This document shows positions 1-33,629 of a stretch of DNA of 33,629 nucleotides, in pieces. The notes under the pieces were generated by a model. The model searched no databases, was not told where the DNA came from, and was given only the letters and a program-made list of their open reading frames with translations. A program made the translations under genes and the position numbers. This DNA comes from Promethearchaeati archaeon (lineage in GTDB: Archaea > Asgardarchaeota > Heimdallarchaeia > Heimdallarchaeales > Heimdallarchaeaceae). The stretch spans positions 1-33,629 of the forward strand of contig JABLTJ010000035.1 in assembly GCA_013166775.1 (NCBI GenBank), in the 5' to 3' direction. Within the stretch, counting starts at the first letter, position 1; the number at the start of each line of letters is the position of its first letter.

Positions 1-170
1 TTGAAGACCCGTCTCAAGAAGATAGGGGTCGATCCCGCTGTGCTCCGGCGAGTCATGATCGCGGCGTATGAGGCAGAAATGAACGTTGTGATCCATGCGG
101 ACAGGGGGACCCTGGATGTTACATTCGGCGACAGCTACCTCGATATGGAAATCCGAGATGACGGGCCCGC
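1..170 (+). other. Foreign high-GC fragment encoding part of an RsbT/RsbW-like anti-sigma factor Ser/Thr kinase (GHKL ATPase); probable chimeric contig end
   Basis: Hand count: 97/170 G+C (57%) versus 20/70 (29%) for 171-240. Translation RRVMIAAYEAEMNVVIHA...IRDDGP matches the GHKL N-box (ExxxNxxxH) and the start of the G1 box (DxGxG), which breaks off at the junction. Confidence 0.75.
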
Positions 171-896
171 AATAATACTTTCATTGAAATTATGACTACT
201 AATAAGCATATCATCATCGTTAATCATCAGTCCTGATCTGTAAAATCCTCTAACAGTTAGATTTAACTCGAAAGTGAGTAAATTCACTTCATCAAAATCA
301 ATTTCACTAAATTCTGTTCTGTTGACTCCAAAAATAAAGGGTAATGTTTCATTAATCTGAATTCCTAGATCCTTATATTTTTCAATAGATAGCAAGATAC
401 CATCATTTTGTAAATCAACTTCTCCAGCAACAAGATTTATTCTATCTCCAATAACTGAATCTATAGATTCTTGTTCAACAATAATTGGAGAAAAATAGGG
501 TTGACTTACTCGTATTCCAGAGTATTCTGAATAATTTAAATTTGGAGTCATGAAGGAACTAAACCATATTGCGTGATATTCCAAATTTCTGTGATAAGAA
601 TTCCCATATGTCACGATACACTCATCAAACTCTTCTTCCTGCTTAATTAATTCTGCTAATTCTTGAGGACTTTGATCAATAGGTTCATCATACGGTCTGA
701 AAGTTACTTCAAATTCTACGTTTTCAATCATATCTTGAACAGTTATTGAATTGATAATTGATCCATAGAAGAAAATACTTGAGAAAATAGCGGCTCCAAG
801 GATCATCCCAGCTCCTATAGAAATACTTCTTCTTCTATTAGAGAACATTGATTTAAATGAAAAACCAATAAACGAGAAAATACTTCTAATTTTCAT
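171..896 (-). CDS. ABC transporter permease, MacB/FtsX family, N-terminal part (3' end truncated by the junction; the ORF reads on to a spurious stop at 135)
   Basis: N-terminal FSFKSMFSNRRRSISIGAGMILGAAIF basic motif plus TM helix, then an extracellular domain (INLVAG, DGILLS, LGIQINETL, LTVRGFY). Overlaps the upstream ATPase stop by 4 nt. C-terminal TM helices are missing. Confidence 0.75.
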
Positions 897-1639
897 TTCT
901 TTTTCTCCTCCTTCTTCTTTGAGCTTGGTTTTGTTTTTTTGAGTTGCTCAACAACAACCTTACCTTTTTGAAGAATATAGATTCTATCCGTTTCCATGGC
1001 ACTATCTGAATCGTGCGTAACCATAATAACAGAGATATTCTGTTCTTTAGTAAGAGTTCTGAATAGCTGAATAATTTCTTTTCCTGTGTGAGTATCAAGA
1101 TTTCCTGTGGGCTCATCTGCATATATGATTTCAGGATTATGTGCAAGCGCTCTAGCAATTGCCACACGTTGTTGCTCTCCCCCACTCAATTCTTCAGGAA
1201 GATGATTTAACCTACCATACAAGCCTACTGATTCAAGGAATTCGAGAGCTTTTTGCTCAGCTTCTACTTCCGGAATTTTTCTTAATTTCATAGGTAGTTT
1301 GACATTTTCTATTGCAGTCAAGTACGGTATTAATGCAAAACTCTGAAAAACTACAGAAGAGCGAGATCTTCTAATTTCCAATTTTTCACCGTAGTCAGTG
1401 TCTTTTAGATTTACTCCTGCAATAAGAACATCTCCAGAAGTAATTGGTTCAAGTGTGGAGAGGATATTTAGAAGTGTTGATTTTCCACTACCGCTTGGAC
1501 CCATTATGGCGATAAATTCTCCTTTTTTTACTTCCATTGATACTCCTGTAAGAACATGTACCACGTCTGTTTTTGATAACTCAAAATCTTTAACCAGATC
1601 ATCTGTTTGAATAGAAAAAGACTTAGTTTTCTTGGACAT
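893..1639 (-). CDS. ABC transporter ATP-binding protein, LolD/MacB-like
   Basis: Walker [11 protein letters not shown]-loop VFQSFAL, signature LSGGEQQR, Walker B/D-loop [12 protein letters not shown]-loop VTHD. Confidence 0.95.
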
Positions 1640-1756
1640 TAAACCTAAAATAACTCAGATATAATTAAAGATTTCTAATCAAAATAGGTAATGAACAATT
1701 ATGTTGATTAACTATAAAAATAAAATAAAAAAGAAGAATTCAATAAAGAGAATCAC

Positions 1757-2371
1757 TTATTTCTTTTTATCTTCCTTCGCAATCCTTTCAACAACTTCCT
1801 TGAAATTCTTTGGTTCGTCTTGTTCGTCAATAGTATAAACAACAGGTCTACGTTTTCTTTCTACATCCAAGGCTCTAGCAATCTTTCCAGCTTCATATTT
1901 TTCTCGAACCTGAGATTTCTTACCTATCCAGACGTAAATCTCATCCCAAGCATCTAAAACAAAAGAATCTCCTGATTTAAGTGATTTATATTTTATTGGT
2001 ATTTCTTTGGTTTCAATCATTCCTTCAGCTTTTTGTATTATTTGAAGCAATCTGTAATCAACATCTTCTTTCTTTTCAAAATGCTTTAGGAAACCGGGAG
2101 TATCACCTTCTTTCACTTGAAATTGCATCAAATCTCTAAATTCTTGTGGTTCTTCACCCTCCATAACTGTCTTAATTAAAAGCTCTTTTTGATCTTCTTC
2201 AATAACCTTGGAGAGCCATGCACCAACAGCTCTGTCATCGCAATATGACTTTGATCCTAACCAGATCCAAATATTTGTTGGAGTAATTACTAGATATACA
2301 TCTCCATTTAGAAAAGTATACGGTTCAGATAAACGTTTTAGTTCCTTTCTTACAACTTGATATACGTTCAT
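1757..2371 (-). CDS. Two-domain gelsolin-family actin-binding protein (Asgard 2DGel-like)
   Basis: Two gelsolin repeats (FLNGDVYLV..IWIWLGSKS..EGEEPQEF; LKSGDSFVLD..IYVWIGKKS..EQDEPKNF) joined by EGDTPGFLKHF, resembling the gelsolin G1-G2 linker. ATG at 2371 preferred over the ORF-track start at 2419. Confidence 0.9.
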   Translation of the reverse strand: MNVYQVVRKELKRLSEPYTFLNGDVYLVITPTNIWIWLGSKSYCDDRAVGAWLSKVIEEDQKELLIKTVMEGEEPQEFRDLMQFQVKEGDTPGFLKHFEKKEDVDYRLLQIIQKAEGMIETKEIPIKYKSLKSGDSFVLDAWDEIYVWIGKKSQVREKYEAGKIARALDVERKRRPVVYTIDEQDEPKNFKEVVERIAKEDKKK

Positions 2372-2484
2372 AGTTCCTAATATGTTTATGAGGGAATAAA
2401 AGATTTGTGTAAATAGCAACAGCTAGGAATTTTAGAATGGATAATCTCGCAAAGTTTTAATAGTTTTTCAATTATAGAAATCTT

Positions 2485-3144
2485 ATGAGTTCTATTGGCA
2501 GCGAAGATACTGAACTTGAAGATGAACCAATATGGAAGCAAATTATGGAGAAAATCAAACCTTTTCTCACACGCGAAGACATTATGAATATGGATTTTGA
2601 TAGTTTTGCTGCATTAATTAATAGATTACAGGCAATAGAAGCTCTCACAGAGCAAGAACTATCATATGCAAAGAAAAACAGAGATCTAATTCTCATTAGA
2701 ATGGGACTCCTGCATAATATTCCTGACTTAACAGAAGAAGATCTGGAATTAGGATTAGAACAACTTGCTATAAGATTAGCAACCTTCTATTTCAGTAATA
2801 ATCAAGTTTCGTCTTTAGATGAAGCAGAAAAAATGGTATTAGAAATGATTAGACAAGGTTTCTCCTCAGGTGTAACAGTAAGTCTAAACCCAGAAGAAGA
2901 AATTTTAAAACTAAGAGAGAAGTTGAACTACTACACAAAAATTACTCTTGAAAATGCTCCTGAAATAGCTAGCTTACTTACAAAAACAAAAGATAGCTTG
3001 ATGAACATCGGAATTTCTGGTTCAGTATTTTATAGTATTGATAAGTTCTGCCAAATGCTAAAACGAACATTAGAAGAAGATCTTCCAACCAAATCAGAAA
3101 TTATGGAAGCAACTTATGATTGGCAGACTAAGATTTTGAAGTGA
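2485..3144 (+). CDS. Helical protein, candidate Vps28-like (ESCRT-I) homologue
   Basis: Clean 219-aa ORF with a TATA-like box upstream. By-eye similarity to eukaryotic Vps28 in order along its length (see findings). ORF certain, family tentative. Confidence 0.45.
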   Translation: MSSIGSEDTELEDEPIWKQIMEKIKPFLTREDIMNMDFDSFAALINRLQAIEALTEQELSYAKKNRDLILIRMGLLHNIPDLTEEDLELGLEQLAIRLATFYFSNNQVSSLDEAEKMVLEMIRQGFSSGVTVSLNPEEEILKLREKLNYYTKITLENAPEIASLLTKTKDSLMNIGISGSVFYSIDKFCQMLKRTLEEDLPTKSEIMEATYDWQTKILK

Positions 3145-3149
3145 TATAA

Positions 3150-3893
3150 ATGGAAGAAACTCCAGAGATAGCTGATATTCCTCAGATAGAAAAAACAAGT
3201 GAGGAAACAGAAAAAGATGAAATTACAACAGCTCAAAAAATAGAACAACAAATTTCAGATTCATTTCAAACAGTATCTCGAAAACTAAAAGAGACTGTAA
3301 ATATTGATCTTTTTCTACATGATATCCAAGATTGGATCTTCGAAAGAATAAAAACTGGAACTACTCTTATTATTGGAGATAAGATCGGAGAATTTGCAGA
3401 GAAAATAGCAAAGATCACTCCTGAAGTCGTAGCAAGAGATTCCTCATCTTCCTATGTTAGTCCAAAAACAGAAGTAAAGGATGCAGAAATCCTTCGAAAA
3501 TTAGACATGAAACCTTTTAAAATTGACAAGTTTGAATCTCTAGATGGAGTGTTTTACAACATAATTATTATCTTTGCTCTTAGAAGACTATCAAAAGATC
3601 AAACAGATGTATTCCTCAACAAATGCAAAAGTCTATTAGCTAAAAATGGGCAATTGATTGTTGTCGGAGAGTTCTATCCAAAATCTGTTCTCCTTTATCC
3701 TATAACAGCTGTTAAGGAAGGCGTTAAAGCCATAAATAGCAAAATTTTGAAAAGAAAAGTAGTTCGACCTTTAGTTAACTTTGACAAAACTATTAAGCAA
3801 CTAGAACTGAAGTTCTATGATGTAAAGTATGATGCTGGTGGTAGAATCAGGACATACGTTCTAACTAAAAGATGGGGAGCTCTGTTAAGCTAG
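3150..3893 (+). CDS. Class I SAM-dependent methyltransferase-fold protein with degenerate motif I and acidic N-terminal extension
   Basis: TLIIGDKIGEF (motif I position), VVARDSS (post-I), FYNIIIIFALRRL (motif II) and KSLLAKNGQLIV (motif III). Starts 5 nt after the previous gene. Confidence 0.6.
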   Translation: MEETPEIADIPQIEKTSEETEKDEITTAQKIEQQISDSFQTVSRKLKETVNIDLFLHDIQDWIFERIKTGTTLIIGDKIGEFAEKIAKITPEVVARDSSSSYVSPKTEVKDAEILRKLDMKPFKIDKFESLDGVFYNIIIIFALRRLSKDQTDVFLNKCKSLLAKNGQLIVVGEFYPKSVLLYPITAVKEGVKAINSKILKRKVVRPLVNFDKTIKQLELKFYDVKYDAGGRIRTYVLTKRWGALLS

Positions 3894-4249
3894 GTATTTT
3901 TTTCACTTTTTCCCCATTTGATTTTTTCATCTGTTAAAGAACCTACGGGATATTTCTCCCAATTTTCTGAGATTTTCTTAGGGATTGCATTTTCTAAATT
4001 TATTCCTAATTCATGAGCAAGTAAGAACAAATATATTGACACGTCTGCTATTTCTTTTTCTACAGCAGGTTTAATTTTATCAAGTGAGTTCTCTATCTCT
4101 TCATTAGTCTGCCATTGAATTAATTCAAAAAGCTCTCCTATTTCAATAATGAGAGAAAGAGCTAAGTTCTTAGGTTTGTGGTATTTTTTCCAATCTCTTG
4201 CATCTCGGAACTCAATTATCTTTTCTGTTATTTCATTAATAGATGTCAC
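3890..4249 (-). CDS. MazG-like nucleotide pyrophosphohydrolase (DCTPP1/RS21-C6 type)
   Basis: FRDARDWKKYHKPKNLALSL..EIGELFE..QW, EIADV and KISENWEKYP. GTG start. Confidence 0.9.
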   Translation of the reverse strand: MTSINEITEKIIEFRDARDWKKYHKPKNLALSLIIEIGELFELIQWQTNEEIENSLDKIKPAVEKEIADVSIYLFLLAHELGINLENAIPKKISENWEKYPVGSLTDEKIKWGKSEKNT

Positions 4250-4292
4250 AGAGATAATGTAAAAAAGGAATAATTAACTGTTTCTCTCGAAT

Positions 4293-5372
4293 TTAATCTA
4301 CTCTATACGTCCAGTTAAATTTATCATCTATTTTTCCTGTCTGGATTCCAACAAGCTTATCATATAGGTTCTGAGTTATTTTACCAACATTTAAGTTGTT
4401 AATAATATACTCTCTATCATTATACAATATTTGCCCAATAGGAGTAATTGAAGCGGCAGTTCCAACAAAGAAAGCTTCGGTACATTGACCTTTATCAATC
4501 TGATCTACTATTTCATTAATTTCTATTTTTTCTTCATGGACTGTATAACCAAGTTCTTGAGCAAGTTCTAAGACAGATTTTCTTGTAATTCCTTTCAATA
4601 TTGTACCCTCCAGTGGAGGAGTATAGATTTCATCTTCAATGATAAACATTATATTCATTCCACTTGCTTCTTCAACAAATTTACGATGTATAGCATCTAA
4701 CCAAATAACTTGAGGATATCCTTTGTTTTTTGCGATACATGTTTCATGAAGAGTTGCTGCATAATTACCTCCTGTTTTTGCTTCACCTGTACCATCTGGA
4801 GTAGCACGAACATTTTGCGAAGCAACATATGCTTTTGTTGGTTTGAAACCTTCCTTGAAGAAAGGTCCAACAGGAGATAAAATCACGTAGAAATAGAATT
4901 CAGAGCTTGCTCTTAAACCTAAGAATTTTTCTGTAGCGATCATGGTTGGTCTAATATAAAGAGCTGTTTGAGAAGAATGGGGTACCCAATCTTTATCTAC
5001 TCTTATTAATTCAACAATAGCTTTCACAAAGAGATCTTCGTTAACTTGAGGCATACACATTCTTTCTGCTGAGAGATTAAACCTTGCAGCATTTTCAAAA
5101 GGTCGAAATAAATTAACTGAACCATCAGGATGAGGAAAAGCTTTCATCCCCTCGAAAATTTCTTGACTATAGTGAAGAACTGCACAAGCAGGATCTAGCT
5201 GGAAAGACTGATATGGGACAATACGAGGAGTTCCCCATTCATTATTTTTATATTTCATCAAAAACATATGGTCAGTAAATTTCTTTCCAAAAACTAATTC
5301 TGAATCTGCAAGTTTTTTTTTCCGTTGCTCCTTTGTACACAACTGAATTTCAATAGCCATAAAATCACTCAT
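4293..5372 (-). CDS. ilvE: Branched-chain amino acid aminotransferase
   Basis: FGKKFTDHMF, LHYSQEIFEGMKAF, LYIRP, PLP lysine in AKTGGNYA, ILKGITR and GTAASITP. Alternative ATG at 5360. Confidence 0.95.
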   Translation of the reverse strand: MSDFMAIEIQLCTKEQRKKKLADSELVFGKKFTDHMFLMKYKNNEWGTPRIVPYQSFQLDPACAVLHYSQEIFEGMKAFPHPDGSVNLFRPFENAARFNLSAERMCMPQVNEDLFVKAIVELIRVDKDWVPHSSQTALYIRPTMIATEKFLGLRASSEFYFYVILSPVGPFFKEGFKPTKAYVASQNVRATPDGTGEAKTGGNYAATLHETCIAKNKGYPQVIWLDAIHRKFVEEASGMNIMFIIEDEIYTPPLEGTILKGITRKSVLELAQELGYTVHEEKIEINEIVDQIDKGQCTEAFFVGTAASITPIGQILYNDREYIINNLNVGKITQNLYDKLVGIQTGKIDDKFNWTYRVD

Positions 5373-5429
5373 ACCTTCGAAAAAGAAGAAATGTTACCTT
5401 AAAAAGTTTGTTACATAAAAACGAGTAAA

Positions 5430-6440
5430 CTAAGCACACAATGAAATGAGGTTTTTAAAATGCAATCTCATGACTCTTCTTGATGGTAGTAATCTTAGTG
5501 TTCTTGCTACAAAATATCTTCCACCATGGAGATAAATGACATTTGGTTTTAGAATTGGAGCCCAATGATTTGCTATATGAAATGCAACAGCTGGTTTAAT
5601 GGATTTCTTGAAATCCTTTAGTGCTATTTTACCTTTGTTTTTTCTAACTGCTTCTAAATAGATTTTGATCATTTCATCTAATGTAAAGGGATTCTCCTTT
5701 ATGCTTATCTTTACTCCTTCAACATGGAAAGGTATGAGATCAAAGAAGTGGATGAATTCTCTAACAGGAGGACCTAAAGAACATTCTTGCCAGTCCAATA
5801 GACATGAGAATTTACTTGATTGCATGAAATTGTAAGTCCAAGTTGCACCATGAAGTAGAGAAGTTCCAGTGATTAAAATGTCGTTAAGAAATTCTTTGGA
5901 ACTAATAGTTTTTTTTACTTTCTCAAATTCTGTTTTGGTAATGGGAGTATTATCTTTATATTGTTTTGCAATTTTAATTGCTTTGTCAAGATTTTCAATT
6001 AACCTCGCTTTAGTATTATCCCAATCTTGTGTGAAAGGTTTTGGGAATCCTTCAAATTCCTCCTCTGATTCTCTTCCTAAGAATTGACCATTTAAATAAC
6101 CTAATTCTCGTAATGCTCTCTCAATATTTGGTTTTTCCCATTTTTTAGGATGGAATCCTCTTTGAACCTTCTCTAGAAGAATCCATGGTAAATCATTTGA
6201 TTTGGAAAACGCTATTGGAAATGGAGCTGGAACCTTATAATTCATTGCGATTTTGGAATAAAATAACCATTCAATCTTTGTGGTATTTTCTTTTAAAATA
6301 CCATTCTTTTTTCCTTTATCCCAAGTAATTTCAGATACTTTAGCAGTTGAAGTTCCCACAAGATCTCTTTTATATTTTATCTCCTCAGGAGAACACTTCA
6401 GTTTCTTTGCAACTTCTTCTAGGATAGGTGAATAATTCAA
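5430..6440 (-). CDS. Aminoglycoside phosphotransferase/choline kinase-fold protein (catalytic Asp replaced)
   Basis: ILKE (Lys), E in IEWLFY, WILLEKV hinge, LLHGATWTYNF (Brenner-motif position) and LLDWQECSLGP. TTG start preceded by GGTGA. Confidence 0.8.
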   Translation of the reverse strand: MNYSPILEEVAKKLKCSPEEIKYKRDLVGTSTAKVSEITWDKGKKNGILKENTTKIEWLFYSKIAMNYKVPAPFPIAFSKSNDLPWILLEKVQRGFHPKKWEKPNIERALRELGYLNGQFLGRESEEEFEGFPKPFTQDWDNTKARLIENLDKAIKIAKQYKDNTPITKTEFEKVKKTISSKEFLNDILITGTSLLHGATWTYNFMQSSKFSCLLDWQECSLGPPVREFIHFFDLIPFHVEGVKISIKENPFTLDEMIKIYLEAVRKNKGKIALKDFKKSIKPAVAFHIANHWAPILKPNVIYLHGGRYFVARTLRLLPSRRVMRLHFKNLISLCA

Positions 6441-6585
6441 TTCATCACCGGATTAAGGAACGAATATAGTTCAACCTTTTAACTATTTCTACTCAAAAAT
6501 AATATGATTAAAATCAAAAAAACAGTGATTTTTAATAGTCAAAATTATCACACAAAACATAGTTTCTCTTGAAATGTGAGTAGTT

Positions 6586-7050
6586 TCATTCATCAAATTT
6601 TATTGAATATTTCCAGATTTTATCTACCACGTTTTCTTCTTCTTCTGTCATCGATTCAACAAAATCTTTGAGATATTTGAGAGTAATTTCATGCCTTTGT
6701 ACATCCCCTAGAACTGTAGTCATAACTTTCTTTGTTTTTTCGTCTACTACTCTATCAACTACATTCTTGAGCTGATTACTAATATTCCATTCTAGCTCCA
6801 AAACCTTGTCTACTGTTTCTAAAACTGAATCTTTGTAGTCTTCTTCAATGGCTTGATTAATACCTTGAGCCCTATCAAGTAATCCCATGAAGATTTCCGC
6901 ATGTTTTTTTGCATCTAATCCCATACCATGAATTAAAGCTTCAAGAAGTGAATTTCCAGGACAAAATTGAATGGTTGTTAGTAATTCACTTATTTTTTCT
7001 TTAATATCAATCATTTGCCTTAATTGCATAATGAAAGCTTCTTTTTCCAT
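6586..7050 (-). CDS. Ferritin-like/rubrerythrin-type four-helix bundle protein
   Basis: Two helix-pair repeats ending in DAKKHAEIF and DVQRHEITL, with an upstream Glu in each (IKEK, LELEW). ATG at 7050 lies ~25 nt below a TTTTATAT box. Confidence 0.65.
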   Translation of the reverse strand: MEKEAFIMQLRQMIDIKEKISELLTTIQFCPGNSLLEALIHGMGLDAKKHAEIFMGLLDRAQGINQAIEEDYKDSVLETVDKVLELEWNISNQLKNVVDRVVDEKTKKVMTTVLGDVQRHEITLKYLKDFVESMTEEEENVVDKIWKYSIKFDE

Positions 7051-7087
7051 AGGGCAATTAAAGAAAAACATAATATAAAATTTCTGA

Positions 7088-7122
7088 TGCGTATTATTTT
7101 AACGAAGCTGAATAATATCGCA
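7088..7122. promoter_or_regulatory. Imperfect inverted repeat in the divergent ferritin-like/PAP2 intergenic region
   Basis: TGCGTATTATT-N12-AATAATA(T)CGCA: 11-bp arms with one bulge. Confidence 0.35.
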
Positions 7123-7196
7123 CCACAGAGGTTTCTAGAAGTTGAAGATTAATTTATAGATAGTTTTATAAAGAATCAAGCTGCCAAAAATTACCT

Positions 7197-7766
7197 ATGA
7201 CAGCAATCCTTGATGAACTTTCAGTGTGGGATAAAAAGATAACAAGAAAAATAGCTGCAAATTCCTCAAAACAAATGAAATTAGCAAGTTTCTTTGCTAT
7301 ATCAGGGAATGCTCCGCAATGGTTTATTATGTCGTTTATGTTTTTCATTTTTGATTTATTTATGTCGCGAAATGTAAACCTTCTTCAAATGTCCCTTGCT
7401 GCAGCTTGTGGTCTAACAACATCTATGATAAAATTTCTTACACGTAGAAAAAGACCAAATGAAATACTTGCTAAGAGCTATGCAGTAGATATAGACAATT
7501 GGAGTTTTCCATCTGGTCATGCAGGAAGAATGTTCAGTTTAGCAATTACATTAACCTTGTTTTATCCAAGAGTAGGATGGGTTTTTCTAATATGGGCTAT
7601 TGCAGTTTGCTATGGAAGAATAGCTTTACAGATACATTGGTTCCTAGATATAGTTGGAGGGGCAACAATCGGGATAATTTGGGCAGTTATAGGTTATATT
7701 TTAAGAGAAAAATTCTTTGTGTTATTTACACCTATTTCAGAATGGTTTCCTCAAATCCTGAAATAA
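7197..7766 (+). CDS. PAP2-family membrane phosphatase
   Basis: Motifs C1 KFLTRRKRP, C2 SFPSGHA and C3 GRIALQIHWFLD, plus TM segments. Confidence 0.92.
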   Translation: MTAILDELSVWDKKITRKIAANSSKQMKLASFFAISGNAPQWFIMSFMFFIFDLFMSRNVNLLQMSLAAACGLTTSMIKFLTRRKRPNEILAKSYAVDIDNWSFPSGHAGRMFSLAITLTLFYPRVGWVFLIWAIAVCYGRIALQIHWFLDIVGGATIGIIWAVIGYILREKFFVLFTPISEWFPQILK

Positions 7767-8567
7767 TTAGAAAAAATTTGCGAGGAAGGGTTCTAAGAAA
7801 TTATCTAAGAACATCATTATTACAAAACCAGCTATGATTCCATAAGTAGACAATCTTGTATGAATCTTTCCTTCTCTATGAGTTTCAGGGATTATTTCAT
7901 CAGCTACAACAAAGATCATTGCACCTGCTGCAAAAGCCATTCCAAAACCTAGGAAAAACTTTGCAATGGATACAGCTGCTACTCCAATAAATGCTCCAAT
8001 GGGTTCAACTAATCCAGTAGCAGCAGCAATTAGAAACGCTCGCTTTTTGGTATAGCCTTCTTTTAATAAAGGCATTGCTACAGCTGTTCCTTCAGGGATA
8101 TTTTGTAAACCTATCGCCATTGCTACAACAACTCCAGTTGCAATATTATCTTCTCCCAGACCGAAACTCACTCCAACAGCTAATCCCTCTGGAAAATTGT
8201 GAATTGTGATTGCAATAACAAAAAGCCAAGTTGCTGCCAATCTCTTAGATACTTTGCCTTCGGGACCCTTTACAAAGTGTTTGTGTGGAGCCCATTTATC
8301 AATTAACGCAATAAAAATAACTCCTGCAATTACACCAGCACAGACTATCCACACTCCTCCTCCTTCACTAGTAGGTAGATTCAAAGCAGGGACAAGAAGA
8401 CTGAAAGCTGAAGCTGCAAGCATAACTCCCGCAGCAAAACCAAGTAGTAAATCTAATACTTTCTCGGAGATATCTTTCATAAAAAACACTGGTAATGCTC
8501 CTATTCCTGTTGATATCCCTGCTGCTAGCGAAGCTAGAGTTCCAATTAAAACAATCCACCAATCCAT
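7767..8567 (-). CDS. zupT: ZIP family divalent metal transporter (ZupT/GufA type)
   Basis: GFAAGVMLAAS, IHNFPEGLAVG, LQNIPEG, GLVEPIG and AAGAM..DEIIPE. Confidence 0.92.
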   Translation of the reverse strand: MDWWIVLIGTLASLAAGISTGIGALPVFFMKDISEKVLDLLLGFAAGVMLAASAFSLLVPALNLPTSEGGGVWIVCAGVIAGVIFIALIDKWAPHKHFVKGPEGKVSKRLAATWLFVIAITIHNFPEGLAVGVSFGLGEDNIATGVVVAMAIGLQNIPEGTAVAMPLLKEGYTKKRAFLIAAATGLVEPIGAFIGVAAVSIAKFFLGFGMAFAAGAMIFVVADEIIPETHREGKIHTRLSTYGIIAGFVIMMFLDNFLEPFLANFF

Positions 8568-8625
8568 AAATATCTATTTCTTTATGAATCTTATTATATA
8601 AGAATATTAAGTAACGCTAAAAATA

Positions 8626-8919
8626 TCATTTAGCATTCTCATTTTTACCTTGAATTATTTTGATTTTCTTATTGATTTTCATAAGGTATTTAATCAGGAA
8701 AATATCTATCACAATCAAAGTTAGAAATAAAAATATAAAAAGAACTCCAATTCCTGGTTTGAGATCCCAGAAAAAAATTAGTATTCCTAATGCAAAGTAA
8801 GCAAAACCTAGTGCTGATAATGAGATAAGTATAATTAAGCTATATTTTCTTGTTCTATATCTCTTCAATACTACAGATTTAGGTATGTCAGTTATTATGC
8901 TACCTTCAATTCTTCTCAT
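8626..8919 (-). CDS. Small two-TM membrane protein, hypothetical
   Basis: 97-aa ATG ORF with two hydrophobic helices flanked by basic residues; fills the intergenic gap. Confidence 0.6.
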   Translation of the reverse strand: MRRIEGSIITDIPKSVVLKRYRTRKYSLIILISLSALGFAYFALGILIFFWDLKPGIGVLFIFLFLTLIVIDIFLIKYLMKINKKIKIIQGKNENAK

Positions 8920-9089
8920 ACTACAAACTTCCTGAAACTTGAAATTTTTGATGTTTAATTATTTAAATTTTATCTAAGAATGCTTTGAAAAAATAGAAGT
9001 GTTGTATCTTACACAAAGAAGTTTTAAATCCTTAACTTTTCATTTGATTAATCTTATAAATGCTTGAGTTATACTAGTTTTTGAGAATA

Positions 9090-10031
9090 ATGACAATCAC
9101 AGAAATGGTTTCAGAAGAGGAATTGGAAATACTTACAGTGTATGATCCTTTTCCTGATAACAGAACCTCTATAAGAATAAGAAGAGGAGGTTCTTGGTAT
9201 AACATAAGTGTGATTGATATGAATGAAAATCCCCTTCATAATTACACTATTATTTGCGTTCATGGTTGGGGTTCAAATGCTCTAAACTATAGATACCTAC
9301 TCAAATTTCTGTCCCCTTATTTCAGAGTTATTGCTTTTGACTTCAAAGGACATGGAGAATCTGACAAAGAAGATGATACTTACGATATAGGTCAATTTAC
9401 TGAAGAATTAGCGCAACTTATAGATTATTATAATCCTAAGAATTTCACTCTTGTTGGTCACTCAATGGGAACAGCAATTGTGATGAATTATTTATATTTG
9501 AATCCTCTACGAGCAAATGCCGCTATTTTGCTTTCAGGAGCAGCTAATTTCAGAGAACCACTACCCCGATTTGTCCCTCTAATACTCACAAATATGGATG
9601 ATAGGGTAAAGAATCTTGTAGTAGAATTAGCAGTAGGAATTTTATCCTCTAGCAAAATGCCAAAAGATATACAAAAGGTACTTAGAGAGCAACTGAAGAA
9701 GACACCTTATCATGTTTATCGTAGTGCTTTACTCAACACAATTTTTGCTTGGAAAAAGGATGAGGATCTAAAGAAAATATCAACTCCCACACTCATTATG
9801 GTTGGAGGAAAAGACATCTTAACTCCTCAGAAAAATTCTGAAAAACTAAATGAACTTCTTCCTAATTCGAGATTAATAATAATTCCTGAAATTAATCATG
9901 CTTTATTACTGGAGCAAGGAATGGAAGTTTCTAATCTTATTAGAGAATTTGTTGAATATCAGATAGATTTAGATAAAGCAGAGAGGGAATTTGGAGTACA
10001 AAGATTATCTGATTTATTCAGTGAAGGATAA
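9090..10031 (+). CDS. Alpha/beta-fold hydrolase
   Basis: VHGWG, DFKGHGES, nucleophile elbow GHSMG, acid GGKD and His in INHALL. ATG at 9090 preferred over TTG at 9081. Confidence 0.93.
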   Translation: MTITEMVSEEELEILTVYDPFPDNRTSIRIRRGGSWYNISVIDMNENPLHNYTIICVHGWGSNALNYRYLLKFLSPYFRVIAFDFKGHGESDKEDDTYDIGQFTEELAQLIDYYNPKNFTLVGHSMGTAIVMNYLYLNPLRANAAILLSGAANFREPLPRFVPLILTNMDDRVKNLVVELAVGILSSSKMPKDIQKVLREQLKKTPYHVYRSALLNTIFAWKKDEDLKKISTPTLIMVGGKDILTPQKNSEKLNELLPNSRLIIIPEINHALLLEQGMEVSNLIREFVEYQIDLDKAEREFGVQRLSDLFSEG

Positions 10032-10064
10032 GATATTTCATTTTGAATGTAAAAAGAAGAGTAA

Positions 10065-11513
10065 TTAATCTCCTGTTGTCTTTCTAATCTTTGTTTTAGC
10101 TTCTTCTTTTGTCACAAAATTTATCCATTCTGTTTCATCAAGAATCTTCTTTGTATTCAACCTTTCAGAGATTGAATAACCTGATCCCTTACTAGATACT
10201 CGAAGAATAAACCATTCAAAGGAGAATTTGAAGTTCACTTTTGACCATAAACGTATAAGTAAGTTGTATGCTGCTACAATCATTAGTGATAATAAAATAA
10301 CATAACCCTCATTGTATTTGGGAAGTTTATCTATTAGTAGATTCTCTGGAACAAGGAAGCTAAAGAGCCACTTGGGAAGCATAGAGAAAATTTGAAAACT
10401 GAAAACTGATAGTGCAATTATCCCCCATAATCTGAAATATCGCCCTAGTTTGCTAGTTGCAAATTCTTCCCCTTTGCCACGAAATTCGACTAATCTAAGA
10501 AGAAGTGCTATTAGTCCTATCCATATTCCCATTAATATCAGGAAATAAGATAAGTTTGGTCTGAACCATGTAAAATCAAATTGTATTAGTGGATTTTTTG
10601 TTATTTCACCTATAGCTAAAACAATTCCTCCAAGAACAAAGAATAATAATGTCGAGTATCCTAAATATCTGGGAAATTTCCTTGGAACTTTTGGTTGTGC
10701 TAGAACTAATCCTATTATTGAACCAACAAAGGACACTGCAAGAAACGGAAAGAGAGGTTCAAGATCCCCAGTTAAAATTGTTAGAATATAGGTTGTAATG
10801 GATGGATAAGTTCTTGCTACAACCTCATTTGGCCAGTTTGAAAAACCTCTACCATTAACTAAGTAGTTATCTACTCCTGTCCATACGAAAAAGCTTGAAG
10901 CTATGATAATAAAAGCTAAAATTGCATAAATAATGACGTTTCTCTTTTGTTTCTGATATCCTTTCTTTCTCATCAAGAAGTAATGAATAAGCCCGTTTAT
11001 TATCATACACCATCCAATAGCTTGAAGAGTTTCCATTGTAAAGAATGCTCTACCAAATTGATTCCAGAAACTAGTAACTCTAAATGCACTTATTCCTTGA
11101 GTTATACTACCTCTGATACTATTGCCAAGATATCCGTAATAGAGTAATCCTTCAGTTATGGCGCCTGCAATCAATATACCTAAACCAGTTAAAACCTGTT
11201 TTATCATGATTTTCTCAGGGGAAAAATCTCTTGCTGCTCTTTTTGTCATAGCTAAGGAATTTACGATTGCACTAATTAACAAGAAATAGCCTGCAAATCC
11301 ACTAAACAATGCTAACAAAAGTACACCAATAATAACTAATACATTCTCTTGTAAGAGTGTATCAACATTTGTAGCCCAACTGATATCATAAAAATGCTGA
11401 ACGGAATGAAGAAAAACCATCATCCATATTGCTAAACCTCTCTGAAAATCAAGTGTAGCAATTCTTTTCATTTTGGGAATATCAGATAAAATTACTCCTT
11501 CTACTTCTGTCAT
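10065..11513 (-). CDS. Polytopic membrane protein, heparan-alpha-glucosaminide N-acetyltransferase/DUF1624-like
   Basis: N-terminal RIATLDFQRGLAIWMMVFLH motif (RxxxLDxxRGxAxxxMxxxH), ETLQAIG, PLFPFL and about 11-12 TM helices. Confidence 0.75.
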   Translation of the reverse strand: MTEVEGVILSDIPKMKRIATLDFQRGLAIWMMVFLHSVQHFYDISWATNVDTLLQENVLVIIGVLLLALFSGFAGYFLLISAIVNSLAMTKRAARDFSPEKIMIKQVLTGLGILIAGAITEGLLYYGYLGNSIRGSITQGISAFRVTSFWNQFGRAFFTMETLQAIGWCMIINGLIHYFLMRKKGYQKQKRNVIIYAILAFIIIASSFFVWTGVDNYLVNGRGFSNWPNEVVARTYPSITTYILTILTGDLEPLFPFLAVSFVGSIIGLVLAQPKVPRKFPRYLGYSTLLFFVLGGIVLAIGEITKNPLIQFDFTWFRPNLSYFLILMGIWIGLIALLLRLVEFRGKGEEFATSKLGRYFRLWGIIALSVFSFQIFSMLPKWLFSFLVPENLLIDKLPKYNEGYVILLSLMIVAAYNLLIRLWSKVNFKFSFEWFILRVSSKGSGYSISERLNTKKILDETEWINFVTKEEAKTKIRKTTGD

Positions 11514-11649
11514 CAAAGATCCTCTATTTAATCTAAAGATGGAAATTAAAAGAAAAACGAGGAATAAAAGTTTTGGGGTAAATTGAGCAAAAGAAGATAT
11601 TTCTTAAAATACTGATCATTTTTTCATTTAAATTCTTTATTGGAATATC

Positions 11650-11657
11650 TTTAAATA
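11650..11657 (+). promoter_or_regulatory. Probable TATA box of the tldD-tldE operon
   Basis: TTTAAATA ending 22 nt before the tldD ATG, consistent with an archaeal leaderless or short-leader transcript. Confidence 0.45.
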
Positions 11658-11679
11658 ATTCCTTTTCATAGTCTCTGAT

Positions 11680-13128
11680 ATGACTGGAGAACTCTATGAT
11701 CTAGTGGAAAAAGCTATTGAAGAAGGAAACAAACTAGATGCAAAATACATTGAAGCAAGGTTGGTTAAAACCAGCTTGAACATGAGTATTCTGAAAAATG
11801 GAGTACCTGAATTAGGTGGTATTTTCCGAACTAATGGTATTGGTATAAGGGTACTAAAGAATGGAGGTTTAGGTTTTGCTAGTTTCAATGAAATGACTAA
11901 AGATGAGATGAAAATAGCTGTTGCTTTTGCAACAAAAATGGCAGAAGCTACAGGTAAGAAAAGAAGAAAAAGAATAGTCTTTAGTGACGAAGAAGTTCAT
12001 GAAGCTGAATATAAATCAATAGGTGCAAACGGAAAACGTCCAATGGAGGTAGACACAGAGGAAAAAATCCTGAGATTAATAGGTCTGGATAAAATCCTAA
12101 CTGAACTTCAAACTGGAGCTATCATACCCTATAGATTCTTCCAGATGATAGATCAAACTGAAGAAAAATACCTATTAACAAACGAAGGAGCGAAAATAAA
12201 GAGTGAAATTGATCTAATTCAACTCTTTGGGTTAGCAGTAGCAGTGAATCCAAATACAGGATCAAAAGAACAATTGATGATACAGAAGGGAAAAGCAGGT
12301 GGATTGGAAGCTTTTGATTTCTGGAAAATAGAAGAGTATATTGAAAAAGAAGTAAAAACACTTGGCAAAATAGTAACAGAGGCAAAAGAAGCACCCAAAG
12401 GTGTAATTGATTATATTGTTGGTCCCAATGTCATTGGTATTATGTGTCATGAAAATCAAGGCCATCCTTCTGAAGGTGATAGAATTCTTGGAAGAGAAGG
12501 AGCACAAGCTGGAGAAAGTTATCTAACCAAAGAAATGATTGGAGAGAGAATAGGATCAGAAAATGTTACAATAATCGATGACTCAACTCTTGAGGGATCT
12601 TATGGTTTCTATCTTTATGATGACGAAGGCGTGAAAGCAAAACCCAGATACTTACTCAAGAAAGGAATCTTCAAAAATATACTGCACAACAGAGAATCAG
12701 CAGCTTTTATGGAAACTTCAAGTACCGCAGCTGCACGTGCAATTGGGTATAATAGAGAACCAATTCCTAGAATGGCTAATACATATCTTGAACCTGGTGA
12801 TTTCTCTTTTGAAGAAATGATTGAAGACGTAAAACTTGGTGTTTTGATGCAAAATTTCACAGAATGGAACATAGACGATAGAAGGTATCAATCAAAATAT
12901 GTTGGACTTGAAGCCTATTTAATTGAAAATGGAGAAATAAAACATCTTGTAAGAAGACCTAATATTGAAACAACAACCCCCAAGTTATGGGGTTCAGTAG
13001 ATGCAGTTGCTAAGAGAGATCTACTTGAATTTGACGCAGCAACTTGTGGAAAAGGAGATCCAATGCAAGGTGCTCCTGTTTACCATGGTGGTTCATTTAT
13101 GAGAATCAGGAATGTGGAGGTAAGGTGA
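11680..13128 (+). CDS. tldD: TldD metalloprotease subunit
   Basis: GIGIRVLKNGGLGFA, zinc motif HENQGH, YDDEG, PRMANTYLEPG and C-terminal CGKGDPMQ. Confidence 0.95.
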   Translation: MTGELYDLVEKAIEEGNKLDAKYIEARLVKTSLNMSILKNGVPELGGIFRTNGIGIRVLKNGGLGFASFNEMTKDEMKIAVAFATKMAEATGKKRRKRIVFSDEEVHEAEYKSIGANGKRPMEVDTEEKILRLIGLDKILTELQTGAIIPYRFFQMIDQTEEKYLLTNEGAKIKSEIDLIQLFGLAVAVNPNTGSKEQLMIQKGKAGGLEAFDFWKIEEYIEKEVKTLGKIVTEAKEAPKGVIDYIVGPNVIGIMCHENQGHPSEGDRILGREGAQAGESYLTKEMIGERIGSENVTIIDDSTLEGSYGFYLYDDEGVKAKPRYLLKKGIFKNILHNRESAAFMETSSTAAARAIGYNREPIPRMANTYLEPGDFSFEEMIEDVKLGVLMQNFTEWNIDDRRYQSKYVGLEAYLIENGEIKHLVRRPNIETTTPKLWGSVDAVAKRDLLEFDAATCGKGDPMQGAPVYHGGSFMRIRNVEVR

Positions 13129-13130
13129 TC
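13123..13130 (+). promoter_or_regulatory. Shine-Dalgarno-like site for tldE overlapping the tldD stop codon
   Basis: AGGTGATC (within GGAGGTAAGGTGATC) is complementary to the 16S rRNA 3' end GAUCACCU and lies just upstream of the ATG at 13133. Confidence 0.55.
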
Positions 13131-13132
13131 TA

Positions 13133-14485
13133 ATGCCAGAAAAAATAAACGTTATTAATATGATTGAGCTTTCAATCAATAAACTCAATGAATTAGATTT
13201 TGCTGATTATGTAATCGAAACTCAAAGAAGTAACAGATCGCAACTACGTTTTGCTGATAATCAATTTACAGTAGCAAAGAACTGGGCATCTACTATCCTA
13301 GGTGTTTTTGCTGTAAAAGAATCTCGAACAGTGGCAACTCAAATTGAGGATTTGTCAGCAGAGACAATTAATTCATCCATCGAATCCCTAGCTAAACTTG
13401 CAGGATCACTTCCTAAGAATGAAAATTATATGGGAATATCTGACGGTCCTTTCAGTTATCCTAATATTGAGCATCTAGCTGATCCTGATTTTTTGGAATT
13501 CCATGATAAGTCTATAGACAATGTTGAATCAGCAATTAGAGCTGCTGAAGAAGAAGGTGCCAAACGATCAGCAGGAGTGCTCTTATGGGACGTAACAGAA
13601 CGTAATCTTCGTTCATCTCATGGAGCTTTAGTCAAAAGCAATTCCACAAGCTTTGAATTTAGTATTAGATCATTTGTTGATGAGAAAAGTTCTGGAAGTG
13701 GTGTTGCTGTTGGAAGACTTTCTTCTAAACTAAATTTCGAAAAAGCAGGAAGAGATGCTGGAAAAATAGCTAAGATGTCAGTTGGAGGAATCAATGGAGA
13801 ACCAGGGAAGTATAATGTTATCCTCAGTCCGAAAGTTGCTGGAGATATAATAGCAGCTACTCCTGCTGCAGCTAATCCTTTTAATGTAGAAATAGGACTT
13901 TCATGGTTGAAAGATAAAATAGGAGAAAAAATAGGACCTGATCTAGTCACAGTATATGATGATGCTTTGTTACCAAATGGTTTAGGATCAAGAGTTTGTG
14001 ATGATGAAGGGCATCCAACTGGACGAAATATGATTGTAGAAAATGGTATTCTCAAAGGATTTATCCATAATACATCAACTGCAAAAAAAGTTGGTACAAC
14101 TAGTACCGGAAATGCTGGACTAGTCTTCCCTCAGAACTCGAATATCTTCTTTGAACCAGGAGACCAATCCTTTGAAGAACTATTGGAAATTTCCAAAGAC
14201 AAACCAACTCTCTATATCACAAACAATTGGTATACTAGATTTACAAGTTATGTTGATGGTGTGTTCTCAACTATACCTAGAGATGGAATGTTTCTTGTAG
14301 AAAATGGAGAGATCAAACAACCAGTAAGAGAATTGCGTATAACTGATACAATGCTAAATATCTTCAAAAATATCAAAGCAATGAGTAAGGAAAACATTCA
14401 AATCAAAACATGGGAAGTACCTCAACCAGTCTTCATCCCATACGTTCTTGTAGAAGATGTAAACCTTACAGCTGCAACTTCTTAA
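13133..14485 (+). CDS. tldE: TldE/PmbA non-catalytic partner subunit
   Basis: LRFADNQ, EPGKYNVILSP, DDEGHPT, STGNAG and no HExxH. Starts 4 nt after tldD. Confidence 0.92.
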   Translation: MPEKINVINMIELSINKLNELDFADYVIETQRSNRSQLRFADNQFTVAKNWASTILGVFAVKESRTVATQIEDLSAETINSSIESLAKLAGSLPKNENYMGISDGPFSYPNIEHLADPDFLEFHDKSIDNVESAIRAAEEEGAKRSAGVLLWDVTERNLRSSHGALVKSNSTSFEFSIRSFVDEKSSGSGVAVGRLSSKLNFEKAGRDAGKIAKMSVGGINGEPGKYNVILSPKVAGDIIAATPAAANPFNVEIGLSWLKDKIGEKIGPDLVTVYDDALLPNGLGSRVCDDEGHPTGRNMIVENGILKGFIHNTSTAKKVGTTSTGNAGLVFPQNSNIFFEPGDQSFEELLEISKDKPTLYITNNWYTRFTSYVDGVFSTIPRDGMFLVENGEIKQPVRELRITDTMLNIFKNIKAMSKENIQIKTWEVPQPVFIPYVLVEDVNLTAATS

Positions 14486-14537
14486 TATATATTTCCTTTA
14501 TTTTTCTACTTTAATATAATATCACAGAGTAAAAACT

Positions 14538-15221
14538 CTATGATACCCACCAACCTCCTTCATCTGAAATAAAGAAGACAGGTTGCCCATCGGGTAAACA
14601 AAGTATAAACCTTGTGAATTGAGTACCATAACCAGCTAAAGGAGCATAAACATCACTAATTATCATAGTTTGATTTACAAAAATTAGTAGAGTTCTGATT
14701 GTAAATAAATGGTCTATTATATCCTCTATCATCCAGTATTCTTGATCTGGACTTGAATCATTGAAAACTGTTATAGAAGAGTAAATTTCATTAGAATAAT
14801 TGAAATAAAACATGAAAGAAGGATAAGGATGAATCATACTTAGAAACTCGGATTTTGGAATACCATGAGTTAAATTAGCTGAGTAACTAAATTCATGAAA
14901 AGGCCAGTAACCTTCATTAGTGTAATCTTCTGGATAGTAAGAGTTAAGAAATTTCTGTTCCCGTTCTATTAGAATGGAAATATTTTCAATATGATCCTCA
15001 TAATGTTCTCCCTTTATTCCATCAAAATAACTACTATTTCCTGATATATTTTCTAAGCTAAGAAGAATAGGTAAGAATGATTCATCTGGAACATGTCGTC
15101 CTATAAAGCTTCTAAATCTAGAAGGATCAGGTATTGTATGATATGGACGAAGTAATACTACAGTGAGGATTGAGCTTATAATCACAACACTTGAAGCTGC
15201 TAAAAGAAAAGCTTTTCTCAT
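14538..15221 (-). CDS. Hypothetical secreted or N-terminally anchored protein
   Basis: MRK plus hydrophobic signal/anchor helix; several N-x-S/T sequons (NIS, NSS, NLT, NYS, NDS, NQT). Confidence 0.7.
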   Translation of the reverse strand: MRKAFLLAASSVVIISSILTVVLLRPYHTIPDPSRFRSFIGRHVPDESFLPILLSLENISGNSSYFDGIKGEHYEDHIENISILIEREQKFLNSYYPEDYTNEGYWPFHEFSYSANLTHGIPKSEFLSMIHPYPSFMFYFNYSNEIYSSITVFNDSSPDQEYWMIEDIIDHLFTIRTLLIFVNQTMIISDVYAPLAGYGTQFTRFILCLPDGQPVFFISDEGGWWVS

Positions 15222-15343
15222 AAGTAAACTGAATGGACTAAAGTATTATATTTTATTGTGTCATAAACAACACAGTCTATTATTTAGTATTGATATTAGT
15301 TATATCTCGTAAAATTCATATATGAATTATTTGAAGTTTCTTT

Positions 15344-17128
15344 ATGTCTCAAGAAATAATTGAGTGGGATTTGTCAAGTTTATACAAGGGAACTGATGAT
15401 CCTCGAATAGATAAAGATATTAAAGAAATAGAAGCAAAAGTAAAAAAACTCATTGAGAAAGCTAAAGGAAATCTGAATTCTGATTTATTGACTCCTACTC
15501 AATTGAAAGAGTGGTTTGAATATTATGAAGAAGCTTCTACAAAAGCTTTTTACCTGAATCTATATTCAGGACTTATTTATTCGATAACATCTTTAGATGA
15601 TGAAGTAAAAGCATTAAAAGCTAAGATAGATGATTTTTCTACTAAAATGCAACAAGAAACATTATTCTTTAATTTGGAATTAAATCAAATTTCTGAAGAA
15701 AGATTCAAAGAACTAGTTAATTCTCCGGTTCTTTCAAACTACAAACATGAAATAGAGTATAATAGGCTAGAGAAAGCTCACCAGCTCTCTGAGAGCGAGG
15801 AGCAAATAGTTTTAATGAAAGATCTGACAGGAAGAAAAGGTTTCCGAAAACTCTACAGTGAGATTACAAGTGGTTTCACATATGAATTTGATGTAGATGG
15901 TGAAAAGAAAACTATGACAGGTTCAGAATTATTTTCTCTTATGTATCATACAGATAAAGATGTACGATACAATGCTCTTCAAACCTATATCTCTGAATAT
16001 AAGAATAATGAGTTGACTTTTACGCACATTTACAATAATATCTTGAAAGATTGGGTTCAAGAATGTGAAAGAAGAAAATTCAAGACACCTATTGCTAAGA
16101 GAAATCTTGAAAACGAAGTAGACGATGATATCGTAGAAACTCTTGGAAAGGTTACTACTAAGAGCAACACTATAGTAGAGAAATACTACAACATCAAGAA
16201 AAAGATTCTCAAACTTCCTGAATTAAAGATGTCAGACATCTACGCACCTGTTGGTGAAGTGTCCAAGAAATACAGCTACAAGGAAGCTGTGGAATTAATA
16301 AAGGATGCAAATCAAAATTTCTCTCCGAAATTTAGAGAGATAGTTGAAAAAATGGTAGAGCAAGAACACATTGATGTTACTCCAAGAAAAGGAAAAGTTG
16401 AAGGAGCTTTCTGTAGTTATGGTAAGATGAATGAATATCCCTATGTTTTCTTAAACTTTACTGGAACTGTCGATTCTGTTCTTACTTTAGCTCATGAACT
16501 TGGACATGCAATTCATCATTACTTAATACAACAAAAACAGACTTTTACAAATATTGGATCATCTCTTCCAGTCGCTGAGATTGCTTCAGTATTTAATGAG
16601 ATTGTAGCTTTCGATTTCCTGATTAAACAGGATCTGAGTAAAAAGGATAAGATAGCTTTATTAGCTAATCACATAGAAGGGAATTTCTCAACATCTCATA
16701 GACAAAATGCATTCTATAGATATGAGAAACATATTCATAATTTGATTAAAGAGAAATTGCCAACTACAGACGATTTCAAAGAATCATTCGCAAAAGAAAT
16801 GGAATTGATGTTTGGAAATTCAATCACAAATATTAAGGAAGATTATGAAAGTTATTGTTTTGTCGTTCCACACTTCATTGATGTACCTTTCTATGTTTAT
16901 GCGTACAATATGTCCAACCTATTGGTTATTGCACTATACCAACTCTATCTTGAACAAAAGGAAAAGTTTATTCCAAAATTCATTGATTTACTTTCAGTAG
17001 GAAAAAGTATGACGCCTGCTGAAATGCTTGCTAGAATGGGGATAGACCTAACAGATTCAACTTTCTGGCATAAAGGAATAGATTATCTTTCTAGAAAAAT
17101 AGATGAATTAGAAGAATTAATCAACTAA
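15344..17128 (+). CDS. pepF: Oligoendopeptidase F, peptidase family M3B
   Basis: WDLSSLY, RKGKVEGAFC, TLAHELGHAIH, AEIASVFNE and PHF..PFYVYAY. Confidence 0.95.
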   Translation: MSQEIIEWDLSSLYKGTDDPRIDKDIKEIEAKVKKLIEKAKGNLNSDLLTPTQLKEWFEYYEEASTKAFYLNLYSGLIYSITSLDDEVKALKAKIDDFSTKMQQETLFFNLELNQISEERFKELVNSPVLSNYKHEIEYNRLEKAHQLSESEEQIVLMKDLTGRKGFRKLYSEITSGFTYEFDVDGEKKTMTGSELFSLMYHTDKDVRYNALQTYISEYKNNELTFTHIYNNILKDWVQECERRKFKTPIAKRNLENEVDDDIVETLGKVTTKSNTIVEKYYNIKKKILKLPELKMSDIYAPVGEVSKKYSYKEAVELIKDANQNFSPKFREIVEKMVEQEHIDVTPRKGKVEGAFCSYGKMNEYPYVFLNFTGTVDSVLTLAHELGHAIHHYLIQQKQTFTNIGSSLPVAEIASVFNEIVAFDFLIKQDLSKKDKIALLANHIEGNFSTSHRQNAFYRYEKHIHNLIKEKLPTTDDFKESFAKEMELMFGNSITNIKEDYESYCFVVPHFIDVPFYVYAYNMSNLLVIALYQLYLEQKEKFIPKFIDLLSVGKSMTPAEMLARMGIDLTDSTFWHKGIDYLSRKIDELEELIN

Positions 17129-17216
17129 TTCTCTTCTCTTTTATATTTTATGACAATAAAATAGTATGTTAAGAAAAGTTATAAGGGTTTAAGAGACAAT
17201 ATTGTCGGAGAGTCCA

Positions 17217-17435
17217 ATGAGGAATCTATTTGAATCGGTGAATATTCGAGCAACTTTTGTTGGATTAGTTGTGGCTGAAATCATCCTTATTGCTTTTCTA
17301 ATATCATTTGATATTGCGAGGGGTGGAATGACTATTATTGGTTATGTTATCTGGAGTTTAGTTTTCATAATATTCTTTCCAATACTTCTAAAACAATGGT
17401 CAAAGTATAAGAACGGTGATAATGGAGATAATTGA
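17217..17435 (+). CDS. Small two-TM membrane protein, hypothetical
   Basis: Two hydrophobic helices; GGAG upstream of the ATG at 17217 (alternative TTG at 17202). Confidence 0.6.
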   Translation: MRNLFESVNIRATFVGLVVAEIILIAFLISFDIARGGMTIIGYVIWSLVFIIFFPILLKQWSKYKNGDNGDN

Positions 17436-17500
17436 ATAAAAAATCAAATTATTTTATTTTCATCACAAATTTGATAAAGAAATAATTTCATGATGTTTTA

Positions 17501-18154
17501 ATGAAACTTTCAGATTTTCACACTCACACAATATTGTCAGACGGAGTTTTAATTCCTGCTGAACAGATAAGAAGATTAATTGTAGGAGGACTGGATACTG
17601 TTGCTATAACGGACCATATTGATTCTGCAACAGTTGATTATGTTCTGAATAGCCTTGAAAAAATTAGGAACGATTTTGACGATTATATTACGTTCTTACC
17701 AGGAGTGGAGATTACACATGTTTTACCTTCCCAGATTCCAGCACTAGCTAAGAAAGCAAAACAAAGGAATTTCTTGGTTGTGGTTCATGGTGAAACTATT
17801 GTAGAATCTGTAATTGAGGGGACAAATAGAGCTGCTGTAATGTGCCCAGATGTAGATATTCTAGCACATCCTGGAATTTTAACATTGGAGGAAGCACAAC
17901 TAGCAAAAGATAATGATGTTTTTCTTGAGATAACAACTCGCGGAGGGCATTCTTTAGGGAATGGGTTAGTTGCTGAATTAGCCAATAAAACTAGAGCTAA
18001 AATGATACTCAATACAGATTCACATCGACCTGGGGATTTTCTAACCAAAGAATTAAGAGAAAAAACTGCTTTAGGGGCTGGAATACCAGAGACAATATTT
18101 GAGGAATTGTTTATTAAAAATCCAGAGGAGATTGTTAGAAGGATTATCAAATAG
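17501..18154 (+). CDS. PHP-domain phosphoesterase (histidinol-phosphatase-like archaeal family)
   Basis: DFHTHT..SDG, ITDH, GVEITH, VVVHGETIVE, DILAHPG and NTDSH. Confidence 0.92.
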   Translation: MKLSDFHTHTILSDGVLIPAEQIRRLIVGGLDTVAITDHIDSATVDYVLNSLEKIRNDFDDYITFLPGVEITHVLPSQIPALAKKAKQRNFLVVVHGETIVESVIEGTNRAAVMCPDVDILAHPGILTLEEAQLAKDNDVFLEITTRGGHSLGNGLVAELANKTRAKMILNTDSHRPGDFLTKELREKTALGAGIPETIFEELFIKNPEEIVRRIIK

Positions 18155-18165
18155 TAGGGATTTAA

Positions 18166-18696
18166 TTGAGTGAAAAATTCAAATTAAATGAAAAATCAAT
18201 CGTTGCAAGACATCAGAAAGGCAATGTTAGATTCAGAAAATTTACTAAACAATTGAATCGAATTTTTAGTTTCTTATATCGAATCAATCTTCTCCCACTA
18301 TTTGGAGTAGGGAGAACTATGATACTTCTAAAAACTATTGGGAGAAAAACAGGAAAAAAACGAACTACACCGGTTCTTTGTAGGATCTTTCATACAGGGG
18401 AATTAACACTTTATAGTGCTAGAGGGAAGAAAGCTGATTGGTTGAGAAACATCTTAGCAGATGAGAAGAAACAAACCAATATCCAAAAAGGTTTCCGAAG
18501 GATGAAAGTCGAAGCTAAGTTAGTAGAACCTGTAGAAGAGAGAGAGGAGCATTTAAAGTACTGGTTTGAGAATTTAGATGATGCAAAGTATATTTTTGGA
18601 TACGAACGTGATAAACATGGAGATGTAACAGCAACAGAAGAGTTCAAAAAAATAGCTAAATCTATTGAATTTATTCAACTAATTCCAGTAAAATAA
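18166..18696 (+). CDS. Deazaflavin (F420)-dependent nitroreductase/quinone reductase family (Ddn-like)
   Basis: LLKTIGRKTGKKRTTPV and ADWLRNILAD motifs. TTG start 11 nt after the PHP gene. Confidence 0.8.
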   Translation: MSEKFKLNEKSIVARHQKGNVRFRKFTKQLNRIFSFLYRINLLPLFGVGRTMILLKTIGRKTGKKRTTPVLCRIFHTGELTLYSARGKKADWLRNILADEKKQTNIQKGFRRMKVEAKLVEPVEEREEHLKYWFENLDDAKYIFGYERDKHGDVTATEEFKKIAKSIEFIQLIPVK

Positions 18697-19533
18697 TCAA
18701 AATAATTGTTCTCTTTCATCTAAGCTTTGTATTTCTTCAAAACAAATCTTAAGTATGTCATATCCAGATGAAATTATCCTTCTAAGCGTTTGAGAATTTG
18801 AAAATCCTTCCATGAAACCGATCCAGCCCTCATAATAATAGTCCTTATAATTTTCAGCTAATAATACGTAATCGTATTTTTCAAGCTCTTCACTAATCTT
18901 TGTTCTATTCATCTCCCATAAATCAAGAGGTGTATCATGTAATTGACTGAGAAGTCTAATAGGAGAAGGTGATACTCTCCAAAGCATTCGTCTTACTAAT
19001 ACCCAAAGATCTAAACCAGTGCGATCAATCATACTCATTGGTAATGAAGATAAGAATTCTTCTAGTTTTAGTAATTCTTTTTTATCCGTCTCTCTTATGA
19101 ATTCAATTGAAGGCTTTTCCATTTCTTCTGGTTTTCCTATCATTAGAGTTATTTCATTTAACTTAGGCTGAATGAAATCACGAATTATAAGTAAATGATT
19201 TAGATGAATAATCTGAACTCTTGGAATGTGAAAATAATTGGGATTTCTCTCAATGAAAGTACTTTCATACAACTCTGAGAGGTTTACTGATTCATAGAAA
19301 GAGTCATCTTTTTGGAATAGATCAGAGTATTCTCTTGTTTTAATATGTATATCAACATCGCTAAGGATGGGAACATAATCAATAAAAGTATCCCATTTTT
19401 TTACAGCTGAACCTTTGCTGTAAGCATAATCAATTGTTGCAGAATAATTTTCTTCAAAAATATTTTTCCAAATATCTAAGCAAAGCTCAACTTCTTCTTT
19501 TGCTTGCTTCATATATTCGGAATATTCACTCAT
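18697..19533 (-). CDS. Pol-beta-superfamily nucleotidyltransferase-like protein with helical C-terminal domain
   Basis: YAYSKGSA...SDVDIHI matches the hG[GS]..DhD signature, with a longer than usual spacer. Confidence 0.6.
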   Translation of the reverse strand: MSEYSEYMKQAKEEVELCLDIWKNIFEENYSATIDYAYSKGSAVKKWDTFIDYVPILSDVDIHIKTREYSDLFQKDDSFYESVNLSELYESTFIERNPNYFHIPRVQIIHLNHLLIIRDFIQPKLNEITLMIGKPEEMEKPSIEFIRETDKKELLKLEEFLSSLPMSMIDRTGLDLWVLVRRMLWRVSPSPIRLLSQLHDTPLDLWEMNRTKISEELEKYDYVLLAENYKDYYYEGWIGFMEGFSNSQTLRRIISSGYDILKICFEEIQSLDEREQLF

Positions 19534-19643
19534 CTTCAGAACAAAATAGTATGAGTTTATATCTTATTTCATTCGAGATTCAAATAATCATTGTTACATT
19601 GAGTAATTTTTTTGAGTATAAAATGAACTTTTATTTATTTGAT

Positions 19644-20551
19644 ATGAAATATGTTTTTGGACCAGTTCCTTTTAGAAAATTAGCAAGATCTCTTGGAATT
19701 AATCCCATACTTCCAAAAACTTGTAATTTTTCATGTGTCTATTGTCAGTTGGGTAGAACAACTAATTTTACAAATGAGAGAATGATGTTCTTTCTTGAAG
19801 AAATCATAAAAGAAGTAAAAATAGTGATTGAAATAGAGAAAAAAATAGACTTTATTACAATAGCTGGAGATGGAGAACCTACGCTATATTTTGGCTTATC
19901 AACTTATGAAGGAATAATAAAGATATCCAGTATCTCTATTGCAATTATTACAAATGGAGCTCTTCTTTACCAAGAGGATGTTAGGACAGATTTTTTAGAT
20001 GCTGATATTGTTAAGCCTGCTTTTGTTGCACTAAATGAAATTTTTTTCAGAACAATTGATCGACCTCACAAAGACATTACTTTAGAGAAATTAATTAAGG
20101 GATTAAAAATCTTCAGAATAGAATACAAAGACGAGATATTGTTAAAAGCAATATGATTAAAGAAAAAAACAGTGATTTCCAAACTTTGTCAAATAAATGA
20201 AACTATTCTGGATTTTAAGGCAGACAGGAATTATATCAATGTACCAATTCGTCCTCCAGTTAAATCATGGATTGAAATCCCCTCTTCTTTGAACCTCCAT
20301 GAAGCTCAAGAAATACTCAATACTGAAAATATAATTCATTACGAGGAAATACTCGTTAGAAGTGAAAATAAAGAAACAACAAGTGAAGAATTAAGATTAG
20401 AGATAACTGGAAGAAACCCATTAAGAGAAGATCAATTTCATCTCTTTTTCCAAATTTATCTGAAAGAGACGTCTTAAGAATTCTGCAAGAAATGAAAAAG
20501 GATAAGAAAATGAGAGAGACAATCTAAAATAAAAAGAATTTTGGACAATGA
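19644..20551 (+). pseudogene. Degraded radical SAM protein (COG0731-like Fe-S oxidoreductase), split by frameshifts
   Basis: MKYVFGPVP..SLGI..KTCNFSCVYCQLG, GDGEPTLY and ITNGALL. Frame breaks near 20150-20172; INVPIRPP..W continues in another frame, and a further broken tail runs to ~20551. Confidence 0.75.
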
Positions 20552-20622
20552 AAAAATGAAAATAAACGCATGTTTTTAAAGGTTAAATATAGAAATTATC
20601 AAGAATACGCAAGTGAGAGCAC

Positions 20623-21936
20623 ATGAGTTTTGAGAGAGATAAAGGAGATGAATTTTTCACTCAATTTAATTTCCGAGTAGCATTCCATTGGTATCTCAAA
20701 GCTCGAGAAAAACTCTTTTTAGAAGGCAAGGAGGAAGAACTTCGCAGTGTAGAAATTAAAGTAGCTAGATGTATGGCACTGCTTGGAATGAAGAAAGAAT
20801 CTATTGAACTTCTCAGAGAACTAGCCGAACAAACAAAAGAAAGGCTTCTAATTGATGAATATTATCTAGTAGTTCTAGAATTAATTGCAACTCTCTTCTC
20901 CTATGGCTGCTATATAGAAGGGAAGGAATATCTGGACCAATTAGAAGAAGAAATAATTACAGATTCCAATATTCAGATTTTCTTTAGATATTGGCAAACT
21001 AGAGCTCAGCTAGAAATTATTTACCACAATCTGGAAAGAGCTAGGGAATTGGTAAAATTCCTAATGGATAAAGCAAAGGGAATGGGAAATGATCCTTATT
21101 ATTATGAATTGCAGGTTCTACAAGCTCAAATTGATGCTGAAGAAGGTGATGTTTTAAAAGCTTATTCAAATGTTGATGAAGCGTACAAATTCTTTCAAGA
21201 TTCTCCATTTGAAAGAGCTGCTTTTGAGAAAAAAATTCTGCTCTCACAATTCGTAGAAGAACCTGCTGAAACAATAAGATTAATCGATGAATATCTAGAA
21301 AGATATCAACCAGATGATATCCATCCATTAATTTTTAATGCACAAAGAATTGAGTTAGAACTTCGATCTGAACAAATCACTCCTACTATTGCAGCTGAAA
21401 AAGGAGAAAGAATTCTTGCTAATGCAGAGAGTATAGAGCATCTAGAACTTGGGGCAAAAATCAGAAGACTTCTCGCAGGATTGTATCAATCGTTAGGAGA
21501 TTCTAAAAGAGCATATTATGCGTTTGAAAAAACAAGAAAATACTTCATTTCGCAAAACCTCGAATATGAGGAAGCTGTAACATTTTTCATTTTCTTACCT
21601 GTAATGTTACAATTTCATTCTGCTAAAATGTTAGGAATAGCAGGATTATATGGAGGAATGACTGGAAAAAGCAAGGAATTTATCGAATCTATAGATCTTG
21701 CAGTAGAGATGGAAAGAATAAAAGAAATATTTGAAAAATTTAATGATCCAGTTAGATCAAAGATGGCTCTATTTTTCCAGTTATCCTATAAAATTTCAAT
21801 GATAGGCTATGGTTCTGAATTCAATGATTCTATTCATGAAATCAAAAATATCTATCAATGGATGCTTGATAAAGGAGAATTGCACTATTCAGAAATGATA
21901 GGGCAGTTTTTGGAACTAGTAAAGCAATTCAGGTAG
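20623..21936 (+). CDS. TPR-like alpha-solenoid protein
   Basis: Repeated helix pairs with small-residue pattern (A..WY.KA, G..KESIE.L, GD..KAY, GD.KRAY.AFEK). Confidence 0.7.
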   Translation: MSFERDKGDEFFTQFNFRVAFHWYLKAREKLFLEGKEEELRSVEIKVARCMALLGMKKESIELLRELAEQTKERLLIDEYYLVVLELIATLFSYGCYIEGKEYLDQLEEEIITDSNIQIFFRYWQTRAQLEIIYHNLERARELVKFLMDKAKGMGNDPYYYELQVLQAQIDAEEGDVLKAYSNVDEAYKFFQDSPFERAAFEKKILLSQFVEEPAETIRLIDEYLERYQPDDIHPLIFNAQRIELELRSEQITPTIAAEKGERILANAESIEHLELGAKIRRLLAGLYQSLGDSKRAYYAFEKTRKYFISQNLEYEEAVTFFIFLPVMLQFHSAKMLGIAGLYGGMTGKSKEFIESIDLAVEMERIKEIFEKFNDPVRSKMALFFQLSYKISMIGYGSEFNDSIHEIKNIYQWMLDKGELHYSEMIGQFLELVKQFR

Positions 21937-21947
21937 GAGAAAGTTTC

Positions 21948-22754
21948 ATGAAAACATACAAACCCGCTGAAAGAATTCAGATTTATACACCTTTACACAA
22001 ACTAATGGGTTTGATTTGTAAAGAAAATGAGGAAGAGATCGAAAATGAGAAATATGACGATATCATTCTGGATTCTCCTACTTCGAGAAATCAAAAGAAA
22101 ATAATCAAGAGGATACCAGATCCAGTTGAGAGATTAGCTATTCTCGCTTTAACTGCAAAACGTATGGCAGACAAAGAAAAAACTGATGATCGAAATATTC
22201 TTTTTTCTCTTTCACGTATACCATATTTTCTGTTTCCTAATTTCAATGAAGAAACTATTATTCTTTACTCACAAGCTGAGCTTGAAGAGGTTAATGAACT
22301 AATAAACATTATAACTAAGAACCTTCCGCAACATTCCCCGAGATTTGATGATAGACTCCTTATTATACTAAAAATTGAATATTATGTAAATACTTTCCTT
22401 TACTTTGCTATGTCAATGTCAGAAAAGAGATTTCCATTTGGAAGTGAATTTTATGAGTTCTTAAGTTTCATAATTCATGAGTTTTATACAATTTTAAGAC
22501 CACGAAAAGAAGAGAATCCAAAAGAAGTCAAGAATCTGATTTCAGTTTTAGAACCATACATAAATTATACTACAATAATTTACTTTTTAGAACATTATCC
22601 AGAACAAACAAATGAACTTACTTATGTTTTAATAAATATTCGAAAAGTGGATTTTTCTAACAATGAAAAGGAATTACTTGAAGAAGTACTAAAAGAAACA
22701 ATATTAATCAACTCTGAAGATAAAAAAGAGCTTTTCAGTAAATTACAACTCTAA
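21948..22754 (+). CDS. Hypothetical alpha-helical protein
   Basis: 268-aa ORF with AGGAG SD, 11 nt after the TPR gene. No motif recognised. Confidence 0.75.
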   Translation: MKTYKPAERIQIYTPLHKLMGLICKENEEEIENEKYDDIILDSPTSRNQKKIIKRIPDPVERLAILALTAKRMADKEKTDDRNILFSLSRIPYFLFPNFNEETIILYSQAELEEVNELINIITKNLPQHSPRFDDRLLIILKIEYYVNTFLYFAMSMSEKRFPFGSEFYEFLSFIIHEFYTILRPRKEENPKEVKNLISVLEPYINYTTIIYFLEHYPEQTNELTYVLINIRKVDFSNNEKELLEEVLKETILINSEDKKELFSKLQL

Positions 22755-22798
22755 TGTTTTATGTAAGAATATATAAGTGACTTTATTCAGTTGAATCT

Positions 22799-23116
22799 AT
22801 GGAAAAGAAGATTATTCAAATTCAAACAACTCTCAATTCAGAAGAAGAAGTCAAAAGAATTGCAAATAAGTTAATTGAACTGAATTTAGCAGCGTGTGTT
22901 CAATTCTTTCCTATCTCTAGTATCTACAGATGGAAGAATCAGTTTGAAGAATCCAAAGAGTATATTCTATTTATCAAATCAACACTAAAGAACAAAAACA
23001 AAATCCTCGAGTATTTAGAGAAGGAACACACTTACGAACTTCCTGAAATTATGGTTACAAGCTTAGATTATGTTTCCAAGGATTATTCTAAATGGGTGGA
23101 AGAAGAAACACATTAA
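22799..23116 (+). CDS. cutA: Divalent-cation tolerance protein CutA
   Basis: LAACVQ, SIYRWK, HTYELPEI and YSKWV. Confidence 0.95.
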   Translation: MEKKIIQIQTTLNSEEEVKRIANKLIELNLAACVQFFPISSIYRWKNQFEESKEYILFIKSTLKNKNKILEYLEKEHTYELPEIMVTSLDYVSKDYSKWVEEETH

Positions 23117-23123
23117 AGAAGTT

Positions 23124-24356
23124 TTAAACGATAATCGGAAACAATGAGAGAGAAAGAAGAACTAGTACTGATGTTGTAATTAAATCAGCACTTGAACTTA
23201 ATATTGGATTAACAAGATTATCTGGATCTAGTCCGAATCTGTAAGTTAGAAAAGAAGCAGCCATTGAAATCATAAAAACTAGAGCGAAGGAGATAAAATT
23301 AGTTGCAAGAAGTAGTAATAGTAATCTTAAGTAAATAGAAGAAGAAATAGTTTCTGAAGTGATTCCTGTTCCTATAGCACTATATAGCAAATTTAGGAGA
23401 AGTCCAACTGATAATATTCCGAAGAATGAAATAACAAAATCTTGAGTTTTGAAAAAAGAAAAAGTTGGTTTGATTGTTCCAAGATGAAGTTTTGTACTTG
23501 TCGTGTTTGCGAATACAGATCCTTGACTTCCTACAGTACTAATTACTGCAGGATAACAGATCAGGAGAATAGGATTAGAACCAATTAAAGCCTGAAAGGA
23601 TGCTAAAACTGTTCCAGTTCCTGCTGCAATTAGATTAGTTATGGATAAAGTTGGTAAGGATTGAATAATTCCATCAGTTATGTATTTTGCTTTCCTCCAT
23701 TTTAATATTAAAAGAAATGCAAATATTACTGAAATTGTAAAAATAGGAATTCCTATGTATAAATGAAGGTTGAAATTAGGTTTCCAGATTCTATAACAAT
23801 AACCTACCGAGAAGAAAATTAAAGTGATTAGGATATCATTGATTGATGACATTATTGGATAAACTAAAACATCAGGATCCCCTTTTCTTTTGTAAATAAA
23901 GAACGTCAGGGAGAATGTCAAAATCATAGATAATATTGCTCCGAAAACAAAAGTTGTTAAAGAAATCACCAAGATTTCAATCATATTAACAGACAGACCA
24001 AGTATAAAGCTTAATAATGATGCAACTAATCCTACTAAAACAGCATCAAAGACAGTAATTATGAAAATAAAGCTCATCAATTGATAAAACCTGTTAGTAT
24101 TTTTTCTCCATTTAGGTTCTATTGTACCTAGGTGGAGTGCTGTTCCAAGTTTTCCAGAAAGGATACCATTAATGTCACCTCTTACTGTAAGAAGAAGAGG
24201 GTAAATTAGAAAGACCCATTGGAATATTTCTTGAAGATTAGTTAATAGAACTGCAGATCTTCCTGCAAAAAGTCCACCAATATTGAATATCATTCCCCCT
24301 AATACAGTTAACGTAAAACCCGCAAAGATTGAGAAGGAGGAACGATGAGTTACCAT
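23124..24356 (-). CDS. MgtE/SLC41-type divalent cation transporter with two fused membrane domains
   Basis: Internal duplication: PLLLTVRGD..LGTALHLG / PAVISTVGS..STKLHLG, and DPDVLVYPIMSSIND / DPDNLVNPILSSSAD. Confidence 0.88.
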   Translation of the reverse strand: MVTHRSSFSIFAGFTLTVLGGMIFNIGGLFAGRSAVLLTNLQEIFQWVFLIYPLLLTVRGDINGILSGKLGTALHLGTIEPKWRKNTNRFYQLMSFIFIITVFDAVLVGLVASLLSFILGLSVNMIEILVISLTTFVFGAILSMILTFSLTFFIYKRKGDPDVLVYPIMSSINDILITLIFFSVGYCYRIWKPNFNLHLYIGIPIFTISVIFAFLLILKWRKAKYITDGIIQSLPTLSITNLIAAGTGTVLASFQALIGSNPILLICYPAVISTVGSQGSVFANTTSTKLHLGTIKPTFSFFKTQDFVISFFGILSVGLLLNLLYSAIGTGITSETISSSIYLRLLLLLLATNFISFALVFMISMAASFLTYRFGLDPDNLVNPILSSSADLITTSVLVLLSLSLFPIIV

Positions 24357-24474
24357 TATAGCAAAAAATTATGTTAAATCTTAATAAATATAATTGTATT
24401 ATGAACAAATATCTCAGAAATTGTACTTGACTAATATCATAAAATTAAGTAAAGAGAAATAAATATGGCAATGT

Positions 24475-24837
24475 CTATATCTTTTTTATACCTAATTTCT
24501 CTATTATTTCTATACGTCTGAGTGATAAAGCAAAGAATGCTTTTGCTATCTCGGATGTTTTTGAAAGATCAGGATCCATTTTGAGTAGCATATTGAAATA
24601 TTTTGAGATTGGATTTTTTGAAGCAGCAATTGCTTTTGCAATATCTATAGCTTCTTTGTATTTTTGCTGCATAAGATTATATGAAAATCTTAAATTTTCA
24701 TTTGCCATTATATCTTCTTCAGGTATCAAATCCAGATTTAATACTAAAATCCATGATAAAGGATCAAACAATTCTGAATCCACTTTATCGCATAATTTAC
24801 TTAAATCAACATAACGTTCTTCTGAAACAGTACTCAT
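24475..24837 (-). CDS. Hypothetical helical protein
   Basis: 120-aa ORF with an AGTGA SD-like site before the ATG at 24837 (alternative GTG at 24846). Confidence 0.65.
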   Translation of the reverse strand: MSTVSEERYVDLSKLCDKVDSELFDPLSWILVLNLDLIPEEDIMANENLRFSYNLMQQKYKEAIDIAKAIAASKNPISKYFNMLLKMDPDLSKTSEIAKAFFALSLRRIEIIEKLGIKKI

Positions 24838-24897
24838 TTTAATCACTTAACTATCTAGTAGAATATTTATTCTCTATTTATATTTTTTCTCTTTATT

Positions 24898-25842
24898 TCA
24901 CTCTTTTTTTGTAGCAATCGCTAATACAAACTCTCTCAAATCGATCAGTTGAACACTCCCTTCTCCAAATACTGATTCGATTACTGATTTTAACTTTTCA
25001 GGAGTAAATTGGATAAATCCTTTTTGTGCCTTTTTAGGTATAAAGGAATGAAATCCGTTAGTCAGTTTCTGTAAAGCGTCAAAGAGATAGCTTTCAAAAA
25101 CTATAATTTCAACAAATGCAACTTTACCACCAGGATTCACAAGTCTTTTAGCTTCAGAAAGGAAATTGCTATAGTCTTTTTCATCTATTATTCCTAATGT
25201 AAGTATAGACATCAGTCTATCCAGGAGATCTGTTTTCAGAGGTATACTCGATGGAGTTGCCTTTAAATTTTGATAGAGAGGAACATAAGTATCCTCAGAA
25301 TAGGGCATAAGCATGTTAAATCTGTGAGGTAAATCGTCTTCTCTTGCAGATACACAGAGGTTACACATTCGAGGAACGAGAAATTCAGGATTATTTGGAC
25401 TAACGATTCCAAATTCCATCTCGTTTAAGCAACCCATATTAGTAATGCATATCTGATTTAATCGTTCCATCAGTTCTTCTGTCATACCCTCAAAAATAGA
25501 ACTTATTGCCCAATATAATGCATTGTTCAACTCTTCTTGACCTTTTGATGTTATTTCTAGAAATGTTTTATACCCCTTACCAGGAATAGGACTTGTTTTT
25601 ATAAATTCTGCTTTCCCTAATTTATCAAAAATAGCGTAAAACGAACTCTCAGGTTTCTCCTCTATCGATGTATATTTTGATCTAAGATAGTTTATCAGTT
25701 CTCCTTTATAGACTGGTTCAAAAGATTTACTTAGAATCTTTAATATCTCAAGTTCTATCCAGTTTACCGAAAAGACAGCGTTGAATCTATCTTCAAGAAA
25801 ATCCTCTTCTAATCCAATATCACTTGATTCCTCCTTTTGCAT
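24898..25842 (-). CDS. PadR-like winged-helix regulator fused to a methyltransferase-like domain
   Basis: N-term ILKILS..GELI..SSFYAIFDKL..FI..ITSKGQEEL (PadR wHTH). C-term IPLKTDLLD..LSEAKRLVNPGGKVAFVE (MTase motifs II/III). Confidence 0.75.
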   Translation of the reverse strand: MQKEESSDIGLEEDFLEDRFNAVFSVNWIELEILKILSKSFEPVYKGELINYLRSKYTSIEEKPESSFYAIFDKLGKAEFIKTSPIPGKGYKTFLEITSKGQEELNNALYWAISSIFEGMTEELMERLNQICITNMGCLNEMEFGIVSPNNPEFLVPRMCNLCVSAREDDLPHRFNMLMPYSEDTYVPLYQNLKATPSSIPLKTDLLDRLMSILTLGIIDEKDYSNFLSEAKRLVNPGGKVAFVEIIVFESYLFDALQKLTNGFHSFIPKKAQKGFIQFTPEKLKSVIESVFGEGSVQLIDLREFVLAIATKKE

Positions 25843-25957
25843 TTGGGCACCTTTATGAATATCAAGGTAAGTCTCTTATAAGACTTGTGTGATTCGTTGA
25901 TCTATTTTCTTTTAATTCTTCTCTAAATATTTGAAAATGAAAAATTGAAGAAGAGAT

Positions 25958-26617
25958 TCATTTTTTTCTTCTTCTAATAATGACTAGAGTCGAAGTCATG
26001 AAGAAGAATCCAAAAACTACCCAGATGAATTGATAGGAAGCTTCAACAGCATAATTTGTGAAAACCAATTCAATTATACTCTCTAAATTTACGTTATCTG
26101 AAAAGTGCTCATAATAACGTTTTGTTAATCCATCAGAAGCATCTATCTCCATTTCAATTGAAAGAGTGTAATTTTCATGATATATTATAAATTCGGTTCT
26201 AAAAAGAGTGCTTGAGATAGTACTCACATTAAAAACTTCAGGAGAGTTTTCGAATTCTTCTTTGATAGTTGTTTCTACACTTCCATTTATTTTTCGAATA
26301 TGCCAGAAAAGAGGAAAACCCTCTCCAGAATATTTTTCACCATCTACATCAATTGCGATATAAACACTATTCAAATCAGATGGAGTCATAGGTCCAGGGT
26401 AGAGTGCATCCTTTAATTTAACACTAAAATTAGCGTTTATTGGTAAAGCTTCATAATAGTTAAAAGATTGATTCACGTTCCAAGTGAATACTGAGTTTTT
26501 AACAAATTTCTCAGAATAATAATAAGAAACATCGTCTTGAGCTTTTGTAGGTATTATCAAAAGTGAGGATAACAAAAGAATAAAGATTGAGAATTTAACT
26601 AATTTCTTCATAAACAT
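25958..26617 (-). CDS. Cell-surface protein with signal peptide and C-terminal TM plus basic-tail anchor
   Basis: MKKLVK-hydrophobic-TKA signal, several sequons and C-term SYQFIWVVFGFFFMTSTLVIIRRRKK. Start may be 26620, 26617 or 26611. Confidence 0.8.
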   Translation of the reverse strand: MFMKKLVKFSIFILLLSSLLIIPTKAQDDVSYYYSEKFVKNSVFTWNVNQSFNYYEALPINANFSVKLKDALYPGPMTPSDLNSVYIAIDVDGEKYSGEGFPLFWHIRKINGSVETTIKEEFENSPEVFNVSTISSTLFRTEFIIYHENYTLSIEMEIDASDGLTKRYYEHFSDNVNLESIIELVFTNYAVEASYQFIWVVFGFFFMTSTLVIIRRRKK

Positions 26618-26761
26618 CACTAATTCTATGTCTATTTCTGTTTCTGATATCAGATATTAATTGTTTCTATTGGGTTATTTATATTACTATTCATTATTCA
26701 GAATAAAATACAAATAAAGAGAAAGTAATGAATATTCAAAAATCTCAATTTATGAGAAATT

Positions 26762-26983
26762 TTACTTCTCAAAGTATTGCTCATTTTCTGATTCAAACAA
26801 TTCTTTCAGGTCTTTTCGTTCTTTACGTTCAGAACTTGGGCACCAAGCATTGCAATATGATCCTTGCTGAAGAACATCTTCATAAAAATGATGATTTGAG
26901 AAATATGGAAAATCACATTTCCATTCTTCTCCACATTTTGAGCATTTATGATCACATTCACTCATGGTTTCACTTCCAAACAT
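26762..26983 (-). CDS. Small Cys/His-rich putative zinc-binding protein
   Basis: CDHKCSKCGEEWKC..HH..CNAWCP with a charged C-terminal helix. TTTTTAAATA box upstream; alternative ATG at 26965 with a GGAAGTGA SD-like site. Confidence 0.6.
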   Translation of the reverse strand: MFGSETMSECDHKCSKCGEEWKCDFPYFSNHHFYEDVLQQGSYCNAWCPSSERKERKDLKELFESENEQYFEK

Positions 26984-27023
26984 AACGGTTTGATGAAATA
27001 CTATTTAAAAATAACATTGTAAA

Positions 27024-27084
27024 GGGGATTCATTAAGCTTCTGGTGAAAAGTGTAAAAAAGTCTTTTTCAGCTATAGATTCCCC
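27024..27084. repeat. Nested imperfect inverted repeat (hairpin) between divergent promoters
   Basis: Outer arms GGGGATTC / GATTCCCC (1 mismatch), inner AGCT/AGCT and GAAAAG/TTTTTC. Confidence 0.45.
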
Positions 27085-27119
27085 CCAAAAAATATAATCT
27101 AGTTATACAATTACATTTT

Positions 27120-28706
27120 ATGAGATTTATTTTAATCTCTGATACTCATATTGGTGGTCGTTTCGATGAACTGATGTTCAATAAGGGGGTAGATATAGCA
27201 AATTATGTAAAAGGAGATTATCTCATACATTGTGGAGATTTTACAAATGATGGAACATTAGCTCAATATGAGATTGCTAGACTTTATTTGGAAAAGATAA
27301 AAGACAATAAAATCTTTCTTATGGTTCCTGGAAATCATGATGTGAAAAATGTTGGTGATCTATTATGGGAGGAAATTATTGGTGATAGATTTTTTGTTCA
27401 TACTGATGAAAAGAAGAAAGTGAAAATTCTTGCTTTAGATTCCACAGAACCGGATAGTGACACAGGTAGAATGGGACCAAAAGCAATAAGCAGGATTTAT
27501 GAAGAATTTGAATCATTACCAGAACATTGGTTAAAAGTATTAATATTTCATCATCAAACACTCCCAATTCCTTACACAGGAAGAGAAAGGAGTGCAATTT
27601 ATGACGCTGGAAATGCAGTAAAAGCAATCCTTGATTGTAACATACATTTAGTTTTTAATGGTCATAGACACATCAGTAATTTCTATCGAATGTCTGATGG
27701 AGCAATGCAAGCATGGATAGTTAATTGTGGAACACTTTCTTGCAAGAAAACCAGATATAGAGAAGAATATTCAATGACTGTTTTAGATGTAGATAGAGAA
27801 AGAAACGATTTGTCAGTTAGAGTTCTCTTACTCAATAAAGAACCTTTGGAAGAGCAAATAAAATATTCAGGAAAATTTCAAGAGATTATAGTGCCTACGG
27901 AAAAAGAACTCTTAACAACTATAATTCAAATTGGTAACACAGATATTTCTGATCAACGTTTCAACATTGATGCTTTTAAAAAAGGAGTCGAGGTGATAAA
28001 TGAGACTCCTTGCGATTTGGTTGTACATTGTGGAGAAGTAACTGGAAATTCCTACCTCCATGATTTTGAATGGTCAAAAGCACTACTTGGTCAAATTGAG
28101 AAACCAAAACTGATTGTTCCTGGTGATAAAGATACTTATCCATTAGGGTGTCAGCTTTTCCCAGAATACATCGGAGAATTCCAACCGAAATATGAAAATA
28201 AAAAAATAAAGGTTTTAGGATTTAATAGCTGTATAATTGATGAAAGTATTGGAAGACTAGGAAGAGGAAATACAAAAACTATTATTCAAGACCTTACTAA
28301 TTCGAGTAAAATTGGAGTTGTTGCATTCCATCACACAATAATACCTTTACCAAGAACAAAGCACGATGCCGAGCTTACAGATGCTGGAGATGCTTTAGCT
28401 GTTTTAGTAAACAATAGAGTGAATCTAGTTCTTACAGGAGCAAAAAACCAAGCAGGTTGTTGGCAAGTAGATGATACAATCTTTGTTAATGCAGGAACGC
28501 TTAGCAGTTATAACATAACAAAAAAGGAAGGAAATAGTTTCAATATCATAAAGGTGTATAAAACTGATATAGGGAAGTATTATGAGATTGATGAATACTT
28601 GATTAATAGTTTCAAATATCAAACTATTGGCTTGTTTCATGTTTCTGACATTGCTTCGCCAATAGAAATTCCTAAAAGAATAAAATATTTCGACAACAGC
28701 GCATAG
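27120..28706 (+). CDS. Tandem calcineurin-like metallophosphoesterase (Icc/CpdA-like): intact N-terminal domain, degenerate C-terminal domain
   Basis: Domain 1: SDTH, GDFT, PGNHD, FHH, GHRH. Domain 2 equivalents: GNTD, GEVT, PGDKD, FHH, GAKN. Confidence 0.9.
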   Translation: MRFILISDTHIGGRFDELMFNKGVDIANYVKGDYLIHCGDFTNDGTLAQYEIARLYLEKIKDNKIFLMVPGNHDVKNVGDLLWEEIIGDRFFVHTDEKKKVKILALDSTEPDSDTGRMGPKAISRIYEEFESLPEHWLKVLIFHHQTLPIPYTGRERSAIYDAGNAVKAILDCNIHLVFNGHRHISNFYRMSDGAMQAWIVNCGTLSCKKTRYREEYSMTVLDVDRERNDLSVRVLLLNKEPLEEQIKYSGKFQEIIVPTEKELLTTIIQIGNTDISDQRFNIDAFKKGVEVINETPCDLVVHCGEVTGNSYLHDFEWSKALLGQIEKPKLIVPGDKDTYPLGCQLFPEYIGEFQPKYENKKIKVLGFNSCIIDESIGRLGRGNTKTIIQDLTNSSKIGVVAFHHTIIPLPRTKHDAELTDAGDALAVLVNNRVNLVLTGAKNQAGCWQVDDTIFVNAGTLSSYNITKKEGNSFNIIKVYKTDIGKYYEIDEYLINSFKYQTIGLFHVSDIASPIEIPKRIKYFDNSA

Positions 28707-28781
28707 AAACGCGAAAAAAAGCATTTTGAAGTTATCCAAGATGGATAAACCTTATATTTTAATAATCTAATACTAGAGCTT

Positions 28782-30068
28782 GTGAACGAAGAAAGTAGTC
28801 TTCAAAAAAGCAAAAACCATTTTCCAATAAAGATTAAAAATTTGTCTTCAGAACTTGAACCTTGGTTAAAGGAAGCAGAAAAGAGAATTTTTTCTATTGC
28901 AGCAGGAAATAGAATAGCGTTAATTGCTCCAGAGATAATGAAGATAGGTTTCGGGAAAATACTTTATGCAGCAAATGAATTAGGAGCTAATATAGAAAGT
29001 AACAAACCTTTTGTTCTCTTTGCTCCAGATGGTACTTGCACTTATAATAAGCTTAGAATTAAAAGAGGGTTCACTTATGGTTGTTTAATAAAAGCTGAAT
29101 TAGATGGATTAATTGTAACACAAAATGCTATGCCAAACGGATGTGGGTATTCGCTTTTTGAATTCAAAGATCCTCCAAATGATGAAAAGTTGATTAATCA
29201 AGCGAAATTAATTCAAGAGAATATTACTAAAGAACAAGCAATTGAACTAGGAAAGGGTAATCACTTCATTGCTTTATATTACGTTTTAGATAGCGTTTCT
29301 GGTGAGGATACAGGGAAAAGATATGTTCTTCTACATTGTAGCGGTCATGATGTAAAGAAGGAACCTTTGTACAATACTGATTGGTTGGAGAAGGAAGCTG
29401 GTTTCAATAAGATTCTAACACCACATGGTGAGATCTGGTTACTTGAAGACTACGCAAAAGAGCTTTATTTGAAAGAATATGAAATGTTCGAAAACATGAA
29501 CATTAAAGGAAGAAACAATGTGATGAAAGATTTCTTCGAACCAGAATCATTTCAACTTCTAATGGATTTGACTCATCAGGGTTTAGTAGAGAATGGCAAA
29601 TATCTCAAACTTGGAGTTCATTTAAAGGAGGATATAGTTCCAGTTGCATTCAATGCTGATGAAGGTACAATGATTTTGAAAACCAATTCAAACCTAAATA
29701 AGGAGTTCTTAAGGAATTGGGCATATTATAATAACATCAAAGAGTTAGGATATGAACGAGAACTTCAAGGCATTAATATAACTCCTCATGGTTCTGGATA
29801 TGAATTTAAATATCCAATTTCTGGATGTTCATTCAAGTTAGATAAAAATGGATTAAGAGATTTCTCAATAAGTTTAAAACGCCCTTCTGGTAATATCGAG
29901 CAAGTTAATGCAACATATTTTAAAGAGATTAGAAATTTCATGTCATATAGAAGAAAATTACCAATTATGAAGGAAGTTTTTCTAGCCAATTTAGGGGAAC
30001 CAGTATTTGATTTGAAACCATTGATTCAAATACATCCAAAAGTAAGCATTCCAGGTGGGCTTTACTAA
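28782..30068 (+). CDS. Divergent RtcB-fold protein (RNA ligase superfamily)
   Basis: RtcB motifs in the correct order: APD, NGCG, LGKGNHF, LLHCSG, THQ, PHGSG and C-terminal YR..I..V..LG....LKPL. GTG start. Confidence 0.75.
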   Translation: MNEESSLQKSKNHFPIKIKNLSSELEPWLKEAEKRIFSIAAGNRIALIAPEIMKIGFGKILYAANELGANIESNKPFVLFAPDGTCTYNKLRIKRGFTYGCLIKAELDGLIVTQNAMPNGCGYSLFEFKDPPNDEKLINQAKLIQENITKEQAIELGKGNHFIALYYVLDSVSGEDTGKRYVLLHCSGHDVKKEPLYNTDWLEKEAGFNKILTPHGEIWLLEDYAKELYLKEYEMFENMNIKGRNNVMKDFFEPESFQLLMDLTHQGLVENGKYLKLGVHLKEDIVPVAFNADEGTMILKTNSNLNKEFLRNWAYYNNIKELGYERELQGINITPHGSGYEFKYPISGCSFKLDKNGLRDFSISLKRPSGNIEQVNATYFKEIRNFMSYRRKLPIMKEVFLANLGEPVFDLKPLIQIHPKVSIPGGLY

Positions 30069-30093
30069 ATATATATTCAATTAGAGTGATTAC

Positions 30094-30831
30094 ATGAATA
30101 AAGCTAAACCATGGATTATTGCACACAGAGGTTCATCCGGAGAATTTCCAGAAAACACTCTCGCTGCTTTCTGGGATGCAGTAAAATCTCAAGCTGACAT
30201 TATTGAAATGGATCTTCAATTAACAGCTGATGAACAAGTAGTAGCATTTCATGACACAATAGTAGATAGAATTTTTCAAGAACGAAGTGGGAAGAAAATT
30301 GATGATTTTTCTCTTTTCGAACTAAAGCAGAAAGAGATAGGATCTTGGTTTGATCCAAAATTTGAAGGTCTTAGAATTCCAATTCTAATGGAAGTTTTAG
30401 AAAACCTCCCTCAAGATACTTCACTCATTTTGGAATTAAAAAGCAATAAAGTTAAACTTCTTGAATCTGTTATTCAAACACTTGAAGTTATGAATAAATC
30501 TCTAGGATTAGGATATATTTCTGTAAGGGATATTGAGACATACAAAACGTGCAAGGAAATTTCATCAAAACACAAAATCGGTCTTATGCAGAAAAAAAGA
30601 ACTCCTAAAGAAACTATCGAAGAAGTAGTAAAAAATGAAATTGAAATTGTGCAAATAAGATGGAAAAATTGGAAACCTGATGAGTGGAAAAGGATTGAAG
30701 ATTTGGATGTTATTGTAACCGCATTTAGTGCTGATGAAAGAAGTGATTTCGAATTTTTAGTTGATAAAAAGATAGATGGGATTCATACAAATTATCCAAA
30801 ACGTCTTTATGAATTTCTCAATAAAGAATGA
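30094..30831 (+). CDS. Glycerophosphodiester phosphodiesterase (GDPD, UgpQ/GlpQ family)
   Basis: IIAHRG..PENTLAAF, IEMDLQLTAD, FHD, LELK and DGIHTNYP. Confidence 0.95.
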   Translation: MNKAKPWIIAHRGSSGEFPENTLAAFWDAVKSQADIIEMDLQLTADEQVVAFHDTIVDRIFQERSGKKIDDFSLFELKQKEIGSWFDPKFEGLRIPILMEVLENLPQDTSLILELKSNKVKLLESVIQTLEVMNKSLGLGYISVRDIETYKTCKEISSKHKIGLMQKKRTPKETIEEVVKNEIEIVQIRWKNWKPDEWKRIEDLDVIVTAFSADERSDFEFLVDKKIDGIHTNYPKRLYEFLNKE

Positions 30832-30842
30832 GAGAGAAAGAT

Positions 30843-32492
30843 TTACAATTTCTCCTTAATTCTATCTCTGATAACATTCTTTTCTAACAGAGTTGCTATT
30901 TCTAGAGCTCCGTTCAGTACTTCTCTTCCTCTATCATTGAGTAAAGGTAAAATAAAATTACCAAAGTTCTCTAGTACTCTTAGAAGATCTACTGAATCTT
31001 CAAGACTCTCATAGATAGAGATAGCAGATTCATAATGAACAATTGCTTTTTCTGTATTCTTCTCACGTTCAACAATTGCTAAGATTTCTTTTGACAAAGC
31101 TTCATACAAAGGATTATCTTTTTTCTTGGCTAAATCGATCGTTTCTTCAGCATATTGTTTTGCTTGTTTAAGATTTTTAGTTGACATTCCTAAAGCTATC
31201 TGATAATTTATATATAATATATAATCAGAAATTTGATTGGTACGATCTCCCACAAGCTGTTCAATAATTTTAGTAATTTTCTTGTTTATTTTCTCTATTC
31301 TTTTCCCATCTTTGAGTTGTATAGCAAGAATTTGTGCTCCAAGATAATTGTAAAATGCATTTGCATTGCTATTATTCTTTACAAATAGATCTCCAATTTC
31401 CTCATACATTGATGTTTCGTTATTTATCTCATCATCAGATAATTTAGCGATATTAGAAGCAGTAAATAAACCCTTGATTGTATCAGAATATTCTCCCTCA
31501 ATGGGTTCTTGTATAAATTTAATGTTCTTCAATCCTTTAATTATATCAAAAGAGCTTCTTTCTGAAAGAAGTTGATAGATTTTTCTTACATTATCTGAAT
31601 CAATAACAGGTTCAAGTGGAGGAAGGTCCAGACGTGATTTCAAAGAATGACCTGAATATAGAAGTTGTCTAGCAATGTTTAGATACTTTGGTAACTCTAA
31701 ACCTTCTAATATTTCAGGATAATCACTAAGTACTACTCTAGCGTTTTCCAAGAATTCGTGTGCTTGAATATAATTTCTAGTTTTCAGATAAAGATTACCT
31801 ATTCTGAAATCGATATTCCCTACCCAGTGCCAATCGTTGATTGATTTGAAATAGTCTTTACCTTCATTATAGAGGTTGATAGCTTGTTTTATATCGCCAA
31901 GTGAAAGACAATCTGCAAAATAAACAGTATTTTTTGCATAAGCTTCCTGAGTACCAATCTCTTCTGCTAATTTAATAGCTTGTCCAAAAACCACTGAAGC
32001 ATCCTTGAAATCAAAATTCATCAAGTTTATTCCAAAAGGTGTTAGATACTCTAAATGTAACTCTTTATTTTCTGATTTCCTAGCCTCACTTACAGCCATA
32101 AGAAAATACTCAGTAGCTTCCTTGTAATCTGCTTGGGAACTAAAAAGTGAAGCAATATAATATGCAATTTTTGCAGTTAATTCTCTAGCTTCAAGAATTC
32201 TACTAGCATCGAGTATTTCTGCAATTTGCCTAATAGCAATTTCAGGATCAGCATCTTCGAGTTCCTTCTTTTTAGCTTCAAATCTTTCTTCCAACTTTGC
32301 TATCTCATCTTCAAGCTTATCCCCATAAGTGATTATAACATCTTTATCAGAAAAACCTACTACTTCTTCTTCTGGGATTTCTTCTAATCCTGCGAGATCA
32401 CTGTACTCTTCAATATCAAAAGAAATAGTCTCAAGATCATCAAGATCTTCATATTCTTCTTCAAGGTCTTCCAATTCTTTTTCTTCACTCAT
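30843..32492 (-). CDS. TPR-repeat protein with strongly acidic N-terminus
   Basis: About 50-aa D/E-rich N-terminus, a coiled segment and two TPR blocks (e.g. IGNLYLKTRNYIQAHEFLENA; EKAIVHYESAISIYESL). Confidence 0.8.
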   Translation of the reverse strand: MSEEKELEDLEEEYEDLDDLETISFDIEEYSDLAGLEEIPEEEVVGFSDKDVIITYGDKLEDEIAKLEERFEAKKKELEDADPEIAIRQIAEILDASRILEARELTAKIAYYIASLFSSQADYKEATEYFLMAVSEARKSENKELHLEYLTPFGINLMNFDFKDASVVFGQAIKLAEEIGTQEAYAKNTVYFADCLSLGDIKQAINLYNEGKDYFKSINDWHWVGNIDFRIGNLYLKTRNYIQAHEFLENARVVLSDYPEILEGLELPKYLNIARQLLYSGHSLKSRLDLPPLEPVIDSDNVRKIYQLLSERSSFDIIKGLKNIKFIQEPIEGEYSDTIKGLFTASNIAKLSDDEINNETSMYEEIGDLFVKNNSNANAFYNYLGAQILAIQLKDGKRIEKINKKITKIIEQLVGDRTNQISDYILYINYQIALGMSTKNLKQAKQYAEETIDLAKKKDNPLYEALSKEILAIVEREKNTEKAIVHYESAISIYESLEDSVDLLRVLENFGNFILPLLNDRGREVLNGALEIATLLEKNVIRDRIKEKL

Positions 32493-32590
32493 AAGAGTTG
32501 CACCTATTTGTACATTATTTACATAGAAGTATTTCCTTATTATATTTATCTCTTAAAATCGATTGGAATAAAAAAAACAGTATGTTTAAT

Positions 32591-33629
32591 CTATCTGAAT
32601 TTTCTTCGTTTAAATGAAATAAATATTTGAAAGATAACAATTACTAGAATACAACTTAAAATAGTAGAATTAGTTGTTTCAGCCTTTATATATCCAGCTG
32701 CGGCTAACCATTCCCTTGCTTTATCCAAATTATAGTCATATTTGATGATATCATCATAATAGTAGAAAGCAGTATAAGGAGGTATAGGATTGTGAACTAT
32801 AATATGCTCACCATCATGTAATTCATTATTCATTTCTTCTCTGTCAATCGCATAACAAATAGCTTTTCGAACAGCACAAGCTTTTGTATAATTTTCTTTA
32901 CCAGGCTCGGTTAAGAAAATATTGTTATCCTCACCTCCAATAAAACTTCTTTGCAAATTAAATGCAATGTAAAGGAAGTAATCTATAACTTCTGATTGTA
33001 CTTCAAATCTAGAATCTTCTTGCATTAGCTTTCTCTCTTCTGGGAAGACTGTAACACCTAATATATCTAGCTTTCCAGCTTTGAATTCTGCTAATGAAGC
33101 GGAATCATATGTAATAACACGGGTATTAACAGTCTCAACATATGGAGTTTTTCCACCTACACCATCGATAGCTCCAACACCAAACCAAAAAGGACTTCTG
33201 GTATGAACTGTAATCACATTGTCTTCATAATAATCCAACATATATTTACCATTACCAAAACATGATTTACTGAAAGTCTGCCATTGATTAGTGTTGACAA
33301 TTTCATCATAAAGCCCCCAAGTCTTAACTCCACCAATACTGTAAGTCAAACTAGGATTAGTAGAATTAAGGTAGAACTCAGGGAGTGCATTAAAATCCAT
33401 CCCTGCAAAGAAATCTATGTAAGGTTCGATTTCTGGAGTGTCAGGATTACCATCGATAAAGACATGGAAAGCTAAATCATCTGCAGGATCAACATAGATG
33501 TCTGATATCCATTCAGCTAATGAGGGGTCTTCACTGATATTTGCATTACCCCAAGCTAAGTAGGTAAACACTGCATCCTTTGCTGTAACTTGTTGGTTGG
33601 TACCATCACTATATTCACCATCTTTTAAC
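32591..33629 (-). CDS. ABC transporter solute-binding protein family 5 (Opp/Dpp-like), 5'-partial, with C-terminal membrane anchor
   Basis: Frame is open to the window edge (LKDGEYSDG..VTAKDAVFT). Motifs GNGKYML, EFKAGKLDI, VRKAICYAIDRE and YNLDKAREWLAAAGY, then TM plus KRRKFR. Confidence 0.9.
   Translation of the reverse strand, partial: LKDGEYSDGTNQQVTAKDAVFTYLAWGNANISEDPSLAEWISDIYVDPADDLAFHVFIDGNPDTPEIEPYIDFFAGMDFNALPEFYLNSTNPSLTYSIGGVKTWGLYDEIVNTNQWQTFSKSCFGNGKYMLDYYEDNVITVHTRSPFWFGVGAIDGVGGKTPYVETVNTRVITYDSASLAEFKAGKLDILGVTVFPEERKLMQEDSRFEVQSEVIDYFLYIAFNLQRSFIGGEDNNIFLTEPGKENYTKACAVRKAICYAIDREEMNNELHDGEHIIVHNPIPPYTAFYYYDDIIKYDYNLDKAREWLAAAGYIKAETTNSTILSCILVIVIFQIFISFKRRKFR

Follow-up and report, generated by a model that had tools for sequence, protein, structure and literature searches.

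A distant RtcB-like protein of a Heimdallarchaeial genome, with a conserved predicted catalytic core and phosphodiesterase gene partners

A Heimdallarchaeial genome encodes a genuine but very distant relative of the RNA ligase RtcB that retains the putative catalytic metal site and reactive histidine, has lost the residues that recognize GTP and RNA, and is found together with genes for two phosphodiester-cleaving enzymes. From this combination it is inferred, tentatively, that the protein re-joins or activates a phosphate ester other than tRNA ends. The gene lies in a window of 33,629 nucleotides, the whole stretch of DNA analyzed (Promethearchaeati archaeon, GCA_013166775.1, contig JABLTJ010000035.1, positions 1 to 33,629). 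The observation made in the sequence-only reading, that of an RtcB-fold protein with a rewired active site in an intact 428-aa frame, holds. The features of the locus are as follows, with PhoRtcB denoting the Pyrococcus horikoshii enzyme.

27120..28706 (+), tandem calcineurin-like metallophosphoesterase (528 aa); domain 1 has intact DxH/GD/GNHD/HH/GHxH motifs, whereas domain 2 has degenerate motifs but is highly conserved
28782..30068 (+), RtcB-like gene (428 aa), a predicted short RtcB fold lacking most of the ~70-residue helical insertion
29028..29030 (+), D83 (APD), equivalent of PhoRtcB D65
29133..29147 (+), P118-N119-G120-C121-G122; C121 is the proposed bridging metal ligand (PhoRtcB C98) and P118 stands where D95 would be
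29256..29273 (+), G159-N160-H161-F162-I163-A164; N160/H161 correspond to N202/H203 and A164 replaces the guanine contact E206
29334..29345 (+), H185-C186-S187-G188; H185 corresponds to the M1 ligand H234 and the GSRG arginine (R238) is missing
29571..29579 (+), T264-H265-Q266; H265 corresponds to the M1 ligand H329 and Q266 replaces N330
29787..29804 (+), H336-G337-S338-G339-Y340-E341; H336 corresponds to the nucleotidylated H404 and Y340 replaces R408
30027..30068 (+), C-terminus Q416-I417-H418 plus a 10-residue tail; H418 stands where the C-terminal Lys (PhoRtcB K480, guanine O6 contact) would be
30094..30831 (+), GDPD-family glycerophosphodiester phosphodiesterase (245 aa, no signal peptide, HRG..PENT / ExD / FHD motifs), 25 bp downstream of the RtcB-like gene

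The RtcB-like gene is an open frame with a GTG start, the opposite strand is full of stops, and a homolog of 83% identity has the same 428-aa length, which supports the start. Every motif listed in the sequence-only reading is present, and the absences it listed are also borne out: there is no HxGSRG arginine and no HRKGA, and the C-terminus reads ...QIHPKVSIPGGLY rather than KG. Sequence-only searches gave nothing useful, with no Pfam family at E<=10 (and hence no match to the RtcB profile PF01139), only chance-level hits in NCBIfam, and no RtcB among PDB sequences by phmmer or profile search. A scan of ten weaker superfamily members likewise found no bridging PF01139 hit. The predicted structure, however, matches only RtcB. 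The AF2 model is of high confidence (pLDDT 90.8), the top 16 Foldseek hits in the PDB are all RtcB (E 3e-7), and VIA-align gives Z 21.2 with an rmsd of 3.5 A over 312 residues to 4dwq_A, with ten RtcB entries at Z 19-21 and the best non-RtcB chain at Z 5.7.

Profile-profile alignment (hhalign) against canonical Asgard RtcBs pairs N160/H161, A164, H185, H265/Q266 and H336..Y340 with PhoRtcB N202/H203, E206, H234, H329/N330 and H404..R408, and an alignment of the N-terminal halves pairs D83 with D65. Support is modest, with probabilities of 64% and, in a second run that again pairs the H336 loop with H404-G-A-G and places H418 at K480, 83%. The register of PNGCG against DINCG is not settled by profile alignment, as short windows around the Cys motif gave three different low-confidence registers. 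The equivalence of C121 and C98 rests instead on spacing and on matching secondary structure in the AF2 models of this protein and of a canonical RtcB, in both of which the Cys immediately precedes a strand followed by a long helix. The replacement of D95 by Pro consequently depends on an ungapped register. P118 occupies the position three residues before the Cys in 64 of 66 close homologs, and the adjacent conserved N119 (162 of 175 relatives, with Asp in 4 more) may be the real M2 ligand.

The retained residues are the most conserved positions of the family. Among 175 superfamily members, H161, H185 and H265 are present in 175, N160 in 173, C121 in 170 and D83 in 165, while H336 is His in 165 of the 165 sequences that cover the position. 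The putative catalytic residues are invariant in the 66 close homologs, and the same residues are the only invariant or near-invariant ones in an alignment of sequences 19-45% identical to this protein. With ligand roles taken from PMC9745838 and PMC10630183, the M1 site (C121, H185, H265) would be complete and two of the three M2 ligands (C121, H161) and the phosphate/nucleophile-contacting Asn (N160) retained, as judged from alignment and topology rather than from measured geometry. This pattern argues against a catalytically dead scaffold or regulator that merely keeps the fold, as a dead enzyme would not be expected to keep exactly these residues. Such a reading is very unlikely, although D95, E206, R238, R408 and K480 are all missing and the neighboring esterase also carries a degenerate domain.

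The guanine-specific contacts Glu206 and Lys480 (PMC9745838) have no counterpart. Position 164 is never acidic in the 66 close homologs, and position 418 is Tyr or His, never Lys or Arg, in the 62 of 66 that cover it (4 gaps), whereas Lys or Arg stands there in 53 wider relatives. These 66 proteins form a Heimdallarchaeial clade (support 1.0) on a long branch. On a midpoint-rooted tree its successive sister clades read D/E and K at the two positions, and 26 of the 109 wider relatives, including the nearest sister clades, keep both, so that the loss looks derived in this clade. By contrast, N330 to Gln (Q266 in 66 of 66 close homologs) and R408 to Tyr are traits of the whole older superfamily and not of this protein alone. 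The 5'-OH strand contacts Arg238, Arg190 and Gln194 (PMC8051266) also lack counterparts, within the same modest alignment confidence. R238 falls in an alignment gap (HCS----GH), and the region carrying R190 and Q194, helical at 135-205 of the canonical model, is reduced to one helix.

The protein is a second, accessory paralog. A canonical rtcB (PF01139, 536 bits), the only gene found by that profile in this genome, lies on another contig with archease divergently adjacent; this archease (PF01951, 110.8 bits) is the only one in the genome and is not in the window. A canonical RtcB is likewise present in 40 of 41 relatives. A fold unlike RtcB, or a gene that was the genome's only RtcB and an ordinary ligase, had been set beforehand as counting against the sequence-only reading, and neither outcome was found.

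The conserved partner genes encode phosphodiesterases rather than RNA-repair proteins. The GDPD gene (Pfam GDPD, 1e-27) sits directly beside the RtcB-like gene in 14 of 18 loci, or 15 counting one with a 296-aa gene between. The metallophosphoesterase, which matches Pfam Metallophos in two stretches and shows an internal repeat by tblastn, is nearby in four different arrangements. Across 47 genomes of the order, 24 have both the RtcB-like gene and the orthologous esterase, 21 have neither and 2 have one; within the genus of this genome, 7 of 8 carriers have both and all 17 non-carriers lack both. These genomes are kin and not independent. A structural match, without sequence support, points to 936-aa proteins that combine Metallophos with this fold, but word-based searches among longer proteins with the superfamily alignment and with the esterase found no fused forms, which is weak evidence. 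A predicted complex of the RtcB-like protein with the GDPD scored 0.00 in a run without controls, which is not evidence either way. As candidates for a conserved fourth partner, the 85-aa ORF at 26728-26985 and a 92-aa ORF in the locus labelled L002 show no similarity.

The interpretation offered in the sequence-only reading, retention of function with a different nucleotide or acceptor rather than decay, is supported: the absence of decay by the conservation described above, and the change of nucleotide or acceptor as an inference that is now better grounded. What the analysis establishes is an intact member of a short (~400-430 aa) branch of the predicted RtcB fold not filed in Pfam, its retained and lost residues as aligned here, its status as a second paralog beside a canonical rtcB-archease pair, and its genetic linkage to a cytoplasmic GDPD, which has no signal peptide, and a tandem metallophosphoesterase. 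Everything concerning activity is inferred, and only tentatively, including nucleotidylation and any joining of RNA ends. In this model the protein would be a divalent-metal-dependent nucleotidyltransferase or ligase in which H336 takes an NMP from an NTP that is not read as guanine in the manner of RtcB. The NMP would pass to a phosphomonoester (or opened cyclic phosphate) to form an NMP-P-R anhydride, after which a hydroxyl would displace NMP to make a new phosphodiester, or the capped product would be released. The phosphoester would most likely be supplied by the partner phosphodiesterases, in a cut-and-rejoin or salvage module for a glycerol-phosphate-type or other non-tRNA phosphodiester. 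Loss of the M2 Asp could, however, impair NTP use, such that the enzyme might not nucleotidylate at all. A bolder form of this model, in which an NTP other than GTP is used to activate or re-join a small or polymeric glycerol-phosphate-type phosphoester released by the two partners, is not excluded but is unlikely on present evidence. If true, it would represent the first RtcB-fold enzyme working outside RNA/DNA and a new route to phosphodiester or NDP-alcohol formation in the archaeal lineage closest to eukaryotes.

It remains possible, though less likely than the tentative model above, that the protein still joins or caps nucleic-acid ends within an RNA/DNA "heal-and-seal" cassette, in which the metallophosphoesterase would trim 2',3'-cyclic or 3'-phosphate ends and the RtcB-like protein would seal or cap them on a specialized RNA target distinct from tRNA exons. 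The fold and the nucleophile/M1 core are retained, every characterized RtcB, paralogs included, acts on nucleic-acid ends, and several conserved basic residues (K59, R92, R95, R244, R390) could bind a polyanion such as RNA. The esterase has weak hits to cyclic-nucleotide phosphodiesterases, including a 2',3'-cNMP enzyme, and a calcineurin-type esterase is also the end-healing module of bacterial Pnkp, so that the gene context is not exclusively of a small-molecule kind. On the other hand, the strand contacts and most of the insertion are missing, the tightest partner is a GDPD, a fold with no known RNA role, and no RtcA, archease, Hen1, kinase or PrfH lies nearby.

A third possibility, less likely still, is a metal-dependent hydrolase or phosphotransferase that no longer uses a nucleotide, for example a cyclic-phosphate (glycerol 1,2-cyclic phosphate or 2',3'-cNMP) phosphodiesterase completing a phosphate-scavenging pathway with the GDPD and the metallophosphoesterase, with H336 as a general base or phospho-histidine. 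Loss of the M2 Asp and of both guanine contacts would fit this view, as would two partners that are phosphodiester hydrolases and a sub-clade that lies next to a PstS-type phosphate ABC transporter. Canonical RtcB has an intrinsic cyclic phosphodiesterase step, but that step is itself GTP-dependent. In addition, H336 and N160, which in RtcB serve nucleotidylation and leaving-group contact, are strictly conserved, and the guanine-contact equivalents kept by the nearest sister clades suggest ancestral NTP use.

Compared with canonical RtcB 3'-phosphate/5'-OH RNA ligases (P. horikoshii PH1602 in 1uc2/4dwq, Thermus TTHA1785, human RTCB), the protein shares the predicted fold and the order of motifs but is only 13-17% identical and about 60-70 residues shorter. 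RtcB is the only known ligase family that joins 3'-phosphate to 5'-OH ends, and every characterized member works on nucleic acids with GTP; this conserved, selectively maintained branch, inherited as a unit with two phosphodiesterases, therefore offers a testable case for recruitment of such chemistry to another nucleotide or another class of substrate. Specialized paralogs provide precedent for a second RtcB-type gene whose role is set by its operon partner, as with E. coli RtcB2, which acts with PrfH in repair of 16S rRNA (PMC9304027). RtcB3 of Myxococcus xanthus, a paralog named in PMC10630183, is reported to cap 5'-phosphates, a precedent for RtcB chemistry that ends at a capped phosphate. 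Those paralogs are ordinary PF01139 members acting on RNA or DNA, whereas the present protein is outside PF01139 and its partners are small-molecule-type phosphodiesterases.

The wider short-RtcB superfamily comprises about 188 cluster representatives from Altiarchaeales, Methanonatronarchaeia, other Asgard lineages and some bacteria, with the same length class and the same PNxCG / GNHF / H / HQ / PHGGGY / YR motifs, and includes a structural match in the Atlas at TM 0.79. The family is invisible to Pfam, is mostly annotated as hypothetical, as the sequence-only reading had anticipated for this gene, and is widespread in Asgard archaea, where 111 of 251 sampled genomes match the profile; no paper describing it was found in the literature library searched. 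Neighbors of the distant relatives are heterogeneous, with family hits below curated cut-offs, and include other small-molecule genes, namely a CbiR/EndoIV-like AP_endonuc_2 phosphodiesterase-fold gene next to an Altiarchaeal relative and an APH-kinase fusion inside a radical-SAM/aminotransferase/SDR/HAD cluster, as well as gamma-glutamyltranspeptidase and ATP-grasp. No RtcA, archease, Pnkp or PrfH was seen next to them. The proposed chemistry parallels, in mechanism only, cobamide nucleotide-loop assembly, in which CobU/CobY activates cobinamide phosphate as a GMP-anhydride, a hydroxyl attacks to give a phosphodiester through CobS, and the phosphodiesterase CbiR allows remodeling. The folds are unrelated, and there is no evidence that cobamides are the substrate here.

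A role in anti-phage defense was also considered. Neither PADLOC nor PHROGs gave a hit for the RtcB-like protein, PADLOC gave none for the GDPD, and the esterase received only a generic Metallophos-domain hit (PDC-S10, 48 bits). Among sequencing runs, no RNA run and only three DNA runs, all from one marine-sediment study, are listed as containing the stretch.

The predicted RtcB-like gene at 28782-30068(+) is an intact ORF of 428 aa with a GTG start, and the reverse strand is closed by stops. The sequence-only reading had listed a series of RtcB motifs in this frame, and that observation holds: APD83, PNGC121G, GN160H161FIA164, H185CSG, TH265Q266 and H336GSGY340 are all present and occur in this order. 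The protein ends in ...QIHPKVSIPGGLY, and there is no HxGSRG arginine, HRKGA motif or terminal KG. Sequence methods alone do not recognize the protein. A Pfam search returned no hit at E<=10, NCBIfam gave only chance-level hits, and searches of the PDB by sequence or by family profile found no RtcB.

An alignment of 42 homologs was used to produce an AF2 model with a mean pLDDT of 90.8 and a pTM of 0.90. The 16 best PDB hits obtained with Foldseek are all RtcB, with E from 3e-7. Comparison by VIA-align gives Z 21.2, with an rmsd of 3.5 A over 312 aligned residues, to P. horikoshii RtcB-GMP/Mn (4dwq_A). Ten RtcB entries score Z 19-21, whereas the best unrelated chain scores 5.7. The RtcB fold is therefore established for the model.

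Residue equivalences were assigned by first mapping the genome's own canonical RtcB onto P. horikoshii RtcB (PhoRtcB) numbering, and then aligning the family profile with that of 16 canonical Asgard RtcBs using hhalign. The first alignment has a probability of 64% and E 6.6e-5, and the third has a probability of 83%. R238 of PhoRtcB falls in a gap of the first alignment.

Residues of the RtcB-like protein paired with PhoRtcB residues by hhalign.
N160/H161: N202/H203 (first alignment)
A164: E206 (first alignment)
H185: H234 (first alignment)
H265/Q266: H329/N330 (first alignment)
H336..Y340: H404..R408 (first alignment)
D83: D65 (second alignment)
Y389: Y451 (third alignment)
H418: K480 (third alignment)

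The register of PNGCG is not fixed by profile alignment, and the canonical RtcB was therefore folded as well. In both models the Cys directly precedes a beta-strand that is followed by a long helix, and the order D-strand, G-rich strand, Cys-strand, helix, NH-strand and H-strand is the same in both. The canonical helical region (about residues 135-205) shrinks to one helix in the RtcB-like protein. This comparison supports the equivalence of C121 with C98, and puts P118 at the D95 position with the invariant N119 beside it. Roles for the PhoRtcB residues are taken from the literature.

Reported roles of PhoRtcB residues.
H234, H329, C98: M1 metal site (PMC9745838; PMC10630183)
C98, D95, H203: M2 metal site (PMC9745838; PMC10630183)
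K480, E206: read the guanine base (PMC9745838; PMC10630183)
N202, N330: contact the GTP phosphates (PMC9745838; PMC10630183)
N202: contacts the 5'-OH (PMC8051266)
R238, R190, Q194: hold the 5'-OH strand (PMC8051266)

Close homologs comprise 68 proteins of about 430 aa at 37-83% identity. Those that carry a source name (19 of the 68) are labelled Heimdallarchaeia-type MAGs (Heimdall, Kari, Hod), apart from one labelled Thorarchaeota. Most are named hypothetical, and one is named 'RtcB family protein'. A profile search of 1.84 billion representatives found 188 clusters at E<=1e-3, including ~400-aa proteins from Altiarchaeales and Methanonatronarchaeia and one APH-kinase fusion. In a 48-sequence alignment at 19-45% identity to the RtcB-like protein, the only invariant residues are H161, H185, T213, H265 and H336, while D83, C121, G122, N160, F162, G337 and G339 are nearly invariant. 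Over a census of 175 proteins, H161, H185 and H265 are present in 100%, H336 in 165/165, C121 in 170/175 and N160 in 173/175. Two orthologs of the gene (G005:C36:56625-57896 and G029:C80:29046-30275, in two related genomes) are reported with one in-frame stop, TGA and TAG respectively, and several esterase orthologs also carry a single TAA or TAG; these may be sequencing errors, pseudogenes or match-edge effects.

The 66 close homologs in the census never carry an acidic residue at position 164 or K/R at position 418. Among 109 wider relatives, 38 are acidic at 164, 53 have K/R at 418, and 26 keep both. A FastTree analysis of 165 sequences recovers the close clade as monophyletic (support 1.0) on a long branch, and under midpoint rooting the successive sister groups read N-D/E-Q-Y-K at the five key positions. 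Loss of both guanine-contact equivalents therefore appears, on this rooting, to be a derived trait of the clade. In contrast, Q for N330 and Y for R408 are old traits of the whole superfamily.

The divergent gene is accessory, as the genome also has a canonical rtcB on another contig (C27; 494-aa ORF, PF01139, 536 bits), with an archease gene (PF01951, 110.8 bits) divergently upstream, the pair lying at C27:35169-37176. The standard tRNA-splicing ligase pair is thus complete elsewhere in the genome, and 40 of 41 relatives have a canonical RtcB. The divergent gene occurs in 7 of 24 other genomes of the genus and in 25 of 47 genomes of the order. At looser thresholds the superfamily profile matches 111 of 251 Asgard genomes.

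Within the window the gene is flanked on the same strand by two genes for predicted phosphodiesterases, and a further gene lies convergently downstream.
27120-28706 (+): 528-aa tandem metallophosphoesterase, separated from the RtcB-like gene by a 75-bp gap
28782-30068 (+): RtcB-like gene
30094-30831 (+): 245-aa GDPD, separated from the RtcB-like gene by a 25-bp gap
30843-32492 (-): 549-aa TPR protein with weak SNAP- and MIT-like hits

The esterase is an internal duplication in which residues ~1-224 resemble ~268-480 at about 30% identity. Domain 1 has all calcineurin-type motifs, and domain 2 has degenerate ones but is highly conserved. The GDPD has its catalytic motifs and no signal peptide. 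The TPR protein keeps its position downstream of the GDPD in three other genomes of the genus (loci L042, L044 and L055). The GDPD lies directly next to the RtcB-like gene in 14 of 18 wider loci, and in a fifteenth (L074) a 296-aa gene lies between them. In one locus (L002) the RtcB-like and GDPD ORFs overlap by four bases. The esterase is nearby in several different arrangements: esterase-RtcB-like-GDPD, RtcB-like-GDPD-esterase, convergent, divergent, and one with a gene between the esterase and the pair. Of the 47 genomes of the order, 24 have both the RtcB-like gene and the orthologous esterase (above about 400 bits), 21 have neither, one has only the esterase, and one fragmentary genome has only the RtcB-like gene. 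These genomes are related and the counts are not independent events, but even so the module behaves as a unit. A second tandem esterase paralog (about 320 bits; contig C6:28678-30168 in this genome) is present in almost every genome of the order and does not track the module.

Loci without the partners lie next to a Mn/Zn-type ABC permease and an AMP-phosphorylase-like gene, a Fur regulator, or a PstS-type ABC transporter. In one of these (L076, G134:C3:164000-177000 in a related genome; also L041), a close paralog without the GDPD or esterase lies between the ABC-3 (Mn/Zn-type) permease gene and the AMP-phosphorylase-like gene (Glycos_transf_3 + PYNP_C). Distant relatives lie beside an AP_endonuc_2 gene with weak CbiR/EndoIV-like hits, an ATP-grasp gene with a deacylase, or a gamma-glutamyltranspeptidase. 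One distant relative (P0094, a 743-aa protein from an ENA contig) is fused to an N-terminal APH/choline-kinase-type phosphotransferase and sits in a cluster with two radical-SAM enzymes, an aminotransferase, an SDR and HAD hydrolases, a small-molecule biosynthetic setting. No RNA-repair gene was seen in any of these neighborhoods. A search of the ESM Atlas found a cluster of 936-aa Metallophos proteins that contain this fold (TM 0.67 over 364 residues), a lead to a fusion that sequence searches did not confirm.

The fold of the model, the conserved equivalents of the M1 ligands, nucleophile and N202, the absence of counterparts to the guanine readers and strand binders, and the shared inheritance with two predicted phosphodiesterases are results of the analysis, whereas catalysis, nucleotide use and substrate are inferred. 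This pattern, together with strong purifying selection, argues for an active enzyme that still forms a covalent His-NMP (or related) intermediate. The enzyme appears to have changed both its nucleotide recognition and its acceptor or donor, and the interpretation offered from sequence alone, a different nucleotide or acceptor rather than decay, is thus supported, although as an inference. In the most economical pathway the partner phosphodiesterases would cut a phosphodiester, leaving a phosphomonoester or cyclic phosphate; the RtcB-like enzyme would re-activate that phosphate with NMP, and would then join the activated phosphate to a new hydroxyl or release the capped product. This composite reading is tentative, falling somewhat short of even likelihood, and a non-nucleic-acid substrate is possible but less likely than not. 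A specialized RNA/DNA heal-and-seal ligase is a less likely but possible alternative, a nucleotide-independent cyclic-phosphate hydrolase acting in phosphate scavenging is unlikely, and a dead scaffold is very unlikely. The protein does not match the PF01139 profile and fails several residue-level criteria for membership in RtcB, yet it has the predicted fold and the catalytic core; no description of it was found in the literature searched.

In four related genomes (G027:C130, G029:C95, G007:C91 and G020:C68) the canonical rtcB frames are about 1000 aa and the PF01139 match is split (positions 1-50 and 45-426, roughly 1.5 kb apart), which looks like an intein inserted in rtcB. A third kind of RtcB is found in one relative (G032:C326:1792-2982), where a 428-aa frame matches PF01139 at only 208 bits, intermediate between the canonical gene and the family studied here.
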